53,330 nt of DNA, taken from Atopobium sp. GTDB taxonomy: Bacteria > Actinomycetota > Coriobacteriia > Coriobacteriales > Atopobiaceae. The stretch lies in NCBI GenBank assembly GCA_018376005.1, contig JAHACE010000001.1, forward strand, positions 1-53,330. Direction: 5' to 3'. This document shows, piece by piece, positions 1 to 53,330 of the stretch. How positions within the stretch are numbered: the stretch's first letter is position 1; each line of letters opens with the position of its first letter. A model generated the notes under the pieces. That model saw only the letters and a list, made by a program, of their open reading frames with translations. It searched no databases and was not told where the DNA came from. Made by a program: the position numbers and the translations under genes.

Positions 1-705
1 CTTAAGGAATTTCTTAGTAGTGCCGTGCTCAAGGACAAACTGAGCTACTGGCTCATCAAGACCGGTAAGTGGTCTGAGCTCTGGATCATAGTAAGGATTA
101 GGCAGGAATCGCACGTCAATCATAAGGTCAGCCTCAACGGGCAAACCGTTTTTGAAGCCAAAGGAAAACACGCTAACATCCATAAGCTGCTGTTCAGCAA
201 GCTCTGAAAATGTGCGACGAAGGCGGCTCTTGAGCGTATTAGTACGCATAGACGAGGTATCTAGGACCACATCTGCCAGCGCTTTTATGTCCTGTAGCTG
301 TGCGCGCTCCTTAGAAATTGCAGATGAGAGATTTTCTCCCTCCTGCGCTAAAGGATGACGACGGCGATTCTCGCTATAGCGACGCATAAGTACTTCGTCT
401 GAGGAGTCCAGATAAACAATCTTGTACGTGAGCTCGTGATCTGAAAGAGACTTCAGAGCTTCAGAGATGTCATCAAAAAGACCTTGCGAGCGCAAATCGC
501 AGGTAACGGCCAAGTGGCGGCCAACACCCGTGTTAATGCCCACAAGATTAGAAAGCTGCAAAATAAGAGCTGGTGGCAGGTTATCAATGCAGAAATAACC
601 CATGTCCTCAAACACATGAAGCGCCTGCGTGCGACCCGATCCAGACATACCCGTAATAATGACAATGTCGGGAATAACTGAAGGTGTGGGATCGTTTTTC
701 TTCAC
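1..705 (-). CDS. rapZ: RNase adapter RapZ/YvcJ family P-loop protein (partial; runs off left edge; absent from ORF track)
   Basis: Manual translation from GTG at 705 (RBS AGGAG): MKKNDPTPSVIPDIVIITGMSGSGRTQALHVFEDMGYFCIDNLPP...SFGFKNGLPVEADLMIDVRFLPNPYY, the RapZ signature motifs. Confidence 0.93.
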   Translation of the reverse strand, partial: MKKNDPTPSVIPDIVIITGMSGSGRTQALHVFEDMGYFCIDNLPPALILQLSNLVGINTGVGRHLAVTCDLRSQGLFDDISEALKSLSDHELTYKIVYLDSSDEVLMRRYSENRRRHPLAQEGENLSSAISKERAQLQDIKALADVVLDTSSMRTNTLKSRLRRTFSELAEQQLMDVSVFSFGFKNGLPVEADLMIDVRFLPNPYYDPELRPLTGLDEPVAQFVLEHGTTKKFLK

Positions 706-751
706 AGGCGCTCCTTAAATACGTGACGAGAAAACCTTACCGCTCCAAGCG

Positions 752-1441
752 TTAATCCTCAAGTGCTGCAGCAAACCAAGAGGTAATTGAAGTTGGATGT
801 GTAATAGCTGTACCTGAAACAACTGCCCAAGCGCCTGCATCAAGAGCATCTTTTGCGTCTTGTGGTGTGTGGACGTGACCTTCGCAAATAATGGCAATAC
901 CTGGGAATTCAGTAGTTGCCTGCTGGAGAAGGGCAATGTCAGGACCATCGTCAAGTGTTGTATCAATAGCGGCCTTGTTGTGAGAAAGTGTAGTTGAAAC
1001 GAGGTCACAACCAGCGGCAACAGCGCGACGGATGTCATCCATAGTCATGCAGTCAGCCATAATCAGCACGTCAGACTCTGCACGCAGAGTTGCAACAGTC
1101 TCTTCAAAGGTTCTACCATCAGGCCTTGGACGGTCTGTTGCATCCAGGGCAACAACATCTGCGCCAGCGTGAATACAAGCACGCGCATGACGAAGCGTAG
1201 GGGTTATGTAGACACCCTCATGACCCTCTTTCCAGAGGCCAATAACAGGAATTTCAACTCTGCCTTTAATGGCAGAAATATCAGACAAACCCTGGCACCT
1301 AATAGCTGCAGCGCCGCCAAGCTCACAAGCGCGAGCAATCTGAGCCATGGTCTCTGGATGCCTCATAGGCTCACCAGGATACGCCTGGACGCTGACAATG
1401 AGTTTTCCTTTAAGTGACTCAACAAGCTCTGAATATGCCAC
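752..1441 (-). CDS. nanE: N-acetylmannosamine-6-phosphate 2-epimerase
   Basis: LIVSVQA, PVIGLWK, YITPT, EGHVHTP, GTAITHP motifs; start moved to GTG 1441 after GAGGAG. Confidence 0.93.
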   Translation of the reverse strand: MAYSELVESLKGKLIVSVQAYPGEPMRHPETMAQIARACELGGAAAIRCQGLSDISAIKGRVEIPVIGLWKEGHEGVYITPTLRHARACIHAGADVVALDATDRPRPDGRTFEETVATLRAESDVLIMADCMTMDDIRRAVAAGCDLVSTTLSHNKAAIDTTLDDGPDIALLQQATTEFPGIAIICEGHVHTPQDAKDALDAGAWAVVSGTAITHPTSITSWFAAALED

Positions 1442-1535
1442 GGTATTCTCCTCACAAGAATGTACGTACATTAAAGGTGTCTGTCTTTGCTGCGTGTCTG
1501 GTCAGCAAATAATTTGCCTGCTGACATGCTTCTGC

Positions 1536-2525
1536 CTAAAGACGTGTCTCTAAATAGCCAGGTAGAATAAGGTTTTCTGCAGCTCCAATAAGAGGGGCTT
1601 CTCCACCAAGCGTACCCTTCACAAGAGGCGTTGCCTGAACGGGAGGCATTGCCTGCAGCTTAAATGCAGATGCAAGTGCCTCATGCCAGTACTTGCCACA
1701 CTCTGCAACGGAACCAGACAGAATGATGACAGAAGGGTCAAGCATGTTGCACATGCTGCCCAAGACCTCACCAAGTGCACGGCCCGAGCGCTCCTCTGCA
1801 GCCTGCGCGATTTTCTCGCCAGCAAGAGCTCTGCGGTCAATCTCTGCGCCATCAAGAGCAGAACCGTCTTCAAGCGTGTCGGAGCCGCCAAGGCGGACGT
1901 ACTCGCGAATAATGCCAGGACCTGCGGAAACAGGCTCAAGATGAGAAGTTCCACCACAAGGACAATCAACGCCTGCAGCGGCTGGAGTTGCAACGTGACC
2001 AATGTGACCAGCCTCGTCGTGAGCACCCAGCATCAAGATGCCGTGGTTCACAAAAGCGCCACCAATGCCCGTGCCAACTGCTACGGTTAAAACGCTGTCT
2101 TTGCCGTGGCCAGCGCCGTGACGAGCCTCGCCCAGAGCATGAGCGTGAACGTCATTGAGGACGCTACAGGGAAGGTCAAACTCGCTGGTAACTGCTGAGC
2201 CAAGAGCAGTTCCACCCCAGCCTGGCATAAGCTCGTTTGCGTAGGTGATGTCTCCGGTGCGAGGGTCAACAACACCAGCAGAAGAAATACCCACGCCAGA
2301 GATAGTAAGACCTAGCTCCTCTGCGCGAGAAAGGGCCTCTCTAATTGCCTGCAGAACGGTAGCAAGAACTTGCTTGCCACCCTCTTTTGCGTTAGTAGGA
2401 ACCTTCTTTACGGACCGAACGTTTGGAGCGTCGGTGCCGTTAAGGGTGACTATGCCACAGGCAATTTTTGTGCCGCCAATATCAACGGCACAAACATGTG
2501 TTGGAGAAACAAACTTAGAGTCCAT
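1536..2525 (-). CDS. nanK: ROK-family sugar kinase, probable N-acetylmannosamine kinase
   Basis: DIGGTK, NDV, GTGIGG, GHIGH...CPCG...HLE motifs; lies between nanA and nanE. Confidence 0.8.
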   Translation of the reverse strand: MDSKFVSPTHVCAVDIGGTKIACGIVTLNGTDAPNVRSVKKVPTNAKEGGKQVLATVLQAIREALSRAEELGLTISGVGISSAGVVDPRTGDITYANELMPGWGGTALGSAVTSEFDLPCSVLNDVHAHALGEARHGAGHGKDSVLTVAVGTGIGGAFVNHGILMLGAHDEAGHIGHVATPAAAGVDCPCGGTSHLEPVSAGPGIIREYVRLGGSDTLEDGSALDGAEIDRRALAGEKIAQAAEERSGRALGEVLGSMCNMLDPSVIILSGSVAECGKYWHEALASAFKLQAMPPVQATPLVKGTLGGEAPLIGAAENLILPGYLETRL

Positions 2526-2540
2526 GGTGTCCCCTCTTGT

Positions 2541-3464
2541 TTAGAGAAGGCCGTTTGCAATAAGAACCTGCTTAATTGCCTCACGGTTCTGGCCATCAAG
2601 TGGCTTAACAGGACGAGGCATCTGGTCAGAATCAAAGATGCCCATGAGGTTAAGTGCGCACTTGAATGCGCCAACGCCAGACCCATAGCCCTGAACGCCT
2701 GAAGTGACATCAAAGATGTGAGAAATCTCATTGAGTCGGTCCTGCTCACGCTTGACCTCTGCCCAGTTACCTTCCTGAGCTGCCTTCCACATGCGGACGT
2801 AGCCCTCTGGCTCAACATTAGCAAGACCTGGTACAGAACCGTCTGCACCAGAAAGAAGGGCGCCGTCAACAACAATCTCATGGCCGGTCAAAAGGGTTAG
2901 AGGGTGACCGTTCTTCTCGTTCTCCTGAACAAGATACCTGAAGGAGACATCATCGCCAGAAGAGTCCTTAACGCCTGCAAGAACACCCTCTGCGCCTAGA
3001 CGAGCAAGCATCTTCCAAGGTAGTTTAGTGTGAACGCAGACAGGAATGTCATACGCAAACAGAGGTGCATCCAGCTCCTGGTGAAGAATGCGGAAGTGCT
3101 CCTCAACATCAGCTGGACCGCCAAGTGCGTAGAAGGGAGCGGTTGCTACAAGAGCATCTGCGCCCAGTGCGAGGGCACGGCGACCGTGCTCCAGGACGCG
3201 CTCGGTCTCGGTATCAATGATGCCCACAAGGACCGGAACACGATGGTCAACAATGCGAACAGCCTCGCGCACAATCTGATCGCGACGCTCATCTGTGGCA
3301 AAAACAACCTCGCCAGAAGAGCCAAGGAAGAACAGGCCGTCTACGCCAGCCTCAATGAGACGATTAATAGAGCGCTCAAACGACACAACATCAAGCTGAT
3401 GGTCTGGGGTATCTGGGGTTACAACTGGTGGAACAACACCGCTAAATGGTACGTTACTGGACAT
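2541..3464 (-). CDS. nanA: DapA-family aldolase, probable N-acetylneuraminate lyase
   Basis: GSSGE, YDIP and Schiff-base GVKDSSGD motifs; nan context. Confidence 0.85.
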   Translation of the reverse strand: MSSNVPFSGVVPPVVTPDTPDHQLDVVSFERSINRLIEAGVDGLFFLGSSGEVVFATDERRDQIVREAVRIVDHRVPVLVGIIDTETERVLEHGRRALALGADALVATAPFYALGGPADVEEHFRILHQELDAPLFAYDIPVCVHTKLPWKMLARLGAEGVLAGVKDSSGDDVSFRYLVQENEKNGHPLTLLTGHEIVVDGALLSGADGSVPGLANVEPEGYVRMWKAAQEGNWAEVKREQDRLNEISHIFDVTSGVQGYGSGVGAFKCALNLMGIFDSDQMPRPVKPLDGQNREAIKQVLIANGLL

Positions 3465-3561
3465 GCTTTATCCTTTCACACGTTGGAAAATCCAACTGGT
3501 TTCATACAACAATGTACTGAAGTAGCCGACCAAAGCATTGATCAAAAGCAACTTCAAAGAA

Positions 3562-3575
3562 CCTACGTAATTATA
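3562..3575 (-). promoter_or_regulatory. Putative internal promoter (-10 TATAAT) for nanA-nanK-nanE followed by TACGTAGG motif
   Basis: Perfect TATAAT at 3575-3570, about 105 nt upstream of nanA. Confidence 0.4.
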
Positions 3576-3581
3576 GTCCGC

Positions 3582-4550
3582 TTAGTTATGACAAAGCCCT
3601 GATATAACCTCGCAGAGATAGTTGATTTGCTCGTTCTCAAACTGATTGATGCGCTCGTGGCCATACTTGGGGTACACGCGCATTTCCTTCTGTCCTGGCA
3701 AGCGATTGTACAGCGCAAACGTTCCTTCAGTTGGAGCGCTCTGGTCCAGCAGAGACGTGCCGATAAGCGCAGGCACACGCACAAGCTCGGCCGCGCACGC
3801 GCTGTCGAGAAGACCGACCGCGTCGATAGCTGTATCTGACTGCGGGGTGTCTCCGCACCCGACAACCGTACGCAGGGTTGTTGCGTTGTCGGCAAAGAGT
3901 GGGTTCAGTGCCATGGTAACGCTCACTTCCTTGGGCAGAAGCGCCGCCGTAAACAATGCTTGCGAGCCGCCTAGACCTTCTCCCCAGGTGACGATTGTGC
4001 GCCCGAGGAAGCGCGATGCAACCGCGGTAGTTACCAGTGCGTCATCGATGAGCTGCTTGAGCGTGGAGGATGCGGCATCATCTGGGTTGATGAGCGCGTG
4101 AGCAAGCTCCTCTGCGGTAAGCGCTCCCCTCCAAGCGTCTTTGAGCTGAGGTTCGCACGGGCGAGCCTCCAGAGCTACAACAGGCATGCCCAGCGCCGAG
4201 AAGCGCAAAAGGTGCAGCCAGCTGCGCACTCCCCGACCAAGATCGGAGAAGAGTACCACCGCGGGCAGCTTTGCCGATGCGGGCAGCTCTGCTGGAGCTA
4301 GCGGTTCTGCCACCGACACACCTGCTGGAAGAATGACGCGAGCACGCAGCTGCGTCTGGTCAGTTGAGGTGAATGTGATGCGTTTAAACGTTGCCGCCTG
4401 AGTAGCGGACGGAAGCTCAACCGCGCTCTCTACGTGCGCATTTTGAGCAAACGCTACAGACGTCTCCCAAAATGATTCAAAGTTTGATGGTCTAAGCCAC
4501 GCGCCGCGATAAGAACGGGCATCTTCAAGCCTTTGTGTTAAACCCCTCAT
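3582..4550 (-). CDS. Acetylxylan esterase (CE7/AXE1)-like protein lacking the catalytic Ser
   Basis: Paralogue of the upstream esterase (FESFWE, L-D-x-x-A-P, YPKYGHE), but the nucleophile elbow reads WGEGLGG. Confidence 0.75.
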   Translation of the reverse strand: MRGLTQRLEDARSYRGAWLRPSNFESFWETSVAFAQNAHVESAVELPSATQAATFKRITFTSTDQTQLRARVILPAGVSVAEPLAPAELPASAKLPAVVLFSDLGRGVRSWLHLLRFSALGMPVVALEARPCEPQLKDAWRGALTAEELAHALINPDDAASSTLKQLIDDALVTTAVASRFLGRTIVTWGEGLGGSQALFTAALLPKEVSVTMALNPLFADNATTLRTVVGCGDTPQSDTAIDAVGLLDSACAAELVRVPALIGTSLLDQSAPTEGTFALYNRLPGQKEMRVYPKYGHERINQFENEQINYLCEVISGLCHN

Positions 4551-5587
4551 GCTTTCACCTCGCCTTCTGCTTGAGCGGGAAATGACGAGTCCAGTGCTTC
4601 AAGAGCTTGCTCTCCCTTGTCTGAGCAGATGAAATCAATGATCTTATCGTCAAAATCACCAATCTCTTCATGCGCATATCCGGGGTAAAGAAGATGTCTC
4701 TTTGAGCAGGTCAAGGCATTGTAAGCAGCAAACTGAGCCTCTGGAGGAACTACCGGGTCATCAAGTCCGGTGCCAAAAAGCACAGGACAGGTAACCATAC
4801 GTGCAAAATTGACTGAATCAATGTAGGCAAGCTTTGCAAAGACCTCATCAACGCGAGAACCATCTGCGTCAAACCAGCGGGAATAATAACGGATGCCCTC
4901 GTAGGCAACCTCATCAGCATTAAGCTCCCACACACACCTAAAATCAGTGAGGAAGGGGTAAAGAATTGCTGCCCTATTAATCAGGTCTTGATTGAGTGCG
5001 CAGGTAGCAAGACCAATACCACCTCCCTGCGAGGCACCGTTTACAAAAACGCGATCTGTATCAATTCCTTCAAGCTGTCTAACAATTCTGCAGAGCAAGC
5101 GAATGTTCTGATACAGATGAACAAAGTAAAGGTCCTCTACAGGTCCATCTAGTCCGAGCACCAAGTGACCCGAGACGGTAGTGCTCTTGTACGAGCTTCC
5201 GTCCAAACTACGGCCACCCTGCCCAGGATTATCAAGCGCAATCAGCGAGCAGCCCAAGCCCAAAAATGAGCTCTGCTCAAACCAACTGCGAGAAGATCCT
5301 GGATAGCCATGAAACTGTAAAACAAGCGGGGTTTGTACATCTAAGGCAGTCTGTGGTCGCAGGTACTTTGCGTAGACTTCCGCGCCATCAATGCCTACAA
5401 ATGTAAGATCAAAAAAGTGGGCTGAAGCAGTTGACGTGACCTCTGTTGAAGGAACAATCTGCCAGCTGAGAGGGGCGTTATCTGCTTCCTCCATACGTGC
5501 CTTCCAAAACGCCTCAAAATCCGAAGGATAGGGCGTCAAAGCATGAGCTGCCTTCAACTCTGTCAGCTCAAGCGTCTCTTGGTGCAT
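4547..5587 (-). CDS. Acetylxylan esterase / cephalosporin-C deacetylase (CE7), probable sialate or sugar O-acetylesterase
   Basis: PSDFEAFW, FHGYPG, PGQGG, GASQGG, DDPVVPP, YAHEE; start moved to ATG 5587 after GGAG. Confidence 0.85.
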   Translation of the reverse strand: MHQETLELTELKAAHALTPYPSDFEAFWKARMEEADNAPLSWQIVPSTEVTSTASAHFFDLTFVGIDGAEVYAKYLRPQTALDVQTPLVLQFHGYPGSSRSWFEQSSFLGLGCSLIALDNPGQGGRSLDGSSYKSTTVSGHLVLGLDGPVEDLYFVHLYQNIRLLCRIVRQLEGIDTDRVFVNGASQGGGIGLATCALNQDLINRAAILYPFLTDFRCVWELNADEVAYEGIRYYSRWFDADGSRVDEVFAKLAYIDSVNFARMVTCPVLFGTGLDDPVVPPEAQFAAYNALTCSKRHLLYPGYAHEEIGDFDDKIIDFICSDKGEQALEALDSSFPAQAEGEVKA

Positions 5588-5608
5588 TTCTCCACCTAAC
5601 AAGCTAAA

Positions 5609-5632
5609 AGAGCGCAGCCTAAGCTGCGCTCT
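5609..5632 (-). terminator. Intra-operon hairpin/terminator after the ABC ATPase
   Basis: AGAGCGCAGC-4nt-GCTGCGCTCT followed by TTT on the minus strand. Confidence 0.5.
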
Positions 5633-5651
5633 AGTCAAACAAACGTAAGCG

Positions 5652-6473
5652 CTACTCACCCAGTTTAGGATGAAGCAGAGATGGCGCAGCACCCAAAAGC
5701 GTCTTAGTGTAAGGATCTGTTGGATGCTCAAAGACCTGCTTAGCAGGACCATCTTCCATAATCTGGCCGTGATTCATAACAATGATGCGGTCAGAAACAT
5801 AGCGGACAGTCTGAATATCGTGCGAAATAAAAATCATCGAGAGACCCAACTCAGACTTGAGGTCGGTGAGCAGGTTCAAGATCTGTGCGCGAACAGAAAC
5901 GTCCAGTGCGGAAGTAGGCTCGTCAGCAATGATTGCCGATGGATTCAGAGAAAGAGCACGTGCAATTGCAACACGCTGACGCTGACCACCAGAGAGCTGA
6001 CCAGGAAGGGCGCGAAGTGCCGAATGTGGAAGTCCAACCAGACCGACAAGCTCATTAATACGGGCTTCTCGCTCCTGCTCTGTTCCTACCTTATGTACCA
6101 GCAGTGGATCCATAAGCTGATCTTTAACAATCATGCGAGGATTAAGAGCAGTTGCTGGGTCCTGGAAAACAACAGAGACAACGCGGCCAATCTGCTTCCT
6201 GAGCTCTGGAGTACGCTTGGTAACATCCATTCCCTTGAAGTACACATGACCGGACGTTGGTGACTGAAGACCACACATGACATTTGCGGTAGTAGACTTT
6301 CCGCAGCCAGACTCACCAACAATACCAATGGTCTCACCAGGCATAAGCTTGAGAGAAACATTCTGTACTGCGTGAACCTTATTAGGCTTAAAGATTGAGC
6401 CCGTACGCGTCTTAAACGTAACCGAAATATCATCGAGGAAGATAATTGGCTGCTCTTCAGTTGTTATAGCCAT
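5652..6473 (-). CDS. ABC transporter ATP-binding protein (DppF-like), sialic acid uptake
   Basis: [24 protein letters not shown]. Confidence 0.92.
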   Translation of the reverse strand: MAITTEEQPIIFLDDISVTFKTRTGSIFKPNKVHAVQNVSLKLMPGETIGIVGESGCGKSTTANVMCGLQSPTSGHVYFKGMDVTKRTPELRKQIGRVVSVVFQDPATALNPRMIVKDQLMDPLLVHKVGTEQEREARINELVGLVGLPHSALRALPGQLSGGQRQRVAIARALSLNPSAIIADEPTSALDVSVRAQILNLLTDLKSELGLSMIFISHDIQTVRYVSDRIIVMNHGQIMEDGPAKQVFEHPTDPYTKTLLGAAPSLLHPKLGE

Positions 6474-8513
6474 TTACCTCACCTCCTTTTGAGAACGCTC
6501 AAGGTAAGGCACAAGACCATGCTCCTTCAGATACTCATCAGGCAGCTCGGAGAAACGATGGTGCTTACCAGGAATCTCCTTAATAACAGGATGTACCTCA
6601 AGACCCAAGTCTGGGTGGCTTGAACGAGGAGCAAACCTATCGCCTGTTGGGAAGTCCTCTGGAGAAGGAACAGAACCTGGTACCTGGTGAAGCCTGGTAC
6701 CGTCCTGTGCACCTTCCTCAATGGAAAGAACAGAGCCGAGAAGACCGCGGGTATACTCGTGAACAGGATTGGTCAGAAGCTCAGTAGTAGCTGCCTGCTC
6801 AATAACCTGACCTGCGTACATAACGGTAATCTCAGAAGCAACCTCTGCAACAAGTGCAAGGTCGTGGCTTACAAAGATCATTGCGAAGCCAAGACGACGC
6901 TGAAGGTCATTTAAGAGCTTGATAACTTGCTTCTGAACAGTAACGTCTAGAGCGGTTGTTGGCTCGTCGCAGATAACCAGAGAAGGATCGCGGGTAAGAG
7001 CCATAGCAATCAGAACACGCTGACGCTGACCACCGGAAAGCTCGTGTGGATAAGACTCAAGCGTACGCTTTGGATCCAAGCCTACAAGCTCCAGAAGCTC
7101 CTCTGCAGAACGGGTACCTCCTCTGCTAGTAAGTTGCTTCATCTGAGAAGAGATAAGCATGGAAGGGTTCAAGGAAGACAGAGCATCCTGATAGACCATT
7201 GCAAGCTCGTGTCCAAGCAGCTTGCGATGCTCTTCTTTGGAGAGCTTCAGGAGGTCTTGGTCTTTGTAGAGGACCTCACCAGTGATGGTTTCCTTTGGAT
7301 CAGTCAGACCCATGATGACCTTGGTGGTAATAGACTTGCCGCAGCCAGACTCGCCAACCAGTGCCATGCACTGACCAGGACGAACATCAAAGCTTACGTG
7401 GTCAACAACCTTAACATCTCCGTGAGACTCAAAGCTGATGCAAAGATCCTTAACGCTGAGCAGTGGCTTTACATCAAAGTCTGGCTTACGCCTATCAGTT
7501 CTGGAAAGCTCAACTTCTTTAAGTGCATTAAGTCTGCGCTCAAGGGACTCTGCCTGCTCTGCATAGGCGCGAACTGGATCAGATGCAAGGATGTCATCTG
7601 CACGCCTGGAGTCAGAGTTCTCTGTATCAACAGGAGCGCCAGGTGCTGCTGCCATAGCGTCAGTAAGACCCTCGGAGAGGATATTCAGTGCCAGGCAGGT
7701 CATCATGATGGCCAGGCCTGGGAAGAATGCCTGCCACCAACGGCCAGCAAGAACGCCAGCACGAGCATCAGCCAGGATGTTACCCCATGTTGGAGTTGGC
7801 TCTGCAATACCTGCACCAATGAAGGTCAATGATGCCTCAAAGATGATTGCGTCTGCAACAAGCGTAACGGTAAAGACCATGATTGGAGCAATGCAGTTAC
7901 GAAGAACATGCTTCCACAGAATCCAAGGAGCACGAGCACCAGAAACAATGGTTGCTCTTACGTAATCTTCGCCGTACTCGCTTACGATGTTTGCACGAAC
8001 AATGCGAGCAATCTGTGGCGTATACATAAAGCCAATAGCAAAGATGATTGAAGGAACGCTGTTACCCAGAATAGAAACAAAGACTGCTGCAAGTGCAATG
8101 CCTGGGAACGACATGATGATGTCGAGCACACGCATGATGACCTCAGAGACAGCCTTTCTAGAAACAGCGGCAATAGCACCAATAATTGAGCCACACAGTA
8201 GCGCCATGCCTGTAGCACCAAAACCAATGACCAGTGAATACTGACCACCATGGAGCATACGAGAAAGAATATCGCGGCCCTTATCGTCAGTACCAAAAAT
8301 GAATCCATTGCCTGGAGCCTGACGAGCGTTGAAGATCTCAAGTGGGTTATGTGGAGCAATAAAATTTGCAAAGACAGAAGCAAGAACAACAAAGACAAGA
8401 ATGACAAGAGCAATCTTGGAAGCTGTCTTCATCTTCTTAAAGCCACCAAAGGTTGAACCCTTTGCAGCAGCTTCTTCGAGCTTCTCGACTTGTTTTTTTC
8501 TCATTTGTACCAT
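6474..8513 (-). CDS. ABC transporter fused permease/ATP-binding protein (DppC-DppD)
   Basis: N-terminal GTDDKGRD permease domain, C-terminal [16 protein letters not shown]. Confidence 0.92.
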   Translation of the reverse strand: MVQMRKKQVEKLEEAAAKGSTFGGFKKMKTASKIALVILVFVVLASVFANFIAPHNPLEIFNARQAPGNGFIFGTDDKGRDILSRMLHGGQYSLVIGFGATGMALLCGSIIGAIAAVSRKAVSEVIMRVLDIIMSFPGIALAAVFVSILGNSVPSIIFAIGFMYTPQIARIVRANIVSEYGEDYVRATIVSGARAPWILWKHVLRNCIAPIMVFTVTLVADAIIFEASLTFIGAGIAEPTPTWGNILADARAGVLAGRWWQAFFPGLAIMMTCLALNILSEGLTDAMAAAPGAPVDTENSDSRRADDILASDPVRAYAEQAESLERRLNALKEVELSRTDRRKPDFDVKPLLSVKDLCISFESHGDVKVVDHVSFDVRPGQCMALVGESGCGKSITTKVIMGLTDPKETITGEVLYKDQDLLKLSKEEHRKLLGHELAMVYQDALSSLNPSMLISSQMKQLTSRGGTRSAEELLELVGLDPKRTLESYPHELSGGQRQRVLIAMALTRDPSLVICDEPTTALDVTVQKQVIKLLNDLQRRLGFAMIFVSHDLALVAEVASEITVMYAGQVIEQAATTELLTNPVHEYTRGLLGSVLSIEEGAQDGTRLHQVPGSVPSPEDFPTGDRFAPRSSHPDLGLEVHPVIKEIPGKHHRFSELPDEYLKEHGLVPYLERSQKEVR

Positions 8514-8517
8514 CGCA

Positions 8518-9474
8518 CTACACCGTCCTAATGCGTGGGTTAATCAAGATGTACAACATATCAACAACAATGTTGATGATGATGAAGGACAGTGCAACGA
8601 CAACAACAACGCCCTGAACAAGCATTGCCTCGTTACCCTGGATGCCCTCAAGAATTGCGGTACCCATGCCAGGAAGGTTAAAAATAACCTCAATAACAAC
8701 GGCGCCACCCATGAGGTAACCAATCTTCAGGCCAAGTGTGGTTACAGGGGTAATAAGAGCGTTGCGAAGTACGTTTCTTGCGATGACGATTCTCTCTGGA
8801 ATACCGGCGCCGCGAGCAGTGCGGACGTAGTCCTTATCCAGCTCCTCGACCATTGCGGTACGAACAATACGGGTCATCTGACCAGACATTGGAACCGCAA
8901 GTGCAAATGCCGGCATAATCATACGAGCAAAGTAGCCGACAAGATTTACCGTAGGATCTGGTAGTGCTCCAGAGGCTGGTAGCAGCTTAAGCGTAGACGC
9001 AAAGACCAGAATCAAAAGAACTGCCAACCAGAATGATGGCGTTGCAAGACCGGCAATTGAGAATACGCGGATGATTTGATCGGGCCATTGATCTCTATAG
9101 AGAGCCGCAATAACGCCCAACGTAAACGAAACTATTGCGCCAATGAAGAGACCCATAAAGGTCAACTGCATAGTTACTGGCAGAGCCTTTGAAATTCTTT
9201 CAGCAACTGAATAGTGAGAAGTGCCGTAGGTACCCAAGTTTCCATGAGCAACATCACCGATATAGCGTACATATCTCACAGGCCATGGATCATCAAGGCC
9301 ATTCTCAATGTGATACTGCTGGATGGCTTCTTCAGAAGCAGACTCTCCCAAGGCATTGTATGCAGGATCAACATGCGAGAAAGACATTAGGAAGAATACG
9401 AGAAAGGTGACGCCTAAAGCCATAATCGGCAGCGCAATAAGACGGCGTCCGATAAGACGTAATAGGTTGTTCAC
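8518..9474 (-). CDS. ABC transporter permease (DppB-like)
   Basis: DYVRTARGAG EAA-loop, NPRIR C-terminus. Confidence 0.92.
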   Translation of the reverse strand: MNNLLRLIGRRLIALPIMALGVTFLVFFLMSFSHVDPAYNALGESASEEAIQQYHIENGLDDPWPVRYVRYIGDVAHGNLGTYGTSHYSVAERISKALPVTMQLTFMGLFIGAIVSFTLGVIAALYRDQWPDQIIRVFSIAGLATPSFWLAVLLILVFASTLKLLPASGALPDPTVNLVGYFARMIMPAFALAVPMSGQMTRIVRTAMVEELDKDYVRTARGAGIPERIVIARNVLRNALITPVTTLGLKIGYLMGGAVVIEVIFNLPGMGTAILEGIQGNEAMLVQGVVVVVALSFIIINIVVDMLYILINPRIRTV

Positions 9475-9561
9475 TATCTCCCCCTCTCTCTTTAAAACAA
9501 ACCGTACAAATAAAATTTGATAAGACTTTGCACATCTCAGGACTAAATTTTGCGCACAAGA

Positions 9562-9591
9562 GCCCGAGCGTTATAAGTAAAACGCTCGGGC
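9562..9591 (-). other. Stem-loop after the binding-protein gene (mRNA stabiliser/attenuator)
   Basis: GCCCGAGCGTT-8nt-AACGCTCGGGC. Confidence 0.55.
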
Positions 9592-9629
9592 CCCAATATA
9601 TGAGATGCTAAGCGCGTGACGACAACAAA

Positions 9630-11231
9630 TTAGCTAGCAGTAACTGTGTTGACATCAATGAAGGACAGACCGGTAGTTCCGATGCCCTTGAAGCCCTTGA
9701 GAGCAACGCCGTTGCTGTTTGGCTTCTCGCTCCAAGAAGCGGTGAAAGTCTTAGCAAAGAGAACTGGGTACAGAGGTACGTTCTCAGCGATGATGTCGAA
9801 GCACTCGTTCCAAGTGGACTGCTGATCAGCACCAGACTGGCCAAGAGCCTTGGTCATAAGATTGTGGAGCTTGGTCCACTCATCAGACTCCTTCCATGGG
9901 CAACGCTTGGTCATCCAGACGTTATCGCCATACCACCAGTTAAGCAGCAGGTCAACGTCTGCACCGAAGCAGGAAGGATCGCCAGGGGCAAGCAGGATAT
10001 CCCAAGAACCGTCAACTGCGTCGATTGCAGCATAGGTTGCAGGAGAAGTATCGGAAACGATGCTTACATTAAAGCCAAGTGCATCAAGGTCGTTCTTGAC
10101 CTGAGTTGCCATGGACTTAACCTGCTCGTTATCGGTGGTGCGGAGAACAACATCACCTGGGGTAATACCGGACTCAGAAATGAGCTTCTTAGCCTTATCT
10201 ACATCGTGTGCATAGACAGTAGATGCCTTGTGATAGTTAGCAAAGGAAGAAGGAAGGTAGCTGGTAGCAACCTCTGCCTGACCAGAGAATGCGTTTGCAA
10301 GCATCTTATCTGTATCAAGTGCATAGAGGCATGCCTGGCGAACCTTAACGTTGTCCCAAGGAGCCTTGCCAAGGTTGAACATTGCAAAACGGACACCAAA
10401 GCCCTGAACAGCGTCAACGGTGCAGCCTGCGCCCTTGAGCTGGTCTACAGCGTCTGCAGGGACCATTTCCATAGCAAGGGTGGTTCCATCCTGCTGAGCA
10501 GTCAGACGAGCGGTTGGATCCTTAAGAACGTCATAGTGGAGCTTATCGTCCTTAGCAGGAGTTGCGCCGTTGTAGTTTTTGTTAGGAACAAGGTCAAGAG
10601 TATTGTCAGAGATGGACTCAAACTGCCATGGACCAGAACCAACTGGCTGCTTCTTCATCTCATCCTGAGAGCTGCTTGCTGGAACAACGCGAACAATGGA
10701 CAGACGCTCCTTGAGGAGGGAGAAGTTAGCAATAGTGGTCTTAACGGTGACAGTCTTGTCATCCTTCTTCTCTACGGAAGCAATTGGAGCAAGCATTGGA
10801 ACGTAAACGCTACCCTTTGCAGAAGAACGGTTGAAGGACTCAACAACGTCATCTGCCTTTACCTCGTTACCATCAGAGAACTTTGCGCCGTCACGGATGG
10901 TAATCTCAAAGGTGTTATCGTCTACCTTCTTAGGATCAGCAGTAGCAAGCTCATTGAATGTTGAGTAGTCATGGAAGTTAAGACCGTAGAGGCCCTCAAC
11001 TACCTGCCAGTTAACACCAAGAGCAAGTGCTGATGAAGTAGTAGATGGATCATAGTTCTGGGTTGAATAAGCGGTACCAGCAGTAATTGTGCCGCCGCCT
11101 TCCTTTCCAGATGGAGCTTCAGCTGCCTTCTGCTGTCCGCCACCGCAAGCGGTGAGGCCAAGGCCAGCTGCTACAGTTGCTCCGCCAAGGAAGCCGCGAC
11201 GCGAAAGTGGACGGTTAATAAACTCGCTCAT
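9630..11231 (-). CDS. Family 5 ABC substrate-binding lipoprotein, probable sialic-acid-binding protein
   Basis: SRRGFL twin-Arg-like leader, LTAC lipobox, KFSDG motif; heads the nan cluster. Confidence 0.88.
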   Translation of the reverse strand: MSEFINRPLSRRGFLGGATVAAGLGLTACGGGQQKAAEAPSGKEGGGTITAGTAYSTQNYDPSTTSSALALGVNWQVVEGLYGLNFHDYSTFNELATADPKKVDDNTFEITIRDGAKFSDGNEVKADDVVESFNRSSAKGSVYVPMLAPIASVEKKDDKTVTVKTTIANFSLLKERLSIVRVVPASSSQDEMKKQPVGSGPWQFESISDNTLDLVPNKNYNGATPAKDDKLHYDVLKDPTARLTAQQDGTTLAMEMVPADAVDQLKGAGCTVDAVQGFGVRFAMFNLGKAPWDNVKVRQACLYALDTDKMLANAFSGQAEVATSYLPSSFANYHKASTVYAHDVDKAKKLISESGITPGDVVLRTTDNEQVKSMATQVKNDLDALGFNVSIVSDTSPATYAAIDAVDGSWDILLAPGDPSCFGADVDLLLNWWYGDNVWMTKRCPWKESDEWTKLHNLMTKALGQSGADQQSTWNECFDIIAENVPLYPVLFAKTFTASWSEKPNSNGVALKGFKGIGTTGLSFIDVNTVTAS

Positions 11232-11257
11232 TTCTGCCTCTTTCTAAAAACTCTCCT

Positions 11258-11310
11258 TGCCACAACGTGGCACCAATGCCACTTGTGTGGCTTACATCTA
11301 CATAACTATA
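11258..11310 (-). promoter_or_regulatory. Putative nan operon promoter (-10 TATAGT) with tandem TGCCAC-N3/4-GTGGC palindromes
   Basis: Palindromes at 11258-11272 and 11277-11291; -10-like hexamer at 11310-11305. Confidence 0.4.
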
Positions 11311-11439
11311 TGAAGAAAAGATATTTGTTCTGAAGACAGTTCGCCCAACGGTATTAATTTCTCGCTCATTGGCTGCTCAAAATATGAAAACGTGTTTTGT
11401 TGTATTATTTACTGCATATAAATCTTAATAGCAGCTAAG

Positions 11440-11462
11440 AAGGCCCGCAGTTAGCGGGCTTT
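11440..11462. terminator. Intrinsic terminator-like hairpin
   Basis: AAGGCCCGC-AGTTA-GCGGGCTTT. Confidence 0.45.
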
Positions 11463-11594
11463 ACTATTATTTTACCTTGTATAATATATAAATTATTTAA
11501 CTAACTACATAAATAGTAATCATTGTCAACTACCGTTTACCGATGATTTACTACCGTTTGCCTTTAGAAATTACGGATATGTTGTGAAGATTAA

Positions 11595-11627
11595 ACAAGA
11601 GTCAGTCCAAAATGAACTGACTCTTGT
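11595..11627 (-). terminator. Terminator of the 11654-12301 gene
   Basis: ACAAGAGTCAGT-9nt-ACTGACTCTTGT. Confidence 0.55.
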
Positions 11628-11653
11628 CTTAGAACAGCAAAAACTCCGCAAAA

Positions 11654-12301
11654 TTACTTAACTAAATCTACAACACGCTCAGGGTTCGCCATAAAATCTA
11701 GATGTTCTTCCCCTAAATGAGATTCGATTATCTCTGATACTTGTTCGTCATTTTTTTCAATGTCAAAATTTCCATCTGCTGGGCTATAACGTCCTAAATA
11801 GCCATCAGCTAGATAAGGTGGCGGCCATCCACTTAACCCTACGCCACAAAAATTTCTAACTAGGCATCTATAATTTCTATTATGCATTTCTTGTAGCAGT
11901 CCAGCGTTCCTTGTTTGAATCCACATTTTTGGAGTTCCAAAATAAGACCCAATGGCAAATAGCCCTAAATCTTGCTCAACTGTTCCAACAACCTTTTCTT
12001 GAGAGCTTATTACCCAATATAAATCTATATTCAATAAAAGTTGGTTAGCCTGACTGACTCCTAAAAATGGCCCAGAGATAGTAGCGGTCTCTAAGTCAAT
12101 ATTTTCTGCGGATCCAAAATCAGACTTAAGACCATTTCTCTTATTCTCATATTGTTGCACAACATACTGAGCTGCCTGCTTTTTTAATTCTGGCAGCCTC
12201 ATAGTATTCAGCTTAAAAAACCAATTATTTATTAGCAAACCACAAACAACAAGAACTACTAATAATGACAGATCTTTTACAAACCTTTTTCTACGCTTCA
12301 T
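11654..12301 (-). CDS. Hypothetical membrane-anchored/exported protein, AT-rich
   Basis: 215 aa ORF, GAGGTG RBS, basic N-terminus plus one hydrophobic helix; no family recognised. Confidence 0.7.
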   Translation of the reverse strand: MKRRKRFVKDLSLLVVLVVCGLLINNWFFKLNTMRLPELKKQAAQYVVQQYENKRNGLKSDFGSAENIDLETATISGPFLGVSQANQLLLNIDLYWVISSQEKVVGTVEQDLGLFAIGSYFGTPKMWIQTRNAGLLQEMHNRNYRCLVRNFCGVGLSGWPPPYLADGYLGRYSPADGNFDIEKNDEQVSEIIESHLGEEHLDFMANPERVVDLVK

Positions 12302-12434
12302 CTGCTGTCACCTCATTAGAACTGCTTGTAGCAACTGAAGTAAAAGTAATAACTAGGTAGCTCTAATAATATTCTGTTCGAGTATGCTTTAACAGCTAAT
12401 CTGTCGGCCAATGGCTATATTTCAGCGTTGAATG

Positions 12435-12481
12435 AAAAAATAAGAATGGCATAACAACACTTCATAGCTGCCATTCTTATT
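12435..12481 (-). terminator. Terminator of the uvrA-uvrC operon
   Basis: AATAAGAATGGCA...TGCCATTCTTATT followed by a T run on the minus strand. Confidence 0.6.
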
Positions 12482-12509
12482 ACAAATAACTCAATTGTTT
12501 GATTTGGTT

Positions 12510-12743
12510 TTAGAGATTGTGCTTCTTCATCCTTTGCTCAAAGAGCTCGTTGATAATCTTTGCCATCTCTTCAACTTGTTGAGCACTGGGTTCATCCTCA
12601 AATGCAGCGTAAAGCTCTGGATACTCCTGAGCAATATACTCACAAGACTTTCCCGTTGCGTGACCACGAACAAAGAACGGAATACGCTTAATGTATTCTG
12701 GATTCACGAGTGCCAAGATCTTCTCGTCCGCTGTTTTACTCAT
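12510..12743 (-). CDS. Small hypothetical protein (77 aa) coupled to uvrC
   Basis: ATG at 12743 overlaps the uvrC stop (ATGAGTAA); GGAGG RBS lies inside the uvrC end. Confidence 0.75.
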   Translation of the reverse strand: MSKTADEKILALVNPEYIKRIPFFVRGHATGKSCEYIAQEYPELYAAFEDEPSAQQVEEMAKIINELFEQRMKKHNL

Positions 12744-14793
12744 GAGTTCCTCCCCTTGCATCTACCTTCTCATGTACAGCTGTTGAGGATTCTTCCCAAG
12801 CTTTGAGTTCTTCATAAATAGTTTCTGCTAAGTTCACAGAAACACCTTTTACCTGAGAGATGTCCTCAACACTTGCAGCCTTTAAGCGCTTAAAAGAGCC
12901 AAAATGGCGCATGATATCTTTTTTGCGTTTAGGTCCTACACCAGGGATTTCGTCCAGAATAGAGACGGTCATTGCCTTATCTCTAAGCTCACGATGGAAC
13001 GTAATTGCAAAACGGTGAGACTCATCACGGACTTGCTTGATGAGATACAGAGAAGCTGACCCCGTAGGCAACACAATTGGTGTGTCGTCCCAAGGTACAA
13101 AGACTTCCTCATCAGACTTAGCAAGGCCACAGACGGGAATATCCAACCCCAGCTCATTAAGCTGATTAATTGCGGCGGTCAGCTGAGGTTTGCCGCCATC
13201 AACCACCAGCAAATCAGGTCGTGAGCCAAAGCGCTCATCTGCCATGCGTTCCGGGCTATACCTTCTGCCCAGGACCTCTGTCATTGAGACAAAGTCGTTT
13301 GCTTCATCAAGCTCAGCGCGGATCTTAAAGCGTCGATACTGACTCTTATCAGCCTTTCCGTTAGTAAAGACCACCATAGATGCAACAGTAAAGTTGCCAT
13401 GAAGCGTAGAGATATCAAAGCACTCAATGCGCAGTGGCGGCGCGTCAAGCGCAAGTGCGCTTTCCAGCTGAAGAAGTGCCTGGTTAGTGCGATCGTCAGC
13501 ATAGCCCGTGCGAATCATGTGGCGCATTAATGCATGACGAGCGTTAGCGGAAGCCATCTGAAGAAGACGGAACTTCTCGCCACGTTGTGGGTGGTGAAGC
13601 ACGCAGTTGTGGCCTCGTTTTTGCGTCAGCCACTCGGACAAAACCTCTGCGTCGAGAAGATCGATGGGCAAGTTAACCTCTGCGGGAATGTCAGCGGTTT
13701 CGTCGTAGTAGCGCTTTAGGAAGCCCGAAACCAGCTCTTCCTCGGAAACGTCCAAGCCTTTGTCCAGGATAAACTCAACTGAGCGGATGGTACGACCTTC
13801 TCGCACAACAAAAACGCAGGCAGCGGAGATAGTTTCTTCTCGATAAATGCCAATGAGGTCAATGTTGACCGAGGTAGGAAATGTGACTTGCTGGCGGTCG
13901 TCAAGATCAGAAAGTGAAGTCAGGCGGGACTTAAGCCTAGCTGCCTTCTCAAAATCCAGGTCAGCGGCGGCTTCTTGCATCTGATCTTTGAGCTCAGAGA
14001 CAATCTCGGAACGATTTCCGCGGAGAAAGTTTTCTACCTGCCTGACGTTCTTTGCGTAGGAAACGGTATCAATGGCGCCAACGCACACGCCAGGTCCCTT
14101 GCCTACGTGGTAATCAAAGCAGGGACGTCCCTTCTTTGCCAGCAGCAAGTTAGCAACAGCCGCCCCATCAGGGTCTTTTTCGAGCAAACGCTTAGCACGC
14201 TTCCACTCCACGCACGTAGCGGAGCAGATAGGCACTACTTTTCTGAGCGTCTCAATGGTCTGGCGAGCGGCGTAAGAATCAGTGTAGGGACCAAAATAGC
14301 GCGTACCCTTCTTGTGTTTCTCGCGCGTGTATTTAATTGCTGGGAAGGTATCTGACTCGGTAATGGCAATGTAGGGATAGCTCTTATCGTCTTTGAAGTC
14401 CACGTTGAAGTAAGGACGATACTGAGCAATGAGGTTGCGCTCCAGCACCAGTGCTTCGTGCTCGTTTTCTACCACAATGTAGTCAAAACTACGCACGACC
14501 TGCATCATCAGTGGAATCTTGGCTCGATCATCTTGAAGTGTGACGTACTGCCTCATGCGAGCACGCAGGTTCTTAGCTTTTCCTACATAGATAACCTTGC
14601 CAGACCCATCTTTCCAGAGGTAACAGCCTGGATCAGTTGGCACCTGATCAACCTGCTCTCTGATGGATACCAGATCATCTGAAGGCTCGGAAGAAAATGA
14701 CGGCGCAAGTCCCGGCGCCCCCGAAGGCACGTAGTTGGGATCAAGGTTGTTCTGAGAGCTATCTTTGCCGTTTTTTGCGCCGCTTCTGGCCAT
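12736..14793 (-). CDS. uvrC: Excinuclease ABC subunit C
   Basis: GIY-YIG (YVGKAKNLR), RIECFDIS, VDGGKPQ, RDESHRFA, HhH. Confidence 0.97.
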   Translation of the reverse strand: MARSGAKNGKDSSQNNLDPNYVPSGAPGLAPSFSSEPSDDLVSIREQVDQVPTDPGCYLWKDGSGKVIYVGKAKNLRARMRQYVTLQDDRAKIPLMMQVVRSFDYIVVENEHEALVLERNLIAQYRPYFNVDFKDDKSYPYIAITESDTFPAIKYTREKHKKGTRYFGPYTDSYAARQTIETLRKVVPICSATCVEWKRAKRLLEKDPDGAAVANLLLAKKGRPCFDYHVGKGPGVCVGAIDTVSYAKNVRQVENFLRGNRSEIVSELKDQMQEAAADLDFEKAARLKSRLTSLSDLDDRQQVTFPTSVNIDLIGIYREETISAACVFVVREGRTIRSVEFILDKGLDVSEEELVSGFLKRYYDETADIPAEVNLPIDLLDAEVLSEWLTQKRGHNCVLHHPQRGEKFRLLQMASANARHALMRHMIRTGYADDRTNQALLQLESALALDAPPLRIECFDISTLHGNFTVASMVVFTNGKADKSQYRRFKIRAELDEANDFVSMTEVLGRRYSPERMADERFGSRPDLLVVDGGKPQLTAAINQLNELGLDIPVCGLAKSDEEVFVPWDDTPIVLPTGSASLYLIKQVRDESHRFAITFHRELRDKAMTVSILDEIPGVGPKRKKDIMRHFGSFKRLKAASVEDISQVKGVSVNLAETIYEELKAWEESSTAVHEKVDARGGTHE

Positions 14794-14794
14794 G

Positions 14795-16678
14795 CTATGA
14801 CCTCACGCGAGAAACCAGTGAACGAAGCATGGCGGACTCTGGTGATTTAAAGAGGATTGCCAAGCCATAGGTAACCAAAACAGCTGGAATACCTGCAAAG
14901 ATGCAGTACAGCACGCCATAGAGCGCTCGGCCGTCTGGTACGCCAATAACGGCGCGCAGGCCCACCATGATAAGAAGTGCTGCAGCCGATCCTGCCAGGC
15001 CAAAAAGAATTGAACGAACAAATGCAAACACCATGGACTTAAGTCCAATCTGACCAAGGTGCTTACGCAGGCTGATCAACATAATGGTATCGATAACCAC
15101 ATAGAAGATGGCTGAAGTAGCTGCTACAAACATCATGCCAAAGTGAGAAGTACCCACCAGCAGCACTAAAACCTGCACGACAGAGCCAAGCGTTGCAGAA
15201 ACAGCGTAGAGCGTCATACGACGCATAGCAGAGCAGACTTTTTGCAGGTACATGCCAATGCCATACAAAGGCAAAGCAAGCGACTGGCCAATCAAGAATT
15301 GCTGGGTTAACAGCAGTTGGTCTTCAGTGAACTTGCTTGCTCCAATAATAGAAACAAGAGGCATCGAGAAGATCATCAAGTACATCATGAACGGCACGGT
15401 AAAGAAAAGAATCTGGTTGATACCGTGCTTGAAGTCCTTCTTGAACTGGTCCATATTCTCTTTTGCCCAGCTATCGGACAGCTCGGTAAAGAGGGCTGTG
15501 GTAATAGGCACCGTCAAAATGGAATATGGCAGCGTGTACCAAAGACGAGCGTACGCCGCAACGGAAGCGCCCGATGCAGAAACACTGAGCTGCGAGCTTG
15601 TCTGCACCGACATAGTTACAAACGTGGCAACCACAACAATCAGAGCAGGCGCGCCAATCTTGAGCGTCTCTTTAAGTGCGGGGTCTTTGAGGTTAATTCT
15701 CCACGAGAGCTTAATCCCCTTGCGCTTAAGTGACGGTACCTGAATCAGAACCTGAATCAAAACGCCCAGGGGATTCCCCAGTGCAAGAATAAGAAGGCCC
15801 AGCTCAGGGTTTGTGTTAACCAAGAAAGCATACGCAAAGAACGATGCCGTAGTCACAAAGTTATTAAAGATAGGGGCTGCGGCTGGCCAGAGGTAGTCTC
15901 TTTCTGCATTCAAAACACCAGAGAAAATGGTGGAGAAACAATACAGCATAACCTCAATAACAAAGAACCTAAAGAAGTACACTGCCAGCGTTGGGTCAAA
16001 ATCAGCACCTGCCGAGAAGGACTGTGTATACACCACTTCTGCAGCAAAGAAGAAACCTAGAACAGCAACAAGTCCAGTTGCAACAACAACAATGGAAAGC
16101 AGGTTTGAGGTGTAAGCATTTGCCTCATCCTGTCCAACTTTTTTCTTAATAGAGAGATATACCGGCAAGAAAGCTGTGGTGAGCATTCCCGCACCAACAA
16201 GCTCATAGAGCTGGTCAGGAAGGGTGTTTGCAATGGAATAGCAGCTTGCAAGAACGGTTGCGCCCATAGCAAACGCCTGAGCCCAGGTTCTTAAAAAGCC
16301 CGTAATACGGCTAATCAGAACAAGCACGCTCATCATAGAGGTAGAACGGCTTAAGTCTTTTTGCTTGGACGCATCCTCTTCATCAGAAGAAGTCTCTTCA
16401 CTATAAGAATTACCTGCGTCGAAGTTACCGTCTGACACAGGGCTGTTATCTGCCTCAGAGTTATCCTCTTCAGCAGCAACTTCTTCGAGTTTCTGACTTA
16501 CAATCTGCTCAAAGACTTCATCCTCAATTGGTTGATGAAACGTCTCTGGAACAACAATGTTATCCACTACAGGAGGCTCATCAAAGGTCTGATCAAGAGC
16601 TTTGCTCAGAGTTTCTTCAGATAAGGTTCCATCAGAAGACTCTGCTGAAAGTCGCATATGTTTGGGCTGATATGCCAC
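14795..16678 (-). CDS. murJ: Lipid II flippase MurJ/MviN with acidic N-terminal extension
   Basis: SRITGFLR, ANTLPDQLYEL, FLPVY, multiple TM helices. Confidence 0.85.
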   Translation of the reverse strand: MAYQPKHMRLSAESSDGTLSEETLSKALDQTFDEPPVVDNIVVPETFHQPIEDEVFEQIVSQKLEEVAAEEDNSEADNSPVSDGNFDAGNSYSEETSSDEEDASKQKDLSRSTSMMSVLVLISRITGFLRTWAQAFAMGATVLASCYSIANTLPDQLYELVGAGMLTTAFLPVYLSIKKKVGQDEANAYTSNLLSIVVVATGLVAVLGFFFAAEVVYTQSFSAGADFDPTLAVYFFRFFVIEVMLYCFSTIFSGVLNAERDYLWPAAAPIFNNFVTTASFFAYAFLVNTNPELGLLILALGNPLGVLIQVLIQVPSLKRKGIKLSWRINLKDPALKETLKIGAPALIVVVATFVTMSVQTSSQLSVSASGASVAAYARLWYTLPYSILTVPITTALFTELSDSWAKENMDQFKKDFKHGINQILFFTVPFMMYLMIFSMPLVSIIGASKFTEDQLLLTQQFLIGQSLALPLYGIGMYLQKVCSAMRRMTLYAVSATLGSVVQVLVLLVGTSHFGMMFVAATSAIFYVVIDTIMLISLRKHLGQIGLKSMVFAFVRSILFGLAGSAAALLIMVGLRAVIGVPDGRALYGVLYCIFAGIPAVLVTYGLAILFKSPESAMLRSLVSRVRS

Positions 16679-17187
16679 TAGTGCACCTCGCGAACAATAT
16701 CTGCAAACGTAGCCGATACAAATGAAGCCAAATCTTCTGGAGAAAGCGTTAAACTGAGTCCGCGTTTTCCACCAGAGATATGGATGAGCTCAAAAAGCTG
16801 AGCAGTCTCGTCAATTATAGTGGGAAACTGCTTTTTCATACCAACGGGAGTGCAGCCACCACGAACATAACCTGTTAAACCCTCAAGCTCTTTAACAGGC
16901 AGCATGGAAAGGTTCTTTTGGCCAGACGCGGCTGCTGCTTTCTTAAGATCGAGCTCTTGATCTACAGGAATACAACACACCACATGCTCACCACTTGAAG
17001 ACACGCAGACAAGCGTTTTGAACGCAGCGTCTGGATCTTCTCCAAGCATCTCTGCAATATGAGTTCCCAACTCACCAGAAGGAACGTCTTCGTCCACCTC
17101 GTAAGATTGGAACTCGTAAGTAATGCCGGCAGCATCAAGCTCCCTCATGGCATTTGTCTTTTGAACCTTTGCTGTTTTTCTCGCCAT
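16678..17187 (-). CDS. ybaK: Cys-tRNA(Pro) deacylase
   Basis: KTNAMR, FKTLV, TGYVRGGCTPVG, SGGKRG. Confidence 0.92.
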   Translation of the reverse strand: MARKTAKVQKTNAMRELDAAGITYEFQSYEVDEDVPSGELGTHIAEMLGEDPDAAFKTLVCVSSSGEHVVCCIPVDQELDLKKAAAASGQKNLSMLPVKELEGLTGYVRGGCTPVGMKKQFPTIIDETAQLFELIHISGGKRGLSLTLSPEDLASFVSATFADIVREVH

Positions 17188-17188
17188 A

Positions 17189-20083
17189 TTATGCGCGCTT
17201 CTTCTGAGCTTTTTTCTCTGCAGCTAGACGTGCATTATCACGGTCTAGAATCTCTTTGAGGAACTTGCCGGTGTGACTTTCTGAAGTTGCCGCAACCTTT
17301 TCTGGCGTACCGGAAACAACTACCGTTCCTCCGCCATCGCCACCCTCTGGACCCATATCAATAATACGGTCAGCCATCTTAATGACATCCAGGTTGTGCT
17401 CAATAACAAGAACGGTGTTACCCGCATCAACAAGACGCTCAAGAACAACAATAAGCTGCCTGACATCCTCAAAATGAAGACCAGTTGTTGGCTCATCCAA
17501 AATATAAAGAGTTTTACCAGTCTGCTGACGGTGAAGCTCTTTTGCAAGCTTAACGCGCTGCGCCTCGCCACCAGAAAGCGTAGTTGCAGGCTGGCCAAGA
17601 TGAATGTAGCCAAGGCCTACATCGTGGAGAGTCTGCAGCTTGTTCTTAATGCGAGGAATGTTTGCAAAGAACGCAAGTGCCTCGTGAACAGTCATGTCAA
17701 GGACGTCAGAGACAGACTTGCCGTGATAGAGAATCTCGAGCGTCTCACGGTTGTAGCGCTTACCGTGGCAGACCTCGCAAGGAACATAGACGTCAGGCAG
17801 GAAGTTCATCTCAATCTTGATCTGGCCGTCGCCCTTACAAGCCTCGCAGCGGCCTCCTTGGACGTTAAACGAGAAACGACCAGCTGAGTAACCACGAGCA
17901 CGAGACTCTGGAACTGAAGCGTACAGCGCGCGCAGGTCATCCCAAAGGCCAATATAGGTTGCTGGATTAGAACGAGGCGTTCTTCCAATAGGACTCTGGT
18001 CAATATCAATGACCTTATCGATAAGATCGACGCCTTCAAGCTTTTTATACTCTCCCACCACACGCTTTGAATGCTGAACGGCATTGGTAAGCGCGGGCGC
18101 AAGGGTGTCGGTAACCAAAGAAGACTTACCAGAGCCAGAAACACCTGTGACTACTGTCAATGTGCCCAGCTCGATAGCGGCGGAAACGTTCTTAAGGTTG
18201 TTAGCGCTTGCTCCTGTAATCTTGATTTTTCCGCGACCAGGCTTACGACGAGCCTCTGGCAGCCTAATCTGCTTCTTTCCCGTGAGATAAGCGCCCGTAA
18301 TAGAATCGGGGTTCTTGACAATCTCTTCTGGGGTTCCAGCCGCAACAACGTGACCACCAAGCTCACCGGCGCCAGGGCCCATGTCAATAACGTAATCAGC
18401 TGCACGAATGGTATCTTCATCGTGTTCAACCACAAGTACGGTATTACCGCGGTCTCTGAGCTGCTTGAGGGTCTCAATAAGACGGTTGTTGTCTCTTTGA
18501 TGCAGACCAATGGAAGGCTCATCCAGAATGTAAAGGACGCCCATGAGGCCGGCACCAATCTGAGTTGCCAAGCGAATACGCTGGGCCTCTCCACCAGAAA
18601 GCGATGCTGCTGCGCGAGAAAGCGTGAGGTAATCCAAGCCAACGTTTACCAAGAACTGTAGCCTTGCCACAATCTCTTTGACAATAGGACCTGCAATGAC
18701 CTTCTGACGGTCAGTAATAGTCAGCTGCTTAAAGAACTCCAATGACTCCTTACAAGAGAGCTCACAGACCTCCCAGATGTTCTTCTCGCCAATCGTAACG
18801 GAGAGAATCTCTGGCTTTAAGCGGGCGCCGTGGCAGGTAGTACAGGGCATCTCGCGAATGTACTTCTCAAGATGCGTCTTCATATTCTCTGACGTGGTCT
18901 CTTGATACTTGTCAAAAAGGATCTTTCTGACGCCAGAGAACGTGGTGAACCAGTGTGTATTACGGCCGTCTCGCGTCTTGTAGTCAACGCGAATCTTAGT
19001 TGAACCAAGACCACCGAGAAGGGCGTCTTGTACCTTCTTTGGTAGCTTATTCCAAGGCGTTGTATCAGACACGTCAAAATGCTTGCAGACTGCAGACAAA
19101 ATCTGAGGATAGTAGTTTGAATGGCCAAAGAGACTTCCAAAAACGCCCTCTGATACGGACAGTTTTGGATCTGCAATCAGTGCTGCAGCATCAATAATTT
19201 TACGAGTTCCTAGACCATCGCAGTCAGGACAGGCGCCGTAAGGAGCGTTGAAGGAGAAATCACGAGGCTGCAGGTCATCCATGGAGTGACCGTGAATAGG
19301 ACAAGCAAGCGCCAGCGAATACTGCAAGAGCTCTTCTGGCATGGTCTCTGGGTTGGACTTATCGGCCAGGAGCAATATACCTACTTTACCCTGGGCAAGC
19401 TTGGTTGCCTGCTCAACGCCTTCAACAATGCGGCCCAAAGAATCAGGACGGATGACAATACGATCAACGACAACCTCAATATCGTGCTTGAGGGTCTTTC
19501 CCAGCGTGATTTCTTCATCAAGTTCACGCACAACGCCGTCAACACGAACGCGAGAAAATCCTTCTTTTCGCAGATCTTCAAAGAGCTTGACGTACTCGCC
19601 CTTGCGACCCAAAACAACAGGAGCCAGGACATAGGCTCTACGTCCCTGACCAGCCTCGAGAATTTTATCGGCAACCTGATCGGTTGTCTGGCGCTCAATA
19701 ACGCGACCGCACTCAGGGCAGTGAGGAGTACCCATGCGAGCATACAAAAGACGCAGATAGTCGTAGATTTCTGTTACGGTACCCACGGTAGAGCGAGGAT
19801 TTCTGGAAGTGGTCTTCTGGTCAATGGACACCGCAGGAGAAAGGCCATCAATAGAGTCAAGGTCTGGCTTATCCATCTGTCCCAAAAACTGACGGGCATA
19901 GCTGGACAAAGACTCAACGTAGCGGCGCTGTCCTTCTGCGTAAATGGTGTCGAAGGCAAGGCTTGACTTGCCCGAACCAGAAAGACCCGTAATAACTACC
20001 AGCTGATCACGAGGGATATCAATATCAATGTCTTGCAGGTTGTGCTCTCGTGCGCCACGGATAGCAATTTTGCTTGAAGCCAT
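17189..20083 (-). CDS. uvrA: Excinuclease ABC subunit A
   Basis: GAREHNL, GLSGSGKSS, two LSGGEAQR signatures, Zn fingers. Confidence 0.98.
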   Translation of the reverse strand: MASSKIAIRGAREHNLQDIDIDIPRDQLVVITGLSGSGKSSLAFDTIYAEGQRRYVESLSSYARQFLGQMDKPDLDSIDGLSPAVSIDQKTTSRNPRSTVGTVTEIYDYLRLLYARMGTPHCPECGRVIERQTTDQVADKILEAGQGRRAYVLAPVVLGRKGEYVKLFEDLRKEGFSRVRVDGVVRELDEEITLGKTLKHDIEVVVDRIVIRPDSLGRIVEGVEQATKLAQGKVGILLLADKSNPETMPEELLQYSLALACPIHGHSMDDLQPRDFSFNAPYGACPDCDGLGTRKIIDAAALIADPKLSVSEGVFGSLFGHSNYYPQILSAVCKHFDVSDTTPWNKLPKKVQDALLGGLGSTKIRVDYKTRDGRNTHWFTTFSGVRKILFDKYQETTSENMKTHLEKYIREMPCTTCHGARLKPEILSVTIGEKNIWEVCELSCKESLEFFKQLTITDRQKVIAGPIVKEIVARLQFLVNVGLDYLTLSRAAASLSGGEAQRIRLATQIGAGLMGVLYILDEPSIGLHQRDNNRLIETLKQLRDRGNTVLVVEHDEDTIRAADYVIDMGPGAGELGGHVVAAGTPEEIVKNPDSITGAYLTGKKQIRLPEARRKPGRGKIKITGASANNLKNVSAAIELGTLTVVTGVSGSGKSSLVTDTLAPALTNAVQHSKRVVGEYKKLEGVDLIDKVIDIDQSPIGRTPRSNPATYIGLWDDLRALYASVPESRARGYSAGRFSFNVQGGRCEACKGDGQIKIEMNFLPDVYVPCEVCHGKRYNRETLEILYHGKSVSDVLDMTVHEALAFFANIPRIKNKLQTLHDVGLGYIHLGQPATTLSGGEAQRVKLAKELHRQQTGKTLYILDEPTTGLHFEDVRQLIVVLERLVDAGNTVLVIEHNLDVIKMADRIIDMGPEGGDGGGTVVVSGTPEKVAATSESHTGKFLKEILDRDNARLAAEKKAQKKRA

Positions 20084-20149
20084 AGTTCCTCACATAACCA
20101 GTTTGACATGCACATTTCTTTTACGCGCCAACTGCCAAACAATAGAAAA

Positions 20150-20199
20150 CAACATCAGTACACACCGATACAATTTGTGCGTACTGATGTTCTAGTATA
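20150..20199 (-). promoter_or_regulatory. uvrA promoter (-10 TATACT) with LexA-like box GAACATCAGTAC, within an inverted repeat
   Basis: Minus strand reads TATACTAGAACATCAGTAC; one mismatch to GAAC-N4-GTTC; second copy CAACATCAGTAC at 20150-20161. Confidence 0.55.
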
Positions 20200-20238
20200 C
20201 CCAAGATAGTGCCGCCAAAACACGGCAAGCGCGCTTCC

Positions 20239-20700
20239 CTATTTAATGCGAACCTTCATCACGGCTTTTTTTAGCTTTGAGCCAGATTTCTCCAGCGTAC
20301 AGCCCGGTTTGTGAGCATCAGATGGAGGTGTCACTAGAAAATCACCAGCGTGCAAGGTAACCCATGTCTCTTCTCCAGGATTGGTGTAAGCACCAAAATC
20401 AGCGTCAGCATTGAACTCACCCTTAAGAACACACTGCTCAAGAGGGGCAACAGCGATGCTTTCGGTGCCAGAAATAACCACATGAATATCAGCGTAAATC
20501 TTATGAGCCTCATAGTCCTTCTCGCCAGGCAAAGCGGGCTCAAACTCCATGACGTTCACAAAAACGTTATCCCCATCAATTTCTGTTTTTCCCAAAGGCA
20601 GCTCATTCAGATTGTGGGTTGCTAGAAACTCCGCAGCACAAGCCATATATTTCTGACCAAAGTCATTCTCAGATAAATTTTTAATTGACGAGAAAATCAT
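20239..20700 (-). CDS. YhcH/YjgK/YiaL (NanQ-like) family protein
   Basis: YEAHKIYADIH, G-x-E, PSDAHKP motifs. Confidence 0.88.
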   Translation of the reverse strand: MIFSSIKNLSENDFGQKYMACAAEFLATHNLNELPLGKTEIDGDNVFVNVMEFEPALPGEKDYEAHKIYADIHVVISGTESIAVAPLEQCVLKGEFNADADFGAYTNPGEETWVTLHAGDFLVTPPSDAHKPGCTLEKSGSKLKKAVMKVRIK

Positions 20701-20818
20701 GTGAACCTCCTACGTTCAGCTAAAGTGCGCCGAAAAGATTATAGCTATCTCGTTTGCCATAAAGTTCTATGGGTAGAATTAAGTAGTTACTGCATACAAC
20801 TGCTACATAAGGAGAGAC

Positions 20819-21667
20819 ATGGCAGACGTAGATATTGATAAAGAAGCGCTTCGTAAAGAGATTGACGCTGCGCTGCATGGCAAAAAGAAAGAGCCACAGC
20901 CACCTGCCGGCTTTGAACTCAATCAACACTCAAGCGTTAAGCACGTTATTGGCGTTGTTTCTGGCAAAGGCGGTGTTGGTAAGTCTTTTGTCACCGGCAT
21001 TCTTGCTACTAACCTTGCTCGCGCAGGTAAGCGCGTTGGTATTCTTGACGGCGATATTACCGGACCTTCAATTCCTCGTATGTTTGGCATCTCTGATGAG
21101 CGCTCTTACGGCGTTGAAGAGCAGCTTATTCCTATCGAGGACGCAAACGGTATCAAGATTATGAGCGCTAACCTGGTGCTTCAAAACGAGACCGATCCTG
21201 TTCTCTGGAGAGGTCCTGTTGTTGCTGGTGCTATCCAACAGTTCTACAGCCAGTGCAACTGGGGTGACCTTGATTACCTGCTCATCGACATGCCTCCAGG
21301 AACAGGCGATGTTGCACTGACCGTATTTCAGTCCCTTCCTGTTGAGGGTGTTGTAATTGTTTCTTCTCCACAAGATCTTGTTCAGATGGTTGTGGGCAAG
21401 GCAGTGCGCATGGCAGAAATGATGCATGTACCTGTACTTGGTTTGATTGAGAACATGGCATATATCACCTGCCCTCACTGTGATGAGCGCATTGAGCCTT
21501 ACGGTCCATCAAAGCTTACCGAGACCGCAGCAGCATTTAACCTCAAGCCTTTGGGACAGCTTCCTATGGATGCAACCTTTGCCCAGATTGCCGATAAGGG
21601 AACCTTTAGCACCGAGCTTCCTCAAGGTCTTGTTCCTGACGCAACACAGAGCGTTCTTGACCTGTAA
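20819..21667 (+). CDS. Mrp/NBP35 (ApbC) Fe-S cluster carrier ATPase
   Basis: SGKGGVGKS, WRGP, DMPPGTGD, ENM...CPHC. Confidence 0.93.
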   Translation: MADVDIDKEALRKEIDAALHGKKKEPQPPAGFELNQHSSVKHVIGVVSGKGGVGKSFVTGILATNLARAGKRVGILDGDITGPSIPRMFGISDERSYGVEEQLIPIEDANGIKIMSANLVLQNETDPVLWRGPVVAGAIQQFYSQCNWGDLDYLLIDMPPGTGDVALTVFQSLPVEGVVIVSSPQDLVQMVVGKAVRMAEMMHVPVLGLIENMAYITCPHCDERIEPYGPSKLTETAAAFNLKPLGQLPMDATFAQIADKGTFSTELPQGLVPDATQSVLDL

Positions 21668-21712
21668 GCCCTAAAAGCTGGTGCTTATACAACACAAAAG
21701 GTAATTCTTACT

Positions 21713-22966
21713 ATGGCTCAAACAACGCGCATTAAAGAACGACAAGCAGCACAGGCTCAGCGTATTAAGCAAGCTCAGGCGTTCATGGTGCCGGACAACA
21801 TTGATGTAGCAATTTTAGGTGGCGGCGCGGCAGGGCTCTGCGCTGCCATCACTGCTGCTGAGGCTCTTGGTGCAAATAAGCGCGTTGTCATCTTTGAAAA
21901 AGCATTGGAGAGCGGCAGGACTATCCTGGCAACAGGAGGCGGGCGCTGCAACTTCACCAATGCAGATTTGAGCTTTGAGAATTTTTCTCATCCAAAGTTT
22001 GTTCAGGCTGTCTGCAAAGACAAGGACACGTTTCTTGCGGACATCCTGGCTTTCTTTAGGTTCAGCGGTCTTGCGTGGGCAACTGAAGACGAAGGTAGAA
22101 TGTACCCGCTTACCAGGCAAGCAAGCTCCATCCAGTCACTGTTGCTCAGACGTGCCCAAAAAGCTGGTGTCCAATTTGCCCTGGGACGAGAAGTAATATC
22201 GGTAAATCCGCAGCACAATGGCTTCACCGTTACCTTTCAAGAATGCTTTGCTGGCGAGAAAACCCACAAGGTCCACGCATCATCGGTAGTTCTAGCCACT
22301 GGCGGGCTCACAACCACAAAACTTGCAGAGAGCCTTAACTTGCAGACCACTTCACTGCGACCTGGACTCTGTGCACTTACCTGCACCCCTGAGCCACCTG
22401 CAAGCCTGGATGGCAAACGTGTCCGTGCGCAGGCAGCTCTTTTAAGAGACGGAGCTGTACTCAAACAGGAATCTGGTGAGCTACTCTTAAGGTCATTTGG
22501 ACTCTCGGGCATCATGATTTTCAACTTGTCTCGCACAGCCCTGCCTGGTGACGTGCTTGAGATTGACCTTCTCCCCCAACTTACGGAAGAGGAAGTTGCA
22601 GCAGCTGTAGAAGCTCACACCACCGACGGTCTTCTCGACCCACAAATTGCCGCCTACCTGAGCGTCAGCAATTCAGTTGAGGCCACGGTTGCCAAGGCTC
22701 ACAAAATAGCATTTACCGTAACAGGTACATCCGCCAAAGTTGTCCCACAGGTTTGTGTTGGCGGTATTTCCGTTGAACAGGTGAGTACAGACACACTTGA
22801 GGCGCGCAGCATTCCAGGTCTGTTTATCGCTGGAGAAGCTCTTGACATTGATGCTCAATGTGGAGGATTTAACCTCTCGTGGGCGTGGAAGAGCGGTATG
22901 GTTGCCGGTCTGGCTGCCGCAAAAAGCGCTGGTCAGAATTGCGAATCTCTGAAAGAGGACAACTAA
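21713..22966 (+). CDS. HI0933/YhiN (BaiN/RdsA) family flavoprotein
   Basis: GGGAAG, TGGGRCNFTN, GEALDIDAQCGGFNLSWAW. Confidence 0.88.
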   Translation: MAQTTRIKERQAAQAQRIKQAQAFMVPDNIDVAILGGGAAGLCAAITAAEALGANKRVVIFEKALESGRTILATGGGRCNFTNADLSFENFSHPKFVQAVCKDKDTFLADILAFFRFSGLAWATEDEGRMYPLTRQASSIQSLLLRRAQKAGVQFALGREVISVNPQHNGFTVTFQECFAGEKTHKVHASSVVLATGGLTTTKLAESLNLQTTSLRPGLCALTCTPEPPASLDGKRVRAQAALLRDGAVLKQESGELLLRSFGLSGIMIFNLSRTALPGDVLEIDLLPQLTEEEVAAAVEAHTTDGLLDPQIAAYLSVSNSVEATVAKAHKIAFTVTGTSAKVVPQVCVGGISVEQVSTDTLEARSIPGLFIAGEALDIDAQCGGFNLSWAWKSGMVAGLAAAKSAGQNCESLKEDN

Positions 22967-22967
22967 C

Positions 22968-24638
22968 ATGCTGGAAGTATCAAACATTAAAGTTCATGTT
23001 GCTCCTCTTCGTAAGCATCCTGCTAAAGAATCAAAGGCGGGGTTTGATGCGCTGCTTCACGCTCTCCGAGTCTCTGCGGATGAGGTTACCTCATATGAGC
23101 TGCATAAACGCTCAATTGATGCGCGTAAAAGAAATGATATTGTTCTTATCCTCACTTACCACGTAAACCTTAAAGGTGGGCCTGCAGCGGAGCAAAAACT
23201 TCTTAACAAGATTCAAGGCAAGCCTGCGGCAAAGCACATTAAGCTTGCTGAGCCAAATACTTTTACGCTTCCCAAAGCGAAGCAACCTGTTCCTTCAGAG
23301 AATCGTCCCGTTGTTGTAGGAGCGGGATGTGCGGGCTTGTTCTGTGCGCTTACGCTTGCCAAAGCTGGCCTCAATCCCCTGCTTATTGAGCGCGGAGATG
23401 ATGCAGCACGAAGAACTGCGGCGGTAGAACATCACAACCAAACGGGTCAGCTAGATCTTGAGAGCAACATCCAATTTGGTCTTGGTGGTGCTGGTACATT
23501 CTCTGACGGCAAGCTCAACACGGGTACCAAAAGTGCTTCTCACCGCTTTATTCTTGAGACTTTTGTAAAAGCAGGTGCACAGAAAAACATTTTATGGGAT
23601 GCAAAACCCCATGTAGGAAGTGATGTTCTTCCCGCCGTTGTGACCAACATTGTCACAATGATTGAAGAGGCGGGTGGAACCGTTGCATTTAGGACAAAAC
23701 TCGCCTCCCTAGAGCGAGCTTCAGATGGCTCTCTTTCTGCAATTCAGGTTGAGAAGACCAATCCAGATGGCTCAACTCAAACTGAAACAATAAAGACTCA
23801 CACAATGATTCTTGCGACTGGTCACTCAAGTAGAGACACGTATGTCATGCTCAAAGACAAAGGTATTTCTATGGAGAGAAAAACCTTTGCTATGGGTGTG
23901 CGAATTGAGCATCTTCAGTCTCAAATCAATAAATCGTTGTACGGTCCCGAGGCAACCAATCCCGTACTTGGAGCGGCCCCCTACAAGCTTTCTGTTCATC
24001 TTCCCTCTGGTAGGAGTGCTTTCTCATTCTGCATGTGTCCTGGTGGCTATGTTGTATCTGCAGCTAGCGAGAAGGGCGGCGTAGTCACAAATGGTATGAG
24101 CTTGTCTGATCGTGCAGGACAAAACGCTAACTCTGGTCTCTTGGCTAACGTCTATCCAGAGGATCTTCCAGGAGATGACGTACTCGCTGGAATTGACCTG
24201 CAACGCAGCTGCGAACAAGCGGCCTTTAAAGCGGGCAGCGGAGCCTATGTTGCTCCTGCTCAGCTTGTAGGCGACTTCCTCAACAAGAAAGCTTCTACTG
24301 GACCGCGCTCGGTAAAACCCACCTACCCACGTGGGGTTACCTGGACCTCGCTTGAAGACTGTCTTCCATCCTATGTCTTAAATACCTTGCGAGAAGCCCT
24401 TCCAGTCATGGACAAAAAACTTCATGGCTTTGCTCATCCCGATGCAGTTCTTACGGGTGTTGAAACAAGATCAAGCTCTCCTGTAAGAATTACCCGCGAT
24501 GAAACAGGACAAAGTATTAACACACCTGGTGTGTGGCCTGTAGGTGAAGGTGCCGGCTACGCCGGTGGCATTATGAGCGCCGCAGCTGATGGCATTAGGA
24601 TGGCCGAGCTTGTAGTAGAGCACTACAACAACGCCTAA
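22968..24638 (+). CDS. Uncharacterised FAD-dependent oxidoreductase
   Basis: [44 protein letters not shown]. Confidence 0.88.
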
Positions 24639-26875
24639 TGTTTGCCTCTATAGCGTCTGCGAGTTGCGTGAGCGCTGCCTTTTCTAGCACCAGTTTTAAG
24701 CCTCTTGATAACATCATCTGAGGTAGTGCCTTCGAGCTGACTTCTAATGGCAACAATCTGATCTCTGAGTTCTGCTGCATGCTCATAATCCATAGACGCA
24801 GAAGCTTCTGCCATCTCTGCTTCCATTCCAGAAAGCATTGCTTCAACCTCTGTGCGAGGAAGATTTTGTAGCTCTTCAGCAAGCAACTCTGCAGGCATTT
24901 CAAGAATTGATTCTTGCTGCTCTTCAAGCGAATCTTCGTCATCAGAGGCGGTATAGAACTCTCCGTTTTTGCGCTTACGCTTATCAACGTTTTCTGAAGC
25001 TTCAGCAATAAAGCCTGCAATATCCGTAATGGATTTCTTAACGGTCTTAGGTATAATACCGTGCTCTTTGTTAAACGCTTCCTGAATTTCTCGGCGCCTT
25101 TTTGTCTCATCTATAGCAATGCGCATAGAATCAGTGATTTTATCGGCATACATAATGACCTGGCCAGAAGCGTTTCGTGCTGCTCTGCCCATAGTCTGAA
25201 TAAGAGACCTTCTGTTTCTTAAGAAGCCCTCTTTATCTGCATCAAGAATTGCTACAAGAGAAACCTCTGGAATATCAAGTCCTTCTCGCAAAAGGTTAAT
25301 TCCAACCAGTACGTCAATCTTTCCCTGGCGCAAATCTCTAATGATTTCTACGCGGTCAAGCGTAGCGGTATCCGAGTGCATATAGTTGACTTTAATGCCC
25401 TCATCTAGCAGGTGATCTGTAAGATCTTCTGCCATTCTTTTAGTAAGCGTGGTAACAAGAACGCGCTCTTTTTTTGCCACTCTCTCTTTGACCTCTGAAA
25501 TAAGATCATCAATCTGACCTCTTACTGGTCTGACATCAATCTTTGGATCGAGAAGGCCAGTTGGACGAATAATCTGCTCAACCTGTTGCTGGGCAACCGT
25601 CTCTTCGTAGTCTCCAGGAGTTGCAGAGACGTAAATAAACTGTGGAATACGTCCCTCAAATTCGTCAAATCTGAGAGGCCTGTTATCAAGTGCAGAAGGA
25701 AGTCTAAATCCGTGATCTACCAGCGTAACTTTACGAGACCTATCGCCCTCATACATACCTCTTATTTGAGGAACCGTAACGTGTGACTCATCGATAATAC
25801 AAATCATATCTTTAGGGAAATAATCAATGAGCGTATAGGGAGGCTCACCGGGAGCACGCCCATCTAAATGGCGCGAGTAGTTCTCAATACCATTGCAATA
25901 ACCCATAGTCTCAAGCATCTCTAGATCATAGTTTGTCCTCTGAGCAAGACGCTGAGCTTCTAGTAATTTATCGTTTTCTTTAAGCTCTTTAACACGAGCT
26001 TCCATCTCTTCCGAGATGGTTGTAAGAGCATGGGTAATCTTTGGACGCTCAGTAACGTAGTGAGATGCTGGCCAAATTGGAATAGCATCAAACTCTCTAA
26101 GCACTTCTCCCGTAACGTTACTAACCTCTGAAATACTTTCTACTTCATCACCAAAGAACTCAATACGCAGCGGATTTTCTGCATACGGCGGGAACACATC
26201 AACAACGTCTCCACGAACCCTAAACATACCGCGCTGTAGATCGTAATCATTTCTATCGTACTGGACATCAATAAGATCTTTAATAAAATCATCGCGCTCA
26301 AGAGGAACGGATTTATCTACATTAGGTGCAAGACCTGCATAATCTTGAGGGCTACCAATACCATATATACACGATACAGATGCAACTACAATGACATCTC
26401 GTCTAGATAGAAGCGATGAAGTTGCCTGGTGACGGAGCTTCTCTACCTCTTCGTTGATGGAAGCGTCTTTTTCTATGTACGTATCAGACTGCGGAACATA
26501 TGCCTCTGGCTGGTAGTAGTCATAGTACGAGACAAAGTACACAACAGCGTTGTTAGGAAAGAGCTCCTTCATCTCTGAAGCAACCTGTGCAGCCAGTGTT
26601 TTATTGGGCTCCATAATAAGCGTGGGGCGGTTGAGCTTCTCGATAGTTTTAGCCATAGAGAAGGTCTTACCCGAACCCGTAACACCTAAGAGCGTCTGGT
26701 ACCTGAGTCCGTCTTCAATTCCTTGGGCAAGCTTTTCTATTGCCTGTGGCTGATCACCTGCGGGTTCAAAAGGAGATACTACCTGAAGCTTCTCTTCTCC
26801 TGCTTCACGACCAAATCGGCGCAGTTCAGCACCTATATATTCTTTATGTTGATCTTCAGCATGAGATGCATTCAT
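24635..26875 (-). CDS. uvrB: Excinuclease ABC subunit B
   Basis: [18 protein letters not shown] beta-hairpin, DESH, GRAAR, UVR domain. Confidence 0.98.
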
Positions 26876-26922
26876 GAGATTCTCCTTTTCTTGTGAAAGT
26901 AGTATACCCCACTTCTCAAAAC

Positions 26923-26938
26923 TGAAACACTTGTTCTA
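26923..26938 (-). promoter_or_regulatory. LexA (SOS) box upstream of uvrB
   Basis: TAGAACAAGTGTTTCA = GAAC-N4-GTTT, over the -35 region of a promoter with -10 TATACT (26906-26901). Confidence 0.65.
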
Positions 26939-27051
26939 TACTATTTATAAATTGCAGTATAGTTTCAATGTGTGACGGGTAATAAATACATTACCTATAT
27001 GCGTTAAACTAGCATTTAAATAAACAAGTTACATCAGATAAAGGAGATACC

Positions 27052-29136
27052 TTGGGCGTCTCAGATCTTTTCTCGCTAAATAAAGCTTCAAAGCAACCTC
27101 AGGGTTCTACCCTAGAGAAGATTTTGCTGCGCTCAAATAATGTCATTGCCGCTCTTAAAGACCTTGTTGCAAACAATCAGATTGCAGAGGCTGGTCTTCA
27201 AGAGATGCTGATGCGCTCTAAAAATCTCGAGAATACCAATCTGCCCAAGGGCGATGTTCATAAGCTGGACAGAACGGGTCGCTGGTGGTTCAACGCTAAC
27301 ACGATGGAGTGTGCACCAGAAGAGTACGATGCTTTTATTGCAACTGAGGCTATTCTCAACATTTCACAAGATGTTGAAGCCCTAAAGAATACACATGCTT
27401 CTGAGACAGATCTTCAGCTTGTTCGTACTACCCTCTCGCAGGTAGCAAGTCTCATGCCCAAGTCAGCTTCTCTTTCTGAGCAAGTTGCTCCTTTTAGCGG
27501 TAACGCTGATGGCAGCTCAGACTGGATGAAGCGTCTTTGGTTTGCCAACTATGTTGAGAACACGCCATTCCCTTTTAGGATGGTATACAACTTCTCTTAC
27601 AATCCACAACTTGATATTTTGTTATTCGAGTTCTTTGTAGCTCGTCCTCGCTGCTTTAGTTTCTTATCCGCAGAAAAGGCAGAGCAAATTGCAGCGGCGC
27701 GCGCTTACGCGCTGCGTACTTCTCTTTGCGTGGCTCGTATGGCACTTCAGAGCTGCAAAATCTCTCGCGTCTGCATCAATGGCAGCTTGCGCGGAGAAGA
27801 GCGTATTGTCCTATCTATGGACTTAAACGAGGCTGCGCTCGCACGCCTCTTGCCTACTGCAGCAAACACTCAAATTGACGGCAACAGCTTCCCACAAGAT
27901 CCAGCACTCAGGGTTTCTTTTGACCCTGAAGGTTGGTTTAGCGAGGTTGAGCCTTTTATGAAGCCAACAGATGAGTGGGTTTCTCCTCGTAGCTTCTTTG
28001 AAATGCCAGACCTGTCTGATCGTCCTTGTTCACCAGCAGTTACTGCTGTTTGTGGAGCCCAAAAAGTAAGCGATCTTGGGTACTCTGAGGCATCTCACCG
28101 CATTAGACTTTGGAACACCACTCTCAACAACATTCCAAAAGATTCTTCTACTGCAGATGCAGTTGGTAAATTTGAGGAAGCAAAAGCTTCAACTTCTGAT
28201 ATTTACGCCATTGAAGGCTTTGATAGAGTCATCCATGGCTTGGTTGAGGGTACCATCGATTTCTCGGACAGAAGGTCTATGGCTGAGAAATTCCTCTTTG
28301 GTTCGCCTTTGCAAAAAACGCTTCAATCCATAAATAACATCATGGATGGAGAGCCAGATGCAGACGCTCTAGAAAAGGTGCTTACAGAGCTTGAGTCTCA
28401 GGTTTCACCAACCCTTGATATGGGTCTCTATCTGGATGACTCTGATTCTATCTACAGATATTTTGATTCCCTCTCAGAGCGCGTAGCTTATAACCTTGCA
28501 TTCCCCAATGAGCCAAGAAAACTGGTGCTTATTCCAGACACCTATTTTATGTCTTTAGCAAGAATGGCTCGCGCCTACAACCTGCTTGAACAGCCAGAAA
28601 AAGCAGAACGCTATGCACAAGAAGCCCACAGAATCTCTCCTTTGGGAATTGATGCAACGCTGCTATTGGTAAGAACATTAGAAGACCAGTCAAAAGTCTT
28701 TGAGGCTGCAAAGCTGCTCAAAGACCTTATCGCACATATTTTCTCCAGCTCAGATGTTGCTCTGGTGTACTATCGCCTGGCCTATATGGAGTGGAAGCTA
28801 GGACGCTCTGACCTTTGTGCAGCTTGCTATCAAATGGCAATGATCATCGGCGGAAGTGTTGCTCAGCCTGCAAAAGAAGAGCTTGAAGACCTTCTCAAGG
28901 CAGACGCTTCTGTTAAGAAACTAGATACCCCTCAAGAGGTCTTCTCGTTCCTTAAGCAAAATGGTGTTCCTGTCTTTGACCAGAAAGCCGTATTTAACAA
29001 GGCAGTTGCTATTGGCAGCGCTTGTGTAAACGATGGCATTTACTGTGTTGGCCAAAACATGCTCAAGAACTGCCTTGAAATTACCTTTGACGATGCAGCT
29101 GCCAAGGTAGAAAGTTCACTGAGGACACCCTTCTAG
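27052..29136 (+). CDS. Hypothetical protein with C-terminal TPR-like repeats
   Basis: 694 aa, TTG start after AAGGAG; TPR-like helices (MARAYNLLEQPEKAERYAQEAHRISP, YYRLAYMEWKLGRSDLCAACYQMA). Confidence 0.75.
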   Translation: MGVSDLFSLNKASKQPQGSTLEKILLRSNNVIAALKDLVANNQIAEAGLQEMLMRSKNLENTNLPKGDVHKLDRTGRWWFNANTMECAPEEYDAFIATEAILNISQDVEALKNTHASETDLQLVRTTLSQVASLMPKSASLSEQVAPFSGNADGSSDWMKRLWFANYVENTPFPFRMVYNFSYNPQLDILLFEFFVARPRCFSFLSAEKAEQIAAARAYALRTSLCVARMALQSCKISRVCINGSLRGEERIVLSMDLNEAALARLLPTAANTQIDGNSFPQDPALRVSFDPEGWFSEVEPFMKPTDEWVSPRSFFEMPDLSDRPCSPAVTAVCGAQKVSDLGYSEASHRIRLWNTTLNNIPKDSSTADAVGKFEEAKASTSDIYAIEGFDRVIHGLVEGTIDFSDRRSMAEKFLFGSPLQKTLQSINNIMDGEPDADALEKVLTELESQVSPTLDMGLYLDDSDSIYRYFDSLSERVAYNLAFPNEPRKLVLIPDTYFMSLARMARAYNLLEQPEKAERYAQEAHRISPLGIDATLLLVRTLEDQSKVFEAAKLLKDLIAHIFSSSDVALVYYRLAYMEWKLGRSDLCAACYQMAMIIGGSVAQPAKEELEDLLKADASVKKLDTPQEVFSFLKQNGVPVFDQKAVFNKAVAIGSACVNDGIYCVGQNMLKNCLEITFDDAAAKVESSLRTPF

Positions 29137-29159
29137 AGGCCGCGCACGTAAGCTATAAC

Positions 29160-29774
29160 TTATTGCTCTGAATGCTGGTTAAACCGAGCGTTTAACCAAA
29201 GTTCTACCTGCGCTTTAAGATCATCGAGGCCTTCAGAGTTTACAAACACCGTATCCGCCTGATTACGCAAATACGTATCGGAAGGCTGATGCGCTATACG
29301 CTGCTCAAACTCTTGGCGAGAAGATCCTCGCTGTTCAGCGCGTTCTGCTCTCAGTTCCAAAGGCGCTACAACAACGACAACTTCATCAACCAGCTCAAGC
29401 AAGTCTTCAACGCGGTCAAGCAGCGGAACCTCTACAAAGCAGAACTGAGCATCTGCAGCAGGAGCCTCTTTTGTAAGGAATTGACGCATATATTCCCTGA
29501 TAAAAGGCATCTCAAGTTCTTCTAAGAGCTCAGCAGATTCACTAGTGGCAAAAGCTCTGAGACCAAGCTCTCGCCTATTAATCTCATGAGTAACAGGATC
29601 TAGCAAATCGTTACCAAAAGCCTCTGCCACACGATACGTACACTCACATCCAGGTCTCAGAAGTCTACGAGAAACCTCATCAAGGTCAAAGCGCAGACCA
29701 CCTGCCGCTTCAAGCATTTTAGAAACAGTTGATTTGCCAGACGCCATCCCGCCGGCGAGAATTACCTTGTACAT
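29160..29774 (-). CDS. coaE: Dephospho-CoA kinase
   Basis: GGMASGKST, INRRELG, EVPLL; ATG 29774 after AGGAG. Confidence 0.9.
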   Translation of the reverse strand: MYKVILAGGMASGKSTVSKMLEAAGGLRFDLDEVSRRLLRPGCECTYRVAEAFGNDLLDPVTHEINRRELGLRAFATSESAELLEELEMPFIREYMRQFLTKEAPAADAQFCFVEVPLLDRVEDLLELVDEVVVVVAPLELRAERAEQRGSSRQEFEQRIAHQPSDTYLRNQADTVFVNSEGLDDLKAQVELWLNARFNQHSEQ

Positions 29775-29785
29775 GTAGTTCACTC

Positions 29786-30415
29786 CTATAACTGCAGTGC
29801 TGTATAAGAGCCTAGCAGTTTTACTTCTTCAGGAGTATGAGTTACCCAAATTACAACTTTTGATTCAATGAACGGTTTGACAGAGGCAATAACCTGCTGC
29901 TTAAGCGCTTCGTCTAATCCCTTAAGCGGTTCATCAAAGAGCAAGATGTCTGCATCTGCAAAGAGGGTACGTAAAAGAGCAACGCGTCTCTTTTGACCAC
30001 CGGAAAACTCAGAAACAGGCTTGTTTTCTGTTCCTTCAAGTCCTACCTCACAAAGCGCCTCTTTAATACGCTCTCGAGCGCTTTGTTTTTGCTCCTTTGA
30101 GTGCAACTGTATAGCAAGCATGATATTTGCCATAACGCTCAAGTTTTCTAGCAGTCTATCTTCCTGAAACATCATGACCGTTTTAGCGTTAGGCGATGTA
30201 AGCACTGTGCCTGAATCAGCCACTTCGAGACCACAAAGAATACGAAGAAGTGTTGTTTTCCCTGCTCCAGAGGGCTCAGAGAGTACGTACACTCCCCTCT
30301 CAAACTTGTAGGAAAAATCATCAAGCACAACCGTATTACCAAACGATTTAGTGATGTTTTTTGCCTCAAGCAAATGCTCGGTTGCATAGGCACAATTAGT
30401 TGTGTTCATACTCAT
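29786..30415 (-). CDS. NitT/TauT-type ABC ATP-binding protein
   Basis: PSGAGKTT, FQEDRL, SGGQKRR, DEP; ATG 30415 overlaps the permease stop (ATGA). Confidence 0.88.
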   Translation of the reverse strand: MSMNTTNCAYATEHLLEAKNITKSFGNTVVLDDFSYKFERGVYVLSEPSGAGKTTLLRILCGLEVADSGTVLTSPNAKTVMMFQEDRLLENLSVMANIMLAIQLHSKEQKQSARERIKEALCEVGLEGTENKPVSEFSGGQKRRVALLRTLFADADILLFDEPLKGLDEALKQQVIASVKPFIESKVVIWVTHTPEEVKLLGSYTALQL

Positions 30416-31329
30416 GAGCAGCTCTTTTCTAGCCTTGCAGCGGCCCATGAAACTAACCGCATCACGATCTTCTCGCCAAGTGCGCTCATCACAATAACCA
30501 CAAGCGTCCACGCAAAAAGGGCTGGCGTATCCAAATACACTTTAGCGTTATAGAGGTGCTCGCCAATGGAGAATGCGGGAAGGCCAATGACCTCGGCAGC
30601 AATTCCCGACTTCCAGCAAAACCCCATGGCAAGTGAGGTTGCTGTCTTAAGCGAAGGCATAAGCTGCGACAAATAAATTGCTTTAATGCGTTGCCAGCCG
30701 TGAATTTGGTATACATCAGCCATCTCAATGAGCTGCTGGTCAGTGCTGAGGAGCCCCTCAAGTACCGCAATGTAGATGATAGGAAGTGCCATCAAAAATG
30801 AAATTGAAATTGAAAGGTAGGGCGTGCGAACCCAGATTAGTAGCAAGATGACAAACGATGCCACGGGAATTGATTTGATTGTAGAAATAAGCGGCTCAAA
30901 AAGAATCTTGATCAACTTGTACTTAAAACTCAAAAACGCCAGCAAGGAACCAGCCGTAAAAGCAAGTGCTCCACCAGCAAAAATACGCAAAAGAGAAAGA
31001 CCAATAGAAACCCAAAACTCGCGTAGTTGAGCTAGCGAGAAAAGCGTCTGAATGGTCTGAATGGGTGAAGTTAAAACAATATCCTGATTGATGACAACCG
31101 CAGCTATCTGCCACACGACAAGCCAAAATACCAGTGCGCCTAAACGTGCTCCCCAGCTAGAAGCAACTTTGCGCACAGTCGGTTTGCCTTGCACGCGGCC
31201 CGCACCTTGGGTCTGACCTGCGCTTTGGGCCTGATCGTTTTTCTCGACAGAAAAATCTGCCGAGGCAGCGCCTTTCTCGGCGCCACCTCGGGCAGAAATA
31301 CTATCTTTTATATGCGGGTTATGCGCCAA
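30412..31329 (-). CDS. NitT/TauT-type ABC permease
   Basis: SIPVAS, LIEMADVY, WKSGIAAE; start uncertain. Confidence 0.88.
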   Translation of the reverse strand: MAHNPHIKDSISARGGAEKGAASADFSVEKNDQAQSAGQTQGAGRVQGKPTVRKVASSWGARLGALVFWLVVWQIAAVVINQDIVLTSPIQTIQTLFSLAQLREFWVSIGLSLLRIFAGGALAFTAGSLLAFLSFKYKLIKILFEPLISTIKSIPVASFVILLLIWVRTPYLSISISFLMALPIIYIAVLEGLLSTDQQLIEMADVYQIHGWQRIKAIYLSQLMPSLKTATSLAMGFCWKSGIAAEVIGLPAFSIGEHLYNAKVYLDTPALFAWTLVVIVMSALGEKIVMRLVSWAAARLEKSCS

Positions 31330-32335
31330 AGTAGAAATCGTCTCCAGGAACCTGTCCGCCTACTGCCTGAGAATTAGCCTCAGCCAGAATGCCTAAGTAA
31401 CTTGAAAGTGCGCTCTTCATATCTGCGCCATCAATATACGTAATATTACACTTAGGCAGCGCAACCTTGGCAATAGGCTCTGGAACAATGCCGTATTTGC
31501 CTACAAGCGTAGCAGCCTCATCTGGATGATCAACCGCAAATGCAACAGAGTCTTTGTAGTGAGAAAGCAGGGCTGTTACCGCATCTGGAGAATCTGAGAT
31601 GAGCTTTGAAGAAATAATAGTTACGCCAGCAATCAGCTTGCTCTGAGGATTGACAGCCTCCCATTCAGCGCCAAGGTCGATTGCAATGCGAATCTGGCTG
31701 TTCTTGCTTTGTGCCACCGTAACAAAAGGCTGTGGGAGCAGCGCAATTCCCTCTGGATCTTGAGCTAGAGCAGCAACACACTCGGTATGTTCGCTCTTCC
31801 ACTCTACTTGGACGTCCTCACCAAGTGTCATGCCATTTTTACTCAGCAGGTAGGACAATGTGTACTCTGGGACTGCACCCTTACCAGAAGCGTAGAGCGT
31901 CTTTCCCTTGAGGTCAGTAAGCTTAGAGATAGCGCTACCCGTCTCAACAATGTAAAGGACGTTCAATACGTTAAGACAAGCTACCTTATAGGCGCCTTTG
32001 GTCTTGTTAAAGAGCGTAGCTGCAAGGTTTGCAGGAATAGATGCAACGTCAACATCGCCCTGGGCAACCTTAGCAACTACCTGATCAGGAGCATCCAAAA
32101 TCTCAAACGAGTAGTTGTTATCGGTAATGTTTTGCGCCTCAACCTCGCTCATGAACTTAACCAAGCCCATGGCAGTAGGACCTTTAAGCGTTGCAACTTT
32201 TACCGCAACAGGATTAGATTTCTTAGCCTCATCTTTTGTGGCGTCCTGAGACTTCTCTTGGTCTGTTCCCTTGCAGCCAAACAGTGCTGTAGCTGGAATG
32301 AGACCTGCAAGCTTAAGGAACGAACGTCTATCCAT
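31319..32335 (-). CDS. NitT/TauT-type ABC substrate-binding lipoprotein
   Basis: DRRSFL leader, LFGC lipobox, LKGPT, LKGKT, LPQPF. Confidence 0.85.
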   Translation of the reverse strand: MDRRSFLKLAGLIPATALFGCKGTDQEKSQDATKDEAKKSNPVAVKVATLKGPTAMGLVKFMSEVEAQNITDNNYSFEILDAPDQVVAKVAQGDVDVASIPANLAATLFNKTKGAYKVACLNVLNVLYIVETGSAISKLTDLKGKTLYASGKGAVPEYTLSYLLSKNGMTLGEDVQVEWKSEHTECVAALAQDPEGIALLPQPFVTVAQSKNSQIRIAIDLGAEWEAVNPQSKLIAGVTIISSKLISDSPDAVTALLSHYKDSVAFAVDHPDEAATLVGKYGIVPEPIAKVALPKCNITYIDGADMKSALSSYLGILAEANSQAVGGQVPGDDFYFGA

Positions 32336-32468
32336 GAATCACTCCTGACTCGAAAAGTTAACTAAGGCTACCTTATCACGTCTACGGCAAAATTCACACG
32401 ATATACAGCATATCTTACAAACTCTTTGATACATCTATGAGAACAAGACGCACTCATGGCGAGAAAAA

Positions 32469-33530
32469 CTAGTTCTTCTCGCCATATCCAAGGACGTACG
32501 CACGACACAGGTTCTCGGTGCCGATAATTGCATCGATGTGGCAGCGCTCGCGACCGTGAGTGTTGAGACATGCTGGACCAAATGCGCCGCTCTTAAGATC
32601 GTTGCCGGAGAAATATGCAGCGTTAGCATCAGTTGAGAAGTGGAAGGCAACCTGCTGGTTCCACTTTTCTGGCTCAACAACCTCCTGCGCACACGCAATA
32701 AGTTTGTTGGAAACTTCCCAATCGTAAGGCGAGCGAATATCAGAAACAATGATGCCTACGTGGTGCTCGTTTGAATTGTAGTCAGGGCCAATAAGGGTAA
32801 TGTCCAGCGATACGTACTCATCCACCTCAACAGGCAAGAATGCGCCGCCGTGACCAATCTCCTCGTACATTGGGAATGCAAACAAGGTGTTATAGAGGGG
32901 TTTCTCGCCAGATTGCGCCAGCCAACGGAGTGTATGAAGCTGTGCGGCAACACAAGCCTTATCGTCGATAAAGCGAGAAACCATATAGCCGTTGTCATAC
33001 ATCTCAAAGTGAGGATCAATGGCAATAACTGCACCCTCTGAGACGCCCAGCGCACGAGCCTCTTCAGCAGAAGAAACATCAGCAATAAGCGAGATGGACA
33101 TGTTGTCCTCGTTGCGCTCCATAGTTCGAGCGTCTTCAAAGACGTGAACGGAGTGGTGATTGCAGATTACCTGACCATCAACAACGGAGCCATCTCTGCA
33201 GACAACATGGCAGGTCTCGCCCTCAATGCTGTGGTAGTTGATGCCGCCCAGCTGGCGAACGCGCAGTGTGCCGTCTGAATTGAAGCCGCGAACAATCAGG
33301 CCAATGGTGTCAAGGTGAGCATTAACGCCCACAGTCTTGCTGGTATCTTTACCCTCTACCAGGACATACGCCGTAGCTTTGTTGTCAATCTGAAGCTCAT
33401 AGCCCGCCTCGGTGACAAGCTCTCGAAGCAGCTCATGGATGCGCTCGTAGTAGCCAACAGGGCTATCGCACTCAACAAGCTTCTTTGTAGTATCAATCAA
33501 ATACTGTGTATCAGTTTCAAAATGAGTCAT
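32469..33530 (-). CDS. M42 family metallo-aminopeptidase
   Basis: SPVGY, AHLDT, DDKA, EEIG, D, HGRE metal ligands. Confidence 0.88.
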   Translation of the reverse strand: MTHFETDTQYLIDTTKKLVECDSPVGYYERIHELLRELVTEAGYELQIDNKATAYVLVEGKDTSKTVGVNAHLDTIGLIVRGFNSDGTLRVRQLGGINYHSIEGETCHVVCRDGSVVDGQVICNHHSVHVFEDARTMERNEDNMSISLIADVSSAEEARALGVSEGAVIAIDPHFEMYDNGYMVSRFIDDKACVAAQLHTLRWLAQSGEKPLYNTLFAFPMYEEIGHGGAFLPVEVDEYVSLDITLIGPDYNSNEHHVGIIVSDIRSPYDWEVSNKLIACAQEVVEPEKWNQQVAFHFSTDANAAYFSGNDLKSGAFGPACLNTHGRERCHIDAIIGTENLCRAYVLGYGEKN

Positions 33531-33539
33531 GACTATCTC

Positions 33540-34790
33540 CTAGTTTTGTGGATGGGTGTAAAGCTCTACCAGGTGCTCCAGCATGTCAACCATACCCTCA
33601 AGCTCGGGGACAGGAACAAATTCTCTGACGCCGTGAGCGTTGTAGTAGCAGGCAGAGAGATTGGCGCATGGGAACCCTCTAAAGGAAAGTTGGGATCCGT
33701 CGGTGCCGCCACGCATTGGAATGCAGGTCATCTCTACGCCGACCTTCTCGTATGCAGTGCGTGCATTCTCGATTAAGTGCGCATACTCAGGCTTTAATAC
33801 GATGTCAGCCAAGTTGTGATACTGGTCGTGAATCTCAACGGAAAGTACCTCAGAGCCAATCTGCTTGTTTACATACGCTGCAGCATCAACCATCAACTGC
33901 TTACGGCGCTCAACCTTTGCCTGGTCATGGTCTCGAATAATGTAATCAGCGCGAGCAGACTCGCAATCACCGTTGACGCGCTCCAGATAGAAGAAGCCAT
34001 CATAGCCCTCGGTGAACTCAGGACGCTCCGCAGGTGGAAGCAGCTCGTGGAAGCGCATAATTGCCTCGGATGCATTGATCATCTGGCCTTTTGCGGTACC
34101 CGTATGAACCGAAAGTCCGTGAGCACGCACAAACACCTCAGCGGCATTGAAGGTCTCGTAGCAGAACTCGCCAAAGGGACCACCGTCAATGGTGTAACCA
34201 TAAGCTGCGCCAAAAGCGTCAAGGTCCAGAAGAGCTGCGCCGTGGCCAATCTCCTCATCAGGAACAAACGCAAGTGCAATACGCGGGTGCTTGAGCTCTG
34301 GATGCTCTTTGTAGCGAGCAAGCAAGCTGACCAGCATGGCAATGCCAGCTTTGTCATCGCCGCCAAGCAGCGACGTGCCATCAGTGGTAACCAGCTGCCA
34401 GCCAACCATGTGATCAAGCTGCGGATTAGTCTCTGGGCTAATATAGACCTCTCTGCCCTCACGATCAGAACCAACTACTAGCTTGCCGCCCTTATACGCA
34501 ACAACCTGAGGATGAACGGGGTTACCCCAAGACTGCCAAGCCGTATCAATGTGGCAGCAGAAACCAAGAGTTGGAAGGTCCTCCAAACCCTTGCTTGCAG
34601 GCCAGTGAGCAACCACATAAGCGTGCTTGTCAACAACTACATTTTCTGCGCCAAGCTCACGAAGATCAGCTGCAACAACCTCAGCCATCTGGTGCTGAGA
34701 CTCAGTTGAAGGAACAGCATCTGCCGTCAGAGGATTAGACTGAGAAGAAACTTTGCAATACGCAATAAATCTATCTAGAACGTCACTCAT
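33540..34790 (-). CDS. pepT: Peptidase T (tripeptide aminopeptidase)
   Basis: HIDT, LGGDDKAG, PDEEIG, ETFNAA, RGGTDG. Confidence 0.93.
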   Translation of the reverse strand: MSDVLDRFIAYCKVSSQSNPLTADAVPSTESQHQMAEVVAADLRELGAENVVVDKHAYVVAHWPASKGLEDLPTLGFCCHIDTAWQSWGNPVHPQVVAYKGGKLVVGSDREGREVYISPETNPQLDHMVGWQLVTTDGTSLLGGDDKAGIAMLVSLLARYKEHPELKHPRIALAFVPDEEIGHGAALLDLDAFGAAYGYTIDGGPFGEFCYETFNAAEVFVRAHGLSVHTGTAKGQMINASEAIMRFHELLPPAERPEFTEGYDGFFYLERVNGDCESARADYIIRDHDQAKVERRKQLMVDAAAYVNKQIGSEVLSVEIHDQYHNLADIVLKPEYAHLIENARTAYEKVGVEMTCIPMRGGTDGSQLSFRGFPCANLSACYYNAHGVREFVPVPELEGMVDMLEHLVELYTHPQN

Positions 34791-34803
34791 AAAACTCCCT
34801 TAC

Positions 34804-34838
34804 AAAAAACTGCGCTAACCAAATAGTTAACGCAGTTT
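34804..34838 (-). terminator. Terminator-like hairpin between the C26 hydrolase and pepT
   Basis: AAACTGCG...CGCAGTTT followed by a T run on the minus strand. Confidence 0.5.
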
Positions 34839-34852
34839 AGAGTATCAATGTA

Positions 34853-35647
34853 TTAACGAGAAGACCGTGAGGCTCGTGAAGCTGTAACAAAGGATTTCCA
34901 AAGTTCACAGTCAGCTTTGCTGTATTGCCAACCATACTCTGGATGCCACTGCACACCTAGAGTAAACGTCTTGCCCTTGACCTCGGCTCCTTCAATAATG
35001 CCGTCTGAAGCATACGCAACTACATTAAGCTCAGCGGAAACCTTTTTCAGAGCCTCATCGTGATACGAGTTTGCTTGAATGTCTTCAACCTTACCCAGAG
35101 CGTTGTACAGCAAAGAATCTTTTTGAATATGAACAGCATGAGCAGGATGGTACAAATTTGCCGAATGCGTCCAGAACACATGATTTTCTGTTGGCTCAAG
35201 GGTGTGCAAATCTTGTACAAGTGTACCGCCCAGTACAACATTCAAAAGTTGAAGACCACGACAAATAGCAAGTAAAGGTTTATCGGCAGCAAGTACCTGT
35301 TTTACGAGCTCAAACTCAAGCCTGTCTCTTATGGGACACAGACGATTAAGATCACGTGGTTCTTCTCCCCAATTGCGCGGATCAACATCATGACCACCGG
35401 TAAGGCAGAAGCCGTCACACATCTCAACAAACTGAGCAATAACCTCTGGGTCATCAGTCAAAGGCGCCATGATAGGAATGCCGCCAGCTGCAAGGATGGC
35501 GTCAAATTGGATCTGTCCGACAGAAGCAGAATCAGAAAAATTTTCTTCAGGCATCCAACGAGGGGTTACACAGATAAGAGGACGCTCAGAAGCAGGAAGA
35601 TCTGGAACATCATTGAATGCATCTTTTACGATATCTGGAATAACCAC
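34853..35647 (-). CDS. Gamma-glutamyl-gamma-aminobutyrate hydrolase family (peptidase C26)
   Basis: TGGHDVDP, AICRGLQ (catalytic Cys), QWHPE. Confidence 0.9.
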   Translation of the reverse strand: MVIPDIVKDAFNDVPDLPASERPLICVTPRWMPEENFSDSASVGQIQFDAILAAGGIPIMAPLTDDPEVIAQFVEMCDGFCLTGGHDVDPRNWGEEPRDLNRLCPIRDRLEFELVKQVLAADKPLLAICRGLQLLNVVLGGTLVQDLHTLEPTENHVFWTHSANLYHPAHAVHIQKDSLLYNALGKVEDIQANSYHDEALKKVSAELNVVAYASDGIIEGAEVKGKTFTLGVQWHPEYGWQYSKADCELWKSFVTASRASRSSR

Positions 35648-35881
35648 AAAACCCTCTTATCAGTCAGTACTTCTATCTAAATTCACGTTAAAGGTATACC
35701 CTTTTTGAGTCTTTGACTTTATCGCTTTTGCGTTTTTCATGCCACCCTGACAACTCTTCCTCCACAATGTTTTTTCACTCATGAAACATTTTTCTGTATT
35801 GCATACAATTAATTTGGGTATTAAGAAGCCAGTTCTTACATTTAAACTTCATGTTTTGAAGATACAAACGGAAGGCGCCCT

Positions 35882-37486
35882 ATGAAAGAGCATGTATTTA
35901 CTAACCTTTCCCGTAAAACATTCTTACGTGGATCTTTGGCGGCTGCCGTTGCCGCTAGTTCTGCTTCACTACTTTCTGCTTGTGGCGGTTCAGCTGGCGG
36001 AGACTCTGATAAAAAAGTATTGCGCTTTGGCGTAAATAACCCAAAGGTAACCTTTGATACTCAAAAGACTTCTGGTTCTGTTGGCGTATCTGAGGCAGTT
36101 GCAGAATCTTTGCTGGTGCTTAACCCAGACACAAAAGAAATTGAGCCAAACCTGGTAACTGGCCTTCCTACCGTCTCTGATGATGGCCTTACCTACTCAT
36201 ATGAGCTTAAGGATGGCATCAAATTCCACAATGGAGAAACCCTTAAGTCCTCTGACGTTAAATACACCCTAACACGTATGTTCTTGCCTGCTACCAAGGC
36301 AACCTCAATTGACTCGTATGCGTACATTGAGGGCGCTAAAGACATCATTGCCGGCACAACAGAAGAGCTTTCTGGTGTTGTTATTAAGGATGATCGTCAC
36401 TTTGATATTAAGCTGACACAGCCTTATTCAACCTTTAATGCAATCATGGCTCAGTTCTACGCTGTTATCTACCCAGAGAAGGCTTGCAAAGAAGCCGGTG
36501 AGGCTTGGGGCACTGAGACCAACTTCATTGGTACCGGTGCTTACAAGCTTGTCTCTAATGACAGCACCACAGAAGTTGTTCTTGAGGGATTTGCTGACTA
36601 CCATGAGGGCAAGCCTGGTCTGGATGAGCTCAGATTTGTCTACATTGACGACGCTAACACCCGTATTCTTAACTACAAGAACAATGATGTTGACCTGGTC
36701 TTTATTTCTCAATCTCTTATTCAGCAGTACCAAAATGATGAGTCTATTTCCAAAGAGATTGTCAACTACACTCCTGCATCCACGCAGTTTGTAAACTTGA
36801 ACCTTAAGAGCGAGAACCTCAAAGATGTTCGCGTTCGTCAGGCTCTCTCTATGGCAATTGATAGAGACACCATTTGTAGCACCATTCTTTCTGGTGTTGC
36901 AAAGCCTGCTAAGTCATTTATCCCATCTTCTGAGACCGGCTACAACGAGTCCGCTCCAGAGTTTGAGTACAACGTAGACAAGGCAAAGCAGCTTCTTGCA
37001 GAGGCTGGTGTTTCTAACCTCACTCTTAACGCACAGGTCAGAAGCCAGGATCAGAACCTCATGGTTGCCCTTCAGGATGCTTGGTCAAAGATTGGTGTTA
37101 CCTGTAACGTAAGCGTTATTGACTCTGGTGTTTGGAGCGACGCACGTACTAACGGTGACCTTGAAGTCACTCTTGTTACCTGGTCTACCCTCTCCTTCCA
37201 GGGTGTTGAGCACATGGGCTCCTACTTCCGCTCTGACCGCGCCGCAAAGAAGTCTTCCTTCTACAACAGCACCGAGTTTGACAACCTGGTTGACCAGGCT
37301 CGGCTTACCGTTAACAACAACGACAAGGTACTTGAGCTCACCCGTCAGGCAGATAGCCTCATGACTCACACAGACTACGCATGCCTACCTATCGACTGGC
37401 CACAGATGCCTTACGTCTTGAAGCCAGAGTTTACCGGCCTCAGCGTTCTGGTTAACCCTCACTTCGATAAGGTTAAGAAGAAGTAA
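35882..37486 (+). CDS. Family 5 peptide ABC substrate-binding lipoprotein (stand-alone)
   Basis: SRKTFL leader, LSAC lipobox, KFHNG, VRQALSMAIDR. Confidence 0.9.
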   Translation: MKEHVFTNLSRKTFLRGSLAAAVAASSASLLSACGGSAGGDSDKKVLRFGVNNPKVTFDTQKTSGSVGVSEAVAESLLVLNPDTKEIEPNLVTGLPTVSDDGLTYSYELKDGIKFHNGETLKSSDVKYTLTRMFLPATKATSIDSYAYIEGAKDIIAGTTEELSGVVIKDDRHFDIKLTQPYSTFNAIMAQFYAVIYPEKACKEAGEAWGTETNFIGTGAYKLVSNDSTTEVVLEGFADYHEGKPGLDELRFVYIDDANTRILNYKNNDVDLVFISQSLIQQYQNDESISKEIVNYTPASTQFVNLNLKSENLKDVRVRQALSMAIDRDTICSTILSGVAKPAKSFIPSSETGYNESAPEFEYNVDKAKQLLAEAGVSNLTLNAQVRSQDQNLMVALQDAWSKIGVTCNVSVIDSGVWSDARTNGDLEVTLVTWSTLSFQGVEHMGSYFRSDRAAKKSSFYNSTEFDNLVDQARLTVNNNDKVLELTRQADSLMTHTDYACLPIDWPQMPYVLKPEFTGLSVLVNPHFDKVKKK

Positions 37487-37507
37487 GGCTTCCTCCATAC
37501 AAAACTG

Positions 37508-37543
37508 AAGACGAGAAGATCAATTGGTCTTCTCGCCTTTTTT
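37508..37543 (+). terminator. Terminator between convergent genes
   Basis: AAGACGAGAAGATC-AATT-GGTCTTCTCGCCTTTTTT. Confidence 0.65.
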
Positions 37544-37582
37544 GTGTTTGTATGCCGTTTTAAGACACGACAATAAGATGCG

Positions 37583-38695
37583 CTACTCGGAAATCTTCTC
37601 CTCAAGGCGCGCTTCTTCTACGGCCTTCTGAGCCGCCTCAATAGCGTGTGCAACCTGAGGTGTACGGTCGGCATCAGAGAGCGATGTGTCGTACAGGTGG
37701 CAGGCGCAGAAATGACCTGGCTCAGCCTCGATGCGATCAGGAATGCGCTCGGAGCAAACCTTCATTGCCTTAGGGCAACGCGTGTGGAATACGCAACCTG
37801 AAGGTGGATTTGCAGGACTTGGAACGTCACCTTGAAGAATGCGCTTTTCCTGGATACGCTCGTGGCGAATACGAGGAATAACGTCCAAAAGTGCCTGAGT
37901 ATATGGGTGCAGTGGGCGCTCAAAGAGGGCGTCTTTAGTAGCAAACTCCATCTGGTGACCCAGATACATGACCATAACAGTATCTGCAATGTGGCGGACA
38001 ACAGAGAGGTCATGGCTGATAAAGATATAGGCCAGACCGTGATCTTTCTGCAGCTCTTCAAGCAAGTTGATTACCTTGGCCTGAACAGAAACGTCCAAAG
38101 CAGAAACAGGCTCGTCGCAGACAACAATTTCTGGCTCAAGCACAATAGCGCGAGCAATACCAATACGCTGGCGCTGACCGCCCGAAAACTCATGAGGGTA
38201 GCGGTACTTGAACTCAAGGTTAAGGCCAACTTCCTCCATAACCTCTTCAATGCGAGCATCACGCTCTGCCTTTGTCTTATAGGTGCCTGCAATATCAATA
38301 GGCTCACCAATGATATCCATGACCGTCATACGAGGGTTCAGTGAGCTGTAAGGATCCTGGAAGATAAGCTTCATCTTCTGACGAGCACGCTTAAGATCTT
38401 CTCCCTTGAGTGAGGTGAAATCTTCCCCATCAAGCTCAACCGTACCAGAGGTTGGCTCGGTAAGGCGCAGCACGCACTTGCCTGTTGTAGATTTTCCGCA
38501 GCCAGACTCACCAACGATGGCCAAGGTCTCTTTGCGCCTGAGCTCAAACGAAACATCCTCAACAGCATGAACGGAAGCGTTAGAACGACCAAATACACCG
38601 TTTTTAATAGGGAATCGCTTGACCAAATTCTTTACGGACAAGATGGTTTTCTCGCCAGAAAGGTCCTTGACGTCTGTGTTTTTCTCTTCTGCCAT
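37583..38695 (-). CDS. Oligopeptide ABC ATP-binding protein (OppF-like)
   Basis: [28 protein letters not shown]. Confidence 0.93.
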
Positions 38696-38697
38696 GA

Positions 38698-39822
38698 CTA
38701 CTCACCCCACTCATCAGTGTATTTCCAACAGCTGACAGTATGGCAATTGTCTTCACCAACAGCAGTCAAGCTAGGACGACGATTCTTACAAATGTCCTTA
38801 GCAAACGGACAACGTGGATGGAATGGGCAGCCAGAAGGCATATGCGAAAGCATAGGAACGCTACCAGGAATTGCATAGAGTTCCTTGGTGCGCTCGTCAA
38901 ACGATGGAATGGATGCAATCAAGCCCTGAGCATAAGGGTGCAGAGGGTTAGTAAAGAGCTCTGCAGACTGCGCATACTCAACGCGATGACCAGCGTACAT
39001 GACAAGAACCCAGTCAGCCATCTCGGAAACAACGCCCATGTCGTGTGTAATCAACATGATAGCGGTGCCCAAATCTTGCTTCATGCGATCGATAATCTGC
39101 AGAATCTGAGCTTGAACCGTTACATCCAAAGCAGTTGTTGGCTCGTCGCAGATAAGCAGCGATGGCTGGCAAGCTAGTGCCATAGCAATCATGACACGCT
39201 GACGCATACCACCAGAAAGCTCATGTGGATATGACGAGAAGACCTTCTCTGGTGCAGGAATGCCCACCAGCTTAATCATATCAAGGGCCTTCTGATCTGC
39301 TTCCTGTTTGCTCATATTGGGATTATGAACAAGGATACCCTCACGAATCTGAAGACCAGATTTCATAACAGGATTCAAGGAGGTCATGGGCTCCTGGAAA
39401 ATCATACCAATGCGATTACCGCGGAAGTCACGCATGCCACCACGAGGAAGCTGCGTTAAATCAGTTCCCTCAAAAATAATTTCTCCGCCGGTAATCTGCG
39501 CAGGAGGTGTAGGCAGCAATCCCATGACTGACAATGCCGTCATGGACTTACCGCAGCCAGACTCTCCTACTACCGCAAGAGTCTCGCCTTTACGCATAAT
39601 AAACGAGAGGTCACTTACTGCAGGAAGTGCGCCATCTTCGGTGAAAAGCGTAACATCAAGATGATTAACGTCGAGAAGAACGTTCTTTTTGCACTGCTCT
39701 TCTCGCTCCCTTTGAGCAGTTTCTTGTGCAAGCTTGCGCTCCTCAAGACTGCAAAACTTCACAGCCTGACCATTTGGACCTTCGATGACATGCTCAAATG
39801 TTGCATCTGTATTTTCTGCCAT
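38698..39822 (-). CDS. Oligopeptide ABC ATP-binding protein (OppD-like)
   Basis: [25 protein letters not shown]; start moved to ATG 39822 after AGGAGG. Confidence 0.92.
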   Translation of the reverse strand: MAENTDATFEHVIEGPNGQAVKFCSLEERKLAQETAQREREEQCKKNVLLDVNHLDVTLFTEDGALPAVSDLSFIMRKGETLAVVGESGCGKSMTALSVMGLLPTPPAQITGGEIIFEGTDLTQLPRGGMRDFRGNRIGMIFQEPMTSLNPVMKSGLQIREGILVHNPNMSKQEADQKALDMIKLVGIPAPEKVFSSYPHELSGGMRQRVMIAMALACQPSLLICDEPTTALDVTVQAQILQIIDRMKQDLGTAIMLITHDMGVVSEMADWVLVMYAGHRVEYAQSAELFTNPLHPYAQGLIASIPSFDERTKELYAIPGSVPMLSHMPSGCPFHPRCPFAKDICKNRRPSLTAVGEDNCHTVSCWKYTDEWGE

Positions 39823-39838
39823 AAACGTAACCTCCTTT

Positions 39839-40795
39839 CTAAGAACGCATCTTTGGATCAAGGGCGTCGCGAAGGGCGTCGCCAAGCAAGTTAAAAGACA
39901 TAACCGTAATGATGATGACAATACCTGGAGCAATACTGTAGATAGGCTGTGATGCAAGGAATGGCTGAGAAGCTGCAATCATTTGACCCCAGCTTGCATC
40001 AGGTGGCTGAACGCCCAATCCCAAGAACGAAAGCGTTGCCTCAGAAAGAATTGCACTTGGAATACCCAGGGTAGAAACAACAATCAGCGTAGAAATGCAG
40101 TTAGGAAGCAAATGCTTCATGATGATGCGGAAGCTGTTACCACCAGACAAAATACAAGACTGAATGTATTCAGAATTCTTCAGGCGCATGACGTCGCCTC
40201 GAATCAGCCTTGCCGTAGTTGTCCACATCAGAAGACCCAGTGCAATATAGAGGTTAATAAGACCTGGGCCCATAACAAACATAATCAAAATTGCAAAAAG
40301 CAAGAATGGGAAGCTGGAGAAAACCTGAATGATAAAGGAAACAACTGCATCAACCCAACGGCCATAATATCCGGCTGCAACTCCCGCAACAAAGCCAATA
40401 AAGAGAGCAATAGCCTGCGAAATAATACCAACAGACAGAGAAATCTGGCAGCCATAGATAATACGAGAAAGGATATCTCTGCCGTACTCATCGGTGCCAA
40501 GCAGATGTGCAAACGTTGGATTCTGATTCATAATTGCAAGGTTTTGATCCTTGTAGCTGTAAGGAGCAATCACAGGAGCAAGAATTGCAATAATCGCAAG
40601 GGCCAAAACAATGCCTAAGCAGATCATGCCCAGTTTGTTCCTCTTAAAAATGTTCCAGCTAACCTGCCAGTAGCTCTGAGCACGAACTTTTCCCGTGGTA
40701 GCCTGTTTCTCTTCTTGAGCCTTGGCGGCATCCTCAAGTACAGCTTCAGTCTTTTGGACCTTCTCGCTATTTTTATCACTTGTAAACAAAGCCAT
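39839..40795 (-). CDS. Oligopeptide ABC permease (OppC-like)
   Basis: LGTDEYGRD, HLLPN, GDALRDALDP. Confidence 0.93.
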   Translation of the reverse strand: MALFTSDKNSEKVQKTEAVLEDAAKAQEEKQATTGKVRAQSYWQVSWNIFKRNKLGMICLGIVLALAIIAILAPVIAPYSYKDQNLAIMNQNPTFAHLLGTDEYGRDILSRIIYGCQISLSVGIISQAIALFIGFVAGVAAGYYGRWVDAVVSFIIQVFSSFPFLLFAILIMFVMGPGLINLYIALGLLMWTTTARLIRGDVMRLKNSEYIQSCILSGGNSFRIIMKHLLPNCISTLIVVSTLGIPSAILSEATLSFLGLGVQPPDASWGQMIAASQPFLASQPIYSIAPGIVIIITVMSFNLLGDALRDALDPKMRS

Positions 40796-41730
40796 TACTC
40801 TGATGCCTCCTCTCCAAGACGAATGCGTGGATCAACTACCGCGTACAAAATATCAACAAGCAAATAAATCACAACGCAGATAATTGCCACATACATGACA
40901 CTACCCTGAATCAGCGGCAGGTCACGAGCATTAATTGCATCAATAAGCAACTTACCCATACCGTTCATATTAAAAATCTGCTCAATGATGATGGAACCAG
41001 TAAGAATGTCTCCCAGCTGAGATCCAGCAATGGTAATGATTGGAATCAGAGCATTTCTGAGCGCGTGCTTCAAAACAATAGCGGAGCGCTTTAAGCCCTT
41101 AGCTTCAGCGGTTCTAATGTAGTCCTGATTTAATACGTCCAGCATGCTGGTCCTGGTAACGCGGGCAATACTTGCTGCGTAACGAGAGCCCAGCGCAATA
41201 ACAGGAAGAACGTACGCGGATGGCGTTTTAACGCCTGATAGCGGGAACCACTTAAGCGTCATAGCAAAAATAATCTGCAGTACAAGTGCCACCCAAAACG
41301 ATGGAGCAGAAATACCAAAGATTGCAGCTGACATAAGTGTTCTATCAAGCCATTTTCCATGGTTTACTGCGGCGAGAATACCCATCAAAAGACCAAATAC
41401 TATGGCAAAAAGATACGCAAACACTGCTAAACGTAGCGTAACTCCCAAAGCCTTAGTTAGAAGTGCAATGACAGGTCGCTTCTGAGTGTAAGAAGTTCCA
41501 AAATCTCCACCAAGCATTTTTACAAACCAGTTTGCGTACTGCTCTGGAATTGGCTTATCAAGACCCATGGTGTGACGGACCTGTTGAACAGTAGCCTCAT
41601 CAGCCATATCGCCCATCATGACTCGTACTGGGTCACCTGGGACAATGTTCAAGACAAAAAACGTTAAAGCAGAAATACAAACTACAACGCTCACTGCTTG
41701 AAGGATTCGTTTGATTAGAAACGATCTCAC
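40795..41730 (-). CDS. Oligopeptide ABC permease (OppB-like)
   Basis: PGDP, DYIRTAEAKGL, DPRIR. Confidence 0.93.
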   Translation of the reverse strand: MRSFLIKRILQAVSVVVCISALTFFVLNIVPGDPVRVMMGDMADEATVQQVRHTMGLDKPIPEQYANWFVKMLGGDFGTSYTQKRPVIALLTKALGVTLRLAVFAYLFAIVFGLLMGILAAVNHGKWLDRTLMSAAIFGISAPSFWVALVLQIIFAMTLKWFPLSGVKTPSAYVLPVIALGSRYAASIARVTRTSMLDVLNQDYIRTAEAKGLKRSAIVLKHALRNALIPIITIAGSQLGDILTGSIIIEQIFNMNGMGKLLIDAINARDLPLIQGSVMYVAIICVVIYLLVDILYAVVDPRIRLGEEASE

Positions 41731-41759
41731 TCCTGAGCTCCTCTCCCCTCAAGAAAATG

Positions 41760-41790
41760 AAGCGGCATCCAAGAATCTTAGATGCCGCTT
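41760..41790 (-). other. Stem-loop between the binding-protein and permease genes
   Basis: AAGCGGCATC-11nt-GATGCCGCTT. Confidence 0.55.
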
Positions 41791-41814
41791 TAAAGTTTAT
41801 AGCAAGTTTGCTAC

Positions 41815-43461
41815 TTAGTCCTCTGGAACGGTGTAATCGGAATTAGATGTATCAATATCGACATCAAAGAAGTGATAAATCAAGTTTCCAACCTTAGCGT
41901 TCTTGACGTACTTCTTAGCGACAAAGGAGTTCTTTGGCCAATACAGAGGAAGTGTAGCAAAGTCTGTACGAGTCAGTAGGTTATCTGCGTCCTTGTAATC
42001 CTCTGTTCTCTTATCCTTGTTAGACTCAGAGCGACCCTCAACAAGGAGCTTGTCAAACTCTGGATTGTTGTAGAAGGAAGACTTCTTTGCAGCGTTGGTG
42101 CTGTAGAAGTAGGTGTACAGGTGCTGGTCACCATCGGCAAACAGTGGATACCAAGCAAGGGTAGTAATCTGGAGGTTGCCAGCAGCCCAGTCAGTATTCC
42201 AGACTGCGTTGTCCTCTACCTGAACATCAAGGGTAACGCCAACCTTGCTCCAGTACTCCTGAACAGCAACAAGGAGTTTTTCGTAAGACTTTCTAACCTT
42301 TGCAGAAAGCTTAAGGTCAGATGCACCAGCCTCAGCAAGCAGAGACTTAGCCTTCTCAGGATCGTATTCAAATGCAGGTGCGCTCTTGTCGTAACCAGGG
42401 GTTGCTGGTGCGAGCCAGCCACTTGCAACGGTACCGTTACCAGAAGCAATGTTATCAACAAGCTCCTGACGGTTGATTGCCAGAGAAAGTGCCTGACGAA
42501 CCTTAGGGTCAGTCAGACCCAGACCCTCTTTGAGGTTAAGGTTGATGAAGTTAACACCAAGGGTCTGATATGCAGTGATAAGATCCTTGACGTCAGCATC
42601 GCTTGAATACTGCTGATACAGAGAGGATGGAAGATCGCAGAAATCGATGTCGTTGTTCTTGAATGCAAGCAGCTGAGTGTTGGTGTCATCGTAGTAGTGA
42701 ATACGAATCTCATCCAGTGCAGGCTTGCCATCGTGATAGTCATCAAAGCGCTCGAGAACTACCTCAGTAGTGTCATCGTTGCTCTTAATCTTGTACTTAC
42801 CAGTACCGATGAGGTTAGTACCGGTACCCCAATCAGCACCAGCAGCCTCACAAGCCTTCTCTGGGAAGATGCAAGCATAGGAGATTCCAAGAACGCTTAC
42901 AAAGACAATGTAAGGCTCGGAAAGCGTAAAGGTGAAGTGAGTATCATCCTGAACAGTCAGGCCCTCAAGCTCAGTTGCCTTACCGGCAAGCATCTCTGGA
43001 GCACCCTTAATCTTGTCAAAGAAGCTGGTGGAGAGAGCCTTAGTTTCTGGCTTAAACATACGCTCAAAGGTGTACTTAACATCCTTTGCGGTCAAAGTAG
43101 TACCGTCGTGGAACTTAATGCCCTCTTTGAGCTCGCACTTAAGAGTAAGACCGTCAGACTCAAAGGTTGGAATCTCTTTAAGCAGACATGTGACAAGCTC
43201 ATTATCCTCAGTCCAACGAAGCAAAGACTCGCAAACAGAGTCTGCAACACATGCGGACTGTGAGTTGTTTGCACGCTGCATATCAAGGCCCTGCTTAGAA
43301 TTTGCAGAACCGTAGCGAAGAATCTTCTTCTTATCAGATGCCTGAGGAGTATCAGTGGAGGAAGGATTGCAGCCAGCCAGCATCATAGATGCGCCACCAC
43401 CAGCCGCTACCATACCTGATGCCTTCAAAAAATTACGACGGCTTAGTGAGTTCTCCAGCAT
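41815..43461 (-). CDS. Oligopeptide ABC substrate-binding lipoprotein (OppA-like)
   Basis: SRRNFL leader, LAGC lipobox, KFHDG; paralogue of 35882-37486. Confidence 0.92.
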   Translation of the reverse strand: MLENSLSRRNFLKASGMVAAGGGASMMLAGCNPSSTDTPQASDKKKILRYGSANSKQGLDMQRANNSQSACVADSVCESLLRWTEDNELVTCLLKEIPTFESDGLTLKCELKEGIKFHDGTTLTAKDVKYTFERMFKPETKALSTSFFDKIKGAPEMLAGKATELEGLTVQDDTHFTFTLSEPYIVFVSVLGISYACIFPEKACEAAGADWGTGTNLIGTGKYKIKSNDDTTEVVLERFDDYHDGKPALDEIRIHYYDDTNTQLLAFKNNDIDFCDLPSSLYQQYSSDADVKDLITAYQTLGVNFINLNLKEGLGLTDPKVRQALSLAINRQELVDNIASGNGTVASGWLAPATPGYDKSAPAFEYDPEKAKSLLAEAGASDLKLSAKVRKSYEKLLVAVQEYWSKVGVTLDVQVEDNAVWNTDWAAGNLQITTLAWYPLFADGDQHLYTYFYSTNAAKKSSFYNNPEFDKLLVEGRSESNKDKRTEDYKDADNLLTRTDFATLPLYWPKNSFVAKKYVKNAKVGNLIYHFFDVDIDTSNSDYTVPED

Positions 43462-43704
43462 GTTAACCCTTCTTTCTTATTAAAACGATTTATAAGACAA
43501 CCCTGCTGGGGTCAGATAACTATACAAAACAATTACCAGCATTTACCTATATATACCTAGGATGAAATAGACATGAAACATTAAATTGCGACGATAACAG
43601 CAAAATCTATTTACCTGCACTTTTTGTCTAACCATATAGGAATTACCTATATTGAAACATAAAAATTGACTAAGCATTTTTGGACAGTTGTCCATTTTAT
43701 CCAT

Positions 43705-43742
43705 AAAAATATTGGCAGGTACCAAAGAGATACCTGCCAATA
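43705..43742 (-). terminator. Terminator of the LPXTG protein gene
   Basis: TATTGGCAGGTA-9nt-TACCTGCCAATA followed by TTTTT. Confidence 0.65.
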
Positions 43743-43772
43743 CAAATGCATGTAACGAGAGCACTCTCTGTC

Positions 43773-45494
43773 TTAGTGCTTACGCTTCATAAGTTCAGCG
43801 GCTGTCAAAGCAGCTCCACCCATAACCATAAGAGGCATTACCAGAAGCTCTTCTCCCGTATTAGGAAGCTGTGCTTTCTTCTTCTTTGTCTTCTTCTCTT
43901 TTACAGGAGAAGCAGGATTGGAAGGCTCTTCTGGAGCTGGAGTTGGTGTTGGAGTTGGAGTATCAGACTCAACAGTTAGGGTAACCGTCTTTGCTGCCTC
44001 GTAGTCATTGCCTGCAGCTGCAGCATTACCATTGAAGTAATAGTAATAGGTGACGGAGTATGCACCTGAAGTCTTAGAAATCTCTTCTGCCTTCTGAGCA
44101 ACAGTTGCTGCATCCATTGTTGCTGTATCAAGTACAACTGTACCGCTCTGATCAACAACCTTAACGCGAGCGTCAGCAGAACCAGCAGCAGGGGTAACCT
44201 GACCAGCGCTGTGATCAACCATAGCATCAAGGTTATCAAGAATAGTCCAGGAATCCTGGTTAGCGGTAATAGTGCTGTCGTGTGCCGTGACTACCTGCCT
44301 AAGCTCTGTATAAAGAGGAGTAATAACGCCATTGTTAAGATCAAGCTCATCAGTTGAGTTCTCAGAAGCATTGATGACAAGGTTGCCGCTAGAAAGAGAA
44401 GTGTACGAATACTCCTGATACACATCATCAGTAAGGTCATTATCAACAGCAAGCTGCCAGCCAGGAAGATTGAGGTACAGTCCCCTATTGGAATTTCCAG
44501 TATGAACTGAATAGCCATAATCCCTCATGGCATTCTTAATGTTGGTCAAATCAATGTAGTACGCACCGCCGGTATACAGAGCATCGTTCTCCGTTGCGCT
44601 GTGGCGATCTTCATACAGGATATTGTCAACGTGAATATCACTTGCAGAAATAGTTGGCATGTAATTCCACTCGTCCTGTGGGATAGCGTAATAGCTACCG
44701 TCAGGCCTAATAATTACGCCCAGATATTTCTTATTGCTGCTAAGAATGGAATTGTTTGTTCCCTCTTCCAAAACCTGCCTTGCAAACCTGACTGAAACAC
44801 GAGGGTTTCCGTAAGAGGTTCTGTGATCAAGCAGATACTGGGTAAGACCCACATAGTTGGTACCGTACAGATTGAGAGTAGAGCCATTGGTAAGTGTCAG
44901 AGGAACGGTAAGTGTAATGGTTTCACCAGCAGCCAGGGTACCAGAAATAGAAATGGAACGCATCTCAGCATTGTCCTGACCAGCTGCCTGGTATGCAGCA
45001 TAAGCATTAGCTGCAGGCTGAGAGCCAGAACCACCGTTCAGTCCACTAATGTTCAGGTTAATTGCAGTTGCTGTATTAGTTGATGAGAAGGTAAATCCAG
45101 TTGCACGCAAATCAGGATTAGGGCTTGAGCTGACATAGTAAGTAAGTGGCAGCTGCATAACCTCGTTTACAGAAACTGGAGATGAAGAGATGTTGGTAAT
45201 CTTTACCACTGCCTGCAGATTCTGATACTTATCAATATCTACAATGGAGCGGTTCATCTGAGTGGTGTCATTATCCTTATAAGCGTAGTTAGATGTCTGA
45301 CCAGAAGCATCTGTAAAGTAAATAGAACGCTCAATAAGGCCGTCTGCACTCACAGATGGAGACACGTTAGTAGTAGTGCCGTTATAGAACGAATTGTTAC
45401 TTGCAGCGTATGCAATATTTGGCATAAAGATTAAAGCTGCCAAAAATGCAAACATAACAGCAAGAAAACTGCGGCCCTGCATCTTTGATGTCAT
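43773..45494 (-). CDS. Sortase-anchored (LPNTG) surface protein with Ig-like domain
   Basis: Sec signal (AYA), PT-rich linker, LPNTG, hydrophobic tail, KRKH; HDSTI...W...DN...YSVTY resembles Big_3. Confidence 0.85.
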   Translation of the reverse strand: MTSKMQGRSFLAVMFAFLAALIFMPNIAYAASNNSFYNGTTTNVSPSVSADGLIERSIYFTDASGQTSNYAYKDNDTTQMNRSIVDIDKYQNLQAVVKITNISSSPVSVNEVMQLPLTYYVSSSPNPDLRATGFTFSSTNTATAINLNISGLNGGSGSQPAANAYAAYQAAGQDNAEMRSISISGTLAAGETITLTVPLTLTNGSTLNLYGTNYVGLTQYLLDHRTSYGNPRVSVRFARQVLEEGTNNSILSSNKKYLGVIIRPDGSYYAIPQDEWNYMPTISASDIHVDNILYEDRHSATENDALYTGGAYYIDLTNIKNAMRDYGYSVHTGNSNRGLYLNLPGWQLAVDNDLTDDVYQEYSYTSLSSGNLVINASENSTDELDLNNGVITPLYTELRQVVTAHDSTITANQDSWTILDNLDAMVDHSAGQVTPAAGSADARVKVVDQSGTVVLDTATMDAATVAQKAEEISKTSGAYSVTYYYYFNGNAAAAGNDYEAAKTVTLTVESDTPTPTPTPAPEEPSNPASPVKEKKTKKKKAQLPNTGEELLVMPLMVMGGAALTAAELMKRKH

Positions 45495-45582
45495 AGGCGT
45501 ATTCCTCCTCAGAATAAAAACTTAGCGTTATATTTTCGCATTAACACCCTGTTGAAGGAATGGAGATATTTGTTACTTACAT

Positions 45583-45615
45583 AAAAAGAGACGTCATCTT
45601 TCGATGACGTCTCTT
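45583..45615 (-). terminator. rpsA terminator
   Basis: AAGAGACGTCATC-TTTC-GATGACGTCTCTT plus a T run on the minus strand. Confidence 0.75.
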
Positions 45616-45642
45616 GACAAATCTCTAGATGCGCAAAGTGCT

Positions 45643-46887
45643 CTACTCTGCAGCCTCTTCGGTTGCCTGTGCGTTAGCCTCAGACTCAACAAGGTGAGCC
45701 TCAAGATCAGCCTCAGCCTCAGCTGCTGCTGCCTCTGCTGCTGCACGCTCCTCCTCTGGAAGTGGAGTGACCTCAATGTCAATGCCAAGGGTCTCTGCAG
45801 CTGCCTTCATAGACAGGGAGATGCGACGACGGTCAAGATCAATCTCCATGACCTTTACCTGTACAACGTCGCCAACCTTGCAGACCTGAGATGGAGCAGT
45901 AACGTGCTGCTTAGCCATCTCGGAGATGTGGACGAGGCCCTCAACGCCGTTGCCAAGGTCAACAAATGCACCGAAGGTAACAAGCTTGGTGACAGTGCCC
46001 TCGATGATAGCGTCAACTGGGTACTTGGAAACAAGTACACGCCATGGATCCTCGGAAGTCTGCTTAAGACCAAGGGAGATACGCTCACGGTTAAGGTCAA
46101 CGTCGAGAACCTGAACCTCAACCTCCTGGCCAACCTTAACAACCTCAGATGGGTGGTTAACGTGGTTCCAAGAAAGCTCGGAAATGTGAACCAGGCCGTC
46201 AATGCCGCCAAGGTCAACAAATGCACCAAACTCAACGATGGAGGAAACAGTACCCTTGAGCTTCATGCCAACCTGGAGCTTGCCCAGGATGTCCTGACGC
46301 TCTGCCTTACGAGCCTCCTCAAGAACAATACGGCGAGAAAGAACAACGTTGTTGCGGTTGCGATCCATCTCGATAACACGAGCCTCAATACGAGTGCCCA
46401 TGAATGCACCAAGATCCTTGACACGACGGAGGTCAACAAGGGATGCAGGCAGGAAGCCACGGAGGCCAATGTCAAGAATCAGGCCGCCCTTAACAACCTC
46501 GATAACCTCGCCCTCAACGGTCTCACCAGCGTTGAACTTATCCTCAACTGCCTTCCAAGCACGCTCGTACTCAGCACGCTTCTTGGAAAGAACCAGACGG
46601 CCCTCTTTGTCCTCTTTCTGGAGAACAAGAGCCTCGACGTCCTCACCCAGGGAGATGACCTCTGCAGGGTTAACGTCTTTACGAATAGAAAGCTCACGAG
46701 CAGGAATAACGCCCTCAGACTTGTAGCCAATGTCTACGAGGACCTCATCGCGCTCAATCTTGACGACGGTGCCGTTGACAAGATCTCCCTCATCAAAGTC
46801 GGTGACAGTGCCGTCGATCAGGCTGTTCATTTCCTCATCGGAAATTTCATCCAAAGAGAAGATGGACGAGTTCTGAATCTCACTCAA
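45643..46887 (-). CDS. rpsA: 30S ribosomal protein S1 (four S1 domains)
   Basis: DIGYKSEG, RGFLPASL, FGAFVDLG repeats; TTG start. Confidence 0.97.
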   Translation of the reverse strand: MSEIQNSSIFSLDEISDEEMNSLIDGTVTDFDEGDLVNGTVVKIERDEVLVDIGYKSEGVIPARELSIRKDVNPAEVISLGEDVEALVLQKEDKEGRLVLSKKRAEYERAWKAVEDKFNAGETVEGEVIEVVKGGLILDIGLRGFLPASLVDLRRVKDLGAFMGTRIEARVIEMDRNRNNVVLSRRIVLEEARKAERQDILGKLQVGMKLKGTVSSIVEFGAFVDLGGIDGLVHISELSWNHVNHPSEVVKVGQEVEVQVLDVDLNRERISLGLKQTSEDPWRVLVSKYPVDAIIEGTVTKLVTFGAFVDLGNGVEGLVHISEMAKQHVTAPSQVCKVGDVVQVKVMEIDLDRRRISLSMKAAAETLGIDIEVTPLPEEERAAAEAAAAEAEADLEAHLVESEANAQATEEAAE

Positions 46888-47030
46888 AGGTGGACCCCTT
46901 CCAAAACGGGGCCCCGGTCAACATGGTTGCTGCCAGAGTGCCAATACGTGGGCTTCTCTACTCGGAAACTTACATGCTCTCGGGGGCCAACAGATACAGT
47001 GTATAGCTTGACGCCATACGGGCAATAGGA

Positions 47031-47069
47031 TAGCGCTCTTCGGCTGATTAAACAAGCCAAAGAGCGCTA
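47031..47069 (-). terminator. Hairpin downstream of the HMA gene
   Basis: TAGCGCTCTT...AAGAGCGCTA. Confidence 0.45.
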
Positions 47070-47142
47070 CTTTGCACAGCTATTACGCAAGTTTTACAAA
47101 ATTTCTTCAAAGTTTGTTTCTTGCGAGAAGATCTTGTTGTGC

Positions 47143-47535
47143 TTACGCACGAAGACGGTAGCCTTCTTTCTCTACGGCAGCTCGGTACGCATCGACATCA
47201 ATTGGATTTTTGCTGAGGATACGTGCCTGACCACCAGCTAGAGTAACCTGCGCCCATGTTCCCTCAATACTATCGAGAGCTCGAGTCACATGATTGACGC
47301 AGTTCTGGCAAGTCATACCACCAATCTCAAATGTTTGAACATAAGGGTAATGAGATTCATCTTTGTCTTCTGGACCATCTGCAGCAGAAACCTGCTCTGT
47401 GTTACAGGTAGTAACGCCTGTTCCCTCATCAGAGCAGCAGCCTTTTTTACCTGCGGCAATTCCGTAAACACGATAAACCGCAAAACCGCAAAGCGCTACA
47501 ACAGCAAGAATAACAATAATATTGATTGGTGACAT
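47143..47535 (-). CDS. Membrane-anchored heavy-metal-associated (HMA) domain protein
   Basis: N-terminal TM helix plus KKGCC; C-terminal GMTCQNC. Confidence 0.85.
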   Translation of the reverse strand: MSPINIIVILAVVALCGFAVYRVYGIAAGKKGCCSDEGTGVTTCNTEQVSAADGPEDKDESHYPYVQTFEIGGMTCQNCVNHVTRALDSIEGTWAQVTLAGGQARILSKNPIDVDAYRAAVEKEGYRLRA

Positions 47536-47645
47536 ACAAACTTCCTTTCTGTTGCTGTTTTACTACCCACCATTCTCTAGATTATTCAAAAAAATGATGT
47601 TTTTCTCGCAAAATTTAACAACAACAGTAAAAATTGTAATGCAGC

Positions 47646-48050
47646 TTAAGCAGAAAGCTTTGCACCAAGGCCGCGAAGAGCCTCAAGAGCATCGTCATCT
47701 GGCTCAAGGTTGCAGATAAAAGTCTCAACAACGTTGACGCCCTCTGCCTCGGCATTCTGCTTCCAAGTCTCCATCCAGTCGCCGGTTCCCCAGTCGTAAG
47801 AACCAAAGAGAGCGGTTGGCTTCTGACCAAGCTTGCCAGCGCAATCGTTGAAGAGCTCCTCAAAATCAGGATCAAGCTCCTCGTCACCCATGGCAGGGCA
47901 ACCAAAAGCAAATGCATCGTACTGATCGCACATATCTGCAGAGAACTCAGAAGACTCAATAGCCTCGGTGTCTGCAGCACTTGCAAGCTCTTTTGCCATT
48001 GCCTCAGTATTGCCCGTCATGGACCAATACACAACTGCTACTTTACTCAT
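47646..48050 (-). CDS. Short-chain flavodoxin
   Basis: YWSMTGNTE, GCPAMGDE, FGSYDWG. Confidence 0.95.
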   Translation of the reverse strand: MSKVAVVYWSMTGNTEAMAKELASAADTEAIESSEFSADMCDQYDAFAFGCPAMGDEELDPDFEELFNDCAGKLGQKPTALFGSYDWGTGDWMETWKQNAEAEGVNVVETFICNLEPDDDALEALRGLGAKLSA

Positions 48051-48134
48051 ACATTTCCTCCTTCTGTGTCCAGGTTCCCCCTGGAAAACTACACATTACT
48101 TTCAATACCTCAACAAGAAATTCAAGCACGCCCC

Positions 48135-48881
48135 TTATGCAACCTGACATTTCTTGGTATTGCCATACGATGAGAGAATCTGCGCTAAAGATTCCCCTTG
48201 ATAAAAACGATGCTTGCACTGGTCTTCTGCATCTTTAAGTCTTTCGAGACGCAGGCGAGTTTCTTCCGTGTTGTCATAGACTTTCCAAGCACCAGTAAAA
48301 AGCTCAGACTGTCCATTCATAAAGCCCTGAACATCAGTAAGTGGATAGCCCAGTACCAGTCCAATCTCGTGCGGAAACGCGGCTTTCCTTGCGTGAAAAG
48401 CAAAAATTCTTGAACGCATGCTCTTCATCAACGCCTGTACGGACTCAGTGGAATGGCCAAAGGCAGCCAGAAACTCACAGTGCTCTGATTTGGCGAGAAT
48501 ATCCTCAACAAGCTCAGGTCTATAGGCAACAAACGTCACCTTTCCGCCAGAAATAGCAGAGGTAGCAAGAAGCGTTACCCCAAACAGTGAGAGCTCGTGA
48601 GTAGCGTTGCATAGAAATGACCTCAACGTTGGATCAGTGCAGACAAGACTTGCACAAGAGCTACAAGACTTATGAGAAGCAAATGAAAAGAGCGCGGCCG
48701 GCTTAACGTGAGCAATAACACCAGCAGCACAGCGAACAAATGTTGTTGCAAAATCATGACAGAGCTCGGGAGCATACGCTCTCTTACCCTCATTAAAAAC
48801 AGGCTTTTTATCAGCAGAATAGGTATAGGGAGAAGGAACGTCTAGGAGCGATGAATTCTCAAAAGAAGTAAGACAATCCAT
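48135..48881 (-). CDS. DUF3793 family protein
   Basis: CAAGVIAHVKPAAL and FPHEIGLVLGYPLTDVQGF...WKVY motifs; flavodoxin neighbour. Confidence 0.8.
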   Translation of the reverse strand: MDCLTSFENSSLLDVPSPYTYSADKKPVFNEGKRAYAPELCHDFATTFVRCAAGVIAHVKPAALFSFASHKSCSSCASLVCTDPTLRSFLCNATHELSLFGVTLLATSAISGGKVTFVAYRPELVEDILAKSEHCEFLAAFGHSTESVQALMKSMRSRIFAFHARKAAFPHEIGLVLGYPLTDVQGFMNGQSELFTGAWKVYDNTEETRLRLERLKDAEDQCKHRFYQGESLAQILSSYGNTKKCQVA

Positions 48882-48901
48882 ACCGTACTTGCTCCCTTCT
48901 T

Positions 48902-49046
48902 AAAAATGCGCCGTCGACTAAAAGGGAGCCGACGGCGCCTGGATTCCGGACCCTTGGAGAGGGGAAAGGTTCCGGGCTGATAAAGCAATTTTGTTAGAAC
49001 TAGCTCCTGTTATATAAAAACCTTAACAAGTTAGCCTCTTCTAACT
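48902..49046 (-). ncRNA. Candidate structured leader / small RNA with C-rich loops
   Basis: Promoter-like TTGCAT-N16-TACACT (49080-49053), two hairpins with loops CCCCUCUCC and CCCUUUU, terminal U run. Confidence 0.4.
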
Positions 49047-49072
49047 ATTTAAAGTGTAAGCCATAGCTAACT
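49029..49072. promoter_or_regulatory. Tandem TTAG-N6-CTAA palindromes (DtxR/MntR-family-like operators)
   Basis: AGTTAGCCTCTTCTAACT (49029-49046) and TGTAAGCCATAGCTAACT (49055-49072) overlap the promoter. Confidence 0.55.
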
Positions 49073-49122
49073 AAATGCAAGAGAAAACTCAAAATATTTT
49101 TACTTTTTGACAATTCAAGCAG

Positions 49123-49161
49123 AAAAAAGCTCCCGCCTCTTACAAATAAGAAACGGGAGCT
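49123..49161 (-). terminator. Terminator of the P1B-ATPase operon
   Basis: AGCTCCCG...CGGGAGCT followed by a T run on the minus strand. Confidence 0.65.
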
Positions 49162-49205
49162 CTAACGCGATCTAAAGAAGCGCTTTGTTGACGCACAAGT
49201 ACGTT

Positions 49206-51374
49206 CTAGGCAGCTTGTCCTTCAGTTAAAAGCATCTTTACCTCAGAAGGAACATTAGGGTTATGAGCTGCAGTGGTAAGCAGTGACCTTGTGTTTGCAA
49301 GCGTTACCATAAGTGTCAGAAGATTGTGCATATATGCAGCAGCACTTACGGTAATAAGACCTGCAACGCCTGCAGCAATGAAAGAGCTGTTCAGCGCAAC
49401 AATCGTACGATAGTCGGCGTGAATCCTCTTCATTACCTGCTGGCCTAAAAGACGCATGATTACCAGCGATTCAAGCGAATCATTCTTAATCGAAATATCC
49501 GCAACTGCGCGAGCAATATCAGTTGCATCAGACAGAGCCAGTGAAACATCAGATACGGCTAGTGCAGGTGAATCGTTAATACCATCGCCTACCATTGCAA
49601 CGGTGTAGCCCTCCTGCTGGAACTTCTTAACATACTCGCACTTATCCTCTGGGAGAATCTGTGCCACATAGTCATCAAGACCAAGCTTCTTAGCAACACT
49701 TGCTGCAACGTTTTCTGAGTCGCCAGTCAACATAACCATACGCTTAACACCAAGAGCACGGAGCTGCGTAATAGTTGCTGCTGCATCTTCCCTTACAGGA
49801 TCGGTAATACAAATTGCTGCAATAAGTTTTGAATCCTCGGACATAAAGATAATGGACGAGGTTGGAGCAATCTGTGCAAGGTCGTCTTGAATTCCCTCGG
49901 GCATTGGGGTCTTCTCGTCATCAAAAATGAAGTGAGCTGAGCCAATGCAGACCTCTTTGTTGTTAACCTTGGTACGAATACCGTGAGCAACAACATACTT
50001 AACCTCTGCGTGGAACTCGTCATTGTGCTTGAGGCCACGTACCTTTGCCTCGTTCACAATTGCTCGAGCCATGCTGTGTGGGAAGTGCTCCTCAATACAT
50101 GCAGCAAGACGCAGAAGCTGGTCCTCGGTGCGACCACAGAAGCTGACAATGCACTCAACATGTGGAACTGCCTTTGTCAGCGTACCGGTCTTATCAAAGA
50201 CGATAAGATCAGCCGCAGCGATCTTCTCGAGGTATTTTCCGCCCTTAACCGTCATGCCAAACTTAGCTGCCTCATCCATTGCGCTACCCACTGCAACAGG
50301 AGTGGAAAGCTTAATGGCGCAGGAATAGTCAACCATAAGAACGGTCATAGCCTTAGTGATGTTTCGGGTAATGCCCCAAATACCAAAGAAGGCGAGGAAG
50401 CTGTAAGGAACCAATGCATCAGAAAGGCGCTCTGCCTTAGACTGTGCGCCAGCCTTAAGTTCAGCAGACTGCTCAACCATATCAACAATATTGTCGATAC
50501 GAGACATTCCTGGAGGAGCAGTGACGCTTACCATAAGGTCACCGTCTTCAAGGGCGGTGCCTGCGTAAACGGTTGAGCCAGGCTCTTTGGTAACAAGGCG
50601 AGACTCACCTGTCATGGCGGCCTCGTTCATCTGGCCAATGCCTTCAACAACTTTGCCGTCAACAGGAAGAACGCCACCAGCGCGCTGGTGCAAAATCATA
50701 CCCTTCTCAACCTCAGAAAGGGCAATCATAACGTCCTTGCCGTCAATACGAGCCCAGACGTTCTCAGAACGAGTGATTAGGCCATCACGAAGTGCAAGAC
50801 GTGCTCGGCTTGCCACGTGGTTCTCCATAGCAGCAGACAGCTCAAGCAAGAACATGACCGTAGATGCATCTGCCCACTCATTTCTTAGAATTGAAGTGGT
50901 GATAGCAGTTGCGTCCAAAACCTCAACGGTCAGCTCTTTCTTAAATAGGCGCTTAACGCCTTCCACGACAAATGGAATGGCGCGGAGAATGACATAGGCA
51001 TAGTTAGCAACTGCAGGTAGTGGCAAAGAACGCATAATCCAGCGGCGTGCGAATGTGGTCACAACCTCCATCTGGAAACGATTGTTCTCAAGAGCCATCT
51101 CAATTGAGCTGCAGAAGTCTTCAAGGCCTGCCTCTTCTTCTCGTGGCAAGTTCAAGACCTCAAAGGCGCCAACAGCCGCAAGTACCTGATCTCTCTTGAG
51201 AGGATCAAACCTTAGCAAGAGAGAACCGTTTGCCATGTGAACTTCAGCGTGACGAACTCCATCAACACGCATCAGCTCATAGGAAATACCACGGGCTTCA
51301 GCATCATCAATATGACCCAGGTCGCATTTTGCACGAATGCGACCTGAGATTTCATTAGTAATTGTGAAGCGCAT
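49206..51374 (-). CDS. Heavy-metal P1B-type ATPase with SCA motif
   Basis: TGES, VDYSCA, DKTGT, GDGINDSPA, C-terminal HN. Confidence 0.93.
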   Translation of the reverse strand: MRFTITNEISGRIRAKCDLGHIDDAEARGISYELMRVDGVRHAEVHMANGSLLLRFDPLKRDQVLAAVGAFEVLNLPREEEAGLEDFCSSIEMALENNRFQMEVVTTFARRWIMRSLPLPAVANYAYVILRAIPFVVEGVKRLFKKELTVEVLDATAITTSILRNEWADASTVMFLLELSAAMENHVASRARLALRDGLITRSENVWARIDGKDVMIALSEVEKGMILHQRAGGVLPVDGKVVEGIGQMNEAAMTGESRLVTKEPGSTVYAGTALEDGDLMVSVTAPPGMSRIDNIVDMVEQSAELKAGAQSKAERLSDALVPYSFLAFFGIWGITRNITKAMTVLMVDYSCAIKLSTPVAVGSAMDEAAKFGMTVKGGKYLEKIAAADLIVFDKTGTLTKAVPHVECIVSFCGRTEDQLLRLAACIEEHFPHSMARAIVNEAKVRGLKHNDEFHAEVKYVVAHGIRTKVNNKEVCIGSAHFIFDDEKTPMPEGIQDDLAQIAPTSSIIFMSEDSKLIAAICITDPVREDAAATITQLRALGVKRMVMLTGDSENVAASVAKKLGLDDYVAQILPEDKCEYVKKFQQEGYTVAMVGDGINDSPALAVSDVSLALSDATDIARAVADISIKNDSLESLVIMRLLGQQVMKRIHADYRTIVALNSSFIAAGVAGLITVSAAAYMHNLLTLMVTLANTRSLLTTAAHNPNVPSEVKMLLTEGQAA

Positions 51375-51377
51375 GAA

Positions 51378-51680
51378 TTATGCCTGTGCGCCCTCTGCGT
51401 CGACCTGCTTGGTAACCTCAGCGCGGATACCCTCCTCGAGCTCAGCAAGGCGAGCGCGAACTGCAGCGTCAATCTTGGACTCACGACGAGCCTCAGCGAC
51501 AACGTCGTTAGCCTCGTCAACGACGTTCTGAGTCTCTGCGGAAACGCGGTCAGTTACGCGAAGACCACATGCAGTTGCCTTGACAGCTGCCTTGTGAAGA
51601 GTGCCGTTAGAAGCAAGACCAGCAACAACGCCAGCAAGTGCAGCGCCACCGGCTGCGAGACACCAATTGTTCAGTTTCAT
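51378..51680 (-). CDS. Small partner protein of the P1B ATPase (DUF1490/DUF6110-like)
   Basis: 100 aa; hydrophobic N-terminus plus amphipathic helix; 3 nt upstream of the ATPase. Confidence 0.7.
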   Translation of the reverse strand: MKLNNWCLAAGGAALAGVVAGLASNGTLHKAAVKATACGLRVTDRVSAETQNVVDEANDVVAEARRESKIDAAVRARLAELEEGIRAEVTKQVDAEGAQA

Positions 51681-51966
51681 AAAAATCCCCCATCTGCTAT
51701 TTGCAAATTAATCGGTTAATGACCTATTGAAGATAAAATTTTTTTACGAAAAAAACAAGTGAAAATCATTACTAATTAGTTATCCTAATAAAACAATTGT
51801 ACACAAGTAATTTCTTACCTGCGAAAACGTTTCCTATGGTTAGCCATGGTATACATATAAATTTTGTGAAGATGCCGCTCTGAGGCGTTACTTAAATTAT
51901 TGATATTTGTTCGTATAGGTTAACAACTAAATGAAAATAACAACTATTCTGTGTCGTTACTATGAA

Positions 51967-51990
51967 AAATAAATTGTATACAATTTATTT
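51967..51990. promoter_or_regulatory. OhrR-type operator
   Basis: Perfect 24-bp palindrome AAATAAATTGTATACAATTTATTT, matching the AATTGTA/TACAATT half-sites of the Bacillus OhrR operator. Confidence 0.75.
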
Positions 51991-52079
51991 GTGTTAAGCT
52001 AATCCAAGCGGGGTACACTACCCATTACACAAAGCCATCCAATGCTTCGGACAATCCGTGGCTAGTTGAAAGGAACATC

Positions 52080-52634
52080 ATGGCAAACACCAATATCTAT
52101 GACCTCTCCGTAGAAGAGCGTGACGGCTCCGTAACTTCCCTCTCCTCTTTTGATGGAAAGGTTCTTCTGATTGTCAACACTGCAACTGGCTGCGGCTTTA
52201 CCCCACAGTATGAGGATCTTGAGCGCATTTACGCTGCTTATAAAGATCAAGGCTTTGAGATTTTAGACTTCCCTTGCAATCAGTTTGCAGACCAAGCCCC
52301 AGAGTCCGATGAAGAGATTCACCAGTTCTGTACTATGAAGTTTGGTACCAATTTCCCACAGTTCAAAAAGGGCGACGTTAACGGAGAGACCGCAAACCCT
52401 CTCTTTGAGCGCCTTGCAACAGCTTTCCCCTTCCAAGGCTTTGGTAAGGGTATCAAGGCTCTTGCGCTGGACAAATTTGCAAAGGCAAACAACAAGAAGT
52501 TTGGTGACAAGGCTTATATCATGTGGAACTTCACTAAATTCCTTGTAGACCGTCAGGGAAACGTTGTTGCACGCTTTGAGCCAACCACCGATATGGCAGA
52601 AGTTGAGTCTGCAATTAAAAACCTACTTGCGTAA
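52080..52634 (+). CDS. Glutathione peroxidase family protein (Cys type)
   Basis: VNTATGCGFTPQY, FPCNQF, WNFTKFL. Confidence 0.95.
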   Translation: MANTNIYDLSVEERDGSVTSLSSFDGKVLLIVNTATGCGFTPQYEDLERIYAAYKDQGFEILDFPCNQFADQAPESDEEIHQFCTMKFGTNFPQFKKGDVNGETANPLFERLATAFPFQGFGKGIKALALDKFAKANNKKFGDKAYIMWNFTKFLVDRQGNVVARFEPTTDMAEVESAIKNLLA

Positions 52635-52655
52635 GGCGAGAGGACCGATTTACTC

Positions 52656-53171
52656 ATGAGTTCTTCTCAAAAAGAAATACAGTCCGTTGCGGCCGCTAGC
52701 ACTTTTGCTAGCGGCACTTCTACACTCGACAACTCCCCCGATATCCCCGAGCTTCTCCTCAAAAACCAGCTCTGTTTCCCGCTCTACAGTGCCTCAAAAG
52801 AAGTGGTGCGAAGGTATACGCCGCTGCTTAAGCCCTTTAATATGACGTATACACAATACATTGCCATGATGGCGCTTTGGGAACATGAATCCTTGGATGT
52901 CAAAACCTTAGGTGAGCTTTTATTTCTTGATTCAGGTACTTTGACCCCACTTCTCAAAAAGCTTGAAGAAAAAGGTTTTGTCCTGCGTCAAAAAACAGGT
53001 AAAGACGGACGTCAGCTGATTGTTTCTCTTACCCAAAAAAGCAAAGACCTTAGGCGAGAAATACAAATAGTCCCACATCAGATTGGCTCATGCGTTAATC
53101 TCTCGCCCGAAGAGGGCGCTGAACTTAAACGATTGCTTTTAAAAGTTCTCTCTAACGTTACAGAAAGCTAG
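52656..53171 (+). CDS. ohrR: MarR-family regulator, OhrR-like
   Basis: NQLCFPLY (sensing Cys), TYTQY, LDSGTLTPLLKKLE. Confidence 0.8.
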   Translation: MSSSQKEIQSVAAASTFASGTSTLDNSPDIPELLLKNQLCFPLYSASKEVVRRYTPLLKPFNMTYTQYIAMMALWEHESLDVKTLGELLFLDSGTLTPLLKKLEEKGFVLRQKTGKDGRQLIVSLTQKSKDLRREIQIVPHQIGSCVNLSPEEGAELKRLLLKVLSNVTES

Positions 53172-53178
53172 ATTTACT

Positions 53179-53330
53179 ATGACCCAATCACAGGTAACTA
53201 TAACCTCTTCTGAACGTGAAACTGCCATTGTACGCACTAGCGCCATTGGCATTACTGCCAATGTTGCACTTGCGGCATTCAAAGCAGCTGTGGGCATTTT
53301 ATCTAACTCAATTGCTGTTACTCTTGATGC
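53179..53330 (+). CDS. Cation diffusion facilitator transporter (partial; runs off right edge)
   Basis: Manual translation MTQSQVTITSSERETAIVRTSAIGITANVALAAFKAAVGILSNSIAVTLD, a typical CDF TM1-TM2. Confidence 0.75.
   Translation, partial: MTQSQVTITSSERETAIVRTSAIGITANVALAAFKAAVGILSNSIAVTLD

Follow-up and report, generated by a model that had tools for sequence, protein, structure and literature searches.

A predicted iron-sparing small RNA with a defined seed upstream of the DUF3793 and flavodoxin genes in Atopobium

The element that precedes the DUF3793 and flavodoxin genes of an Atopobium sp. is, in our judgement with good confidence, a trans-acting iron-sparing small RNA (sRNA) whose seed loop would block the ribosome-binding sites (RBSs) of iron-enzyme mRNAs. 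Because a conserved folded RNA, an operator box and a loop that matches RBSs occur together, such an RNA likely turns off iron enzymes at low iron. An iron-sparing sRNA had been proposed here in the original prediction, and that reading now has support from covarying stems, from copies that stand alone, from the genes of the box regulon and from seed matches to the RBSs of iron proteins.

In the proposed mechanism, low iron would cause a DtxR/MntR-family repressor to leave its boxes, and this release would turn on feoAAB and fezAB, for uptake and ferrosome-type functions, together with the sRNA promoter, two sRNA copies being made. Most transcripts would end at hairpin 2 and yield the sRNA of ~145 nt, while some would read through into DUF3793-flavodoxin. 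The sRNA loop would pair over the Shine-Dalgarno sequences of ferredoxin, PFOR and other iron-protein mRNAs, blocking initiation, and flavodoxin, whose mRNA has no seed site, would escape and substitute for ferredoxin.

The element, its operator and its candidate regulator

The window, meaning the whole 53,330-nt stretch of DNA that was analysed, carries the element on its minus strand, where all the parts named in the original prediction were found in their places (Table 1). The 148-nt region folds better than 200 of 200 shuffles (z = -5.25), and a covariance model whose training set included this very copy matches 48901-48994 with E 2.7e-16. Hairpin 1 is identical in 51 of 55 genus-level records, record L461, which holds no hairpin 2, having been dropped from the genus-level counts. 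Two TTAG-N6-CTAA boxes had been described; box 2 is indeed perfect (49044-49031, minus strand), whereas box 1 carries one mismatch and reads TTAG-N6-CTTA (49070-49057, minus strand). The perfect motif has 10 occurrences in the 1.37-Mb genome. A simple sigma-70 consensus scan calls no promoter at the element, and the promoter is therefore assigned from the similar arrangement of hexamers and boxes in homologs, as judged by eye. A small ORF was considered as a candidate and rejected, since 49047-48901 contains no AUG and the aligned copies differ by indels of various lengths.

Table 1. Features of the element and of its neighbours (window coordinates)
Feature	Position	Strand	Basis or remark
Predicted -35 hexamer TTGCAT	49080-49075	-	Sequence; several homologs have similar hexamers in this position (by eye)
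Predicted -10 hexamer TACACT	49058-49053	-	Predicted from sequence; 16 nt after TTGCAT
Operator box 1, 18-bp palindrome over spacer and -10 hexamer	49055..49072	.	PWM score 21.7
Operator box 2, at the predicted transcription start	49029..49046	.	PWM score 19.7
Predicted sRNA of ~145 nt, ends putative	48901..49047	-	Fold z; covariance-model match
Hairpin 1, presenting the seed loop	48946..48975	-	Covarying stem
Seed CCUCUCC, complement of GGAGAGG at iron-protein RBSs	48956..48962	-	Loop predicted unpaired; nearly invariant; target enrichment
Hairpin 2 (48938-48908) and U-tract ATTTTT	48901..48938	-	Intrinsic-terminator-like; second C/U-rich loop
DUF3793 RBS AAGGGAGC	48891..48898	-	Predicted to pair transiently with hairpin 2, solely in this species
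DUF3793 gene	48135..48881	-	PF12672, E 6.6e-35
Flavodoxin, iron-free electron carrier	47646..48050	-	RBS without seed match
Small membrane protein with HMA domain	47143..47535	-	PF00403
FezB-like P1B-6 ATPase, upstream neighbour	49206..51374	-	DYSCA and HNxxT motifs in translation
FezA-like small GxxxG membrane protein	51378..51680	-	Translation, motif definitions

Judged by its gene content, the RNA lies within an iron-related island, with a fezA/fezB-like pair upstream and DUF3793, flavodoxin and HMA protein genes downstream. The DUF3793-flavodoxin arrangement that had been predicted was borne out, the PF12672 gene being followed by the flavodoxin and then by the HMA protein. Only 26 nt separate the terminator from the ATG of DUF3793, with no second box in the gap, and the gene is likely reached by read-through of the terminator. 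Proteins close to the DUF3793 protein, with 76-100% identity, are assigned to Lancefieldella parvula, Atopobium sp. or Atopobiaceae, and by way of these relatives the genome family f1 was taken as Atopobiaceae. In the literature that was searched, DUF3793 was found only in an unrelated fungal paper. On the upstream side, the FezB-like ATPase gene has its own terminator at 49163-49126, and boxes by the FezA-like gene lie at 51778-51795 and 51838-51855. The DYSCA and HNxxT motifs define FezB/P1B-6, and FezA is defined likewise, in passages of one preprint (bioRxiv 10.1101/2020.01.10.902569). The fezA/fezB-like pair with its two boxes (window 49206-51680) is a possible ferrosome gene cluster.

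The box is an 18-bp palindrome with the consensus AGTWARC-N4-GYTWACT. It scores at least 11 upstream of 28 of 30 RNA loci, as against 1 of 168 control windows, and the same result is obtained with a matrix trained solely on 53 DUF3793 loci in which no RNA copy had been detected. This genome holds 33 sites that score at least 11, among which box 1 of the element is the second best; they include sites before feoAAB (12.4) and fezAB, and many of the other boxed genes are not annotated. The predicted box is thus an operator common to the RNA promoter and to the iron-uptake genes feoAAB/fezAB. This regulon content agrees with the DtxR-family type of control that had been suggested, in which the repressor would bind the box. 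Further boxes lie at C282:7689, C151:1529, C235:1268, C75:2396 and window 32356; the boxed genes include what we take, from their N-termini, to be a peroxiredoxin, a pyruvate formate-lyase and a methyltransferase, and boxes also precede the genes of a 485-aa protein and an NMT1-type binding protein. The box regulon may therefore reach beyond iron uptake.

The genome has one DtxR/MntR-family gene and one Fur-family gene. The best NCBIfam matches of the DtxR-family protein are MntR models, below their cut-offs, and its relatives in structural databases include manganese sensors as well as iron sensors; for this reason we infer iron as the signal from the regulon and not from the protein. In genome G159, a relative of this DtxR-family protein (50% identical over 80 aa) lies directly behind a boxed, seed-bearing RNA (L351), an arrangement that suggests autoregulation. 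By these sequence criteria, the RNA is probably under a DtxR/MntR-family repressor. That the RNA acts in trans while responding to manganese or another metal, or that the box belongs to the Fur-family protein instead, we regard as unlikely. The MntR models, the presence of a Fur-family gene and the TAG-N6-CTA spacing of the box, which we take to resemble MntR-type operators, speak for such an alternative. It is opposed by the boxes before feoAAB, the ferrosome-type fezAB and the flavodoxin operon, by the iron proteins encoded by the seed-matched genes, and by the G159 boxes that stand in front of the DtxR-family gene itself.

A covarying RNA family inside and outside DUF3793 leaders

DUF3793 is present in 146 of 301 genomes of the order, and in the 70 DUF3793 loci that were read the same two-hairpin element was seen across several genera. 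A covariance model built from 13 copies matches 113 of 151 family genomes at E<=0.01 and 101 at E<=1e-7, mostly with one copy each, while a plain DNA search reaches the genus only (32 of 35 genus genomes, none of 24 others). An alignment of 36 copies has 90.7% of its cells paired, compared with 31-54% of cells in slid-partner controls, and shows changes on both sides at 19 of 22 pairs; it was fitted to the covariance model, which favours the pairing figures. On the same model-fitted alignment RNAalifold predicts 16 of these pairs again, with compensatory changes at 14. Hairpin 2 shows compensatory changes at 11 of its 12 pairs, with 97.9% of cells paired. Unconserved loops had been named in the original prediction as a sign against it; the loop 1 seed CCUCUCC is nearly invariant while the stems vary, which is the pattern expected of a base-pairing seed.

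The Rfam and covariation searches that had been proposed also turned out in favour of a new RNA family: beside the 19 covarying pairs, Rfam 15 (4,227 models, with RyhB, FsrA, 6C and sX13 among its families) gave no gathering-level match in the window and only a tRNA in 12 homolog loci. The best sub-threshold match is sX13 (RF02232), at 25.9 bits where the gathering score is 50. We know of no link between 6C- or sX13-type sRNAs and this box.

Covariance models overlook diverged copies, and model R1 missed a second boxed copy in this same genome. That copy, on contig C16 (minus strand, ~780-636), follows feoB of feoAAB and has two boxes, a loop ACCCUCUCCC with the same seed, and a terminator. 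The second copy is found in 5 of 5 genus genomes, and in a complete genome a C16-type copy lies ~5.5 kb from the first. Outside family f1, model R2 gives matches of only 26-38 bits, mostly GC-rich hairpins without a box; none of seven inspected matches has one, and 12 further ones are boxless as well. Two of the inspected loci, from family f3 (L153, L154), nevertheless have two hairpins with seed-like CCCUCUCCCU loops and C-rich terminator loops, with no box in the DNA examined. Other boxless copies stand directly past the stop codon of an enolase-like gene, as judged by eye, and before DUF3793 (L088, L101, L124), and L148 holds two copies, each just past a flavodoxin-like gene. These boxless copies are possibly 3'-UTR-derived forms.

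A merely conserved terminator, or chance hairpins, is hardly credible as the whole explanation. Hairpin 2 does have the form of a standard terminator and the weak out-of-family matches are mostly boxless GC-rich hairpins, but covariation, the box and stand-alone copies largely refute this reading, as do the fold score, the invariance of loop 1 and the possession of a boxed promoter by the RNA itself.

The linkage to DUF3793 was examined in 42 copies, 16 of which are leaders of that gene; three are set apart from DUF3793 by another boxed promoter, and 23 lack any DUF3793 within 1.3 kb, so that the RNA stands apart from a DUF3793 leader in 26 of 42. These counts bear on an attenuator or translational cis switch in the DUF3793-flavodoxin leader, in which hairpin 2 would alternate with a fold that hides the RBS, a function that we hold to be quite unlikely. 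The perfect match between the terminator and the RBS had been correctly noticed: GCTCCCTT (48929-48922) is the exact complement of AAGGGAGC (48898-48891) on the minus strand. Such an 8-nt match is rare, since AAGGGAGC precedes only 2 of 1,239 genes; it is intact in 53 of 55 genus-level records, and for transcripts that end 10-15 nt past the start codon the alternative fold reaches P 0.55-0.62. The 16 leaders among the 42 copies also fit a cis role. However, P falls to 0 when the transcript of this copy extends 20 nt into the coding sequence, each of the 15 other linked copies gives 0, the remaining 26 of 42 copies are not DUF3793 leaders, and loop 1, the best-conserved part, has no cis partner. 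Since the alternative fold occurs in only 1 of 16 linked copies, a cis switch built on the mutually exclusive folds proposed earlier is not the conserved function. By the logic of the sequence, moreover, the RBS partner cannot act as an antiterminator, because the RBS is 3' of the U-tract. Weaker U-tracts in leader copies were unsupported (mean T count 5.1 vs 5.5). In this species, according to the modelled folds, pairing between the RBS and hairpin 2 may damp translation of DUF3793.

Seed matches at ribosome-binding sites and the same seed on other scaffolds

Support for the predicted action of the sRNA in trans comes also from the RBSs that its seed would recognise. Among 1,359 genes from home-made gene calls, 1,239 had usable upstream sequence, and GGAGAGG occurs at -26 to -2 in 19 of them. 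Ten of these 19 encode iron proteins; of the 153 further proteins scanned on these contigs and in the window, 10 are iron proteins by a count made by hand (Fisher p=2.1e-6). Labelled by means of Pfam or NCBIfam, the ten are PFOR, YgfK, hydroxylamine reductase, Fe-ADH, GldA, a 4Fe-4S oxidoreductase, an NfnA-like protein, RlmD, ferredoxin and a split EFR1 ferredoxin; the other nine genes encode non-iron proteins. We take RlmD to carry an Fe-S cluster, and GldA, of the Fe-ADH family, may presumably use zinc. The EFR1 ferredoxin (L159:17271-17859) and the Fe-S oxidoreductase (L162:5122-7993), on contigs C170 and C31, each appear as two ORFs in this assembly, either because the genes are truly split or through an error of assembly.

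Among 23 genes chosen solely for their Cys motifs, a blind test placed GGAGAGG first of 9,964 7-mers (4/23, nominal p=2.9e-4), a rank that is not significant once all 7-mers are corrected for. Across the whole ranking by loop-1 binding energy, 15 strict Fe-S-motif genes showed no shift (Mann-Whitney p=0.30), and no enrichment of Fe-S genes was seen for loop 2 (p 0.81) or for the 5' single-stranded stretch (p 0.73). Of the C-rich anti-Shine-Dalgarno loops described earlier, it is loop 1 whose seed complement is enriched at iron-protein RBSs. Predicted loop-1 duplexes range from -14 to -18 kcal/mol for the ten iron leaders and from -6 to -12 kcal/mol for Pta, flavodoxin, DUF3793, FezA and FeoA, figures that show only the size of the gap because the targets had been picked by the seed.

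RBSs were also surveyed across 30 chosen genomes, in which the counts are patterns and not tests because kin are not independent. PFOR has GGAGAGG in 13 of 14 RNA-positive genomes, as against 2 of 14 for the non-iron control Pta, whose RBS varies (its most shared 6-mer occurs in 10 of 29). The core GAGAGG is present at ferredoxin in 11 of 11 cases and at none of 54 distinct flavodoxin RBSs. Other sites are poorly kept: GGAGAGG stands at 1 of 13 Fe-ADH sites and GAGAGG at 3 of 6 Hcp sites. PFOR retains GGAGAGG in 9 of the 12 genomes for which the model gave no strong copy. The counts leave out G217 for Pta and G336 for Hcp, which are partial matches, four PFOR loci that are distant or partial, and the Fe-ADH locus of G217, which is partial. 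From these RBS patterns, loop 1 looks like the targeting seed.

The persistence of the PFOR site where no RNA was found (9/12) also fits the alternative that the RNA is real but GGAGAGG is simply an inherited strong Shine-Dalgarno variant, the loop serving, for example, to bind a protein or to stabilise targets. Loops that resemble an anti-Shine-Dalgarno sequence match many RBSs by default, which likewise favours this explanation. We nevertheless consider it very unlikely, as the enrichment covers unrelated families of iron proteins, the control Pta RBS is free to vary, flavodoxin lacks the core in 54 of 54 cases, and the same seed is kept on unrelated scaffolds in other families.

A box-plus-seed pattern matches 46 of 301 genomes. 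In family f4, boxed RNAs with the same seed (L298, 520-760 on the plus strand, L299, L300, L302 and L303) consist of a boxed promoter followed by 2-4 tandem units, each made of a single-stranded CCUCCCUCUCC and a hairpin. Boxed RNAs with CUCCUCUC or CCCUCUCCCC seeds on still other scaffolds occur in families f3 (L351, L355 and L357, all in G159) and f5 (L046 and L049). The existence of boxed same-seed RNAs in f3, f4 and f5 partly explains why the PFOR site is present in genomes without a strong copy. In G073 (family f13), the box-plus-seed pattern and box surveys found no boxed same-seed RNA, and five model-negative f1 genomes gave weak or no model matches only; genomes without a strong copy are therefore no proper negative control. 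A seed-plus-terminator pattern returned unrelated matches only in five genomes, and a tandem-seed pattern returned none in 251 genomes of the class, a result that is uninformative because it also missed its own positive, G058. On the minus strand of L348 (G073), ~80 nt past a box, there is a perfect inverted repeat of ~25 bp that starts with CTCTCC.

A broader reading, which we put forward tentatively and doubt slightly more than we trust, is that of an order-wide iron barcode, in which the GGAGAGG/GAGAGG variant of the Shine-Dalgarno sequence would mark iron-protein genes, and box-controlled sRNAs with one shared seed on unrelated scaffolds would read it and execute a switch from ferredoxin to flavodoxin. 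Its readers would be the loop seed of Atopobiaceae, the 2-3 boxed loop-seed RNAs of an f3 genome and the f4 arrays of 2-4 tandem units. If this were true, a single RNA class would carry out the ferredoxin-to-flavodoxin switch in these bacteria.

Comparison with known iron-sparing RNAs

Anaerobes of the class Coriobacteriia are common in the mouth, gut and rumen, and iron-sparing sRNAs have arisen separately in several phyla. The element combines a seed of 7 defined nucleotides with a predicted operator and with predicted targets that centre on PFOR and ferredoxin, flavodoxin being both exempt and co-induced in the prediction; with these features specified, the ferredoxin-to-flavodoxin switch becomes directly testable in these bacteria. 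The multi-seed arrays of the sister family f4 represent an unusual sRNA design. A literature search, with subscription papers mostly, and supplementary catalogues of candidate RNAs, outside its scope, found no iron-sparing sRNA described for Coriobacteriia, and MrsI was the one case of a DtxR-family-controlled sRNA that it found. Table 1 of a 2022 review gives no sRNA for iron-sensing DtxR (PMC9294342). By sequence comparison, the element is unrelated to the known iron-sparing sRNAs held in Rfam.

IsrR of Staphylococcus, according to sections of PMC9410917, is an iron-repressed RNA that represses the translation of Fe-S enzyme mRNAs and, like the element, combines stem-loops, single-stranded C-rich regions and an intrinsic terminator. 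It differs in being controlled by Fur, in having three C-rich regions and in being conserved among staphylococci, whereas in the element a single defined seed dominates, the palindromic box is likely of the DtxR/MntR type, and Rfam gives no match. In the same sections, the C-rich motif of FsrA from Bacillus subtilis binds the Shine-Dalgarno sequences of iron-protein mRNAs, much as is predicted here; FsrA is controlled by Fur and requires the FbpABC chaperones (PMC9410917), and the element has no match to it in Rfam.

The 6C RNA shares with the element two hairpins with C-rich loops, as outlined in a portion of PMC8628891, but the element has no 6C match at E<=5 and its loop reads CCUCUCC instead of a run of six C. 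IroR of Bacteroides thetaiotaomicron is likewise an sRNA of a gut bacterium that acts in iron homeostasis; it belongs to another phylum, on the account given in part of bioRxiv 10.1101/2025.09.08.672848, and is set beside the element by description only.

The closest design is that of MrsI from mycobacteria, which, in the relevant parts of PMC6016810 and PMC8628891, is an actinobacterial iron-sparing RNA of ~100 nt with a promoter site for IdeR, a DtxR-family protein, and with a 6-nt seed in a hairpin loop that is followed by a terminator. MrsI is reported from Mycobacteriaceae and Nocardiaceae, with targets that include bfrA, hypF and fprA (PMC6016810, PMC8628891). The element, which is compared with it by description only, belongs to another class of the phylum and has predicted PFOR and ferredoxin targets.
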